A stretch of DNA of 63,698 nt, filler included, from Perkinsus chesapeaki ATCC PRA-425 (GCA_013115145.1; 4 parts of 4 records of this genome joined end to end with filler, not necessarily neighbours in it), one strand, 5' to 3'. Positions 1 through 63,698 are shown, numbered from the whole stretch's first letter. Program-made: numbers and translations. Notes: generated by a model from the sequence alone, not told the origin.

Positions 1-69
1 GTCTATATCTTGGTTGTTCTTGGGTTTAGCAGTACATCTTTGGGTCGGGTCTTATTCGTAGTCCTGACA

Positions 70-2480
70 TTTTTTCCTATCATTTTTGCCTTAACTAATA
101 TCGACCAACTGCGACGTTCCTATTACAAATGAGCTTTCGTTGAAGCTTCAAGAACCTGTCTTTGGTGACCTGTCAGATGGTACCCGAGCCTAGACCGTAT
201 TCTTAGTAACGTATAACTCTTATCGTAATTACTTTTATGTTACTTATTGAGTAGTTCTTATTTAATATTAATTATATTCATTACTACTTTCATATTACAA
301 CTATTATATTATAATATTTTTTACTCTTCTTGCTTATTTCTCGCTGTTCCCCATTCCGCGAACTTCCCTCGTTTTGCAACTTCCCAGTAGTGTACATTTT
401 CAGCCCTCTTATATGGTTTTCCTTCTTAAAAGTGGCGAGGAGCTGGTGTCCAGTTTTTGGTCAGCTCTTCCTGCCACACTGAGTATAGCAGCAAGCCGAC
501 TCAGCGATAATATAGCAACGCTTAATGAGGCATTAACATCTCAGCAGTGGGAGAAGGATGTTACCGGGTAATATGGTTAAATTATTTGCCATGTTTTCAA
601 CTATAATGCAACTAGTGGTTTTAATAATGGACAGAAATGTAACTAGTGGTTTTAATAATGAACAGAAATGTAACTAGTGGTTNNNNNNNNNNNNNNNNNN
701 NNNNNNNNNNNNNNNNNNNNNNNNNNNNNNNNNNNNNNNNNNNNNNNNNNNNNNNNNNNNNNNNNNNNNNNNNNNNNNNNNGAACAGAAATGTAACTAGT
801 GGTCTTAATAATGAACAGAAATGTAACTAGTGGTTTTAATAATGAACAGAAATGTAACTAGTGGTTTTAATAATGGACAGAAATGTAACTAGTGGTTTTA
901 ATAATGAACAGAAATGTAACTAGTGGTTTTAATAATGAACAGAAATGTAACTAGTGGTCTTAATAATGAACAGAAATGTAACTAGTGGTTTTAATAATGA
1001 ACAGAAATGTGGCAGCATGTGCACAGACTGTATAATAGTTATTATATAAATCTAGCAAAACTATAACGATTTGAATTGGGTTAAAGACATATAGTAGTAG
1101 ATGCAATATATTGTAATGTGAATATTATTATGTACTACGAAAAATCATACAGGTTGAACTTTTCAAGGTTTTCTTGGATAAGTCGCGGATGTTCCCGCAA
1201 ATATCCACATTTCCCTTCTTTGGGATGATAAATCCTTGCAGTCGCTTCATTACTTCCTAGCAGTCTCGGTGATCTAATTTTCCCCTTCGAAAAAGGAATT
1301 TTTCCACGGCGGAACTGCTCAAGTGACAAAGGATTTTCGCATGTGGATAAGATGCCTTCTCCCTCAGAGCATGGCGGTCACTTCCGCGTAAACTGCAATT
1401 GGTGCAATGCCTGTTCCTTTTAATGGGAGTGCTGTTGGCGCTGTCAGCCTGGTGCTCGGTACGCAGTAATAAACAGGAAAAAAGAAGTAAAAGAAAAACG
1501 GCAAAGAAATGCAAGGGACATCTGGACGAATTTGGGCGACGAAATTTGGACTCAATAGGAAAGTGCAAAGATAATGTAATATTCAGGGTAGGTGCCGCCG
1601 AATTACGTTATAAGGCACTAAGCTCATATTATGTATTAATTGGAAATATCGGTTCGGAGTAGAGAGCCCCGGGAGGTATCTGGGCAGTGTCCCTCGGTGG
1701 CATGGGAATTCCTGATATGGTTTGCAATGCCGAAACTTTGCGGGAATTTTCTCGGATCAAACGCGTGTGCACCAAGCCCGATGCAACCTGATAGAGTTCC
1801 TGGGCTGGTGGATGAATCTACCAGTTTGCCCGTCTGCTATTAGGGAACAATAAAACGTTCTAGTTTGGAAATACGACAGACAGAAGGGAAATCCGCTTCT
1901 GAGGAATTCGAGTGTGAATTCGCGCTTGGTGATGGATGTGATTTGATTCAGTGAGATTCTCAAGCGTTCCTGGGCCTGAGCATCTGTGACTAAACTGACT
2001 TTCTGGCTTACTCGATAACTAAGCGCGGCTATGGAGTTTGAGGCTGTAGGAAAATATGACAGAAGCCCAGATAGTGAAAACTGTTTCTAATAAATTTGAG
2101 AGCAGTGGGAATGTGCCCTCGGCAGTCTGCCATGAAATTATTATTATGGTTCTTTTTGGGGAGGATAATTGACTAGAGGTCAAAGTTTGGACGCTCAGGT
2201 CACCACAGGGACCATAACACCCACCACAGTAGCTTCGCCATTGCGACACTCAAAAGATTCTTCAAGAGGTCGAATGACGCCTCCCCCAAAAAACTGTGAT
2301 GAGTGGGGAGTCTTCATTTACCACAACCGAGATGGCTCACATCGTTCGCGATGCGTTATGATGTGCGATGATGACGATGAGGCTGCTGAGGAATTCATTT
2401 TGCGATCTAAATTAAGGTATCATAGACATCAACGACGGACAAGTGGGATGAAGAGGAATGCTTCCATGGTAGTTAATAAT
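70..2480 (+). CDS. Multi-exon hypothetical gene, probably 5'-truncated; exon structure unresolved
   Basis: Coding-like blocks bounded by GT/AG, e.g. CDVPITNELSLKLQEPVFGDLSD (~105-178), SGEELVSSFWSALPATL...WEKDVT (~430-567), hydrophobic LVQCLFLLMGVLLALSAWCS (~1400-1455) and the ORF at 2169-2582. No family recognised. Confidence 0.3.
610..1010 (+). repeat. 31-bp tandem minisatellite (AATAATGAACAGAAATGTAACTAGTGGTTTT), about 10 visible copies, spanning an N gap
   Basis: The period is seen directly (GAACAGAAA at 782 and 813). Variants are GAAC/GGAC and GGTTTT/GGTCTT. No spacers. Confidence 0.97.
683..781. other. Assembly gap (N run) inside the minisatellite
   Basis: 99 N with the same repeat on both sides. 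Confidence 1.
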
Positions 2481-2568
2481 GAGCCGGGTTTTTGGGTTTC
2501 GGGTTTTTATTCGGGTTTCGGTCAAATATCCGCGCTAGTAACATCCGCGCGGGTTTCCTATCAATTTC

Positions 2569-2792
2569 CTCCGTATCACTAGTAACATATTCCCTATCAA
2601 ACTGTCTCTTATATCTCCGTATCACTAGTAACATATTCCCTATCAAACTCCTTTCTATTATATCTCCGTATCACTAGTAACATATTGCCTATCAAACTGT
2701 CTCTTATATCTCCGTATCACTAGTAACATATTTCCTATCAACCTCCTTTCTATTATATCTCCTCCTCCGTATCACTAGTAACATATTTCCTA
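2569..2792 (+). repeat. Minisatellite with 46/49/46/55-bp units (core CCGTATCACTAGTAACATATT)
   Basis: The core starts at 2571, 2617, 2666, 2712 and 2767. Confidence 0.95.
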
Positions 2793-3479
2793 AAATCCAT
2801 GTTCCCTCAGTTATCATCTCAACCACCGCAATCATCTCTAAACAAGCCAAATCAGCTGCTACCTACGAGCCCCCTCCGTCCCCGGGCCGTTTCATCATTT
2901 TAATCTTCGCTGTGCTTTCCTGTTATTAAACGTAACCTTCTTGCTCTTTAACCATCGCTATGCTACTTGAACCCCTAAAAGGAGGCGAAAAACTTCCTAT
3001 GATCCTTCATCTGTAAATGTTGTTTTAAACGTTCTGCGTTGTCACATTTTTCGTCATTCTGATGCGTGGGTTATCAGTAATTGACAGTGTGTGACTATAT
3101 GATTTAGGATTTGTACTATACACCACCACGAATGGAAAAACTATGTGTTGTGTTCGAGTTGACTTGTGAGGATGAATAATGTTGGGCATGGGTATTATTA
3201 ATTTATACCATATATCTTAAAATTGTTAATTCATTTGATTGCAACATTAATATTGTCGCGGGACAATATAATATGCGTGGGATCAGGCTCAGATTACCAG
3301 CTCGACGTCGAGTTTCCACGTCGCCACGCACGACGTGGGAACTTAGGCAAGTATAACTGGTTTCTTCTTCCCCAACACCTGCTTGGTCTGAGCTGTTCAC
3401 AGTGCCTACTTGGCGATGCCAAGTTGGCGTCTCAGTTCCCCTCACCAAAGGCATAAAAAATAGAAGTTACTTTTTTTAG

Positions 3480-3881
3480 AAGTTACTACGGTTGAAATAT
3501 TATTTCGACAGTAGTAACTTCAACCCCTATCCCGGGAAGAGGGGTTGAACAGGTGTATGCACCAGCACGACCACCAGAGAACCTATGTATCCTGTTCAAA
3601 TTGACTGATGCCAGGGGATAATGTATAATACATTATCCCCTATAATTGGTATATCATAATAACATTATTAACGGTTAATACTTAACCCGTTAATTGATAC
3701 GTTAGTGAGAATGCACCATTAATATTGTTAATGTCCTATATTCAATGTATTGAGTTCCTTATGTTTATACGTTGCCAGCCGCAATCTGATTTCGATTCGA
3801 AATTTTCGGAAAGAATTTCGAAAATCGGAAAGAGGTTCGAAATTTTCGAACCTCTTTCCATAATCGGATTATGATAATCCG
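3480..3881. repeat. Cluster of inverted repeats and palindromes in AT-rich intergenic DNA
   Basis: Hairpins at 3480-3520 (20-bp arms, 2 mismatches), 3519-3549 (10-11-10), 3613-3641 (14-1-14), 3827-3859 (16-1-16), 3859-3873 (7-1-7) and 3865-3881 (8-1-8). Confidence 0.95.
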
Positions 3882-4390
3882 TATTCACCTCGGGTTCCAC
3901 TACTTGTGAATTTCGCCAAATCGCCACTTTCGTGTGAAACTGTACGAGTTATTGAGTTCTCTGCTTCAACAGATGATTATTATGAAAAACTACGCTCACG
4001 AATTTTTAAGGAGCTCGGGACTGTTTTTGGGGCGTTTGGAGTCAGTGTAGCATGCCGAGAGAGATAGAACTATTAACGGTTCAACAAAATAACTACTTAG
4101 AGTCGTCGTACGAGAGGAAAAAAATTAGTTCCAAATTCTGAATTCAGTTGTCAATACTCCTCCTACTTGCCGTGCCGCCTGTCCTCTTCGATCAGTATAG
4201 GGGACGGCTGTAGCGGGTGCCGCCATAACCGCATTCCTCTGGAGTGTTATTGTGCTCGAGTCGGATGCGAGAAAAAAAAAGACTCTCGAGACGGCATTAT
4301 ATTTGAAGAGCAACTCTTGGAAAGCTTTTCCATTTGGGAAAACGCAACTCTTGAGAAGTTATTACCTTTCATCTCCTCCAAAAACTGAAA

Positions 4391-5282
4391 ATGCCTCCGA
4401 CTAGAAAATGGCAAACGATGTTGCTAGTAGGCAGCTCGGTTCCCCTGCTAATAGCGCTATTTCGATGGAGGTACCCCACCCGAGATAAAGATGAAGGTAA
4501 GATACAGCTTAGTGTTGGAGAATGTACTCAATTACTTGTATCGGAAAACCGAAGAATCACTGAAATTTCGTTAAATTTTTCCCAAATTCCACTGGTGCTT
4601 TCTTGACGGGCACATTCTATATATCTCCGAGACCTCTTGTGTTCCAAGTGGTTCAATTGTGATATGTGTCTGGGGTGCTTTATATTATATGAATTATATA
4701 TTTCGAATCATAGTAGGTGTCAAACTTGCTATTATATCTCCGCCCATTTTGAGCATCGACAACTTCATTCTTATGATCAAGTTGATCATATTGATCAGAT
4801 CTCCAACAGTCTTGACTTGATCAGATCTCCAACAGTCTTGACTTGATCAGATCAAGCAACAGTCGGGCACTATAAAGCCTTTAATACCTTCCAAACACTC
4901 ACAGTAGCGCAGTTGCTACGTGAGGGTTTTGCTGCTTTACAAGGGGCTCTACTTTAGAGTGCCGTAGAAGAACGCCAGATGTTAGGTCCAGAAGGAATGT
5001 ATTTACTGCTCCGTTTTGGCATTCCGAGAACATATCCTCGAGCGAAATCTCCTTCGTATCCGCCACGTTAAGAACGCTTGAGGAATCTTTGAGGAATCTA
5101 TTTCTGTGAATCTGGATCTGTCGTTTCCCTGCTACATTACCCTCTGATGCTCATCTGAAGCTGGACGGTAGTGTTTACTTTCAGATTTCCACCACCGATT
5201 GGAGGAAGAGTTACAGAGGACTTCGCTTACCGAGTGGAGAGCTCAAGGAATCAATCCTGATAATTTTTCTCAACCCAAATGA
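4391..5282 (+). CDS. Small multi-exon hypothetical protein with an N-terminal hydrophobic segment
   Basis: Exon 1 MPPTRKWQTMLLVGSSVPLLIALFRWRYPTRDKDE ends at a GTAAG donor. The last exon reads LEEELQRTSLTEWRAQGINPDNFSQPK-TGA(5280-5282). Middle exons are uncertain. Confidence 0.4.
4772..4865 (+). repeat. 9-1-9 palindrome followed by a 26-bp tandem repeat (about 2.5 copies)
   Basis: TATGATCAA-G-TTGATCATA at 4772-4790; TTGATCAGATCTCCAACAGTCTTGAC at 4791 and 4817, partial copy at 4843. Confidence 0.9.
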
Positions 5283-5917
5283 CATGTTTCTGGAACGACA
5301 ATGGTTGTGCTTCTCGCTGAGGAAACGTGTCATTTTGTGGGAATTGAGTTGCGTCTTAAATAGTTTTTCCAACTTCTTTTCGGAAATTTCTATTTCTGAA
5401 ATTTCAAATGTGAGATGCATTTGACATCTCACTCAAAAATATGACATCGTTTCTCGGTGACTCTTGTGTGGCGTGGCTCTTTTTGAGGTGGCAGTGGTGG
5501 CTAATGCTTACGTTCGCGAAGACAGAAATTCCGGAAGTTTTTTTTCGTCCTCAACACTAGGCTAAGTCGACGAGATACCCCCTCAAAGTTTGACGGAGGG
5601 AGGATGAACATTGTTCAGAAAGTTGGTCTTTATTTCCACGTTAGTTTGGTTTTTTCCATACGATGTCTGTTTGGGAGCTCTCGCAGTTTCTACAGCGAAC
5701 TCCAACGAATGGTAAGTCGTTCCGTCCATTACGAGGAATCAATGTTTGCCGATTTGCTTCCATACGAAGTTCAAAATTCGACGGTGGCATCTCCTCGATA
5801 TAGAAGCTAGGGATGAGTGGAGTTGGTCTTTACAACTTTAATTCGCTTTCGGTTTAGGTCTCTAAGAACACAATGTCTGGATCAGATCCTGTGGATCTTT
5901 GGTGTCCTTCTTTCCAG

Positions 5918-7330
5918 GCCATCTCCTTTCCGCTGCTGCTCGCCCCTTGGCCGTGATAGTCCTCAATTCCCCTCTGCCCCGCGCTGGTGTCATGAAGCGA
6001 CTCTGGCGAGACTCAGGTGAGATTCCAACCGGTCAAGCTCGTGTTTGATGAATTCGCGCACTCTATTTCAACTATCACGCGTTGCTCGCATGCATCTCTT
6101 CCAGCTTCGAACGATCCTCAAATATGCCCCCTTCCTCAGGAGTTCGTATTTGCGCCGATGGCGGCTCCAACAGGCTGTTTGATCAGTTTAATACGGACCT
6201 CGTACCCGATGTCATTATCGGCGACTTCGACTCAGTAATTCTCAATTAATTTTCACGCGTAATCACGCGCCATCAGGTGCGAAAGGACGTGATAGAGTCA
6301 TTTCGAACAGCGAAGGTCGGGGAGCCTGTAAAAGTGATAAAATGTGCAGACGAGGCAAGTTGGCGAATCTTGCAATCTTGTTCGATCTTGCATTTTCTCA
6401 GTACAATACTGACCTCGATAAATGTCTGCTTTATGCCGCTTACCATTACGACCAACACAAATCTGTTCTCCCAGAAGGTATCACAGGAAGCTCTCCCGTG
6501 CGAAGAGTTTTCTTCGTCCTTAGGGGACCCGCTCGTCGCAGTGGCTGGATCTGTGAATTTTGCGGGTCGACTTGATCACACCTGCTCGATCATTAATTCA
6601 CTCCTAACTGCTACGATGGGGTCATCAAAAATAAATGCCGGGGAGTATACTATGCGATTGCCGAACAAAGTAAAGCGAACGAGACGTTCCGGAAAAATGT
6701 CTGTTTTTCAGTTGCGACCGATTTTAGTTGATCCCAACTGTCTTGCTTTGGTAAGTGAAACGGTTGATCGATTTCGGTTGTGAAATTTTCAATTATCACC
6801 GACGATGCTAACTCTATTAAGATGCACTTCTCATTAAGTACTCAAAATGGAAGTTCGACGAAATATGTTTTACGCCTGGAAAAGTCGGGAAATTTTATGA
6901 CCAATTTCACTATTCGGTATAGTAAATTTTGATACGTTCCACTTCTTGCCTCCTGCCCGCAGCATATTCTCACGCAATGGGAAGCTCGTCGCTTCATATG
7001 GGCTTCAACTGGTCGTGCCAGTGTATTTTATAGTTCTTTCGAAGAACCATGAACACGAAGAACTTCTTCGTGATGAACGAAAATTTAACTGGGCTGAATC
7101 ACTAATACGTAACAAACTTTTTGTAAAAGTTTGGCGACTTTTAAAAATACAGCCCCAAAGTCTTTCTTGCCAGGGGATGCATGCCCCTAGAACACGACAC
7201 TCAAATCGATGTCGCAGCGGGTTCAGGTCCTTCCCGCTGGAGAGCATTCCCTCAATCTCGGCAGAGCCACATCGCCGAGTTCTGATCGTCGCTACTATGC
7301 TGGTATCTTACCGGTTGACGGCTCAGTAGA
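5918..7330 (+). CDS. TPK1: Thiamine pyrophosphokinase, multi-exon; start and end approximate
   Basis: Spliced reading gives the TPK motifs in the expected order: AVIVLNSPL, RICADGGSNRLFD (~6145-6185), VIIGDFDS (~6211-6234), QYNTDLDKCL (~6400-6430), AGRLDHTCSIINSL (~6560-6603). Confidence 0.85.
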
Positions 7331-7499
7331 GTCTTGCTCCACGGAAGGGTTCAGGTAGTAGGCATCTGCTGCTGTTGGAGAACAGGGTTAACTACATGAA
7401 CATTGGAGCACTAGTATGAATATCGGTGATCTCTTTAGAGAGTAAGATATAGTAGAAATATCTTATATGGAACGGTTGATCGATATCTCATCGAGTTGA

Positions 7500-9900
7500 C
7501 TCAGTGGAAATACATATAACTTCCAATTTTGGCATCGCAAGCCGCTCTACGATGAGAGATAATTAAAATTCGATAATTTGCCCAACAAATTTGCACACAC
7601 AGTAGTCCGCCCCATATTATAATTGATAAACACTCCAGCTTGTATTTAGGCTGAAGCGTGAATTTAGGCTCGCTCATTTCCTCCCACGAAAACATTATTT
7701 TCACTTAGTCCACCGAGTAAACAGCCAAACGCCACAGCCTGTTCCAGCTTCCCCGACGCTTACAGTATGAACAGCTCCCTACATAAACCTTTAGCCTCCT
7801 GGAAATAAATCTACTAGAACATCCCACCAACATACACGCGTTTGTCGCATTGTATGATTCAGTACTACAACATATTATTGTGGTATGACCAAAAAACTAC
7901 ATGGCTGTTTACGAAATAATTCACTCTGCTGGTAGCTTTACCTACGATGTGGAATAGTCCCGCGCGCCACGAAATTGTCAGTGTGAGGTTCATCCCTGAA
8001 GGTTGCGACCTTCTAAAGATACGCGTCTTCTCTCAGATGGGATTGTCAAGATTATCGTCTCGAATTTGGTGGGATCATCTCGGCATGCAATCAGATAAAT
8101 GAGATGACGGAGGTGAGCTGAAGATTCTCGATTTCGAAATACTTGCCAACTCTCCCCCAGCCGAGCACTTGGCTGGGAAAACGTGTAGCTGATACCGAAG
8201 GAGGCAAATTGTCACGAATGATAAATCTCCTCGGTAGTGTTCCTGTTTGAAGGGTTCCAGAAGTGAGTTTAGCCATCGGTCGCAACAAGGAGCGAGTTTG
8301 CTGTGGATATCTACACAGGGAAATCGCCAATTAGAATGAGGGGATGGCTGTAATTTTTTTGAAAGATATTTCAACAATCGTTGAATCTCGTCCATCCATG
8401 CGTTTCTCATGTACTCTCGTTTATCATATGCGCAAAGGAGCGAATTTGCTGGAAATATTTTCTGCGGTGGCTGTGGAATTTTTTACCGAAAAATATCCCA
8501 ATACACTTGTGACATCTTAGGTCTGTTTTTGTGCATTTTTTTTTGATACCGCTCTTCAGGTTCTCAAAATAATAAACTCGGATCCAGTCCTCTTCACCAT
8601 GACAGTTGAGAGCGAGCAAGTAACAGAGACGGTGTCATCTCGGACGGGCTTGATAAGCAGCTCCGGTCAGCTGGAGGGGTTTAAGAAGTTTTACTCCACA
8701 TTTACAGGGCGAGACAAAGTGTGTCTGCCGAGAAATTCAACTGAGTGATTCTCCCAGGGAAACGTGTGGGTTGTGTTGTTAATAAAGATGACAAATAATG
8801 CCACGCTCGTTCTTCGGCCGTTGCTGAGTCGCTCATAACAAGCGACAGTGTTGGTGACGCTTCGTCCCAGCACAAACTTTACTATTGCATTGATAATTCA
8901 TCTCCGGATGGAGATTTCCCGGTAGTTGAATTTCGAGTGAATGTTGTCCCTTGAAACGGCTGGTGTCCTCCTCGTGGCATGTATCACAATGAGTTTCGGA
9001 AGGTTACTGTCAGACTATTGTGGGGCAGAACTGCTAGAAGATTCCTCCGAGGTTGATTCCCTGCCTCTTGGTCCAAGCGTGAAGCTGAATATGAACAGTT
9101 CGGCTCGCAATGCACTTGACAGTTTTCAATATTGAAGCTCCCTTTACTGGGTATAAGAATGAAAAGGAGCCTTTAGACACGCGAGCATTGGGCGGTGAAT
9201 TGGCCTATGCCCATTCATGAAACCGAAGGCGTAGGGATCTGAGTAGTCTATTCCTTAAAGGGACTTCTTCCAGGCCATCACACGGTGGCATGGGCAAACG
9301 AATGTCGTGAAAGGTATTCGCGGCAATGAGGGACATCCGGGCAATATGCACGGTCAGAATTAACAAAGAGGAAAACGGCTCGCATCTGTGGTGTACATTT
9401 ATGAAAACCAAGTACATTGCTTGGTGGGCCACCAATGGTCGAGCTGGGCACGAGAATACAACTAGATTGAGGCCCGTTGGGTTTTCTGGCGCGCAGACAG
9501 CATTTTAAGATACCTCCTGCGTCAAGGCGAATCCTTGGGACAGATTTCGGGTTCAAGATCCATAAGATTCTCTCGAACTCGCAGACTGAAACTGGCTTCA
9601 GTGGATGATGTAGCATTGCTAGCATACGTGTTGTGATAACAAACAGGCGCTGACGTGGCCTGGTGGGGTAAGTGAGCGAAAGCGCAGCTCAGTTGGCGGT
9701 CGACGAGAGCCTCCAGAGTCAGACAGGCTTAACCAGGCCGTGGAAGTATTCATTGATCTACGGGTGAATTACCTCGACCCCTCACTGAGGAGATGGGCCC
9801 TCGGAGGTCCTATCGTTGCCCATTGCAGCTAGCTTGGTGAGGTGCCATGCCAGCACTTGTAATCTGTTGTTGTTCTAATTATATTCGTTATCTCTTGCTT
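7500..9900 (-). CDS. Multi-exon hypothetical gene, boundaries approximate
   Basis: A series of minus-strand coding-like blocks flanked by GT/AG (e.g. ALNCHGEEDWIR, NSLLCAYDKREYMRNAWMDEIQRLLKYL). No family recognised. Confidence 0.35.
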
Positions 9901-10019
9901 AACACATAGGATTCTCTCAACACATAGCAGCAGCAAACATGCGTCTTGAGCATTCATCAAACGAGCGTCGATGGTCCATCGACTTTGCTGGTTAAAATCG
10001 ATAAGGCGATACCATCTGT

Positions 10020-11103
10020 TTAGAAAACGATACCAAGATCTTTCATGTACTCCTCGTTCCCTTTTGGGTGGAGGAAATCCTTTCCGTAGCTTCGTTGTAG
10101 GAGATCCTCGACATCGCCGAAAGTGTTGAAATTTCTTGCGTTAATAGAAATGGGTCTCAACGGCCATATCTGATCTTCGCTCATTCGATAACCATCATAA
10201 GGGACGTGCCTGTATAATTTCCCTTCTCGGTGGTACGGCTTGTTGCCGGTGTAGGGCACCATTGGGTAGATGTCGACGTAGCCGCATGACCGTCCCGACC
10301 CGCACGGCTTCGGATTATTAATGTCGTACAAGTTCGATGCTAGTGGATGGAAAGGGGCAATGCAAACCCGGATGAGCTCGTCTCGGAAAGTGTAAAACCC
10401 CCGGGACCGCAACAAGGACGCAAAGCGTTCGTCCAGGCAATCATCCACGTCGCTCTCTCGAATGTATCTGAACATCACAATCAACCCTCCACAACCGAAA
10501 CACTACTCACGCCAGGTCGATATCATCAGTATGAGGAATATGCGTTCCGTTTCGCCAGGCGCCGAGGGCTGTGCCGAAAGTGAGCAAGGGCTCACAACCG
10601 AGTTCCAGCATTATCCCATTCACTTCGATGAGCAACATATCCAGTATCGCTGCCATACATGGCCGTCCAACAAATGCCGGGTCGGTTTTGAGCAATTCGG
10701 TTCTCGAAGCCAAAGTGCATCTTTTGGGGTCCATGACGGGATTGATCGGCAGACAGTCGGTCCACTGCGGCTCGGATTCTTTCGGGAGTGAGCAAATCTC
10801 GCTGTCAACCTCCCGAACCTTCAACGCTCGTGGACGGTTATTGGCGATTTCGTAATGAAAAAAGTCCCTCGATGAATAATAAAATTCCCAATCTACTACT
10901 TCGTCGAACTCGCATTCGTGAAGTTGATAAGATCCTCGGACTTGACCGTCGACGACGTGTGGCTCTGGTCGCCAATAGAAATATACGTAGGCAGGTGTGA
11001 GTAGCGTGAAGAACAGCCAAAGAATTGAGATGCAGGCCATCATCGCGTACGGTCCGTTTATGCTCTTCCAGCGCGAAGCGAGCGGGACAGATTTTGTGTC
11101 CAT
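10020..11103 (-). CDS. LicD/fukutin-family phosphotransferase, type II membrane protein, 2 exons, about 346 aa
   Basis: Signature LTFGTALGAWRNGTHIPHTDDIDLA, later YVDIYP and LQRSYGKDFLHP, and an N-terminal TM helix. A 43-nt GT-AG intron (10510-10468) joins ORFs 10507-11175 and 10020-10484 in frame. ATG at 11103. Confidence 0.88.
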
Positions 11104-11181
11104 TTTGTGCAACTGTCTCCTAAGGGGAGTTGTGACAAACCAAAGGCATGTCGGGACAGAAATATTCATTAACACGATTGC

Positions 11182-14115
11182 TCATCGACGCTTGGACGAT
11201 GACGATGACTTATCCTCCATAAGTTCATCCTCAGCAGCGATCGCTCGGAGGACCTGAAGGACAACAGCCTTCAATTCGAGATTTGTAGAATGCCAAAACG
11301 AGCGAATGAAAGTCACGCCCTTCTCGTGGGATCTTGATACAAGAAAGTTAACAAGCTTTTGAAGTTTGACATTTACGGATTTTGCGGAAGGCTGGAAGGT
11401 CTTCGTCGGGGTCATAATAACTACGCTAGGTTGATGATCACTAAGCACTCGAAGCTCCGCGGAAATTTCAATTTCATCACGACGAAGTATCCACTTTCAC
11501 ACAAAACGACACACTTAAGAATTGAACAGAAAATACATATATCTGTGCACTGCCAATAAAGCACTGATTTTCTCCCATAAAGGAAGGCTTTTTTTGCGAC
11601 AACCTGAATAATAAATCCCCCTAGGCGGCTATGATAATTGCACACATATGTCTTTCATTATTCCCATGCCTGTGAAAAGTCTAACTATTTCCCCTAGGGC
11701 CGCCAAAGTGAGCCGATGAGACCTCGAAATGGCCCTACAGGGTGTTCCGGTTCGTTAGGCAAATCATAGTTTTCCCCACAGTGGAGCGGCTCAGAACGTC
11801 GAAAGTTTTACTGTAGTTTCGAATTCGCAAAACGAATTGGAGGATCTTGTATTGAATGAACGGCTCCGTCGATTGGGATATCTTACCGCTCGTTTTGATG
11901 ATTCTTGAAGCTCTCCGGCCATAATGACTTCGTCTAAAATATACTGACTGAAGAAAAAGAAAATAAATCACACCGTTTGAGGAATAGAGTCCATCACCAA
12001 AGAGAATCTTAGCTCGGCAGATAATGCACGCGTGACTTCAGTCGCGATACTAATATACTTCACTGATTCCAGGAAAATATCACGAAGCAAAAGGGAAGAT
12101 CCACAGTACTAATTTTTCATAACAACTCCATATTTTCCCGTGCCCGAGACTTAGGTCAAGAAGTCTCAGAGCGGAGACTACATAGAGATGAGTTACCGAA
12201 TCGTAACTCATCCTCTCCTACAACACTGCTCAGCTTCGGGCAGCATGGACCCTTCATGCTCTTGTTGAAGGCCTTTTGATTGAATCCCGGGAGAATAATT
12301 TAACCGCACGCTAAGTCTGGTGGAATTAACTTCTCCGCTCGAGCTTCCATCATTTATCCATCCTAACTTACGCTTTGTGGAAATTAAATATTATATCCAG
12401 TTCACAGACATTTCCAAAATATCTATCGAGCAGCTCGACATATAAGTGAATGGTCTCGAGCGCAATAAGCTCATTATCATCTCGATCGATTGAACAGACG
12501 AAATAAAGCGAAGCGTATCTGAAAAAATCACGGAAATTCACCAGAATTTTTTCCAAAAAAATCATCGTCGATTTTTTCACCAAAATATCCCAAGTGTAAC
12601 GTGACAGAATAAGATCTGAAATCAGGTAACTTTGTCTGTTGCAGAGTTCTCCCCTGTCCAGTGGGAACCCCGCTGGTCTGTTCTTCATTGATGTCCAGGA
12701 AACTTATTTTCCGAGACTTGCAGTATTACCTCCGCGCAGCGAGAAAATCCAGGAGAATTTCGGGAAGAGTTTCGTTGCCTTGGCAATGCATATTCTCATT
12801 TATATTTGTATATTTCCGCAGTGGTTACTCCAGTACCCCCAACTGTACTGGTCTATTGCCGAATAACTCAATCCCACAGAAAATTTCTCCAAAGGGTTTT
12901 TCCTCACAAAAAACAGCACATGAACTCACGATACAATAAGAATTGATTTTTGGTTTGATCTGGCAGCCGGCTAAGAAGATATGTCTACAGCACGATAGCT
13001 CTCGGCTGCGCGTGAAAGGCTGGTGTTGAAAATTACAGACCAGATACCTCGGAAAGATTCATCTTCTCCAACTATACATGTTCCCAGTTGTGTGCCCAGC
13101 TTTACTACCTCCTATAGACAATCTTCTGTTCCCTCCACTCTAAGATGTTGCACAATTTCTGTCCCCTTTTTAATACCAAATTTGACACCTGATAAATGAT
13201 GAAATATCAATCAACCCGTTGGCCAGACACAATTTTCCCGGAAAAATCCGTCGATCAATTCCTTTAGTTCTTCCCTTCCAAAACAATGTATAAATATAAT
13301 CAACGTGAAGGGGGACCATATAGCGTCCTGCACATTTTAATGAAGTTACTTTATTCACGCGCCAGGAAATTACATCTCGCTGGACCTTGAACCATAACTG
13401 GAGATTTATTCGATTTATTGACAATCTGCACGCATGCGCAAATGAAGAATGACTGACCTCTTTCGCATCTCTTTGTTGATCCTGAACAGTCGTCGGAACA
13501 TACCATTTCATCAACCTGAAAAATATCTTGAAATTTACCAGAAATTTTCGGAAAATTTCCCATTTTTTCCCGAGTCACAAATAATAATGCACCATTCGTC
13601 GTTAAAATGTAGATATTTCTGTAGAAAATAGTCGATGGAGACTGTAGATAGTCTGCGGAGTATTTTTCGATTCCGACTCAACTTAGCCTAAATTAGTCAA
13701 TCCATCGACAGACTCAACATCACAGCAAAAGTTAAGAAAAACAACTACGGCACACAGGACAAGCTTTCGAAAGAGCTCATATTGGCGTTTGTCTACAAAC
13801 GAATCTCCACACTATTGGAGTGCAAAATATAACGGAAAACCTCTTTCGGAGATCGACCATGACAAAAAGAAGTAAATCCTGGCAATTTAGCTCTCCCGAT
13901 AGCATCGGACACACCCATCGCAGAATCCTCAAGAGTACTGAGATTTTCAGTTTTTTAGGAAACTTCCCGTTTTTGTTTTTGGGAATTCTTATTGGTTTCC
14001 AGTTTTTTTTCGGAAAATCCGCAGTTTTCCCGAATTTTTCCGTAAATTTTCGTCCACTTCCCCGCCACTACCTGATCTTCCCTTGTCTGCTCACCAATAG
14101 GATAAGATGAATCAT
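11182..14115 (-). CDS. AP1S1: AP-1 clathrin adaptor complex sigma (small) subunit, 6 exons, 153 aa
   Basis: Exons 14115-14072, 13515-13458, 13188-13109, 12518-12372, 11947-11887 and 11253-11182 splice in frame to [20 protein letters not shown]...[21 protein letters not shown]...[51 protein letters not shown]. Confidence 0.92.
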
Positions 14116-14299
14116 CGGACGATAAAAACTGAATAAATCAATGCATTAGTCTATATAGCTTGCTAGTAGTTTTTGACGGAAAAAATCATCCGAAGTTGTT
14201 CAGGTTATGTCAAGCTAATTGTTACACGTAGGATAGAAATGAAAATATTGAAATAATCATCTTTCGAAGATCATTAATTTAGTTACCATTACCATTTCG

Positions 14300-16150
14300 A
14301 TTATTCGGTTCATTTACCAATTCGTTATTATTCGATCCACAACGATGATGATGTTTGATGGAATTGTTGTTGATCTTGAACAATTGGGCAAAGAAGAATT
14401 TATAATCATTATTGTGTGTTGATGGAAATCATTCCATATAATTTTACGGCTCTATTAATAGATTCATTTTGCATTATAATACAGTCCAAAGAACCTCAGA
14501 GATGCGGGCAACAAAGAACAAATCAGCGAAAACGTCATAAAAAATATTAATATCAAGCTTATCTCACGCCAACGAAAGGATAATATCCAAGAATAGTATC
14601 TTTTCTGTCAAAAATATTGTGAGTTAGCTTCAAGAATATTGCACTAATAAACGGGCACTTGATAAAGTTACGATGGTCGAATTTTTTTCGAATTCAAATT
14701 AGCAAGATTGTGGCGACACGCATTGAGAGAAGCGCTCGCCCAAAAATGAGAGACACATTCGATTAATTTTATTAGTTTATACTTGTCCAGATAAATGATT
14801 AAATGGATATTATTATTGTCGTATTTGGGGGAGATGGTTGAAGCCGCTATGAACTTACCACCGGAAACTGCTGAGGATTTGGTCACCAAAATGAGAAGCA
14901 GAATTTTTGTGGAGACGAAAAATTTGTTTAAGAAAAGTAATGAGTTGTGAAAGGAGCGGTAGGAGTCATTAAATCCATACCGGGATTCAGAATCGATTCC
15001 AGCATCGCATTTCAGGTGTAAAAGGCAGTTTGTTAAGGATCGATTCTGGATTTCAAAATCGGTTTATTGGACAGCCCCGGAGACTTTTTACCCTCGAGAT
15101 TCCGCCAGCTCCGCCAGGGTGCTATCAAGGTTAATATGATCGAAAAATGGAGAAGTCTGAGAAATTTACAAGTATCGTATTTCCTAGAACTTATTTCCAA
15201 TACGGAGTTGAGCCCAGATTTACACGGTTTTGTGGAAGCTCGGGAGATACCAAATTTCTGCCGAAAGTCCGGCCAATCAACTGGAAACCGTCACTCAACA
15301 TTAGTATAATTGTATTTTTGACTAACTGAAAAATGATCGCCTTTCAGATTTGGAGGAGATATGCAGCAGCCTCTCCGGGCCATCTTGTCATTTTGGCCGG
15401 AAGTCTGAGAATCGGGGGAAGTCTCTCGGCCGGGAAACCTTCATCGGCGGGGTTATACCAGACAACTATGTTCCCGATTCACCGGGTAGGTATTGGTTCA
15501 GTGCCTGGTGGAGCTGTGCCGAATGTGGTGGGCCGTTTTTAGCATGCAAAAATAGCAAGCAGCATTAAATGATAATAATATTTTTATTGTTAATAAGACT
15601 ATTGCAACCCTCATGCCTGCGTCATCGGATCTAAAATTCTTTCTAGTGCGCAATAATACAGGGAAGATTGTGACGGCTTTGCTGGATGTGGCGTTGAGGA
15701 ATCGCTGCAGGTTGGTGGGGGTGCTCATCTCAACGCTCCCTCGCTGAATCCTTCCAACTGCTCACAATCAACCTATCACGGGGCACGACATCGTGACTCA
15801 TTTTATCAGGCTTTGATGCCCTCGCGGCTGCTATGCCGTTCGATGTGTGGAAGTTCGATCCATCGGACCTGCCTGAGTTATTGCTACCTCCTCCTCCGGA
15901 GACCGAGAGCGAGGGGAAGATGCTGGACTTGAAGGAGCAGGCAGTTGGGAGAAGGGTAGTATATATGGGGGAGAAACTGAAGACGTGGTGCTTCGGGAGG
16001 GCTGATATTCTGCCGACATGTGCGATGTTCAAAAACTCTTGAATGTCTTACTAGCACTTTGTTTGGGCCGTCCTGTACAAGTCTTACTTTCACGGCTGAA
16101 TGCCTTTGTTGGTATGCGGTGGGCATCTCCTCATCGTCGTAGATATGAGA
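14300..16150 (-). CDS. Multi-exon hypothetical gene(s), structure unresolved
   Basis: Minus-strand coding-like blocks (MPTAYQQRHSAVK then GTAAG; PTNLQRFLNATS; LKLTHNIFDRKDTILGYYPF) separated by AT-rich introns. Confidence 0.3.
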
Positions 16151-16369
16151 CTCCAAAGTTCATACAAATACAACTACGTCCGCCGCGGTGGAAGTGATGG
16201 GGAAAATATGGGTTTATTTTCGCGCGTTGTTATACTTATTATGCACTCGCCATGTATCTCCAGATTTGTTATTGTTGCTGACGGTTTAGGATCTTAAGAA
16301 AGTGGTCAACTTTTTTCCGAAGGGACCATCTGTGATTTGGAAATTTTCCGAGGAAAGATATTTGACGTT

Positions 16370-19300
16370 GCATGCATGCAGGTACCTTCAGGATTCTCGC
16401 AGGGCCTGCCGGACGGGGTAGTGGCATCCTGGCAGGGACGGTGGCTGGTGGATGATAGATATAGGGCTGAGAAGGGTAGTACTGGGCAAGTGGGAAATAG
16501 GTTAGTAGTGATACGGAGGAGGAGATATAATAGAAAGGAGTTTGATAGGAAATATGTTACTAGTGATACGAAGGAGTAGGAGATATAATAGAAAGGAGTT
16601 TGATAGGAAATATGTTACTAGTGATACGAAGGAGTAGGAGATATAATCGGAAGGAAGCTCGACATCAAATTTGTGCATTTCGGCTGCTGCTGTTTTCTCA
16701 GGCACATCATTGCCGACGTATATTCGTTTTTCTAAACCGGTTCTGCCCCGCAACATTTGGATCGAACTAGACACCACTGCTGATAGGACAGTGAACGTGA
16801 TGGGCAAACAGACTAAGGAGAAAATAAAGGGAAAACAAAGTCAACAAGCTGCGATTGTAATTAGTATCTTTTATGGAGGAGTCGATGACTAGGAGATTTA
16901 GGTGCTACTCCGAAGAGGGACGGAGACGGTTTGGTCCAGTCGGATGTTAATGGGTTCTACTACTGTGGATGTGAGCAGCGGGTTGTGGATTCTCTACTCG
17001 GGAATTGGGGGTCTGGCTCTAAATGGTGTAGATCATGATGCTAGTAATGATGATGATCTATCTTGGCTTTATCCAGTCTATCATATGCATTTGACTTTAT
17101 GTAAGTGATGAAAGAGAAAAGACAACTCTAAGAACTAACTCTAAAAAACTCTCGCGGGAATTCGGAGATTGGAAAATGCTACAGTTACTTTGCTTGCAAT
17201 TACTAGCTTACTGTCCATCGCAAGCTTCACTTGCTGTGCCTGCTCTTCATCTGCCGCTTCGTGTTGGGAGCTTGGCGATTGTCATAAACATTAGATTCCT
17301 TCTGGTTTAGAACTTGTAGGAAGTGCTGAACCTGTAAAGTTGGTATCTAGAATTAATTTCTCCTGCTGGCTGAGACGATGATATTGGCGAATCGGTCTCA
17401 GGTGCTCTCCCATGGTTTTTACGGGCATGCTCCGCTGAGTCCGATCGACGAGATTGTTGTTCTGTCTCGAGGAGCGGGAGTTAGAGTTGTGGCGATCGAA
17501 TTGGATCAGCCAGGTAACTTTGGCGTGTTAGGGGTTAAATGGTTAGAAGACTCAATGGCGATTTCGAGAAATGTGATGTGCTGATTCCTTTTCATTATTG
17601 GATCATTGTGCTTGGAAATATTTGTACTAAAACTTTGGGGAAGTTGTATAAAATCGTTGCTGAGCCGCTTGTGGACCACAAGTAGTTCTGGTTACCCTTC
17701 TGAATGCTTTTTTCATCCTTCCCACGTCAAGTTCTGGTAGAGAGGATCTCGGCACAGAATTGGGAAACTTGAACAACTATCTCAGCTATCTACTCTCTGC
17801 TCTCTTTCCAGGTCAGGTTATGGTACCGTTGATGTTGCTAACAAAGATGCCTGTCCCCAACGGTGGTGTTATTCTCAAGCATGTCATGGTCGATTCGGGG
17901 CTATTGAGAAAGCACCAGCTTACCAGTGTAGGATTGAGAATTTTATTTCATTTTGCGGGTTTTTCGGTAATTTTTCCCGCTTTCTGCAATTTCCTTAAAG
18001 TATCGAAGTTATGGTGCCAAGTTGATATTAATTTCCGAAATTCCGAGGAATTAAGTGCAGGCAACGCGTGTTGGTGCCCGGGTTAAATTTGGAGCTCCCA
18101 CTGAGCTTGTCTGTCGAAAGTTGATGTCATCTTAGTAGTAGTATCATTCGTTTTTTCATTATAACTTTTTAAATCTCCAAGAATATCTAGTTTTCAGCTC
18201 CAAGATGCTATCACGGATGGCTACGAGCTCGATTTTGGAAACAAGACTGATGGACCGCTGACGATTGCTGAGACAGTTCTGGGTGAGTTGTTAACAGTCC
18301 CTTAGGACCACTGTCTAAGAGATTAGCTGGACTTTATAATGGTGACAGAGAGCACCAGGCCCGCTGGCAGTTCGATTCCAGCGCGCGCTGTTGCGGCGTC
18401 AAAGTTACTATAAAGAACTCGTTTTCTTGAAGGGCCTGCTTTGCACTTTATTTCATCATTTCCGGTTTCTGGCTTGCGATGCGTTTTCAGGTGACGAATC
18501 CAAATCGATCATCACAACTCATTTATTAAAGCTGGTGGCCGCTAATGATGGTAAGACTTGCAGTCGCATTTGAAAGTAAAAATAATCTATTTTTTTTCGG
18601 AAAATGAAATTTAACGGATTTTCAAGATTTTCTTGGTAGAAGAGAGATGATTCCAGAAGGTTCCGTTCAGTAGCACTGGGAGCCTGCAAAGTTCTTACTG
18701 GTGTACTGTCGCACTGGACGAACGCAGCGGGTCAAAGCGAAATGACTCAACTGTGATGGACTTTCGGGTCTAGAAGTATGCTTGAGACGTGGTTTCGATG
18801 TAGGGGGCTAGCATATTCCTATTGATGGTATCCTCTGCAGAGCAGCTACGGTAATGTTATACGTAACTGTGATTAGGGATGCCTAGTACCGGTGGCTAGA
18901 TAGCCTCCCTACTGGGGAGTTCCCAGATTAACTTGATTAACAGATTGAGGTTGGAAAAACAATAGGGGGTGCTCATGCCTGCTCGAAGGTTGTAGCGATT
19001 GTGCGAAAAATGATCTAAAATGGACTACTACTACTACACGTGTTAGATGTGCCGTTGGAGTTGAGAAGAGAACTCGAAGGGAGGAAGGATGAGGTGGAGG
19101 AGCTGGCGAATAGGGTCCTGCGGAGAGTAAGGATTTGGAAATAAGCTTAATGGATGAATACTTCAATGAAAAGTGCCGCCGGGCAGGACAGCTGTCATCG
19201 AGCAACGTGAACTACCGATTTGAATTGGTGAATGAGTCGCATGTTTGGGTTGCTGGAATATACATGGCTGGCGGATAAATTGTCCAGTGCCGATCTAAAT

Positions 19301-19860
19301 GAGTTGTCGACCGAATATAAGAGACCGGTAGCCTTTGATCAGAAATTTCGAGCCGGTCGCAAAGGTATTCGCGTCACCTTCGCCCGGGAGAAATACAAAT
19401 TTTAGAAAACTACTAACTGTATTTTCAGGTCGTCACTGGAGACGATTTGTATGCGAGCTCTGATAAAGTGAGGGAGGAGGAGGGTGTGACAACAGAATCT
19501 AATGATGATCCTGATGAGGAAATGAGGGATGTTAAGGTTGAGAAATACGAGAGGAATAAGAAGCTACAAACGGTTGAAGATCTACTGGTGGCGGCGTTGA
19601 TGCATATGTGAAGTACGTGCCTCTTAGATTGCTTGGGGCACGGGTTTACGGATGCAGTAGATAAGTGTAATTTAGTTTGAAGTGCCATTAAGGCCTTCAG
19701 TGACACTTCGCAAACCTGGCAAACCCGCGCCTTGAAGTTAAAGGTTCGGGTGAGGGGGAAATGGCGGTGAGTTGGCGGCGAGATACTGCCTACTTTTGTA
19801 CAGATGTGTATACCGTCAGCTCCGATGTCATCAATTTCAGATACGGAATCGACCGTTACT
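16370..19860 (+). CDS. Large multi-exon hypothetical protein
   Basis: Many GT/AG-bounded exons in one orientation, e.g. TSLPTYIRFSKPVLPRNIWIELD, LQDAITDGYELDFGNKTDGPL, GLLEYTWLADKLSSADLNEL, VVTGDDLYASSDKVREEEG. No family recognised. Confidence 0.45.
16501..16648 (-). repeat. Second array of the 2569-2792 minisatellite family, inverted, 55/58-bp units
   Basis: The reverse complement reads CTTCGTATCACTAGTAACATATTTCCTATCAAACTCCTTTCTATTATATCTCC. TAGTGATACG occurs at 16506, 16561 and 16619. Confidence 0.95.
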
Positions 19861-20357
19861 GAGGGAGTACCGTTGATCAGGAGCTGGTCCAGAAGCCTTC
19901 ACAATTTATCATTCCTTCTATCCAAATCGACATTTTTTCTACAACTTAATACTTCCACTTTGCATTGGACTGCTGTGTTGTGTGAAGTGTAACTTACGGT
20001 TGATGTGGCCAAATGAAAGACAACGGTTCTCTGTTACGGATTTTTATAAAATAATAATAATTTTCGCTGTAAAAGGAAATTCTGCGGAGCAGTAGCTGCT
20101 GAACGAGTCTTGGAGAGTCTTCTTGACGCTGTCTTGACCTAACATAAAGCTTCTGACCGTCCTTTTTAGAATCCGATTGAGTCGGTAGCGCTGACGAATT
20201 GGTGTGGCGGTGGGTTTTGTATGATACGCTACGGAGGGAGCTACCTTAAGGTAGGCTTTGCTATGAGAGAGAATACATTAGACGGGACCATGGTAGTTAT
20301 AATATTTCGTTTAATCGATTATTTTTCGGAGTACTTATCTGGTTGTTGTGTCTGGTA

Positions 20358-21173
20358 ATGTCTGTTCCACTGGGGAAAATAAGCTGGGCAGATCTCACCG
20401 CTGAGGATGACGATTCTTTCATTCCTGGCGTCACCGAGGAGACATATGCTCAGCCGGCAGACAACATTTCTAGATTAGCTTCGCGAGTTGGCGAACTGAG
20501 GACTATCGCTGAGGATGATCCTGGAAGTAGCCGACCGCCCGGGTTTGGATTTCTGCTGGAGGGACGCGCGCTGGCGTTGCCGGAAGACTCCAAGACTATG
20601 CAGTCCGTCGTAGCTCTTCCTCCCGATTCTCGCGAAGTTGGACAGGAGACCAGAAAGCGGGGCCTGGAATGTTCGGAGGAAGGGGAGACTAAGTTGAGAA
20701 GGCTTGCTGTGGGACCGACAACATTTCCTGTGCCTGGCGCGGATCCGATATTCCCTGGTGTTCTTAAGAAGACGGAGGTTAAAGAGAAGGCCCCGGAGGA
20801 GGATGTAGAGGCAACCCCGATGTCGCCAAGCCCGGCTGAAAAAGTCACGAGGAATGGCATTGCCGGGCTGATGAAAAATCGAGAGTCTTTGTCGAGCTCG
20901 AGCGAGAATGGAGATGTGAATTGTTGGACTCGCCGGCAGCAACTGAGGGAGAGGCAGGTTGCTATTGGTAAAAGCACGCATGAATACCAGAAATATCAAG
21001 CCGAAGTTCCAGCGGATGACAGGAAAGTCGGAGTGCATCCTGTGACGCCGGACCCGACCAAGAAGGTGAGCAAGAGGACTTTTGATGCGGAGATGAGGAC
21101 CTGGCGGAAGGCCCTGCACGAGTTGTATCAAAAGCCGGGCGGGGAGGAGTGTAAAAATGTAGACGATGATTGA
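20358..21173 (+). CDS. SLBP: Histone mRNA stem-loop (hairpin) binding protein, intronless
   Basis: The C-terminal RRQQLRERQVAIGKSTHEYQKYQAEVPADDRKVGVHPVTPDPTKKVSKRTFDAEMRTWRKALHEL matches the SLBP RNA-binding domain pattern (RQ..I..GK....Y..Y...VP...R...HP.TP.......R.WD.....W+..LH). First ATG at 20358. Confidence 0.82.
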   Translation: MSVPLGKISWADLTAEDDDSFIPGVTEETYAQPADNISRLASRVGELRTIAEDDPGSSRPPGFGFLLEGRALALPEDSKTMQSVVALPPDSREVGQETRKRGLECSEEGETKLRRLAVGPTTFPVPGADPIFPGVLKKTEVKEKAPEEDVEATPMSPSPAEKVTRNGIAGLMKNRESLSSSSENGDVNCWTRRQQLRERQVAIGKSTHEYQKYQAEVPADDRKVGVHPVTPDPTKKVSKRTFDAEMRTWRKALHELYQKPGGEECKNVDDD

Positions 21174-22510
21174 TAGTGCATCCGTTAGTATTATGGTTAA
21201 TGTAGCAGATATTAATAGAGTAGATCATCTGCTCAAGGTTGAAGGGCATTAGGTGTAGTATTTGCATGCCACAAGTTTTATTTTCAGCCTCCTCAGAGTT
21301 GCGTTGTGGAAAGTGATGGGCGACTCGGTCGCGGCGTCTGAACAGAGAGGTATCGGCGGTTAATGTGGAGCTACGTTACTGCTGGTATTGGATATTATGG
21401 TCGACTAGAGACGATCATTCTAAGCTAGCCTTATATAGGATCTATGACGCACGTAACGGCGAGTGCAACATGTATTCTTTCTGGGCACATCTGATGTTCG
21501 TTTGTAACTTTCTGACCGCTAACTCTGGGGTGCATATTAGGAATTTTGGGCGCTATATTAGACTTCATAAAGTCGCAGTAAAAGCTACTCCAACATGTGC
21601 AAGTTACGATATGACCTAGAAATTACTCAAGTTGCACAGGGTCCTGCAGAAAAGGACCTTTCGGTTGCGTGGAGAATCTCAAGTAAGCTACAGTAGCTAA
21701 AGGAACGCTTCCTTCATTGCTCCATGAATCACTTTGAATTGGTCTGCCAGACTGCTGAGCTACATAGAGAGGAATGCGCTATGGGATTTGGATTGTCATT
21801 GGGCCATGAGGAGCCGCATAAGGACTATGTAGCATTATTAATTATTTGTCCAGCCTAGACAAATGATAGGATAATGAGACGAATCGTCGCCGACGATGTC
21901 AATGTTGTTAATGATGACATTATTAGACAGTCTAGAGCCTAGACTCTAGGCAAGACTTACTTAGCATTGCCAAGTAAAGCCCCTCTCAAGTGCACGGATC
22001 CCTACAGCCTTTTTATGGGACTTCTTGCGTGAAGTTCCAATCGGAGGGCCCGACCTTCGCAGCACCATGTGAACTTGCCCGGCTTCCATCCCTCGAGTGG
22101 CTCAAGTCGGGTCCCTGTTCCATCTTCTTGGAAATTATCTTTACTTGCTGGTCGCTGGAAATGAACGCGAAAGCTCGGCCGGGCCGAGTCGGCCCTAATC
22201 CCCCTGGCACGGTGCCAGTGGAACCCCAACGAGATCGAAAATGTCTCAGTGAAATGCTGAAATACGGTTGGATCCGATTCAGTTGGAGTAAGTCCAATGG
22301 ACTACAGGTAGACGCCCATACTGCAATTCTACCAAAGCTTTCTTTCCGTTACCTTACAACTCGGCCAGTACGGAGGCTTTCCGTCGGAGAGTGTGGCAGG
22401 GATTCGACTATTACTGGGACGAGGTCGAATTCAGATAGCTTCCTGCCGAGCTTCGTCCTCGAAGGCGAAACTCTGAGGGTAGATCCCTTGTTTGCAGGCC
22501 ATTTCTACGG

Positions 22511-23031
22511 CCATAGATCACTCTCAGTGGTACTATATTAGAACTCTTTATTGTGAAAATGTACAATCCAGTTTCTTGAAGACTCGAATGCTCAGTCAAA
22601 CGCAACACAACGTACTCAAGCTTAGAGAGGAACTTACCGTCGATGACTCCCTCTTTTTCCGAGGCTAACCTGGATTCCAGATCCTGGGCCGGCTAGACAG
22701 CCTTAAGCTTGGTTATAGTATCCTGATCTCAGCCCGGATCAGGAGGAAGCAGAAGCGTTACTGTGCATGCTAGAGCATGGCTACTCAGCCCATCATTGCC
22801 GATCGTTCGTCGATGGCTCATCATGGCCCATCATCATCTATGGCTCTGGTGCCTGATTGTATAACCCTGCCCGGGTTACCCAGATGATACTCGGCGGGTG
22901 TTGCCATAGATCACCCTCAGAGCCAATGAGTCAGTGGTGATGTATATGAGAACTTTGGTTGTAAAGACGTACAATCTAGTTCCGTGAAGACTTGAAAGGT
23001 CAGTCGAACGCAATACAACTTGCTCAAGCTG
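22511..23031 (+). repeat. Diverged direct repeat pair (22511-22623 and 22904-23031)
   Basis: Both copies begin CCATAGATCAC and continue ...GTACAATC(C/T)AGTT..TGAAGACT.GAA.G.TCAGTC.AACGCAA.ACAAC...CTCAAGCT, roughly 80% identical by eye. Confidence 0.85.
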
Positions 23032-23414
23032 GAATGTCTATACGGCAAAGATGAACTGATGCTACTGATACCAAGATGTACTTCACAGCAACTGTAAATG
23101 ACCTCAGTTGCCGTAATAGTATAGCTTTAAAAGTGAAGACAAAGATCACCCAGGCTACAAACGGACCTTACTAAGGCCGTCATAGAGATGAACTGATTGA
23201 AATAGTAGTGTAACAATGCTGAGTTGACCACCTCAAAACCCTATATCTACTAGATATTATCTAGTAGAGGGCACACGTTTGTACACAGGCTCAGGTGCAG
23301 TACACAGGTTTTTCTGTATCTTAGGATGTGGGCAATGATTCCCAACGACTTGTCACACACATGAAAAGGACATTGTGGTTTGTTGACGGAAGAAAGATAT
23401 CATATAATAATAAG

Positions 23415-24311
23415 TTATACTGATATTTTTTCAGAAATGTAAGTATAAGGAAAATGAGAAGTGAATACGGGGGTCTTCAAGAACATCTCTGCCTTCCCAA
23501 GTAGACTCCACTTATGAAGGTCATTCTTCACAGTGCGAAGGCTTAACTCAACTGATGCACCGGCACTTGCTGTGAACGGAATACCCGGAACACGTTGTTC
23601 ATAGGAGGCCGACATGTTGAAGCCGAGATTGAATGATTTGCCGGCGAAAACGTCGCTTGACTGAACCGGAATACTCTCCATGTCCATAACCAGATAACCA
23701 TATGCATAAAACTTGAAGTGGACATTGGATACAAATGAGCTGCGCATGATGCCTAACTGACCAGGGTGATGAAGCTCCTCGACATGGGTGGCAAGGAAGA
23801 TTGAAATCGCAGCTGAACTCTTATTGCCATAAGAGAGCAGTTCAGCGTGACCCCCAGCCTCCACGTCGAGCTTCTGCACCTCCTCATCTTCATAGAGAGC
23901 TTTGAGACCAATGGCTGTACTCTCGTTCGGGTTGAAAATGTCAAAGAAGTCGACCGCAGCGTCGACTTTTGTTGTTTTAGTTGTGTCGTCTGTTGATTTG
24001 TTTTGTTCTTGAAGTGAGCCGTGGAAGCAAAAAGGATAACTTTCATTCCGGCTGGTTGGGGTACAATTAGCCGGGAAGGAGAAAGTGCCATTGGACGACT
24101 CGGAAGCTTGCTGGACACCTTTGTCAAAAGAGGCAACTCGTTTCTCATTCATTTCCTTGTTATCAGCCTCGGCCTTCTTCAGGGTTTCGATCAGATCCGC
24201 TAGTGTATCGTCATCATCATCGAACTTGAACGAAGAGCTTGGATTGGGATGATTCTGGATGATGGCAACCGAGCTCGTTAAGCAGAAAATGATGAGCGTG
24301 ATTACCGTCAT
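23415..24311 (-). CDS. Predicted secreted hypothetical protein, paralog 1 (298 aa, intronless)
   Basis: Single ORF with a signal-peptide-like N-terminus MTVITLIIFCLTSSVA; collinear with the ORF at 26345-27220. Confidence 0.9.
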   Translation of the reverse strand: MTVITLIIFCLTSSVAIIQNHPNPSSSFKFDDDDDTLADLIETLKKAEADNKEMNEKRVASFDKGVQQASESSNGTFSFPANCTPTSRNESYPFCFHGSLQEQNKSTDDTTKTTKVDAAVDFFDIFNPNESTAIGLKALYEDEEVQKLDVEAGGHAELLSYGNKSSAAISIFLATHVEELHHPGQLGIMRSSFVSNVHFKFYAYGYLVMDMESIPVQSSDVFAGKSFNLGFNMSASYEQRVPGIPFTASAGASVELSLRTVKNDLHKWSLLGKAEMFLKTPVFTSHFPYTYISEKISV

Positions 24312-24463
24312 GATTAGGGGGGGACTTTACAATAAACGAAAGCCTGCAAGTAAATGTGGAAGCGTGCACCTGGGGGAAGACGCAGAGCCCCGAGGTGGTG
24401 CTAGACGCGAAATCCTATTAAGGATCTCTTATTGAGCAATATTCCGAATTACAACTCAGAGGT

Positions 24464-24487
24464 CCGCCCGCTAAGAGTCGTGACCGT
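24464..24487 (-). promoter_or_regulatory. Candidate upstream element shared by the two secreted paralogs
   Basis: CCGCCCGCTAAGAGTCGTGACCGT here versus CCGCCCGCTTAAGCTGTGACCGT at 27396-27418, about 150-175 bp upstream of each ATG, in flanks that otherwise align poorly. Confidence 0.45.
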
Positions 24488-25005
24488 GAGGATTTTTCGT
24501 ACGCAATGCGTTCTATGCATCCTCATGTCCCGCTTCTGAGTCACTTTAATCCTTGAGGATTGGCCACACAGCACGTGCAAGTGGATGATCACTAATCAAG
24601 AATGCCACGGGACGCAAAGTGTACATGATAAGGCACGAATCCACTGGAAGACGGGTACAGAAGAGATAGAATTGTGCGCTTAAAGCCACTGTTTGAGTTA
24701 GACATCGAATGGCGGTCTCGCTGGCGGCGACGTAGAAATTATCGATTCCAACATTGCGAGTAGATGTAGACGGGCCCCTCTGACGAGCAGTACATCTGCC
24801 TGTGTTACACATCATGTGTATCAGCCATATAATGAAGTTTATTCCATGAATTGTGCCTGATAATATCAGGCACAGTTGGTGTACTGATAATATCATCCGG
24901 CACTAGCGAGATCTGCGCGACGCGCCATATCGGGCTCTGTGCGACACGCTTGCACATATCAGAGTTGTGATAGACAATCTGAGGTTCGCTGACTAATGCC
25001 CTTGC

Positions 25006-25027
25006 TCCGTAGCCATATTGGCTCAAG
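25006..25027 (+). ncRNA. Genomic spliced-leader sequence (SL RNA gene/pseudogene or relict SL)
   Basis: TCCGTAGCCATATTGGCTCAAG is a 21/22 match to dinoSL DCCGTAGCCATTTTGGCTCAAG (Perkinsus form ACCGTAGCCATYTTGGCTCAAG) and is immediately followed by GT. Confidence 0.75.
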
Positions 25028-26344
25028 GTCTTGGTGTACTTGTGGTTGACCTGTATTAGATATCGCTCTAGCGTATGGCGGGTCGCGTTATCTCCAGTGG
25101 CAGCCCAGAGGCTGGTACCGACAACAGATCCCTCAATGTCCTCAGCTACCGGTATTACTGGTAGTTACGTGTGTATTGCCGTGTGTGGACCCAAGGGCCC
25201 GGAGCCTCCCGCAGTAAGGGTTGTGAAGCTTTCGAATACATTAACTCTGGAAGACAGGATCATTTCTCAGTGAGAAATTCTCACTGAGGAATCCTCAGTT
25301 TCCTGTGATGTCGATGTTGAGTGGTATTCGAGACTGCATCAACGTGTGAATCTGTAGCCCTTTTTCCAGCATCTTGGCTAAGCTCCCCCCATCACTGGGT
25401 CCCTTATTGATAGCACACTCTCCTCAATGCACTCGGGAACCGAGAATCTTGGCGGTATCCTGCAGCTCCAGACTCCCGATAGTATCGTGGCGATACGTCC
25501 AAACTTAGTTTGACAAACTACGATTATCAATGTTCATCCAAATTTTCATCACTAGCATGCTTCTGAAAGCTGGCAACAAGCAACACTGATATCCAATATC
25601 GGCGAGTTGGCGACGCACAATGAAGGCCCGTAGTCCGGGCCCTCGGAGGGCCACCCTCTTCTCACCACCCACTCCCCATAAATTTTGTGCTTCAGTAAAC
25701 TAGTGCGCAGCACTAGACTCATTTGTACTCAAAAGTGGAAGTACTGATGAACTTATGCTATTCGCATAACCGCGAATATAACAATTTACAAAGATTGCAT
25801 ACTATAAATCACAGTCTTGGGCTGACATTGTCGACCACGGCCCGACCTGGTTTGCAATCCCCTTGCGACCTGACTGCTTAGCGCAACACCGCGGAATATA
25901 CGATAAAGAAGATGATGATCATATCATTATGTCTGACTGGGTCAGCTGTACACTACTACAACCAGTTAACCTTCGCCGCAGAAAACTGAATAGAAAGGTC
26001 CATCAGCCTCAGGCTCGAAGTCAGTCAAAAGTCGTTAAACTACACTTGGATTCAGAATATATCAGATAAGCTGAGTACTTTCTGTGCTACATGGCGAGTT
26101 TATATACCAAATACACCGTGATACAGCGGCTGTATTCAGTAAACCATTAGCAGCTCACATGAGCCCAAATGTAGTGAGCAAAACTTTTGCTGCAGAATCA
26201 AAAAGATGTCAACTAATAATAGGAAAATGTGAATAGTTATCCACACTGTACATCTAGCAGGGGATCATTCACTATGAGATAATCACCAATGACTAGGGTG
26301 ATAGCATAGATGCTGATTTTGCTCATACAAGATATCATGTGAAG

Positions 26345-27220
26345 TTAAACGGAGATAGATTCAGAGAAGTAATCATACGGAAAGCGCACAGTGCCAACAG
26401 GACTCCTGACGAAAGCCTCTGCCCTGCCGAGCAGATTCCACTTTCGAACGTCGTTTTTGACACTTCGGAGGCTCAACTCAACCTTTGCACCGACAGAACC
26501 GTAGGAAATACCCCTTTCGTAAGAAGCCGACATGTTGAAGCCGAGATTGAACGATTTGCCGGCGAAGACGTCGCTTGCCTGAACCGGAACACTCTCCATA
26601 TTCATGACCAGATAACCATAAGCGTACACTATGAAGTGAGGCGTGGCTACAAATGAGTTGCGCATGATTCCTAGCTGACCAGGCTCATAAAGCTCCTCGA
26701 CATGGGTGGCAAGAAAGGTAGATGCCGCAACTGTACTCTTATTGCCAAAAGAGAGCAGCTCAGCAACACCGCCAGCCTCGACGTCGAGCTTCTGCACCTC
26801 TTTATCTTCATAGACAGCTGTGAGACCAATGGCTGTACTCTCGTTCGGGTTAAATATGTCAAAGAAGTCGGCAGCAGCGTGGACTTCTGTTTTTTTAGTT
26901 GTGTCGTCTGTTGATTTGTTTTGTTCTTGGAGTGAGCCATGAAAACAGTACGCATATCCTTCGATCTGGCTTGTTGGGGTGCACTTAGGCGGGAAGGCGA
27001 AAGTGCCATTGGACGACACTGAGGCTTGCTGGACACCTTTGTGGAAGAAAGCAACTCGTTTCTTATTCATTTCCTTGTTATCAGCCTCGGCCTTCTTCAG
27101 GGTTTCAATCAGATCCGACAATGTATCATCATCGAACTTGGACAAAGAGCTCGTACTGGGACCATTCTGGAAGTTGGCAACCGAGCTCGTTAAGCAGAAA
27201 ATGGCTGAGATTACCGTCAT
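26345..27220 (-). CDS. Predicted secreted hypothetical protein, paralog 2 (about 291 aa, intronless)
   Basis: The likely start is ATG 27220 (MTVISAIFCLTSSVA), homologous to the paralog 1 start. Long identical runs are shared, e.g. DLIETLKKAEADNKEMN and KSFNLGFNMSASYE. Confidence 0.9.
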   Translation of the reverse strand: MTVISAIFCLTSSVANFQNGPSTSSLSKFDDDTLSDLIETLKKAEADNKEMNKKRVAFFHKGVQQASVSSNGTFAFPPKCTPTSQIEGYAYCFHGSLQEQNKSTDDTTKKTEVHAAADFFDIFNPNESTAIGLTAVYEDKEVQKLDVEAGGVAELLSFGNKSTVAASTFLATHVEELYEPGQLGIMRNSFVATPHFIVYAYGYLVMNMESVPVQASDVFAGKSFNLGFNMSASYERGISYGSVGAKVELSLRSVKNDVRKWNLLGRAEAFVRSPVGTVRFPYDYFSESISV

Positions 27221-27629
27221 GATTAGGGGGAAGCTTTTAGGTAAGAGAAAGCCTGCCAGTAAACAGTGTTTACTAAACACAATATTATGCTCCCGAAAAC
27301 GAATCTTACCTGTAAAATTACAGAGCTAAATCGCGGTATTTCTCCCATTAGATGATATTCTACAATTCAGGAACTGAATAGTAAGCTGCAGTATGCCGCC
27401 CGCTTAAGCTGTGACCGTCTCGATAATTTTTACGCACGCCCGTGTCCCGCATCGTAAGAACTTCTGCTGTCGAGGTTCGGCTTTTTAGACAAGTTAACCA
27501 TCAGTCGTAAATAGGAGCACAGAGGTTGGAAAGAGTAGACAAGGATGTACGTAGGCACCGCGCGGGACAAACTCGTCTTTTTACACCTACTGCTGAAGAG
27601 ACAATTCGTCGCGGTCACGTGACAGCGAC

Positions 27630-27867
27630 GCCGGAAATTCCGCCCGGAATTCCACAGTCAAGCGTCGACTTCAGTTACTCTAGAGCCTCGATGATCGAGG
27701 CTCGATCTCTCAAGCCTAGAGTCTCGGTTAAGCGAGACTCGCTGTGTTCTGAAGCCCATCGAGCTGGGCCGGTATGCGGATCCTGATCCATGGATCAATC
27801 CGATGATCCGGATCACTCAGTGATCTTCTTGTCTGAGACAAATCAATCGTGATCCGAAATGCTTGAG
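27630..27867. repeat. Palindrome-packed contig end
   Basis: 10-1-10 (27683-27703), 7-1-7 (27693-27707), 8-6-8 (27719-27740), 7-0-7 (27784-27797), 6-0-6 (27804-27815), 7-1-7 (27811-27825), 6-1-6 (27829-27841). Confidence 0.93.
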
Positions 27868-27967
27868 NNNNNNNNNNNNNNNNNNNNNNNNNNNNNNNNN
27901 NNNNNNNNNNNTTAATTAATTAANNNNNNNNNNNNNNNNNNNNNNNNNNNNNNNNNNNNNNNNNNNN
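27868..27967. other. Artificial contig linker (N44-TTAATTAATTAA-N44)
   Basis: Six-frame-stop spacer embedded in Ns; identical at three places. Confidence 0.98.
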
Positions 27968-28379
27968 ACGTTTACGCTGAGCTTCGCAGGCGTTGGTTCT
28001 TCCCATGGTTAATAAATAGGCCGAGAGAGGCTATTAACTAAAAAGGAGGCAAATAAGGGAAAACGATTGTCGGTAGGGTGGAAGTAGGAGACCATAGCTG
28101 TGAGTGGCGCAAGGAGCACAACCCTCAAAGCTTTCTAGAAAATATGAAACCAGGTATACTCGTTGTGAGTCAGATACGGTATAGAGGAAGGAATAAATGT
28201 TTGAACACTCCAGAAAAGCGTAAATAGATGAAACGCTAAAGGACGTTAGCGATGTGAGACTGTGTGAGAAGATTCGTTTATCGAACGATTTAACGCGCTC
28301 CAAAACGCTCATGAGTTCGTTCTAAAACATCTGGTCACAATTCGCAAGGACTCAACATCAACGCTCATCAGAAACTATT

Positions 28380-31367
28380 TTCAGAAACGTGCATGTGATT
28401 GCGAAGGGCGTGATGACGCTCTTTGCATGGTCGGGGGTAACCGTGGCGGTATCGAGCTATCTGAAGGCCGTTGCTGGGTTGCTGCTGCTGCATTGGGTGG
28501 CCGGCGGCGGGAGTTGGCTGGTCTATCCTTAACAGGGACAGTGGGGAGCAAGGCTAAGGCTTCTGGTGGCAGCAGTGGCCGACCTGAACAGGAGCTGGGT
28601 GGTAGTTGTGATGTCGTGGCTGGTCATTACATGCATCGACTGTTTTACGCTGAAGTGAGGTATGAATGTGAGCGATGAGTGGAATGAAGGCAACCCACTC
28701 CTCAGTAGTGAATCCAGTCTTATATTGCAATAACGACTCAACCAGCGTTATGCTATATAGATCATCAACGTATCTCAAGACAAGCTGGCAAGGTTCCGGC
28801 GATCTGCTTGGGTCACCTTATCGGGCTGGTCCATAATCCCGAGGCCAAAATAGTGAGTTGCTCGATACTAAGGGACCTCAGCCTCGGGAAGGTCTCTCGC
28901 ACGAGCAACAGGACAAGTCTCACTATGTAGCCAGGCAGCACCTGGACAGCACTCTAACTGCCTAGGCGGCAACGAGCCTTACTGAGTTCTTGTCACCCAC
29001 TATGAGCTTCAAGTTCCCTGCCAGCTCAACCCAGTCCTCAAGTTGCACGTATTTTCCCGTACTTGAAGATATCCGCTTCGATGCGATAAAACGCAGGAAT
29101 GCTTGCGAGCTCTGGGCCTCGCCTCCAGGGGCTTTGGCGAACAGGTTAAGGACTCGGACGGGGTTGGTCTCGATGCTGATATGGGTGGGGGTAGAGAGCA
29201 ACTGAAGGATAAGATGCGCTGGCTAAGACAAGCCTGATTAGAACCCACCACTCTGGCCTGCAGCCGAAGGTCCTCCACTAGAGCCTCACAACCATCAATG
29301 CTATCAAGGCCAGAGAGAGCGGTGAGGACATCCAAACAGTAGAGCAGATTGCTGGGAGATACTCCATCTCCCCGTAAGAGGGAGAGTAGTTCAGGGCTCA
29401 CAATACCTGTTCTACAGGCAGCACTAAGGAACCGGACCTTCACATCTGGCTCGCTGGCAAGTGCCACGGGATAGTGGCGCAATCGTGTAAGAACGATTCT
29501 GCCAAGTCTGTCAGCTGTTACCATAGGTAGGGCGGCTGCAGCTGGCTGCGCCAGGGCTTCGAGAGTGCCCAGTAACTGTGTAACCGTAACCGTTAGTGTA
29601 AGTGTTACGATGCTACCCCGTGAAGGTCAGAGTATATACATTGGTATTCCACAGCGGCCATGGCCAAGGCTGTGGCTTTCGCTGGATTAATACGATACCG
29701 CGCAGGAGTCCCCTGACCAGAGGGAACGAAGTAGCCTGAAATGCACTAGGAAGGAGCTCTCCACAAATCGCAGCAGTCTTACTGCAAAGCCTGGCGAACT
29801 GGCCAGGATGGAGTTGAGCTAAAGATAGTTGATCGTCGTTGATTTCTCCACCAGTTGCTGCTGCTCGGTTGAGACTCCCTATGAGATCGCCTCTGGAGGC
29901 ATAGGTGGCGCTAGAAGTGCCCAACCTAGTACAAAACTATATACAGAAAAGGGAATGGGTTACCTTTTATAAAGGCTACTAATAGACGGACATTTCCTTC
30001 GAGCTCTTGATGACGACATAATACACTACACGCTCTATGATGATGATGACTTAAACTCAATAACATGTCGATAGAGAAACCAATAACAGTACAGCAGCAG
30101 CGGAGGTATTAATACTAATCAGTTACTCAGGGACTCTGAGGTCGAAAAGTCGTCGGCACAACGTGGTAGCGTCTTTTCCAATTCGCCACTTTATTGCGCA
30201 AATTCACCACTGCTGGGTGATCCACCGAGGTTCGCCTAAAAGTAGGAATGATCTACGGAGAAGAGCTCGTATAACCCACATGAAGGTAGCGTAGTCCTTT
30301 TGATCGCCCATGTCCCGAAGAACCGCTTGGGACGTTCCAATGCACTCGTCAAATAATGCAACTGAAAACGAGTCCGAGGAGATAGCCACCAGAGATCTGC
30401 AAAGCTTACTGAATTCCTTGAACTGAGGACCGTCAAAATCTGCTTCTGCCCCGAATTGAATGGCAAGTCTTAAGGCGTCTATCTGGAAGCAGCTGTCGCC
30501 TTTGGTGTAAGGTGTTATCCCATCAACGCCGAAATCCACCAACTCAACCACTCGGTTCACCATATAATCTGCGAAGATAATATCAACTCCGTTCCATCTC
30601 AGCAGCAGCAGCAGCGGTGACCTACTCTGCACTCCATACTTGGTCAGCCACGTGATCATTCGCATTGTTGAGACATGATAGCCGGCATCGATCCCTCTGG
30701 CTTTCAAGTTCTTCGCTAGGGTACTGATAGCAATAACGGGGCTGCTGAGCAGCATATAGTGTCATGGTCTTACTCTCCTGCGTTCTTCACGCGCTCCCGG
30801 AAGTCCACGCTTAGTGTAGACCGAACCATGTTGGCATCAAAGCGCGAGACATTAGCGTAAACGGAGAGGTTATGCTCCTCATCACGCAGCTCTCTTAGCG
30901 TTTGGGCAAGATCCGTCCCATTCCCTAATAAGAGACGAGGCTATTCGATAGTATAAGGCAAAACGCCTTACGACCCGCCGCATCCTCAGACTCTACGGTA
31001 TATCCAATATTGAGAATCTGAGACTTCACGTTCGACCTGAAAGATACGCCAGTGACGAACGCGGATCCCTGTAGCTTACAATCGTGCATTCATCATCGAT
31101 GCTCTGATCAGAGATGATACGCCGACTGCCAATAGGAAGCCAATGATAGCCATGAAGAACAGAGTCACCTACAACGACAAGGGTATCAGAAAATCTTGCC
31201 AGTGCGCTCCGCCGAAACGGCGAAATGATACTCTCCGGCGAAGTCAGGCTTACATGTCTATTAGCGGGCCATGGACGAGCGGTGGGTAGTACGGGCTTAG
31301 AGTCTTCTTCCTCAGTAACTGATGATGAGGGAGTGCTTGGAGGAGGGTTACTGCGAGAGCGGGCCAT
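28380..31367 (-). CDS. Large multi-exon hypothetical protein, helical and Leu-rich
   Basis: Chain of minus-strand ORFs (31026-31400, 30204-30755, 29613-29924, 29009-29524, 28962-29201, 28554-28778) separated by short GT-AG introns. Probable ATG at 31367 (MARSRSN); 3' end approximate. Confidence 0.6.
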
Positions 31368-31466
31368 TGGCTGAGAATGTGTAAAAACTGAGGGGAACAA
31401 TGCAGCCTTTGCAACACACAGAGAACGGAAGATGACTCAACATCGATAGGAAAATGTTAGCATGTT

Positions 31467-33474
31467 TCATGGCATGAAACGTTCATAGGGATAATGATAA
31501 GTGTGACCATCGTGCGGACCACGCTCGGCTACAGCACAGTGACAGAGATTTGCGAACCCATTACGCCGAGAGTCGGTGATGACGTCTCTCGGCTCGAACC
31601 TTCGTGGATTGCCACTTGACACCAACTATTCAGAAGAACGGTCAAAGGGCGGTACCGAATCGACTTACCTCTATCTGAAACTCAAGAGACTGCTTATCGC
31701 TTGTTGCCATGCTGCCGTTAGGTAAATAAAGCTCCCTTAGTTCACCGATGCTTGCTTGTGTTGCCTCTCTATAACGAGGCCTATAATATCCTTCTAGAAT
31801 ATCAGCCTGCCACATACACTGTAATTGACTGGCATTCAGGTGGTGCACCGCCCATGTTCTGTTATGTAATCTCGAGAACTGATGCTCGCAATATGGGTTC
31901 AACGCTATACGATTCTCGTCCCTATCATCAACTTGTATAAACGTCCTTCGCTCCGCTACTAACTGGAAGAGATAGGTTCCAAAGGCAGGATCGTCCGGAT
32001 GAGCAGTCGGCAGGCCTCCCTCCGCCTCCCTATCGACCACCATTCTAATCAAGTCCATTGACGCAACAAAGATATTCCCTCTGACATAAAGCGGGAACCT
32101 CTCCGCCAGAGTGTAATCTCGAACGGGGTCGTTATAGTCCTTTGTATCATCCGGATCTCTCACCACAATGCTTGCATAATCGTAGAATCCCCACAGGTAC
32201 CGTACAGGTACCCTCCTCTCAACTATTTGCTCCAATAATGGTATTGGTCGAAGATAGACATCGTCATCTACACGAAGAAAGTAGTGTGCCTCCAAGGCGA
32301 GGTCCCTTGCTATGTACTGGAACATCCTCAAAGACTTAAGTGTGACGTTCCTATAGGCGTCCCACACATCGAGCTCGACTATGTCGCCGTACGCCCCCTG
32401 TTCCAGAGAGATATCCTCGTCGCCTAATCCGACGAAAAATCGGTACGTAACACCACCCGACGGAAACACTATATGCTTTACTAGCGAAAGCCAAGTTTGC
32501 CTCAACGTTTGTCTCAGTAGGAAATTTCTTCTAGCGCTGAAAATGCCAATAAAAACAACGCTTCGCTCCGCCTGTAATGTTACTTGTCTTTGCAAACCAC
32601 ACAGTGTACAAATATGAGCGTGTAGTCGGGCTTCTAGTGGAAGATTGTAACGGTACTGCAAGACGTCCTGCGTCATCCTTTGTGTCTCCAATCTATAGAA
32701 CACGTTCTCTTCTTTCCTTTCATTTGTCATAAGGTCCTCCAGCATGACAATGGCAGCCGGCAGCTCGAGACTGTAAATGCCCCAGACCGCCTCCCCCATA
32801 TGGAAGTGGAATGGGACTACTCTTTTCATATCTTCTACTGGTACTAGCGGTACAGTGTGCTGCGCCATAGCCTCTACCAGAATCCTCGGTGGGAAAGCAT
32901 CGTCGTCCATGCCACCGTAGAGCAGAGTGAACCGATACCGTCTGAGCATTCTTCTATAGGAAGCCGAGCCCTCTATGAAAACATGGTCTGGCATAATCTC
33001 TGTAGCATTCACGACCAGGTCCCTCAGGTGCCGCTGCGCTCCAAAATCCTTGGGTAACACAACCGATAGAAGCTGGTCCTTCTCCAAGAGCAACTGTATG
33101 TTCTCTTCCCTATACAAGGTCGGGTCGAAATAGTAAACATTGCCATTTCTCTCCATAAACGGCACCACGCTTCTGTTAGTTGTAAGAAGCACATCGTAAT
33201 CGCCGATGGCCAGCGGGTCGATCAACCTGCTCGAGTTGGAATACAGAACTCGGCACGTTGAAGTCTGTGGTAAAGAGGAGGAGGATGGCTCGCCCACTGT
33301 CAGGAGGGCATCGCAGTCTTCGAAGTACTTGGTCCATGGCCGGGGGGCCTCTTCAGGCGTCCGACCTTCAACCAGGGCTTGGCCGAACACTCGATTCAAA
33401 TCGTCTATTCTGACCCCAAGCGACGACTTCCCATCGACAGCTGAGAGAGATGATAACAAAATAGAGAGTAACAT
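31467..33474 (-). CDS. GT31 (beta-1,3-galactosyltransferase-type) glycosyltransferase with an extra N-terminal domain, about 654 aa
   Basis: Motifs VFIGIFSARRNFLLRQTLRQTW, RFFVG, EQGAYGDIVELDVWDAYRNVTLKS and YFLRVDDDVY; signal-like N-terminus MLLSILLSSL. A 43-nt intron (31668-31626) adds an in-frame last exon ending ...LCHCAV...ERFMP-TGA. Confidence 0.9.
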
Positions 33475-33606
33475 CTGAAGAGTGCAGCTGCTGATACATT
33501 CCCAACGCAATCCCAACGCAACACAGCAGAGCGTCTTAATACGTAATAAGGAACAACCTACGGCGCAATGGTAGTATGGTGCACTTCATCTACATCAGCA
33601 GACTCA

Positions 33607-35930
33607 TTAGACTATAGTGGTGAACTCCTTCGACCAGCATTCATTCAGAAAGTCGATACCATGCTCCTTGCCGACCACTCGTACAACAATAGCAGCATTA
33701 TTAGCAAAGTGCTCTATCTCCTCCTCGAACCCCATCTCGACAGGTTCTCGGAACCCGACCACATTCTCAACAGCTAGAGTCTGGAACAGACTGTCCATAT
33801 ACCTGATCAAGAGAGGGCCTCGATGGACCGCAGCACGGGAAAAGGAGCAGGAGCAGCTCTCACCGCTGAACTGCCTTTTTCATGTCAATCAAAACTTCAC
33901 TGGCAGATCTTGGGTACTGAGAAACCATACTGAAGGGCTATATAGAGACATTGACGGCAGCTTACATGCATCGGCAGCTGACCCTCCTTTTCCTCCGGAT
34001 AAAGCCGCTTTTCCGGAGGCCCATGGCCCCAAAGAGGATTAGACTTCGCAGGAAAATCAAGATAGGCAAGGTAAGCCAGACTTTGCGCGCCCGCATGACC
34101 AACAGGTCCCGTCAAGAAAGGACTCAACGGGCGTATACGGACACCTGAAGGAACGGTATGTCTCCAAAGACTTGGTAGAAAGCTTACTATGCTCGGCCTC
34201 AATCTCTCTGATGAGACCATCATCGTTTCGAAAACCAACATGGTAGAAACCGTCAATCAACTTGGTCGATGCTGTCATGACACGCACCAGAAGCCAGCAA
34301 CCGAAGGGGCCAGACTTCGGCACTGCAAACCTAACAGGTGTCGCTCTACGGCAGCAGACATGGCGATCTTACTTCTGTGATAAGGACGGGGGAATCGAGC
34401 AGCGCCCACCCTCCAGGTCCTTGATCATCCGCCGTGCTCGGTATGCCTCCGACACAAATGCTCTCCGGTGTGTTTCCGTCATACCGATTAAAAGATTCAA
34501 TTGAGGGTAGCTCGGCGACAGGACTGGAAGGACGTCTAGTTGGTCGTAGGGGTAGTCGGGCAGCCACTCCATGAAGGCCTGATCAGGTTTCAAGTGGCGC
34601 CGACCGCCGTAGTAGTAGTAGGCAACTTACTTCATTGGAAGCGTGCTCTAACACTTGCGTGTGAGAAGCTTTCCCTCGAGATGACACTTGTCTCTTCTTC
34701 TCACAGTACTGTGGCGGTGGCTCGTTACATAAATCAAAACTTGATAGCCCCGAAGTAGTTGGACACTCCAAAAGAAGGGCGACAGGTTGAGCTGACGGAA
34801 GAGGAACTATTCGTACCGTCGCCATTTCGGACGGTCTTACCGGGCTCAGGCAGGGCCAGGGACTCATCGGTCATATTGCCATCTGGGGAGGCCGATGCAC
34901 CCGAAAGCTGCTGGACGGACTTGAAGGTCTTGAATAGCTTTCCAGAAAGCTGGACTCGCCCTTCATCGACATTCTTGGTTCTAACCTGAACCCACCAAAT
35001 AAACTCTTCCCTGGCGATTGACTGTCTACCTGAGCTTGGATGCTGGATACTGCCTTAGAGCCCCTACCAGCCCTCTTGGCCTCGGTATGAATATCCAGTA
35101 CGTCCGGCAATTGGGAACTCACTTCGTAACCACCAAGCGGCCATTCTATCGAAAACCTACCACCGATACGCCTGCCAATATCGAAGCTGTGGTTCCCTTA
35201 CATTTGGAAGAAAGTGTTGACAGTAAGCTGCCAAGGCCAATCACTCACAGTTGTAGTTACTGTGCCTGCACTTGCGGCTGCATTTCTATAATTCTTAGCG
35301 TAGAATACATGCTGCCAGGCCCTTGCCACCATGACCGCCAAGGCCAATGGAGAGGGATAGGGTCCTGGCTCGTCCTCAGGGCAGTACCTGGAGAAGTCTG
35401 TCATCACGACGAGGGCGGCGATCGCTATCCTACACCCTTCGGTTCACTGCCCATCTCCGTACAAACTCTACAGCGTCACGATAGCTCTTTGGGAGCTGAC
35501 CCGGCTGACTGGCGGCCCAGGTGGAAATAACATTTCTGAGCCTAGTATACGCCTGGGCCAATACCAAGGCCTGAACATAAGGGGCTCGAAGCGGACTAAC
35601 AAACCACTACTGCTTACAACAGCACTTGCCGGATCATCACGACTAACGGCCTGTTTGTTGATAAGCAGACCTGTAGTGTCCGAGAGGACTTGAGATATGT
35701 CCGCTGGGAACGGAGTTAGTTGTAGGAAGCAGCAGTGGACTCTGACCAGGCATCCATTCGGATCTGATCCTGGCATCGGGCGGAACCTATCGGCAGGGGA
35801 AGGCTTATCCACGCATACTGTATGCATCGTTGATTACCTCACTTTAAGTACTGTGCCAGGTGCACTAGTAACATATGCCTCTGATAGGGAGGGGCCCTGA
35901 TACCTCCTCAGGAAATGCCTAATAACAGTT
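33607..35930 (-). CDS. Multi-exon hypothetical protein, 5' end uncertain
   Basis: Minus-strand exons splice in frame, e.g. SQK|FAVPKSG and QLPMH|[25 protein letters not shown]|[16 protein letters not shown]...EFTTIV-stop. Confidence 0.6.
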
Positions 35931-36079
35931 AAGTATTGGAAAACATAATCTACCCCCCGAAAACTCCACACAATACGAAATGCACCGGTGATGATCTGAT
36001 CCGTGCTGTATTACGGAGGAGGAGGAGGAGGCGGAGCGATGTTATAATGGAAACGAACCATCAGTAACTATGAAGCTCA

Positions 36080-39000
36080 GCTAGCGCTGCCAGAACAGAC
36101 GAACTCTGTCCAAACTCCATTGCCGCGGGTTCGTTTTTGCTTCATCAACTTGCTCCCTTATGGAGGCCATAAGTTGTTGGTGATTTCTCGTGTTCTCTAC
36201 TACTACTATTGAGCATTTCCGGTCCCTCCCCTTACAATAGGTCAGTGGAGAGATCTTGGGCCATAGAGAGCTCTGTGTCGTCTAAGCCGTTTAGTCCCTG
36301 GGAGTTACATTCTGCTGATGTTGTTAGTTCACCAAGGAACATATTCGAGGTCCACAATACGTGGGGAATGAGCCATAACTGCCATACCGTACCATCCATG
36401 AATGCCCCGCAATTCGTATACTACCGCATCAAAGCCGTTCTGCCATTTCGCCTTATAAAGGGAATCACTGTACGGTGCTGTGAGGCTACCTGGAAGAAGA
36501 CACAAAGGTGGTGACGAAGGTACCCCTAGCGATAGAGCAGCAGCAGCAAGTTACATGTAGTTGGCAGCCCAAGCAATATCCGTTGACTGTGATTAGTAAA
36601 CCAGGATGATATTATACCTAGGCCGACTGAGATGCCAAACCCTTCCAAGTTAGAGTTACCCTACCCGAAAGCTCCTCTATGAGTTGATCCCGAAGGGCCT
36701 CATCAGGCGAGGGGGTGGTCATAGTGAACTCTAACAGTAGTGTATGTCAACAACCTCTACCCTTTCGAACACAACACCGTAGAGGGTACGAGTGTACAAA
36801 GGCTCTAAGGAGCTTCATGCATCCATCGCTGCTGCATGTTATCAATACTGCTACTGCTACTACCATTGCCGGAAATGGGAATGTGGCTGGTAAAGGTCCC
36901 AATCATCAACTAAATGGAACTTGATAAGATTCGCGGGATGTATAAAATGCTTTGGTTTCTTCCACCACAGTTCGCCCAGCTGCTTCCGATACCTACAAGC
37001 GCATCACCAACGAAGGGAGGACGAAAATTCGCCCTACAAAGTCTCAACAACTTCCCTTAAATTTTCACATTGCTCCAAATCCTTTGGCTCCACTGCCGGC
37101 TTGGGTGCCAAGGGTATCCAATCCGGCTCCTCTGTCACATTCTTCTTAGGCTTGGCTCCTGTCCATCAACAGTACTGAACACTCCAAACATTAGTTCACC
37201 CTTCTTATTCGCCTTTAAGTCCTGCTCCTCCTCTATCTCCACTATCCGCCTTCTAGACAGCTGCGTTGCCGCCGCCATAACAATATCGCACAATACTTCC
37301 GGGTCAACCTACAAGCCCCATAACTCCCACTTAGGCGTATCAACCCTACCTCCTTCAAAAACTTCTTCACATGTACATTTGGATCCGTCGCCATCTTCGA
37401 CAGGGTTCTCCGTGCCTGGGGCGTAAGGCGCAGCTCCGACTGCAGCTCTGATTGAAGGTAGCTCAGCATCCTTCTCACGTGTATCTGAGCTCATCATCAT
37501 CGCCTCGCCACCCTCACCCTGAAAGCCATCCCCACCTTCCGCTTCGCGTACTCAGTATACCCGTCCACTAGGATCGCCGATACGATCAGCCAGAACACCA
37601 CTCGTTGGGGCAGCATCACCTTAACAAGGCCCATACTGGCAGCACTAGAGGAGACTCCCCGTGGGATTACTGCAAGGCAAAGGGCTAGTATCCCTAGAAC
37701 GACTATTATGTCCGTCATCCACGGAACCTTCCACGCTATTATATTCCGGAACTGCTCGAGCTTGGATATGGTATCGAATACGGCCATTTGTATCTGTACA
37801 ACGGCCCCCTACAGTGTCCCCCACTAGCACCACCACCACCATCATTACCTTAGACCCCTCCTCCATTACCATCCGATACTTCGCTAATAAACCGGCATTA
37901 CTGTTGTTCTCATCTTCGGAGTCCTTATATGCCTGGTCACGATCCTCGGTCTCCTCCGATAGATCATGAAGAGTTAGTTCCACCTTAACAATGATAAAAA
38001 CAACACTAGTTTATAAGGTATAGTCGGAGAACTCAGATGGGTACGAATACACGCCACAGAAAATCAAGGCCAGAATTCTGGCCGAAACTCCCGCGGTAAC
38101 AGAGCGCTGGGCGAGGTGTACACAAGGGTGGAATACTCCCACTGTGAATGCACTTAGCCGCCCTCTTAGACCAGCTCATCATCTCCAAACAGAGTGTCAC
38201 TGCCCGGTGCTCTCCTCCTCTCACGTACATCGGCACTTGATGCCTCCCCAACAACTACTCCCTTCCAAAGCCTTCGCCGCACCCAATGCTTATGCATCTG
38301 GAATGATGGGTCCCATTTCTTTACCCTATCTTTCGAAAATGATTTAGCATATCTAGCAACCGATGCTGCAGCTAACAGTCAAGCCTAGCCCCTCCCTTAC
38401 TGCCAGCCGTAGTGGTCAGATTCTTTACGCTGCACATGGATGCGCCAAGAATACCTGCCGCCACTACTAACTTAACCACCGTATTTCTACCCCTACTTGA
38501 TGCCACTCATAATAGTAGATGGGGCACCAACAAGGGGAATGAGCTCTGTCAGATTCTCCGGGTGACACTCATCTGAACAACCATTCCCGATCTCTCCCAT
38601 CGTAGCCTCTTCCCTACACCAACGTGCTTCATCTCCCTTCAAGTACTCATGTGAAAAGGTCTTCAGCGCTCCGCCAAACCCTTGTATAACTGTATCGACA
38701 CCATATTGCCCCATTGTCCTTCCCCAAAGTACTACCCTGCGCCGCGGCATCGTAACCCATGTTAGCTACACCTGTGTCCCTCCTTCGACTGAACCTCATC
38801 GGTGGAGCTGTCACTTTCCTCCTCTCACATTCGTACACATGTATACAGCTAATAGTAGCACTAAAAGGCATCCACCCCTCTTTATTACATCTCCTTATCT
38901 GATGCAGCATCATCGCCTTCATCTTCAGATTCCTCCAGTCCCATAGCCGCACGCCTACAGCAACCTAATACTCCCACGGCTAACAACAAGCTCACTCCAG

Positions 39001-41350
39001 CATCGATGCTCGACCAGATGTGCTCAATAAGGACACTCTGGATGGCGGCGAATCCTTCACAGACACTGAATGGCACCTCGATTACTGGGTTACAGAGACT
39101 CTCTCACCTCGAGATGGCCGACCACCGGTAGGGGAAGTACTGCGACCACCTTGTGCATCGAGCATGTGCCGCCAATCAAAGTCATCCTTAGCCAAGAAGG
39201 TTAGTCCCAATGGGCACAGGTATCTATAATGCTAGCAGTTCCATAAGCCGTCAGTCTACTATCCCCTGACCTGATATAGAACCTCGGGTACTGTGGATGG
39301 GCCCGTAGGATAGCATATATGATACCAGAGAGGGTAAGACATAAAAGCCAATCAGTAAGGAAGAGAATGCAGACTGAATAAGCTAAGTAGAACTGCACTG
39401 TGCCTAAATACGATACATTCAGTAATAGAATCCCTTCAACTTCCAGGTGACTCACTCTTCGGCTTTCGCCACTGCAGCACCTCTACCACACACGCCACCA
39501 CAGGCTTACACAACGCTACGAAGTGCTTCAACCTAGTAATAAGATTACTGCGAAAACATACGAGGTTCTTTACCTTTGGACTTGAAGTTTGAACATATCA
39601 ATGCTGAACTCAGGTCGATGGGTTATACACACGTTTCTGGATCGATCAGCTGGGATACTGAACATCTACCGCACAGATGGAGGCGTGTCAGTATCTTCAC
39701 CGACTCTACCTGCGTCCACCTCTGCGTCCTGTAATATGTCCGGACAAGCAACTCTCCTCTGTCGAGCTTATCCGTCACTTTAGGTTTCTCTCCCCTCAGT
39801 TTAAGCTTCCATACAAGAGTAGTGTTCTGCCTGAAGCACCCATGATCACGAGTCAGGCTCAAGGTGAGGCTACTTCAGGGCGTGAAGAGGCAGAGTCGCC
39901 ACACCGAGAAGGTCATCAGCTGATAGCTCGTCCTCATCATAAACATAGAAGGAAACCGACCACGAAGGGTCGTCATGAAAAACGGGCAGTTGAAGTATCT
40001 GCCATCTCCCATGCACATGCGACTTGACTTATTTTGCATCTTCCCTGTTTGAACCTAAGATACTACCTGCCGATATTCCGGATTGAGATTCTCATATACT
40101 GTTCTTGTGCTACACTGTCTGTTATCAAATTCCACAACAACATAAGGATCAGAGTTCCCTCCCCAATCAGCCGCCATCTAACAACCCATCATCAGCCCAC
40201 ATCCCCTCCCCCGCACATTACCAAATTCTTAGCCGAGATCACATCTACCAATATCAAACCACAAAGTCTCAATCCCGGCTGGGTAGTACATCGGGGAACA
40301 GTCTGAAGGCAGCAGCCCGCCTCAGCAAGCTCTTGAGGCGTGCACTTACACCAATGGAAGATTCATCCTTGGACCCTTGCAGGTGCACGCCAGCAGCCCC
40401 GCCACCCATAGCCAAAGGAAGACGGTCAAAGTACCTACGTGGGCACTAGAACTTCTTCTTCTAGTTGTCTTTACTACTTCCACGAAGTAGCCCTAAGAAA
40501 GGCCCTGATCCATTGGGGCCTATCATCACTCTTGGGTGTGGCAAATACCAAAGGCTCTATCTTTAGACCTGATAATCCACTGGGCTTGTAAATCACGCCA
40601 ACTACCTTACCAGGCCTCTTAGCAAGGTACACTGTAAACATTGACAATGCACGGCTTTGCCTACTCCGTCGCCCTCTGTCCAGAACAAGCGACTAACAAC
40701 ACAGTCTGAGATCGGTTCGCCAAATCGCCCGAAAAACTAATAGGATGGCAAGCAGCAGCCCTCTGTATTACGGCAACTCCGATCTTCTCAGATGCATGAT
40801 GCGGTTGTTCCTCCTGTGGCCTAGCTTCCGCTGCTACTATAGTTGCCCCAGCCAGGCATCGAACCTAGGACCATCCCTACTATAACAGACGACCTTCCCC
40901 TCCTACACTAGCAGTCTGATGCTCCTTAACATCAGTCAACTTGAACCAAATAACCATCCCTCCTCTAACCTCTACCCACCTCCTACTGAATATACCCGTT
41001 CGTGGCCTCCTTTTAAACCTACACTAACCCACTCCCTCTCAACAGCGCTCCCCTCCTATTACAGCGTTCCACTTTTTATCAAGCCTGATGGTGGAGCCAA
41101 GCTAGACAGATCTACCATGCTTGGCTTTGGTGATATATCAGGCAAGGGCCTCGTCGGACTAGCCGACCTGTAGCTTTCCATTTCCCTATACAATCTGCAC
41201 CCCTACCCACTTCAAACAAACGCAACACAGCAAGGGGATTGTCGAGCTTATACCTCGAGCTTTCTAACACTGCCATTATCATTAGGATATATACGTCGCA
41301 AATCATCTCAGTAATACCATCCTCCTCGGCTGTGGAGAATACAGCCAAAA
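36080..41350 (-). CDS. PH domain + C2 domain + MCTP/PRT_C-like transmembrane protein, multi-exon; ends approximate
   Basis: PH-like [31 protein letters not shown] ... [16 protein letters not shown]; C2 [42 protein letters not shown]; MCTP-like [13 protein letters not shown]...[19 protein letters not shown] followed by hydrophobic helices. Confidence 0.65.
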
Positions 41351-41622
41351 TTCCAGCAAATAAGAGATAACAAAAACATCATCCATAGATGGGGTTGTGA
41401 TAAAGAGGACTCCTACGCTGCACGATCGACTTGACAGTAACGAACTATTGACAGTACCCGGAAAATAGCCGATCAGAAAGCAGCAGCCCCTGCTGCTGGA
41501 GTGTCAAAGTGGGCGGTGTCGGTGGATACTGCTGCCCAGTGGATATAAATACTAGTAAAACGGCAATGGTACTAACGATCACTTTACAGATGAAGAAGGC
41601 AACGTAACGCGCCTCAAAATTC

Positions 41623-42064
41623 CTACAAAGCAGAATAATCGTCATGTACTTTACTGTAGCTACGATATGCATGTCTCTTTCCAAAGAAGGTTCCCAACCA
41701 GAAAGTGACGAGGCACGTTGTTAGGGTGACAGTGAGAGTGGTCCATAAACTGTAGCCAGGAGCCGGTGGGGGCGTACTGGTGAGGAGTATCTGACATACA
41801 CGGGACATAATACTAACATAGTAGTTGCTTTACAAACCCAGCTATTATTATTACCCCATCCTTGGCGGCCTCATACGCCTCTGGACCAGCTGGCACGACG
41901 TAATGATCACCGGGACGATAGAAGTCATCAGAGAAGCCTATCATCCTCATGTACCACTCAGGCTGAGGTAAACTGCCTTGGAAATCCATACGACCATCGG
42001 GGAAGTTATAATAACCATCATTATATCGAACCTGCAACAGCACATTTACATACAAACTACTACC

Positions 42065-42098
<34 letters not shown>

Positions 42099-44530
42099 AC
42101 ACCTACGATAAGCTCATCAGCCAACTTCCACCACTCCTGTGTGATGCGTCTTTGGACTCTCAATTGGAGATCGTTTAACATCGCCGTCTGCTCTTCCGGA
42201 TCGGATAGCTTAGCGGCCTTACTCTCAACCCGATCGGCCTCCTGTAGGACCCACCTACAGATCATATATACCACCACAAGTAGGAGCTCCCACCATGACC
42301 TCCTACTTTTGGAGCTCATCACGTTTGGGATACACCATCTCCTCGCTCATATTCTGATAATTGTTGTTCATCCAATTGGCAACGAAATCGAAAGCCCAAA
42401 ATGCCGTAGAACGGTTGAATTCCTGAACAAGCGAATCATTCCCCAACTCAAGCCCGGTGGTACTTGTAGTGCCGGCCCATATTGAGTACCGAAGCTGGGG
42501 TCTACCGCGTCGGCTTGGGAGTAAAATGGCACAAATACAGAGGTGGCAGGGGCGTCCAATGCATACCAGACTTTGGGGAACGGCTTCTCACTGGTGGCAA
42601 CCATAGTGTAACTTGTTCGATGAAGGGAGATCGCCCTAGGGATCTGACCCTTCACTTCCTTCATAAGCGCACCACTGATCTCATAGTTGGGATTACCGTA
42701 CATGCCTGATTAAAGCTCAATGAGATATCCCATCCGATAATGCTCCTCCTCCTCACCCGCTAGGATTCCCTTGGTCATGTCAAATTCGGTACCCTCATAA
42801 TGGTCACGATGAAGATCAAAAATTTCATTGATAGTTACAGGTCGATCCACTGGAACGGAGAAGGGATAGTCCGAGGGGTTCTCCCTATTAGGGACCTGAA
42901 CAACAACAACGACCATCATCATACCACAGTCACCGACAACACTGTGAACCCGTTGACGCTAATAATCATCAATAATAGTATATAACTGCTAATAATCTCG
43001 GTCATGTTTCATACTAGACCGATGGATGTATTTTCACACTAAAGTCCATTAAGTATTTCCCCATCAGAAACATGCACACTTTTCCACCGGACGACCATCT
43101 GATCCGATTCGAGAATATCCCTACAGTCATCAGGACATTGGCCGAACAGATTGCAGTTGGACAGTTGCAGCAGCACAGTGGAGCTATATTACGTGGCTTA
43201 CCTTTTGAGAATTAGCAACCCTATCAAAGACTCTCCATTGTCTTAAAGCAGCGTATCTTGGTAGAGACAGAGGAGCACCGATAACCTTGGACCAATCGAA
43301 GACACCCTTGCCTACACAATATCACCGTACAGCTACCACTGCTACTACTACTACTACTACCATCCCAAAGGCCCATGTCCTTGGTCTTCTCGAAGAGCCC
43401 CTCGGAATAGATAAACTCATCAGGTTTATTGGGCTTAACTTGTTTAATAATGACGTTATTAGCCACCACAGCGACATGGTCATCGGGAACCTAGACCATG
43501 ACCGACTCGTCGCCCTTCCTCCTCCTCTCCCCACACGCTTACCCTCTGTGCAACCCAGAAGGCACCATTCTTGCCATCGCCTTGAATCTCAAATACCCAA
43601 GCCTCGGTATCATCAATAATCGTGATGGCCTCACTGGACCCGTATCTACCATACAACCTACTACCCCAGCCCCCTAAAGCCGACTGTTAACCATCATTAC
43701 TCTTCACCGGCAAAGCCATACTGCTCGGCCAAAGTGCCTATCTTGTTAATAGCGCATCTGGCCGTCTCACAGCGCTCCATAGCGATGGCCATCAACGGGG
43801 CAATCGTGAAGAGGGCCGTGCCTGTAGGTGAATCATAAAAAGGACAGCCCCCCCGCCCTACCTTCCTTGCCGGTGACCTCATCCTTGTGGAAAACTTCTT
43901 GAATTGCCAATGACTTCTTAGCTGCAGTAGTGCTCTCACCAATGGCCAATCCCTAAACTAACATCAGGCCCCCCCAACAGAGCAAGGGTGGGATTACCTT
44001 TGAATTGATAAGAGGATAAGATGATTCCCAAAGGGCATGAGTGGGGCCCTCACTGGGAACATAGCCCAATGGCATGGATTCGTTTTGACCTGAACCACCC
44101 TATCACACTCCACTCCTCCCCTCCTCCGCCGCCCTACCAGACAATGGCTCATAGATATCCGCACGGCCCTTGGTAACAACTCTGGGGTAGAGTGATTGAA
44201 TGTTATCGTAGACCGGTCTCGGGCCGGTGCCATTGGTCCTGGGCACATACGCCATTCGATTGTCACAGTTCATGCAGTCATTGGCATGAGTCGCCACTGG
44301 ATACCCGAACGTAGTAGCTTTACGCCCGAAAATCATACTGGTACACTTATCAGCATTGCTGTCGAGATACTTCACTCGCCTAAAAACCAATACTAGATAC
44401 CAATACATCATCATCCCCTGGCCTACTCAGCAACATCAGGATCCATAGCTGATGCTGATGCAGCACTACCGATGAGGGCAGCCCCAATAGGCAATACAAA
44501 TAGATAACGGCGACGACCGGTGAATGCCAT
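41623..44530 (-). CDS. Peptidase family C69 dipeptidase (secernin-like Ntn hydrolase), signal peptide and C-terminal TM, multi-exon
   Basis: CTSMIFGRKATTFGYPVATHANDC (catalytic N-terminal Cys), YPRVV, LFTIAPLMAIAMERCETARCAI, VPDDHVAVVAN, DYPFSVPVD...IFDLHRDHYEGTEFDMTKG, PRAISLHRT, VWYALDAPATSVFVPFY. ATG at 44530. Confidence 0.92.
42066..42098 (+). repeat. (CAA)11 microsatellite, intronic in the C69 gene
   Basis: Seen directly. Confidence 0.97.
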
Positions 44531-44695
44531 AATGAACGTAGCTGTAAAACAATTAACAGTGACGCCGCCGGAGGAACCGGTAGCGACAGTGATGGCGCCG
44601 CCGCCGATGCAGATCTCGCTCGCCTAGCAGCCGATCGTCCTGAGGCCGCTAGACGAAAAATCGGAGTGGTTGGTCAGCATGTGCGCCCACTGCAG

Positions 44696-44795
44696 NNNNN
44701 NNNNNNNNNNNNNNNNNNNNNNNNNNNNNNNNNNNNNNNTTAATTAATTAANNNNNNNNNNNNNNNNNNNNNNNNNNNNNNNNNNNNNNNNNNNN
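44696..44795. other. Artificial contig linker (N-TTAATTAATTAA-N)
   Basis: Same 100-nt spacer as at 27868. Confidence 0.98.
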
Positions 44796-45214
44796 CCTAC
44801 TCACTCATTCATTATGCCTGCATCCATCAACGAGTTGCGTCAAGAGAATGAACGGAACATCTTAACACAAGTCACATACTGGACTTGAATGCAGTAGCTG
44901 TTGGGTGGGGTTGAGAGTCAGTAAAGAGTTCCGGCTCTCGGCATCTTGGCCCAGAAGGTGGTCTATCCGTATCATAACGAACTTACCTCGGATTTCCAAT
45001 TCATCCCGACTGTCATTTAATGCGCTACGGTGGACCTCGGTCTCCGTCGGAGATTCTCCGAAAGCCGATACCGAAGTAGTTGAATCGCGATTTGGATTCT
45101 AAGGGATGCGACTGTTGAGAAACGCCAGGAACGTTGTTCGAAAGACTCGTTACGATGAAAGGAGGAGATATTCAAGCAAGGGATTTTGAATAATCACGGT
45201 GTTTTCAGTTAAAA

Positions 45215-45280
45215 TACTTGAGCGGTTAGCGTACTTGTTTCCAGAGCACGAGATCGTCGGTTCGATCCCCGGCGGTGGTG
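45215..45280 (+). pseudogene. tRNA-like relic (Trp-CCA-like loop) or tRNA-derived SINE head
   Basis: B box GGTTCGATCC (45259-45268), A-box-like TACTTGAGCGG and a TTCCAGA loop (45239-45245) in a 4/5 stem. No pairable acceptor stem. Confidence 0.4.
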
Positions 45281-45586
45281 AATCGAAACTATTCTTAATC
45301 TTTCTTTGTCAGAACTTCAGTGCACCGGACACATCAGCATAGTAAAGTAGCCTTCCACTTCTGTGAATATCCTTCTCTTCTTTCTGATACTTATACTCAT
45401 AGAGTGGCCAGTAACAATTCGTCCTGATCGCCGTGGAACTACTCCAGTGTAGGTATCGTCATTCTCATCGTATCTTGCTACCATCTTAACCAGGCAGCGC
45501 TTGGCAACGTGGTCACTAGCGCTACTCAGCAGTCATGGCGAATCCATCTTCTTATTATGTCTACTACCTGACAGCTTGTTTGTCAA

Positions 45587-46741
45587 ATGTCTGGCAGCGA
45601 CGATGGCATCTCCCAGCCAAAGCTAACTGGATCACCAGAAGTTGTCCTAAACGCTGCCAATATCGGATTTACCTACGGAAGGCAGGTACTCCATAAAGAA
45701 CATACCTTCGATTGGCGTGGGGTCACCACTGCTCTGCAACATTACCAAGAGCGGGGAATTGAATGTGTATGGGTTGTTGCCAGCGTTGCCCATTTAAAAC
45801 ACAATCCTGACGTCCCGAAAGAGCTCGAGAGAATCATGGCGAGAATAACCCCGCGAGATGGCATGCCGGACAGGGATGACCTTATGACCGTAAGGATTGC
45901 TGAAAAGTATTCGGCACAGTATGTGGATAATGACAACTACCGTAATTGGGAGGGTCGCGCACCACCGAGCACGATTCAGTGGGTCAAAGATAATCTTGAA
46001 CTCCATGTTCACTATGATTTCCTACCTGATGGTACCTTCAGTACGGACATGGCCAGCCCAGTGCCTACGAGTGCTATGGATATAGATGATAGTTTTGATA
46101 TGGAGCAGAGGGGTGCAGCCGTCGGCGAACCGCAGCCTTCTCCGGTATTTGGGACGTCCAATGCCTCCTTTAAATGGCACCCGTCGAATCAGAGCGGTGA
46201 TGAAAAACCGAAAATGAAAAACTTCAAGGGTACTAAAGCCCGGCCATCACGATCGTCCAGGGTAGATGCTAGGAAAGGTGGTTACTCTGTCAGAGGGCGA
46301 GAACCATGGAAACCTTGTAGGCCTACGCCATACGGTCAGCTGCCGCAGGTCAGCACCTGTGATTTCCCGACCTTCAGTGTTGGTGCGAATGGGACACCCA
46401 GTCCTCCGAGCAATGGTTCTCAGTCGGTTGAGGAAGCCTGGACAGACGGTGCTACTATGATTGGAAGCTTTAATGCGGATGAGTACACTACTGCCCCGGC
46501 CCCTCAAGCTCCACGTAATCTCAAGCGGAAGGCCAAGCCTGAAGTTGCGGGGCTTCAAAGAGCTCCTACAGCGACCAGACGACGGGAAGAGAACTCCCAT
46601 ATCCGTAGAAGTGCCTCTAGCTGCTGTCAGACTGCCGATTCTAACTCTGGCAATGTGGAGGGATGGGACGATAATCTAGTAGCATTCATCACTAATGATG
46701 GATTTGACTCGCACCGTGCCAATGTTGACGGTACGGCTTAG
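45587..46741 (+). CDS. Zc3h12a/Regnase-type NYN (PIN-like) ribonuclease-domain protein with a disordered C-terminus, intronless
   Basis: VVLNAANIGFTYG...FDWRGVTTALQHYQERG...TP...RDDLMTVRIAEKYSAQYVDNDNYR matches the VIDGSNV...FS..GI..A...F..RG...TP...YDD......A......IVSNDNYR pattern. Confidence 0.8.
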   Translation: MSGSDDGISQPKLTGSPEVVLNAANIGFTYGRQVLHKEHTFDWRGVTTALQHYQERGIECVWVVASVAHLKHNPDVPKELERIMARITPRDGMPDRDDLMTVRIAEKYSAQYVDNDNYRNWEGRAPPSTIQWVKDNLELHVHYDFLPDGTFSTDMASPVPTSAMDIDDSFDMEQRGAAVGEPQPSPVFGTSNASFKWHPSNQSGDEKPKMKNFKGTKARPSRSSRVDARKGGYSVRGREPWKPCRPTPYGQLPQVSTCDFPTFSVGANGTPSPPSNGSQSVEEAWTDGATMIGSFNADEYTTAPAPQAPRNLKRKAKPEVAGLQRAPTATRRREENSHIRRSASSCCQTADSNSGNVEGWDDNLVAFITNDGFDSHRANVDGTA

Positions 46742-47499
46742 GCTCCTTTGTTTGTGATACGTCTGTAGTATTCAGTTTGTTAGTATTCGGACTGAGCTGT
46801 TTGGTTGATAGTGAGCTAGTGTAAGCGAGTCTGGGGAACGTTCAGTTTTTTCGTGTATCAATGTGCAACTTCTCCTTGCAGGGTTTGATGGCCACCCTCG
46901 ACCTGAGGCAGCTAAGCGTCTTGAGGAACATGTGAGCCTTAATCGTGGACTGGGTGTCAAAAAAAACGTCCTTTAAGTGAGTCACTTGAGCCGGTATAGA
47001 AGGGTATAGTGTATAGAAGGTATCTATACACTGTTGACCACACTGGAGAGTCCACAGCATGGCCGTGCCGTATCTCACGGGTCTGCTGCTAGGTGAAGCT
47101 GGGGAGCTCTGGAGTGGATCATATGAGAAAGACGGCGTCTGGAGAAGGGTGACAGGGAAGTCCTGTCCGGAATATCAGTCATATACTGACATGCAAATGT
47201 GATAGGGTCCTATTGTGCCACCTCGCTAAGGCCGCCCTGTACCACAAAATGTGTCCTATTGTGTGGCTTTCCGTGTTAGAGGATAGCCTCCATACGATAA
47301 ACTGTGTAGAGCGTCAGCTTCCTAGACACTCGGGTTGTAGGGAGCCGAAGCTCCACTGTGGAGTGGGTGTTAACGAATAGGCGACTTGTACGTCGGGCAT
47401 GCTTCCAGCTCGTTTTGCGACGTAACACCAGAGCGTACGCTAACTTTATTTACGGTTTGGGATTACTTGTTCATGTGTACGCAGGATTACTACTACTAG

Positions 47500-50400
47500 C
47501 AATTTACCAGGAAATTATAGTGCGAAGAACGCATTGTGTGCGCACTCTCCGACCAACGGTAGATGATCGCCAGAGTTAACCCGGGTTTCTCGGCCTCCCA
47601 ATGAGAGGCTCCCATGGGACGGTCTGTTACCAAAAACAGCGAAAGCTAGGCCTCCGGCAAAGTTGAGCTCGGAAGAATTGAGCGACTTTACCCTATTGGA
47701 TATCGAACTCACTTTGACGAAGCCTCAATGGGGCTTGGACACATTTCTCGTCGTGACTATCATAGTCAGACTATGCCTCTTGAAGAAAACATTTGGCCAT
47801 ATGGTGGCAATACGACTGCTCCGCCGAGTAGCAACGTCGGAGTACAGGAGCCTGTTAGTTACTGGTGTAAGGTATGATGTGGTTGGAAGTCGTGGATAGT
47901 GATCATTGCAACTAATGAGGCCGGGTAGTCCCTAGAGGGTTAAGAGTTATGTCTAAGCGTATCCGTTGCGTTGCACGTGGCTAGTGCGGCTGCCTATTAT
48001 GGATACGTTCCCATCACCAATTGCAAATTGAAGTTCAAAGCTAACTTTGTTTCGTTGAAAGTCACTGAGCATCGCCTCGATCGAAACTGCAGTAGCACTT
48101 CAGGTACTGGTTTCCGACGCACACGGTCGAATTATAAGTTTGCAAGTTGCAAAATTACAATCCAGACGTATCCGTTTGTATGACGGAAGCGTTTTGTTAC
48201 GAGACTGGCAATGTCAGTAACCTACTCGTATTGAAGGAATCGGGGCATGTCAGTTTTTCATTGTCAAGCATGGATGTAGTATATTTCAACACCGTCGGAG
48301 GGGAGCTCGATCCTACTGCTGTTGCTGCTCGCTGCCTCAGCAAGTTAGTCAACAATAGACAGGGAAGGGGGACCATTGTCCTCAGTGAATGTAACGCATG
48401 GGTCATGTAAATGCGGCGTGGATAAAATCCTTCGTGCTTGCCAGGCTCGTTCCCCTCGACAGCGTGGCTAGGTGATCTCCCTGCTGGCTGCATTCGCGAA
48501 GCTCCAAGAGATCAGAAGTTGTATAAAGTGAATGACATTGTCTGCGGAAAGGATCTTTTGGAATGTCTGGCATGTAGTATATCGGGTATATGATCCTTTG
48601 ATACAACGAAGCGAATTCCTATACCAAATTTACTGGTCGGCGATGGCACGCTCGTTTGTTTCCTGTCCAACGTGGAGCGAACCCATGACCACATTCCTCA
48701 GGGGCGTGAGTTAGTCTTTCGTATCAATAGACATATTTTTCATAAACTTCACCGTCTGTGTAGTACAGTATATAACCGACCAGTAGGCCTACTAACAGAA
48801 GAGTGGAATCGTACTTCTCGACGAGTTCCGATTAGCGCAGTAGTGCAGTGTGTCAAGCTCGTTTGACTGCTCATCATTCTTTAGTCATCTATGTATCGGT
48901 CTTGCACGCTCATTGTCAGTAAAATAGCTGGGCGGTGAGTCGTGGAGTATACTGTATACTGTCCCATTACTGACTTGGGTCGCTTTGAGGGAGGGGACAA
49001 CTCTTGGACCGTGCTTCACCTATTACACATCTCTTGCAGATTTCCTTGGCGAAGGGGCACCCATTTCCAAAGACGCGGCCTTCTCCGCGTACCTGAACGT
49101 CGAGTTCGGCCGGTGCCTAGAGTAGGTGTTCCTAACCAGCTGTTCATTTGCTTAGGTTGGCTGAATCTCAGGTACATTCTGTGGGGCAACGACGCGGTCT
49201 TCGACGGCTTTACTAAAGAAGTCTACGCCGAAACCGTACCGAATTTCATTTTCCGCAACTTCACGTATTAAAGGTTAGTATCGTAGAAAGCGTACGGCTG
49301 GCCTTCAGGCTGACCAGCAGTGATCAGCGATCGGCTCGTAAGCAGCACAGTGGTATTTCCACCATGGATATGTGCGCTCGACGACTAGAGGAGGTTCGGG
49401 AATCTTCAAGCTTGGTTAAATTCTCGAGTTTGATTCAGGTGCTGGATCGCCTAAGCCGCTGGACTTTAAGTATTGATATCGGACAACTAGTTGGCGAGTG
49501 TCCGGAGAAAGGTGACTACCAGAATGGCATGATTAACGGTGATGTTAGAGCTCCGTCAAAGGTAGGCACCCGCTCCTCCCCTGTCGGATACACTCCCCAC
49601 TTGACTCGTCATCTTAGCGCGTCATCTGTGAGGCATTCGGATACCTTGCCGTATTGTTCTCCATACCGCAGTCTCGTATGGATAGGAGGCTCCGGATACT
49701 CCTACAGGATCAGCGGTGGCAAGGACTTGTGGATTTCTGTCGGAAGGTGCGCCCCAGAGACCCGGCGGTGGCTAGTTTCGCTGCTTCCTGTGATCAGGTC
49801 GAATCGAAGTTGGAGGTCTTCGGCAATGGAAAGAACTTTCTCAATGAAACAATAGACGTTCCGTTACATCATTCCTGGTTCGAGGTGGGACTGTACCTAG
49901 CTCATGTTGCTAGCGTTATTGCACAATGCTGTCCCGTCAGATGTGGGGATTTGGCGTCAAGTCGGAATCCGCGCGAGATCGCTCCGACTCGCATGACTCC
50001 AGCTGTGAGCGCATTTATCGATCGATGTGGGTCTGAGAGTTCTCTCAGCTGCCGAGCCTCAAGGGTACCCCGACGAAGACGCCGATCCACAAGACTACGA
50101 GGAGCCTGCTATGCGATGGCAGCGCTTTGCCTTCGCGGGAATAGCAGCGACAATAGTTGTGGGGTAGGAGAGCTAGAGTTCACTGTGGTCTGGGATACTG
50201 GCTATTTGCCAGGTACATCGCTACTGGATGGAATCCACCGTTTGAGGTTCAGCTGTCATAAAAGCGTGTTTCCGACTTGTCACTTGTTGAGTTCACCTTG
50301 CCCGATGATGACTCTCTCAGTTTCCAGCCGTTTTTACAAAGGTATTTTTAAAGAACTCAGATGGAAGATTCAAGTGAGCAAAAGTTCCATCTTCAAATCA

Positions 50401-52340
50401 GTAACTTTCTATCACCGTTAGGTTACTATCTTCTATTCCTCGCTTTTTGGCTTGTACTTGGTTTGGCTTACTATATCTGGTACGCGAAGCAAGCAAGCGA
50501 CAAGCTTAATGCAGCAAGGAAGGCCAGTCGAGTGGTACGTCTAGATCCACTAGTGATGCGCTTGTGTAGGATTCTTCTCAGAAACCCAACAAGCGAGCGC
50601 GACAGAATTGGACGATCAACCAATCTTGATCGGCATACCTCGCTTCCGTGATGATCACTCAGGAGAGCCCCCTCAGTTCAACTGCACTATTTACTAATTT
50701 GAGTTGTGAGCTTGACCGATGTTGCGTTGTCACATTTCACACAGTACACAGACTCTCCGGCGGTTGCAATGGACTTGGAGGAAATCGAACATTTGTTAGA
50801 CAGTATTGCGCCAGACAAGAACCGGGAAGCGGCGCCGAGGCACCATTCCGAAGATACACCTTTGGATGAGCTCTTAGCTGAGCTAGACGGTGTGGTGAGA
50901 CAACTATCTGTAACACCACCAAACCTTGGATCAGATAGACGGTCCTGTGCAACAGCGGCCCTTACCTACTCACGGACTTATAAAGTAACTACAGTTGTTG
51001 TGGCCGTGTAAGTCCAAGCAGTAGATCCGAACCCCAGACCAAGCGTCGCTGTTCTGTTGTGCACATCGGAGTGACCAAAGTAGTAGTTGGAAGGAGAATG
51101 CCTTTCCCGGAAGGTTGCCCTCCATGATGCATAGCTCGGTTATTGCATAACTGCTGGCTTATGAGTGCTGAGCCTCGCGAAGTTCTGAGCTATGTCGTAT
51201 CATTCTTGGAATTCGTGAAGAGCGTTATGGTGGACAGGGCTGAGTTGTTGGTTAGGCATGCGTGAAGATGAGATGCCTCTCGTGTGATCACAAGATAATA
51301 CCAATAGATGGAGGCCGATGGTCCAAGTGAGGTCAGACGGTCAGCGAACTAGTCCTGATTGCTCGTCATTCAGAGACGCTGATTACCTCTTCTATCGGAA
51401 CAATTACCCAGTTGAAGAAAAGCTCAGGAGCGCTATCGTTCCTGCTGTAGGGTACATTGCCTATTGTTGCCAATGCCGAGGACTGGTAGGCCTAACGTGG
51501 GTGCTGCTACAGCGGGGATGCCTCAGTCCGTCAACTCACAGCAAGGTGTGCCTATATCGACTGCAACCAGTGATGCCTCCTTCATAAGAAATTGGAAGTG
51601 TACTGGCCATTGACAAGTTTCAGCTGCTATCTCGCTGCGTTATAGTCAAGTGAAGTTCGTACGATGAAGGATGTGCAGAGGAACGAGCATTTGTACCTCC
51701 GTGTTGATATTGCTCACAAATTGCAATTCGCCGCCCAGGATAGATTTATGCCGCTGGGGAACGTCTTCGAACCTTAAGCTTCCCGGTAGTAAGTTGCGTG
51801 TCTGTGGAACTGGGTTCATAATAGTAATGTGGTATCGCTATCTACTTTACTCTATGGCTCACATTGTCGCAGCCCAACAGGCTGTTAAGAGCAACACAGT
51901 TTAGAGAAGCTCAGTATAATGTTGTCTGATAGCGATCTAGGCCGCTGATGCTCTGGTTAGGTTGAAGCACCTCTTCGAGGAAATGCTTACTTGTCTTTAA
52001 ACACAACAGTAATCGATTTCAATAATAATACATTCATTATGGTACTACTAGACTATTCGCATATTCACTCTCAAATGGAGTATCTGCCCAGGAAGAAGTC
52101 TCACAGTTCGCTGCTCATGTGGCATCGTTACCCTTTGTGTGCTTTCATTCCCCACTTGACTTCCCCACTGGGATCCAGCACCTCGGTGAACTCTCGTATC
52201 TTATCGCCGCTGCCGTCCGACTCGTCCACAACTCCATCGATGGGGCGATGCATTACTATACGGCGGATCCGGTCGGACAAGAGGCCATTAGAGCTTTTGT
52301 TCGGCAACCTGAAATTGTAAGATACCCGCTTAACTGCTGA
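47500..52340 (+). CDS. One or more multi-exon hypothetical genes, including a TM segment near 50420-50480
   Basis: Many short GT/AG-bounded coding-like blocks (YILWGNDAVFDGFTKEVYAETVPNF, MDLEEIEHLLDSIAPD, LSYLIAAAVRLVHNSIDG). Gene number and limits are unresolved. Confidence 0.35.
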
Positions 52341-52493
52341 TCTGTCCCTCACTTCCGAAGGCCATTCTTGGTGTCGAGAACATACACAGTCTTGTGCATG
52401 GCATGAGCCGCCAGGACTTCTACTCTCTGAAGGCGAATACGCTCGAGCAGTCGGCATGTACCGAAGCCTACCTGCGGCCCAGTGAGCTCCATA

Positions 52494-54324
52494 TCATCTG
52501 AGGAGTTCATTACGAGCAGGACTGCATGGCAAAGTGCAATATACGTGGGTATCTACAAATACGTCATCGTCAACTGCCGTCATAAAGGGAATACTCACCC
52601 CATTGGCGCCGGCCTCCCTCGGGCCTTTCATCGACTGGAATTTAGTCAAATGGCCTGGTATCATGAAGTAAGTTCGACGCCGGAGGTCATGGGAGACTAA
52701 AAAACACCGTAACGAGGCGGAGCGAAGTTCCCTTATCACCATCTTTGGATTTCTCGCACCATCGACCGAATGACGCCAACAGTGGAATAGCTGCCGAGAG
52801 CGGGCGAGTATCTAAGACGGGTGAGCCTTACCCATCCCACGGCACCGTTACCTTCGTTGTTGTCATCCTGGCGCTCCTTCTCAACACGTCGGTCCTCTCT
52901 GGATCGCCTGTCACCACCGTCAGTCTTGGACCGTTTATCCGTGTCACCATCTCTATCATTGCTTCGTTTCCTCTTATGCGAAGATCGATCCTCCAGCAAC
53001 TACAGCAGCAATATCAGCCCCAAGCGAAGCCTTCACCTCACCAATGGGGCGTCCTCATCAAAGGGCTCTCCGTGTGCAGAGGTCGTCGGTTCCGAGTGAT
53101 GGTCCTCGTCTTGCTGAGCATCTGGGAACCAATCACAGCGTTCGAGACGGAAGGAAACCCTTACCAGGCATGTGTAGGGGATCGGGGTTGAGCTGCGTTC
53201 GCGGATAGGACACGTAGACGACATTCGTGCCGACAAAGTCTCTTGGCAGGGACGAGGCAGAGGACTAAGCGGGTTTTGCGTGGACGCCCGAGAAGCTCTC
53301 AATAGTACCAATTTCTTGGCCAGATAATCATCGCGCTCCTTTGGGTCTTTCATGTCTTCCCAACTGGTGAGGTGCTTGGTCGCCAGGACACACGGCATTG
53401 GACATAGCTGCCATTGTTCTAGATAGCTCAATGAGACCGATGCACGATTATCCCTTACACTTCTAAAAGGGAATGTAAAGGGAACGGAAGGTAACCGATA
53501 GCGGCCTACCGTATCTGCTGTAGAGTCGGCACTCTTGAGCTCCTTCGATAGCTCGAAAGAATCTTTATATTCTCCGGTTTAACCTTCTTGGTCACTTCGC
53601 CATCCAATACCACCTGATGGGAACATCAGTCACCAGTAAACTGAACGAAGGCTGCCTACAACGTAGCGTTGAAGCTCCTTGTCGAAAGCGCGGCACTCTG
53701 CAATGCATCCATTGAGCTTGTAAGCGGCGATGAGACCCTAAAGAAAGGAGACCCCGAAGGGCGCAATGGTAGTTCGGTGAATAATACGACAAGCTAGGTG
53801 AGGCTGGCAAGGAGCTGCCTCCCTCGAGTATCTACTATAGATGAGGGGAAGATGCAAAATAGGTTACGAGCTAGCCATGAGGACCACGGCGTACATCTCA
53901 AGTGCTGTTGTTTTCAGTCCCTTTTAAGGCGAGGCGATTGGCCGAAATCCGAATGTAGCCTGAAACGCCCCAACACTACACTACTACGACCTAACAACAA
54001 CGACCACAGCGACCCTGGTACTACTTGGAGTTCAACAACCGAACCAGTGAGGAGCCGTCGGAGATTCATGCCGCGAACTCGCTTGGTGACGCCTGTTTCA
54101 TCAAGCCTTATATCGTATCTATAAAGATACATATTAGCTCAGAATATGTCGGAAGGTCAAAGATACCTTTGAGTCATCGGGTCGAAACGGACGACCTTTC
54201 CTGTTTGGCCATCGAGACCAGGATAGTCTGCAAGGTCAGTAAGCCTGACGGCATCTGCTCTTTCAATCGAGGAGATATCCTCATCACCATATAGGCTGAT
54301 ATTCGAGTCAGAAGGAGAAGCCAT
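52494..54324 (-). CDS. Hypothetical protein with two tandem SH3/KOW-like beta-barrel modules and a charged R/D-rich tail
   Basis: Spliced N-terminus MASPSDSN...VRLTDLADYPGLDGQTGKVVRFDPMTQR|YDIRLDETGVTKRVRGMNL and GSVVELQ|GLIAAYKLNGCIAECRAFDKELQRYV|VVLDGEVTKKVKPENI. ATG at 54324; 3' end approximate. Confidence 0.55.
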
Positions 54325-54454
54325 GAAAATGTGCAACGCGGAAGAAAAGTGAAGTTAACCAGAGTGAAATTTTGTGGCGCGTGACGGTGAGTATTATGCG
54401 GCGCGTGACTTTTTTCGTAAGGTGGTTTTTGTAGGTCACCGCGAGACATACGAG

Positions 54455-55825
54455 ATGCCCGATTTGGGTGCAAAGTCGTCCATCAGCAGTGGGGGCACTA
54501 CTACTGCCTCGACACCGCTCCTTAAGAATGAGGGAGGGGAAATACAGTACAACGGCGGCGAAACAACAGCTAGAAGTGTCAGAAAGACGTCATCTCTTCG
54601 GCATGTAGTGGACCTAGTCATTGTCTACGCGTCAGTGATAGTAGACTTCATGGGCTACACGTTAATTGCCCCACTTCTCTCCACGATAGTTGGTGAGTTC
54701 GGCAGTGGTGGCGTATCGCATAGCTTTGCCGCATCAGTCTTGATGTCCTCTTACGGTCTGGGTCAATTCATATCCGCCCTAATAATGGGCCCGACATCTG
54801 ATCACTTGGGCCGTCGACCAGTTCTCATTGCCGCGTATTTTTTAACCTGTCTCTGCTATCTTGGCCAAGCCTTCTCGGAGAACTACTGGGGATTTGCCGT
54901 CCTTCGGTTCTGTAATGGTATGGCCACTGGTACCCGTCCAGTGGCCTTCTCCTACCTCGGTGACATCTCCTCGCCCGAACGAATGCCATTCTATTCGATG
55001 CTCGTGGGGGTAATGATCGCCTTCGGTTCGCTGATGCCTTTACTAGGCGGCATGCTCGGAGCAATTTCCTGGCGACTTCCACTGCTTATCAGTGCGGGTC
55101 TATCAGGCCTGCTGTTCCTTCTCTCAGCGGTGTTCCTCAGAGAGTCTCTAGTGCCCGAAGATGACCACGTTAAAGCCAGCTTGTCCCCGACCCAACCAAG
55201 CTCGAGTGTTTTCTGGCTCACTGTGGCCCTTATCGCCCTCACTGCTGCCTGCGTGCAGTTCGACAACATTTCTATCATAACTTCGCTACCTTGGCTTCTT
55301 ACCTCATCGTTTGGTATAGAGATGAAGACCGTGGGAGCAATACTGGGCTCACAAGCAGTACCGACTCTTCTCACCAATTTGCTAATATTTTTACCGCTCT
55401 CAAAAGTGCTGCCGGTGTGCCTACTGGCCCTGGCAGGCATGTGCGGTCAGGCGACGATGTTCCTCTTACCATTGCTTAAAAGCAAGGTTGCCGTAGTGGC
55501 AGTGTCATATTTGCTTAACTTCGGTAACGCCATGGTCTACTCCTCCGTTCCAGTTCTGGTTAAGATAGTATCGCCTCCATCCAAGCGAGGGCTCATCAAT
55601 GGTATCGTCCTCTCCTGTATGTTGCTAGCCGGGGCCATCGGACCGTTGGTGGCCGGTTTACTCTGGGGCGCTGATCATCGTCACTATACTACGTTCGCGG
55701 CCGTCTCCGGTGTTGCTGGGCTCGGAGCGGTCTCTATGTTGGTAATTTACTTGATCCTAGTAAGACGGCAGAAGAGGGCCTCGAATCCGTGTGACAGCGG
55801 AACCGCTGTATCCACTCTAGTTTGA
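54455..55825 (+). CDS. Major facilitator superfamily transporter (DHA1/TetA-like), paralog 1, intronless
   Basis: About 12 hydrophobic helices with motif A GPTSDHLGRRPVL and RFCNGMATG. First ATG at 54455, after a TTTTGTAG acceptor-like site. Confidence 0.92.
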   Translation: MPDLGAKSSISSGGTTTASTPLLKNEGGEIQYNGGETTARSVRKTSSLRHVVDLVIVYASVIVDFMGYTLIAPLLSTIVGEFGSGGVSHSFAASVLMSSYGLGQFISALIMGPTSDHLGRRPVLIAAYFLTCLCYLGQAFSENYWGFAVLRFCNGMATGTRPVAFSYLGDISSPERMPFYSMLVGVMIAFGSLMPLLGGMLGAISWRLPLLISAGLSGLLFLLSAVFLRESLVPEDDHVKASLSPTQPSSSVFWLTVALIALTAACVQFDNISIITSLPWLLTSSFGIEMKTVGAILGSQAVPTLLTNLLIFLPLSKVLPVCLLALAGMCGQATMFLLPLLKSKVAVVAVSYLLNFGNAMVYSSVPVLVKIVSPPSKRGLINGIVLSCMLLAGAIGPLVAGLLWGADHRHYTTFAAVSGVAGLGAVSMLVIYLILVRRQKRASNPCDSGTAVSTLV

Positions 55826-55960
55826 GGCCCTTAACGAACCGTCTTTTGGACTTTTGTAATAAAAAATCTGTTTCGCCCATTGCAAAGGTTTTGAGTTAAT
55901 GTTGGAGATTGATTCCCTATTCAGTAGTTACAGTTGTTGTCCCCGTGCGAGGTTGTTTCA

Positions 55961-57709
55961 ATGCTGATTCGATCGCCGTGGATCCCTGCGGAGGAGGCTG
56001 ATGGGCTCCGTCGTAGGAATGGTCTCTGTTATGGTACACTGGCTAGGTACCTCATTGACCTCGTTATAGTGTACTCATCGGTAATAATGGACTTCATGGG
56101 ATATACTCTTTTGGCGCCTTTATTTCCTACTATCGTGGCGGACCTCGGAACCGGAGGCTTTCCGGACGGTTTTGCCGCATCGTGGCTGATGGCCATGTAC
56201 GGCTTGGGACAGTTTATCTCGGCTATGGTTATGGGGACAGTCTCTGACATGGCCGGCAGAAGACCGGTGTTTGTCTTTGCCTTCGCGCTCACTACAGTCG
56301 TCTATGTGGCGCAAGGCCTCGCGGACTCGTACTGGATGTTCGCAATCACACGGTTCTGCGCAGGCCTTACCACTGGGACACGTCCGGTGGCTTTCTCTTA
56401 TCTAGGAGACATAACTACACCAGAGAAAATGGCGGTATACTCGATGCTGGTGGGCGTAATGATCGCAGTGGGGTCGCTGATGCCGCTTTTGGGCGGCACT
56501 TTGGGGACCATCTCTTGGAGGCTTCCAGTATTCGTCTCGGCAGGTTTCACCTTCTGCCTGGCAGTGCTGGCTGTGCTGTTCCTGAGGGAGTCCAAAAGAG
56601 CACAGGTGATGGAAACTGGGGATGTCAGAGGGCAAAAAAGTGGCATAATGCGCACCCCACTTTTCATTGTAACATTATCGATGATAGCGATCACAGGAGC
56701 AGGCGTCCAGTTCGGCAACATTAGTGTGGTCACAATACTACCTTGGTTACTTAAAGAAGTCTATCAGATGTCATTGAGCTCTATCGGATTGGTATTAGGT
56801 TGCCAGGCCATACCGACGCTCCTTACCCTCCTGTTGGTCTTCCTCCCTTTGTCGAGACGCATCCCGATGCCTATTATAGCTTTCCTGGGCATGCTGGGCC
56901 ATGCTACTATGTTCGCTCTGCCCCTGATGGACAACCGTTCCGCCGTCATTTTCACCTCGTACTTGCTTTGTTTTGGCAACTCTATGGTGTACTCCTCGGT
57001 GCCTGTAATGGCGAAAGTAATAGCCCCGCCGCCGAGGCGAGGCCTAGTGAATGGTATTGTTCTTGGAGCGATGCTGCTGGCTGGAGCTCTTGGACCGCTG
57101 ATTGCCGGTCTACTCTGGCCAGTGGACACGGACCACATCATGGCCTTCGCGGTAGTATCTGCTGTGGCCTGTTTGGGTGCTATTTGTATGCTTTTCGCCT
57201 GGCGTTTGATCCCGGCTGTGGTGTTGAGAATGACCGAGCAGCTGGAACGTGAAGATCTCACTGAAAAGCAGGTTGATGATCTTTACGATGAGTTGGCGGA
57301 GCTGGTGGGCACTAGGGATTATCGTAGGAAACTGGCAGCCCAAATTCGTCGACGGCGACAGATAGCCCTAGAGGAGGGGGCGCCGACGCTCGAGGCTCTC
57401 AGGATTATGAAGAAGATGTCATTCTCGGAGATATCCGCCGAACGGTTTGGAGGCACGGAAGAGGAGATTGCTCAGCTGGGGCGGGATGTGAGCCAAATTC
57501 TTAATAGAAATAATTGGTATCGATGGCCGGTGTATTACGAGTGGATCCTTGCGCAGATTGCCAGTGCCTTTCCACCAATAAGGGAAGCTCCGGAGGATAC
57601 AAGGTTTGAAGATGTCACTTGGGTCATGGAAAGACAGTTGGAGATAGTATCGCAATGGGAGAGGAATAAACTGAGTAAGTTCAGGAAGGGTAATCTCCAG
57701 GGAATGTAA
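55961..57709 (+). CDS. MFS transporter (DHA1/TetA-like), paralog 2 with a ~150-aa soluble C-terminal extension, intronless
   Basis: GTVSDMAGRRPVF motif A; collinear with paralog 1; long hydrophilic helical tail after the last TM. Confidence 0.92.
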   Translation: MLIRSPWIPAEEADGLRRRNGLCYGTLARYLIDLVIVYSSVIMDFMGYTLLAPLFPTIVADLGTGGFPDGFAASWLMAMYGLGQFISAMVMGTVSDMAGRRPVFVFAFALTTVVYVAQGLADSYWMFAITRFCAGLTTGTRPVAFSYLGDITTPEKMAVYSMLVGVMIAVGSLMPLLGGTLGTISWRLPVFVSAGFTFCLAVLAVLFLRESKRAQVMETGDVRGQKSGIMRTPLFIVTLSMIAITGAGVQFGNISVVTILPWLLKEVYQMSLSSIGLVLGCQAIPTLLTLLLVFLPLSRRIPMPIIAFLGMLGHATMFALPLMDNRSAVIFTSYLLCFGNSMVYSSVPVMAKVIAPPPRRGLVNGIVLGAMLLAGALGPLIAGLLWPVDTDHIMAFAVVSAVACLGAICMLFAWRLIPAVVLRMTEQLEREDLTEKQVDDLYDELAELVGTRDYRRKLAAQIRRRRQIALEEGAPTLEALRIMKKMSFSEISAERFGGTEEEIAQLGRDVSQILNRNNWYRWPVYYEWILAQIASAFPPIREAPEDTRFEDVTWVMERQLEIVSQWERNKLSKFRKGNLQGM

Positions 57710-58091
57710 CTATCGAAAGTGGCTGATCTTCTTTTAAATCTGGAGTACACAAGTCTGTTAAAGAGGCAGCTGGTGGCAGCAGGTAGTTTTTCTGGTCTTA
57801 TACGTCCACGAGTTCAGCATGGTCTTTCTTGAGCACCACCTTCTCCTTGGTTGCACCACTAGACTATTGCTATTGTAGTATTAGCCTTACATCATGGCTC
57901 AGCTCTGACTTTAGATCAAAGCAGGCCATTCGTCTATCATATTTCCTTGTCTAGATAGTTGTAGTAGTCTCTTTAAATTCCGCAGGTCTTCTGTGGCCGA
58001 GAACTCATTTTTGCAATAGTTCGGTTCAAGCTCATCAATCTTGAGTTCAGTTGATTCATCCGCAGTGAAGGGATAAGGGCGTAGTATTTTC

Positions 58092-61000
58092 ATGGACCCT
58101 GCCAATGATGAAGGTGGGCCCTCTAGCTCCTCGGTGTCGGCATTGCTGCCCATGTGGGCCCTAATCGAGGGAGTAGCAGACACCAGTTTACAGGAGATGG
58201 AGCGAGCTCTGGAGACCAGCGACGCTACGACCATCTGGACAGCTGTTAGGCGCCTAAGGGAACGGACTATCGCATTGCATGTGGCTTGTGGGTATTTTCT
58301 AGGGGCCCATGGCGGTGCTCGAGCCCTGGCTGAGGGTAGGAAACGACAGCTGGAGTACGACAATAACGCACACCTGAACGAGCGGATAGGAGAGGAGATG
58401 GTTCCTTTGAGGCTGTGGACGAGAGGACAGGCAAGGGATCAACAATGGAACGTGCGGGATGCGGCCACGGTACTGTTGGGGGGTGAGAGGAGCTTCTTAC
58501 CGGAGTTGACGGCTGATCTGGTGGGCAGTATAGGAAAGCCTTATGTAGTGTCATCCTCTATGGCTATGAACCCCGAGGCCAGAAGTCAGGCGCAGGAGTA
58601 CCTACATCATCAGCTTAGCCTTTATAACGCCCAAGCTGGGCTGCCTCATGGCGCACTGTTCTCGGTGGATGAGCATACGGATACTATTTTGCTGGCATCT
58701 AGAAAGGGAGATTTTTCGGTCCGAGCGATATACGATCTGACGTCATGGACCATACTGGACGTTCGGTTGCACCGTAAACGGCGAACAGCGTGTCGGTTGG
58801 TGCTGCAGGGGGTCATGGACCAGCTGGTGCGGGAGAAAAGCGAAGAGAATGGTCTAAAAGTGATGTATACGTGTGTGGCTCGGATGGCGGCACAGCTGCA
58901 GTTGAGAAGTCTGCATCAGCAAGCAAGAGATCTGCTGAACGCCTCGCCGGAGGGACCGATTTGGGGAGTTGATAAAGTAGGGGACGACTCGGGCGACAAA
59001 AATATGGAGAACTTCGTGAAGAGGATGGAGGTGAAGTTATGTCCAGCAGCGGTGGTGACAGGACAAGGGAAATGGTCGCCAAAGATTGTGTGGACCGCCG
59101 GAGACAGCGGAGTTGGGGCTCAGTTGCTGGGCGACTGGCTTGTCCCAGATCAGCTCAGGGTAGGTGGTCTGGCCGGTTGTTGATGCTATTCATTATCAGG
59201 CTCTTCCTGCCGACTATCTACCAGCCGATGATCTGCCGAGGTGCGTAGACTTGGCGTTTGGGTTGATACAAGAGCAGACGTTGACATCTTTGAAAGGATC
59301 TCTTCGCGGTAATAACACAGCGGAGTTGAAGCAGTCCAGCAGCGTCCATGGTGATCCCTCCTGGACGCTCATCTTGAAACGACCCGCTGGTGGATTGTGT
59401 GCTGCTGTCTCCTTGGATAAGACCGGCCGCATAACAGTTGAGTCTCCTTTACTGCTGGGCGGAGGGCCTCTACTGGTTACGTCCTTGCCTCACGCTATCG
59501 CTTTGCTGGACAGGCAACTGCCGTTCCTGGCAGTGGTAGAGTCGTCGGATGCCAAGGCAGGGGCACATGGATGGCACCGAACAGTGTGGCCTTACGGCTG
59601 TGTTTTACCTCCGAGCAACGAGCTGCTCGAGATGGAAGCATCTGGAATCTATCAGAGCCTCCAGCAGGTCCGAGAGGGCTGCGACCTGAGTGCGGCCTAT
59701 GCGATGTCTGAGGTCCCTGGAGTGTTCCTAACGATGACCTTCACTTACCCTCCTCTTAATGATGACCCTCCTTCGGTTGGCTTTATCGGTATCACTGTGA
59801 ATCCTCGCCTGATTAACGTGGGCTCCGCGGACCATGACCGAGATGTCTTCGCAGCTGCGACGCAGACGATATACGCGGCCGGTCGCTACCATAAGGGTTA
59901 TGCCCGACCCTTGAGGATCCTGGCCTCGGTTGGTTTGACACTTCGCAAGCTCCTACCACCCGACGAGTTTTCGCTCGAGCTTTCATGGCCGCCAGTGAAG
60001 AGGCAGGATAGCGGCGACGGTGAAGGTAACGTGTACGGCCATATGTTCGTATGGCGGCGCAATGACAAGCTGATTGGCAACCAACCGTTGGTGGAACAAG
60101 AGTCATCACCGGACATTGAGGACTCCTGCGATGACGAGAGCTTGACTACCGAGGAGGACAAAGAAGAAGACCAGGAGGACTTGGACCCGCCGAACCTGGC
60201 TTGTGTGGCGGAGCCAACAGTTCATGTTTTCATCAGCGACAAGGAAGAGGTAATGAACAAAGGTAGCTGTGTTTTGGTCACGCTTCGCTCAGGTCCCTTG
60301 GCGAATTCGCCTTTCCCTCATCCCGGGTTCGCTGGTCATTATTCAGGACGCCTCGGCGCCGGACGCGGAGCCTCCGCAGTGGCCGGCCAAGATGGTTTCA
60401 GATAGTGCTCATGTGGCACCACAAACGCCTGCCCCGACCACGGCAGCGTTCCTCGCGGATGACTGGGACTCGCCTCCTCCGGGCAAAGATACCACAGTTA
60501 GCAACCAGGTCGTTAGGATGCTATCGGGAGCTCGCGCTGTCCTGAGGAGCTACCCCGCGGTGGCTGTCGGTGGGGCCATTGCCACTGGGATAGTAATCGA
60601 GTACGGCACTCCTGGAGCACTCGGAAAGGATCTTCATCAACTAGTGAGGATGGCTGAATGGATCTACCAGGCGAGGATGGTGGCGCGATACCACGAAGGC
60701 ATGCAGTTGGTGGCCGCCGACTTGGAGGTGCTTCGGTTCTCGCTGTCTACCCATGGTGAAGAGGATGATGTCTTTGAGGTTTTCCTATCGGATGCTACCC
60801 GATCATCGCGGCCGGTCCTGGGCTGCTGTGCCGAGGGCCTTGGTGTATGTTTGAAGTGGATACAGCCTTCCTTGGCCGCCTGCATAGTACCCCAGCTCGA
60901 ATCGTTCGCTCAACTTCAGATGGTGGCAGCTACCTCGGGCGATCTGGCCGGTCCTCTCACAGGTCTGGCAGCTTATATCGAGCTCTGTCGTGCTGTCCAG

Positions 61001-62296
61001 TATAAACTAGGGGCAGTGGCTTCTAGCGGCGAGGCCGTGGCTACTGGAGCTAGACCTCCGGGTCTACCGGATAGTGCCCCAATGCCAATGTGGGAAGTGT
61101 GGCTGCGGAACCAATCTACCTTAGACGTGGCTTACGGCAGGACCTACCTCTTCGAGTTCACCGCTATGGTCGGCGGCTACGTGGTTGTTAAGGCCAATAA
61201 GCGCTACAAGCAGCCATTTGTGCCCCTGCCGTCCCCCAGCCGCTTCTTTCAGATGGTGGCAACGTCGAAGGGCTCGGCGGTGCCGGGCCACTTTGTGCCT
61301 TTAAGAGACACCGAGTTTCGGATACGCTTTCCACCAGGCAAGCTGTACAGTGGCATCCTAGAGCCCCTTGGAATCTACTGTTGGTATTGTCATATCATTT
61401 CTACGATAACAACTGGAGTGCTGCCAGCAGACTGTGTCAGAGAGGATCGGACGTCACCCGAGTCTGCGTCGAGCTCGGACCCCTGGAGACTTCTCAGCTG
61501 GAACGCGTTCGATGACAATGTAAAGTGCGTGGTGCTGCTCTTTGGCGACGAGGCTACCAAAACCTTCAAGTTGGAGCTCCGCGTCGTCAAGGCTCCCGGG
61601 CGGCCCGACTCGCCTGTCCTCAACCACTACTTGGCGGCTTCGTCTGTGCTGGTTGAAGAATTCACTGATTTGTGCCAGACACCGGGTGTTGTTGCGGTCC
61701 CGAGCTTCGTGTTGAAGCTGCTGAGACCAGGTGTACCATGGGTTGCTGTGTGCGAGGTGGCGGCATTGGTCCGGAAGGAGCGCCGAGACCGAGAAGCGCT
61801 GCGGCAAATCGACCAGACTAAGTCGGCCTCCTGCGAGTGGCAAATCGACTGGCAGGAGCTGAGCACTCCACGGCCACCGAACGCTACCAATTCCTTCATT
61901 ATGCTTCTGAATCTCAGCGTCAGGCTCAACATGCCCAATCAGTCTCATATACTCCGGTCGGCAAAGTTAACGTTTACAGTGAACTACAACAACGTAACTA
62001 ACTGGCATGGATGGGATGTTGTACATGTGTCCAGTCTCAACGACAAGAGGGCTGCTCATCTCAGTGACATTGTCGGGGAGACTCAACGGCCACCGTACAG
62101 ATTGGAGGCACATCTGGACTCTATATGGAGTCAGCTAGTGAGTTGGATGTTCGTCAGAGGCTCACCATCGAGTCCCCAACAGCACCCAGTCCAGCAGCAG
62201 GCAGCCCCGAACGCCAACTTCGGCTACAACCACGGTTTGAATGCCTTCATGGGCCACCAGGATGCTACTCGGTATGGGTATCATCACACGTCTTAG
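58092..62296 (+). CDS. MED14: Probable Mediator complex subunit MED14 (Rgr1)-like protein, 3 exons, about 1373 aa
   Basis: Introns 59160-59199 and 60250-60292 (GT-AG) join three ORFs in frame. The N-terminus LPMWALIEGVADTSLQEME...VRRLRERTIALHVAC...ARDQQWNVRDAATVLLGG resembles the Med14 N-terminal domain (ending AR.P.FD+..A..VL..G), and the length fits. Confidence 0.55.
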
Positions 62297-62455
62297 CTCT
62301 GATAATAATAAATTGTACAACTACTACTGCTTGTGAGTTTCCTACTGAGGAAGTTGCTGTTGCGCTAGTAGCATTTTGCAAAGTGCGCTGTTATGATAGT
62401 GTCTCCCATTGTGTCTGAGAGGGTCCGTCGCGCCCGCCCCAGGCTAGGCTAGTAA

Positions 62456-62555
62456 NNNNNNNNNNNNNNNNNNNNNNNNNNNNNNNNNNNNNNNNNNNNT
62501 TAATTAATTAANNNNNNNNNNNNNNNNNNNNNNNNNNNNNNNNNNNNNNNNNNNN
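62456..62555. other. Artificial contig linker (N-TTAATTAATTAA-N)
   Basis: Same 100-nt spacer. Confidence 0.98.
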
Positions 62556-62559
62556 CAAT

Positions 62560-63400
62560 AGTGGTTCGAAGAGTCAGAAGGATTGCATGAAGCCACAAAC
62601 AGTATCCTGAAGAGGCACAATATGCTAAAAAGTTTCATCATCACATCTGATAAATCGTGTAACTTCTCGAAAGGAACTACCGAGAGGCTGCAAAAGAAAG
62701 CTAGCTTGGAATTTATAGCTATGAGCCTCTCAACAATCCATATCTACTTTGAATTCGATCTCAGTAAGATCATCTCACCCAGTATCACCAAGAGAAAATT
62801 TCCAACCGTAAGGCACTCTTATACGAACGGTAAGTTAGGTTAGAAATGGGTACGCTAATTTACTGACATCCATATCCCCATGTGGCAGTTGTCGATGAAT
62901 TTCACCGTTCGTTTTCTTCAATCTGGAACTCTCAACTGCACCATTAGCATCTCTTCGCACGGATCCAACTGATGTTGGATCCGACTGCTTGTTCGTCCTA
63001 TCCTAACCGCTATTTATTAGGCTATAATCATGAGTGTGTTCAACACACTGTGGTGTGCGTCGCGAATTGCGGTCTTTCAAGTCGCGTGTAGATGGCTTCT
63101 TCGCCCAAGTGATTGAGCAACCCTGTCAGAGCTGCACAGGAAAACACTGATCGCGGATTTCCCGATATATGCCAAGCGTACAGAAATTCAAATCAAGGGA
63201 GAAAGCCTAGAAGTTGATCACGGGAGGTGAAATTCGAACAGTGTCTCTGACCAGAGTAATGGCCATCACAAAGCAATTCACAGTACAACAGCGGCTGAGA
63301 GCAAGCTCGGAGATCCCCACTTCATGAGACCTCTCTTCGGACTAGACCAGTTTATGAAAACGGAGCTCCGGAGGAAGCAGATTCCAGTAGGTGTTGCATG
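62560..63400 (+). mobile_element. Possible decayed DNA-transposase (hAT-like) fragment
   Basis: ILKRHNMLKSFIITSDKSCNF loosely resembles the hAT ...L....+..+.TDN.SN segment. Downstream frames are broken by stops. Weak similarity only. Confidence 0.2.
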
Positions 63401-63698
63401 TGGCCCAATCAGGCCCTCAGAACTTGACAGCGTTGCAGGGTATTGGGTAGTTTCAACCTTATGCTTGCATTCCAGCGACCATAAGGCTGAGAAAGTATAT
63501 CGTTGCGGTGCGCGACAATTCAATTCTGGGGGGCTCAATACGGTTCAGCCTTTTCATGTACCCATTGTGTAGCATGTAGCTATGCCCGTACGCGTGGCCG
63601 GCTGGAGGGATATTGCCGAAGACTCCTGCGCTTATGGGCATGTCTTCCCAAAGCGCGACTTCCTCCGCGCAGTCAGGATACTGTATCCTGGATACATT

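Follow-up and report, generated by a model that had tools for sequence, protein, structure and literature searches.

We conclude that the spliced leader-like 22-mer at positions 25006-25027 of the window most likely lies in a solo LTR of an LTR retrotransposon, an old copy that is truncated at its 5' end and comes from a repeat family designated here as family B (probability about 0.85). The window is the whole stretch of DNA that was analysed, 63,698 nucleotides made of parts of four records of the Perkinsus chesapeaki ATCC PRA-425 genome (GCA_013115145.1) joined with filler. Copies of the same leader are found in the LTRs of several other retrotransposon families of this genome, where the leader may be a built-in part of the LTR; in the literature that we found, such an arrangement has not been described before.

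The leader-like 22-mer and its surroundings

Positions 25006-25027 of the window read TCCGTAGCCATATTGGCTCAAG. The 21/22 match to dinoSL that the initial annotation reported here is confirmed, with no matches among 100 dinucleotide-preserving shuffles, and a search with the dinoSL pattern in which nt 12 was left free gives this site as its single match in the window. The GT directly 3' of the 22-mer (CAAG/GT at 25027/25028), the AGGTC...GACCT pair downstream of it and the ATG at 25075-25077, about 47 nt past the leader, are likewise present as described. The better reference for this 22-mer is the Perkinsus leader PmaSL1 (ACCGTAGCCATCTTGGCTCAAG; PMC3101222), from which it differs at two positions, having T at nt 1 and the substitution C12A. 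Searching the genome assembly (41.7 Mb, 3544 contigs) with the 21-mer CCGTAGCCATNTTGGCTCAAG and allowing at most one mismatch, we obtained 31 copies. Nearly all of them have C at nt 12, and PmaSL1 is the canonical leader in this genome; the shorter P. marinus leader, PmaSL2, has no match in it. Within its repeat family, the consensus of which is TCCGTAGCCATCTTGGCTCAAG, the window copy is the only one with A at nt 12. C12A is therefore considered to be a point mutation in a decaying copy and not a variant of the leader.

The features assigned to the locus, and the place of the leader within the full family B unit, are as follows.

24959..25126, plus strand: probable 5'-truncated, degenerate solo LTR, corresponding to family B positions 84-244 of 244 (BLASTN to L046(C1631):1171-1414)
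24959..25005, plus strand: putative U3 remnant, the last 47 nt before the leader, with GCTGAC and a pyrimidine-rich tract, conserved in other copies
25006..25027, plus strand: relict spliced leader of the PmaSL1 type, with T at nt 1 and C12A, equal to LTR positions 131-152
25028..25126, plus strand: putative R/U5 part of the LTR, with homology ending exactly after ...CAACA
25075..25126, plus strand: predicted first 17 codons of a gag ORF (MAGRVISSGSPEAGTDN) inside the LTR, by comparison with ORF 1 of the C3017 element and with families A, C and E
25110-25126, plus strand: right end GGCTGGTACCGACAACA, matching the family B terminus
Positions 131-152 of the family B unit: leader, in a unit that starts with TATTGCTGCTCC... 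and ends with ...GGCTGGTACCAACAACA

The window copy is 84% identical to the full copy on contig C1631 over 168 nt (BLASTN, E 2.6e-48), and it differs from family B by a 7-nt insertion, TATTAGA, at about 25054-25060. On the left, no significant alignment extends beyond about LTR position 74-84. We considered whether the copy could be a full-length decayed LTR and rejected this, as its left 83 nt align no better than shuffles. Because the copy is truncated on the left, it has no target-site duplication. The ATG at 25075 is predicted to be the gag start codon within the LTR; the frame that it opens exits the LTR at 25126 and reaches its first stop at 25162, in unrelated flanking sequence, and no gag or pol sequence was found anywhere in the window. 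Coding on the minus strand through the block was also considered and rejected: a frame is open there, but with respect to the other copies it is shifted by the 7-nt insertion, and so it is not conserved as coding sequence. The copy in the window is functionless. We regard the locus as an ordinary dead solo-LTR fragment, and its annotation as an SL RNA gene or as a retrogene is unwarranted.

Family B is a dispersed unit of 244 bp

When the flanks of all genomic leader copies were aligned, those of the window leader grouped with the flanks of copies on contigs C1631, C3189 and C211, and genome searches added more copies. The 47 nt upstream of the leader are conserved with the copies on C1631, C3189, C211 and C908. 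Homology between the window and other loci begins 47 nt before the leader, continues for 99 nt past it and stops abruptly; for nine other copies the end falls exactly past ...CAACA, at a distance of 92-99 nt from the leader. At full length (L046 on C1631, positions 1171-1414) the unit has 244 bp and is composed of 130 nt beginning with TATTGC, the 22-nt leader, and 92 nt ending with CAACAACA.

The boundaries of this unit are sharp. All six independent left junctions start with TATTGCTGCTCC, seven independent right junctions have the exact terminus GGCTGGTACCRACAACA, and two older copies have diverged versions of it, while the flanks are unrelated at every junction. The intact copy on C1631 has GTAC on either side, a 4-bp target-site duplication. 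Copies that are 100% identical break the assembly, with contigs ending 72-73 nt into the unit, and these broken copies can be paired by the 4-bp duplications ACTG (C3255/C3078), GCCT (C2800/C1136) and AAGT (C288/C139); the chance of obtaining all three contig-end pairings is ~7e-6. Duplications of 4 bp are the mark of an integrase or a transposase and not of LINE-type retroposition. The termini, TATTG...CAACA, are of the form TA...CA and not the usual TG...CA, and the terminal inverted repeat is weak, being reached by 36 of 2000 shuffles. Older copies have ragged left ends, which is atypical for solo LTRs. A 73-nt high-copy repeat at the start of C1631 was also considered as a tRNA, and was rejected as such.

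The family B unit as a probable LTR

The connection between the family B unit and pol comes from a single contig, C2089 (668 nt). On this contig an open frame of at least 162 aa is followed by a stop, 75 nt, the sequence AGGGGGGCG-TATA, and then the start of a family B unit. This frame can be aligned with a 798-aa ORF on contig C3017, over residues 631-787 of the latter (36% identity, E 7e-26), and the C3017 ORF has matches to Integrase_H2C2 (E 7e-5) and rve (E 1e-4), both of which are below the Pfam curated cut-offs. Since one copy of the unit is thus located directly after an integrase C-terminus and a polypurine tract, we interpret the family B unit as an LTR.

C3017 carries a complete element of 6.4 kb with two LTRs of 243 nt that are 100% identical, start with TATTGCC and end with GGGCAACA. 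The 5' LTR is followed by a PBS-like sequence, TAT-TGGCGACAGCGG, and the 3' LTR is preceded by the polypurine tract GGGGGCCG-TTTA. The element has three ORFs. ORF 1 (505 aa, MSRVQEQSSNGVDGQ...) opens 47 nt before the end of the 5' LTR. In the middle ORF, an aspartyl protease is matched weakly and an FVDD motif is present; of the named Atlas clusters, those closest to this ORF are protease-RT polyproteins. The reverse transcriptase of the element has diverged too far to be matched by Pfam. The predicted order of the element is gag, PR-RT, IN. Family B agrees with the C3017 LTR in length, termini and spacing of the polypurine tract, and has an ATG 45 nt before the LTR end (MAGRVLSSDSPGAGTNN). 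When the two LTRs were aligned in search of the leader as a clean insertion, their similarity was weak (z 2.6), and no degenerate leader was found in the C3017 LTR. Neither a 5' LTR-PBS-gag junction nor a complete element of family B was found in this fragmented assembly; the former we attribute to contigs that break inside the LTR. The two-LTR layout with PBS and gag is found for C3017 and for the leader-bearing families on C8, C61, C919 and C2061.

The unit could also be thought of as a non-autonomous DNA transposon, that is, a MITE (for example a Ginger- or Sola-like one, with 4-bp duplications and TGT..ACA-type ends) that has captured a leader-bearing fragment. Its shortness (244 bp), the 4-bp duplications and the imperfect terminal inverted repeat would all suit such an element, as would the fact that no complete family B element is assembled. 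We nevertheless consider this very unlikely, since the C2089 copy abuts an integrase C-terminus and a polypurine tract in the same way as in the complete C3017 element, the termini, the length and the internal gag start agree with those of the C3017 LTRs, and the leader occupies a like position in clear LTR pairs of other families. A SINE or other LINE-dependent retroposon, which the ragged left ends had suggested, is ruled out by the fixed 4-bp duplications, the missing tail and the junction with pol and the polypurine tract.

Comparison with true SL RNA genes

The initial annotation had proposed a solitary or variant SL RNA gene, in which the leader exon, the GT donor and an intron would be transcribed as a donor for trans-splicing. 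The 22-mer followed by GT and the small AGGTC/GACCT stem that could form downstream are what one would expect of such a gene; the intron, the T-run and the stable fold of the true genes are missing from the window copy, and we give this proposal almost no credence. The genome has two true SL RNA genes, L004 (on C411) and L012 (on C2742), which are 91% identical over positions -69 to +84. Both have A at nt 1 and continue after the leader with GTAAATATCCGGTCC...CCCTTTTTAT. The stretch that they share includes the intron (GTAAATATCCGG...) and a CCCTTTTT run. CCCTTTTTAT is located ~60 nt past the exon, and a T-run terminator would give an RNA of ~80-83 nt.

Outside the exon, nothing is common to these two genes and the window family. 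The sequence downstream of the window leader has no similarity to the intron of L004 and L012, and the upstream region of the true genes is absent as well. There is no T-run in 25028-25126, and a scan of the window piece against Rfam at E up to 1 gave no match. Genes of the L004 type form two hairpins, in which the donor is base-paired (-27.7 kcal/mol, z = -2.25), whereas the folds of the window copy (z +0.91) and of the family B consensus (z +1.26) are no better than those of shuffles. The GT itself is not a constant feature of the leader copies: the C211 copy of family B has AT in its place, and in LTR families A, C, E, F and G the leader is not followed by GT. In comparison with an SL RNA gene of the PmaSLRNA-L type, the window copy has a 22-nt exon that is equal except at nt 1 and nt 12, and shares neither the intron nor the promoter region, the terminator or the fold. 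Zhang et al. (2011, PMC3101222), using 3' RACE and blots, found that the intron-less leader copies of P. marinus are not expressed as small RNAs.

Comparison with a retrocopy of a host mRNA

The other proposal of the initial annotation was a relic of a recycled mRNA, i.e. a retrocopy of a trans-spliced host mRNA that was inserted at this locus by recycling of the dinoflagellate type and was later disabled. A short 5' UTR and an ATG do come after the leader, both dinoflagellates and Perkinsus are known to have relict leaders (PMC3101222, PMC3229502), and some other genomic copies may qualify as such retrocopies, for example L003, which lies upstream of a CCCH zinc-finger ORF. The flanks of the window copy, however, make a host retrocopy extremely unlikely at this locus. 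Homology continues upstream of the leader for 47 nt in the window and for 130 nt in full copies, and because of this conserved upstream sequence the leader is not the 5' boundary of a retrocopy. On the other side, every copy ends within 92-99 nt of the leader. A genome search for the parent gene returned no parent locus, and no multi-exon host gene was found that matches the sequence from 25028 onward past 25126. Of the two insertion marks that had been suggested for inspection, poly(A) is absent and target-site duplications of 4 bp are present at full copies; their fixed length points to an integrase, and the ORF downstream is predicted to be the start of gag.

One part of the proposal probably holds in a wider sense, namely that a trans-spliced RNA with an ORF downstream of the leader was reverse-transcribed. 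This RNA would have been that of a retrotransposon, and its leader would have arrived at the locus as part of an LTR and not as a retrocopy of a host mRNA. The idea that foldback events disabled the retrocopy has lost its basis, given that both stops on which it relied (25162 and 25285) are located beyond the LTR end in unrelated flanking sequence; the palindromes are thus unconnected with the disabling of a gene.

Other leader-bearing LTR families

Clustering the flanks of 30 leader copies yielded the SL RNA genes and several families. At least 18 of the 29 intron-less leader copies are found in LTRs, and these represent five or more retrotransposon lineages. Pairs of leaders on the same strand, 5.7-6.6 kb apart, are present on four contigs, and they mark the 5' and 3' LTRs of complete elements; the internal regions were judged from 1.5 kb at each end. 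Their characteristics are listed below.

C8, family A: polypurine tract GGGGGGCG; PBS-like TGGCGACACC; integrase homolog upstream of the 3' copy
C61, family C: PBS-like TGGCGACACC, as in family A; gag and integrase homologs, the integrase being 47% identical to that of family A
C919, family D: LTR of ~400 nt, TGTGAAG...CTTCACA; target-site duplication CACC; rve match below cut-off upstream of the 3' copy
C2061, family E: LTR of ~215 nt, TGTGACG...GCGACA; target-site duplication CTATT; PBS-like TGGTGGTCGATG; gag with zf-CCHC; weak integrase H2C2 match

G-rich polypurine tracts are present in three of the four pairs, and PBS-like TGG... sequences also in three. Integrase-domain matches upstream of the 3' copies are all below the Pfam cut-offs, and gag is located downstream of the 5' copy. 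The LTRs of families C, D and E start with TG..., and family D has a perfect TGTGAAG/CTTCACA pair; a solo LTR of this family is found at C1631:57140 with the target-site duplication GTGC. Family F consists of three LTR-like units, each with a 3-bp direct repeat around it. At another copy, L017, an rve ORF that scores above the Pfam cut-off ends 138 nt upstream of the leader. The integrases of D, E and L017 have no match at E 1e-3 to those of A/C, to those of B/C3017 or to one another, which argues that several lineages are involved. In every LTR case the leader is in the sense orientation with respect to gag-pol and lies 35-210 nt before the LTR end. The gag ATG is found 16 to ~240 nt past the leader, and in families A, C and E the frame opens 16-50 nt after it. 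Many of the relict leaders in a Perkinsus genome thus come from both LTRs of retrotransposons.

A possible role of the leader in replication

LTRs are composed of U3, R and U5, the 5' end of the element RNA being the point at which R starts. The presence of a leader within LTRs raises the question of how an LTR element replicates when its genomic RNA is trans-spliced, and a leader at the border of U3 and R would solve the problem of the first strand transfer. We infer the U3/R/U5 boundaries, the transcription start and the trans-splicing of the element RNAs from sequence. In the mechanism that we propose, the retrotransposon RNA would carry the host leader at its 5' end, and the minus-strand strong-stop DNA would copy this leader and end in its complement. 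Because such an end can pair only if the 3' LTR encodes the leader, its location at the U3/R border would make replication compatible with trans-splicing: the first strand transfer would find its homology in the leader that the RNA encodes within its 3' LTR region. Both new LTRs would then inherit the leader from the strong-stop DNA, as the first 22 nt of R. Every cycle would also rewrite the leader, provided that the pre-RNAs begin in U3 and that trans-splicing uses the AG at the end of the encoded leader; dead copies would decay, which could account for the C12A of the window copy. A leader at the U3/R border would also give the gag mRNA a 5' end of the host type.

Several properties of the leader copies bear on this mechanism. 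Among copies found at one mismatch or fewer, and at equally ascertained positions, nt 2 accounts for 7 of 11 substitutions. Nt 1 is T, A, G or C in the LTR copies and A in both true genes, and the two LTRs of one element always share the same leader variant. Variability at nt 1-2 fits what would be expected of copying through modified cap-proximal nucleotides. Copies of family F differ by exactly GTCTCAG, a sequence that ends in AG and immediately follows the leader, and this indel is what one would expect had a new leader been spliced to the AG that comes next. Even mutually unalignable LTR families all retain a near-perfect leader core.

It is also conceivable that the leader in these LTRs is a fossil of one ancient capture, with no role in replication, neither rewritten nor needed for strand transfer. 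The C3017 element speaks for this, as it is a relative with identical LTRs and no leader; having moved recently without a recognisable leader, it indicates that a leader in the LTR is not obligatory. On the other hand, families that cannot be aligned, and whose integrases are unrelated at E 1e-3, keep a near-perfect 20-nt leader core amid fully diverged LTRs, substitutions are concentrated on nt 1-2, and a 7-nt indel ending in AG is located exactly at the leader junction. We consider a single fossil capture rather unlikely. The most far-reaching proposal, to which we give slightly less than even odds, is that parasites of hosts with leader trans-splicing hard-code the leader at the 5' ends of their own transcripts. 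Several Perkinsus LTR lineages would do so with the leader as the first 22 nt of R, where it would enable strand transfer and be rewritten each cycle, and giant virus-like genomes from metagenomes, in which dinoSL stands exactly 47 nt behind a putative AAATTGA early-promoter motif at more than 100 genes, would do so in parallel.

Relation to known systems

In P. marinus, more than 100 intron-less PmaSL copies, mostly T-started, have been reported in repeats with variable downstream sequence, and their origin was left unexplained (Zhang et al. 2011, PMC3101222). If the leader is indeed part of R, this would explain the intron-less leader copies of Perkinsus. These PmaSL copies and the relict leaders of dinoflagellates (the mRNA recycling of Slamovits and Keeling) resemble the copies described here in that an RNA-derived genomic leader directly precedes a 5' UTR and an ORF, is often T-started and does not belong to an SL RNA gene. 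The copies described here differ in having an LTR as carrier, in which the leader is internal and present in both LTRs, with conserved upstream sequence and target-site duplications. Tandem truncated relics (CCATCTTGGCTCAAG repeats) were not seen here. Leader copies in LTRs could distort counts of retroposed genes in dinoflagellates and perkinsids that are based on relict leaders, and leader-bearing retrotransposons are candidate sources of the reverse transcriptase that has been invoked for mRNA recycling.

With LTR retrotransposons of the PR-RT-IN type (Ty3/gypsy or BEL/Pao-like) and their solo LTRs, the elements share identical LTR pairs, TG/TA...CA termini, 3-5-bp duplications, a PBS-like TGG..., a G-rich polypurine tract, a zinc-knuckle gag and an integrase with H2C2 and rve. 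They differ in that a host leader separates the promoter part of the LTR from the gag leader, in that the gag ORF opens within the LTR or at its end, and in that Pfam does not recognise the divergent reverse transcriptase. SLACS, CZAR and CRE1 of trypanosomatids are non-LTR elements whose site-specific insertion into SL RNA genes makes the leader their target. In both cases retroelements are tied to the leader sequence of a trans-splicing host; here, however, the leader is cargo and the insertion sites are diverse. Cer1 of C. elegans is likewise an LTR retrotransposon of a host with trans-splicing, and a leader can be added to its RNA. Its LTR, however, encodes no SL1, and SL1 is added only to a spliced 2.4-kb RNA, while the 8-kb genomic RNA is not trans-spliced (PMC3315495). 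Our search of the literature, which had partial coverage and did not include, for example, Repbase reports, found no paper that links leader copies to LTR retrotransposons.

Leader matches in public collections

The metagenome and IMG/VR collections were each scanned once for the leader, and the matches were mostly to dinoSL. Same-strand leader pairs 5-9 kb apart on public contigs of the dinoflagellate type showed no LTR-like blocks, and so gave no sign of such LTRs in dinoflagellates. A separate group of matches is characterized by the motif AAATTGA. At 126 of 234 sites, and at 106 of 132 in the viral set, this motif begins 46-48 nt ahead of leader nt 1, compared with 0-2 in controls. Most of the contigs concerned are named as giant-virus bins, the surroundings are AT-rich, and the leader is always A-started. 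On these grounds the candidate giant-virus contigs look like a second parasite that hard-codes the host leader, with AAATTGA as a putative promoter motif. At 102 of 124 such sites, an ORF of 100 aa or more begins with the first ATG past the leader, which lies at a median distance of 46 nt, and DUF4116 repeat proteins account for two of ten large ORFs behind such leaders.

Leaders encoded behind a mimivirus-type promoter motif

Copies of the spliced leader also occur in the public loci L087-L310, which are drawn from IMG/VR GVMAG bins and JGI metagenome contigs. In these loci AAATTGA, an early promoter motif of mimivirus type, lies 46-48 nt upstream of the encoded dinoflagellate leader (dinoSL) at 126 of 234 sites (examples are L148:4799-6706, L257, L277, L104 and L088). 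The DNA upstream of these sites is AT-rich, the first leader base is A in all of them, and at 102 of 124 of them the leader is followed, at a median distance of 46 nt, by an ORF of 100 aa or more. This sequence arrangement suggests that giant-virus-like genomes hard-code the dinoflagellate leader ahead of their own genes; a literature search on dinoSL behind AAATTGA in such genomes found no report.

Sequence elements around the leader in LTRs and other loci

The U3 regions of the leader-bearing LTR families B, C, D and G, and that of the related complete element on contig C3017, have in common a motif resembling GCGCATGCG / CATGCGTAC. It lies 60-120 nt 5' of the leader, in LTRs that cannot otherwise be aligned (L046:1215-1230, L018, L023, L020 and L084:2500-2520). 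This motif may be a promoter element. Directly 3' of the leader, several unrelated loci (L001, L008, L016, L022 and L028) carry the heptamer RTYTYAG in the variants GTCTCAG, ATCTCAG, ATCTTAG and ATTTTAG, and in a lake metagenome contig (L130) a Perkinsus-type leader is followed by GTCTCAA. The heptamer could be an alternative acceptor or a conserved start of R.

In locus L052 (C908:27709-30768), at positions 1091-1500 of the locus, a family B LTR copy is split by an insertion of ~410 nt. The 7-bp duplication TCAGGGT on both sides points to another small mobile element as the insert. The same LTR is also broken mid-leader, at TCCGTAGCCATCT|CCTTATG.

In locus L003 (C135:1109-4129), a leader copy is directly followed by an ORF of 398 aa (249-1442, minus strand) that encodes a CCCH zinc finger. 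This may be a host mRNA that was truly retrocopied, in which case the genome may contain relict leaders of two kinds.

Surroundings of the LTR fragment in the window

The following features surround the family B solo LTR in the window:

23415-24311, minus strand, ORF of 298 aa, first member of a pair
24849-24877, near-perfect palindrome
24910-24953, 44-nt motif GATCTGCGCGACGCGCCATATCGGGCTCTGTGCGACACGCTTGC, adjoining the LTR fragment on the left
25140-25164, near-perfect palindrome
25262-25292, near-perfect palindrome
26345-27280, minus strand, ORF of 311 aa, second member of the pair

The two ORFs are paralogues (~85% identity over 300 nt) lying ~2.9 kb apart on either side of the solo LTR. 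Both encode a protein with a hydrophobic N-terminus as well as an acidic stretch, and the pair resembles a small family in tandem whose products are putatively secreted. The upstream region, 24407-24773, has matches of 70-72% on contigs C3332 and C2915.

The 44-nt motif recurs with 93% identity on C2711 and C366, where its copy is followed by GCGTCACCTACACTTTC..., and could represent either a promoter-like element or a small repeat. The three short intergenic palindromes, with arms of 14-15 nt and a 1-nt loop, lie beyond the LTR bounds and have no relation to the gag frame.
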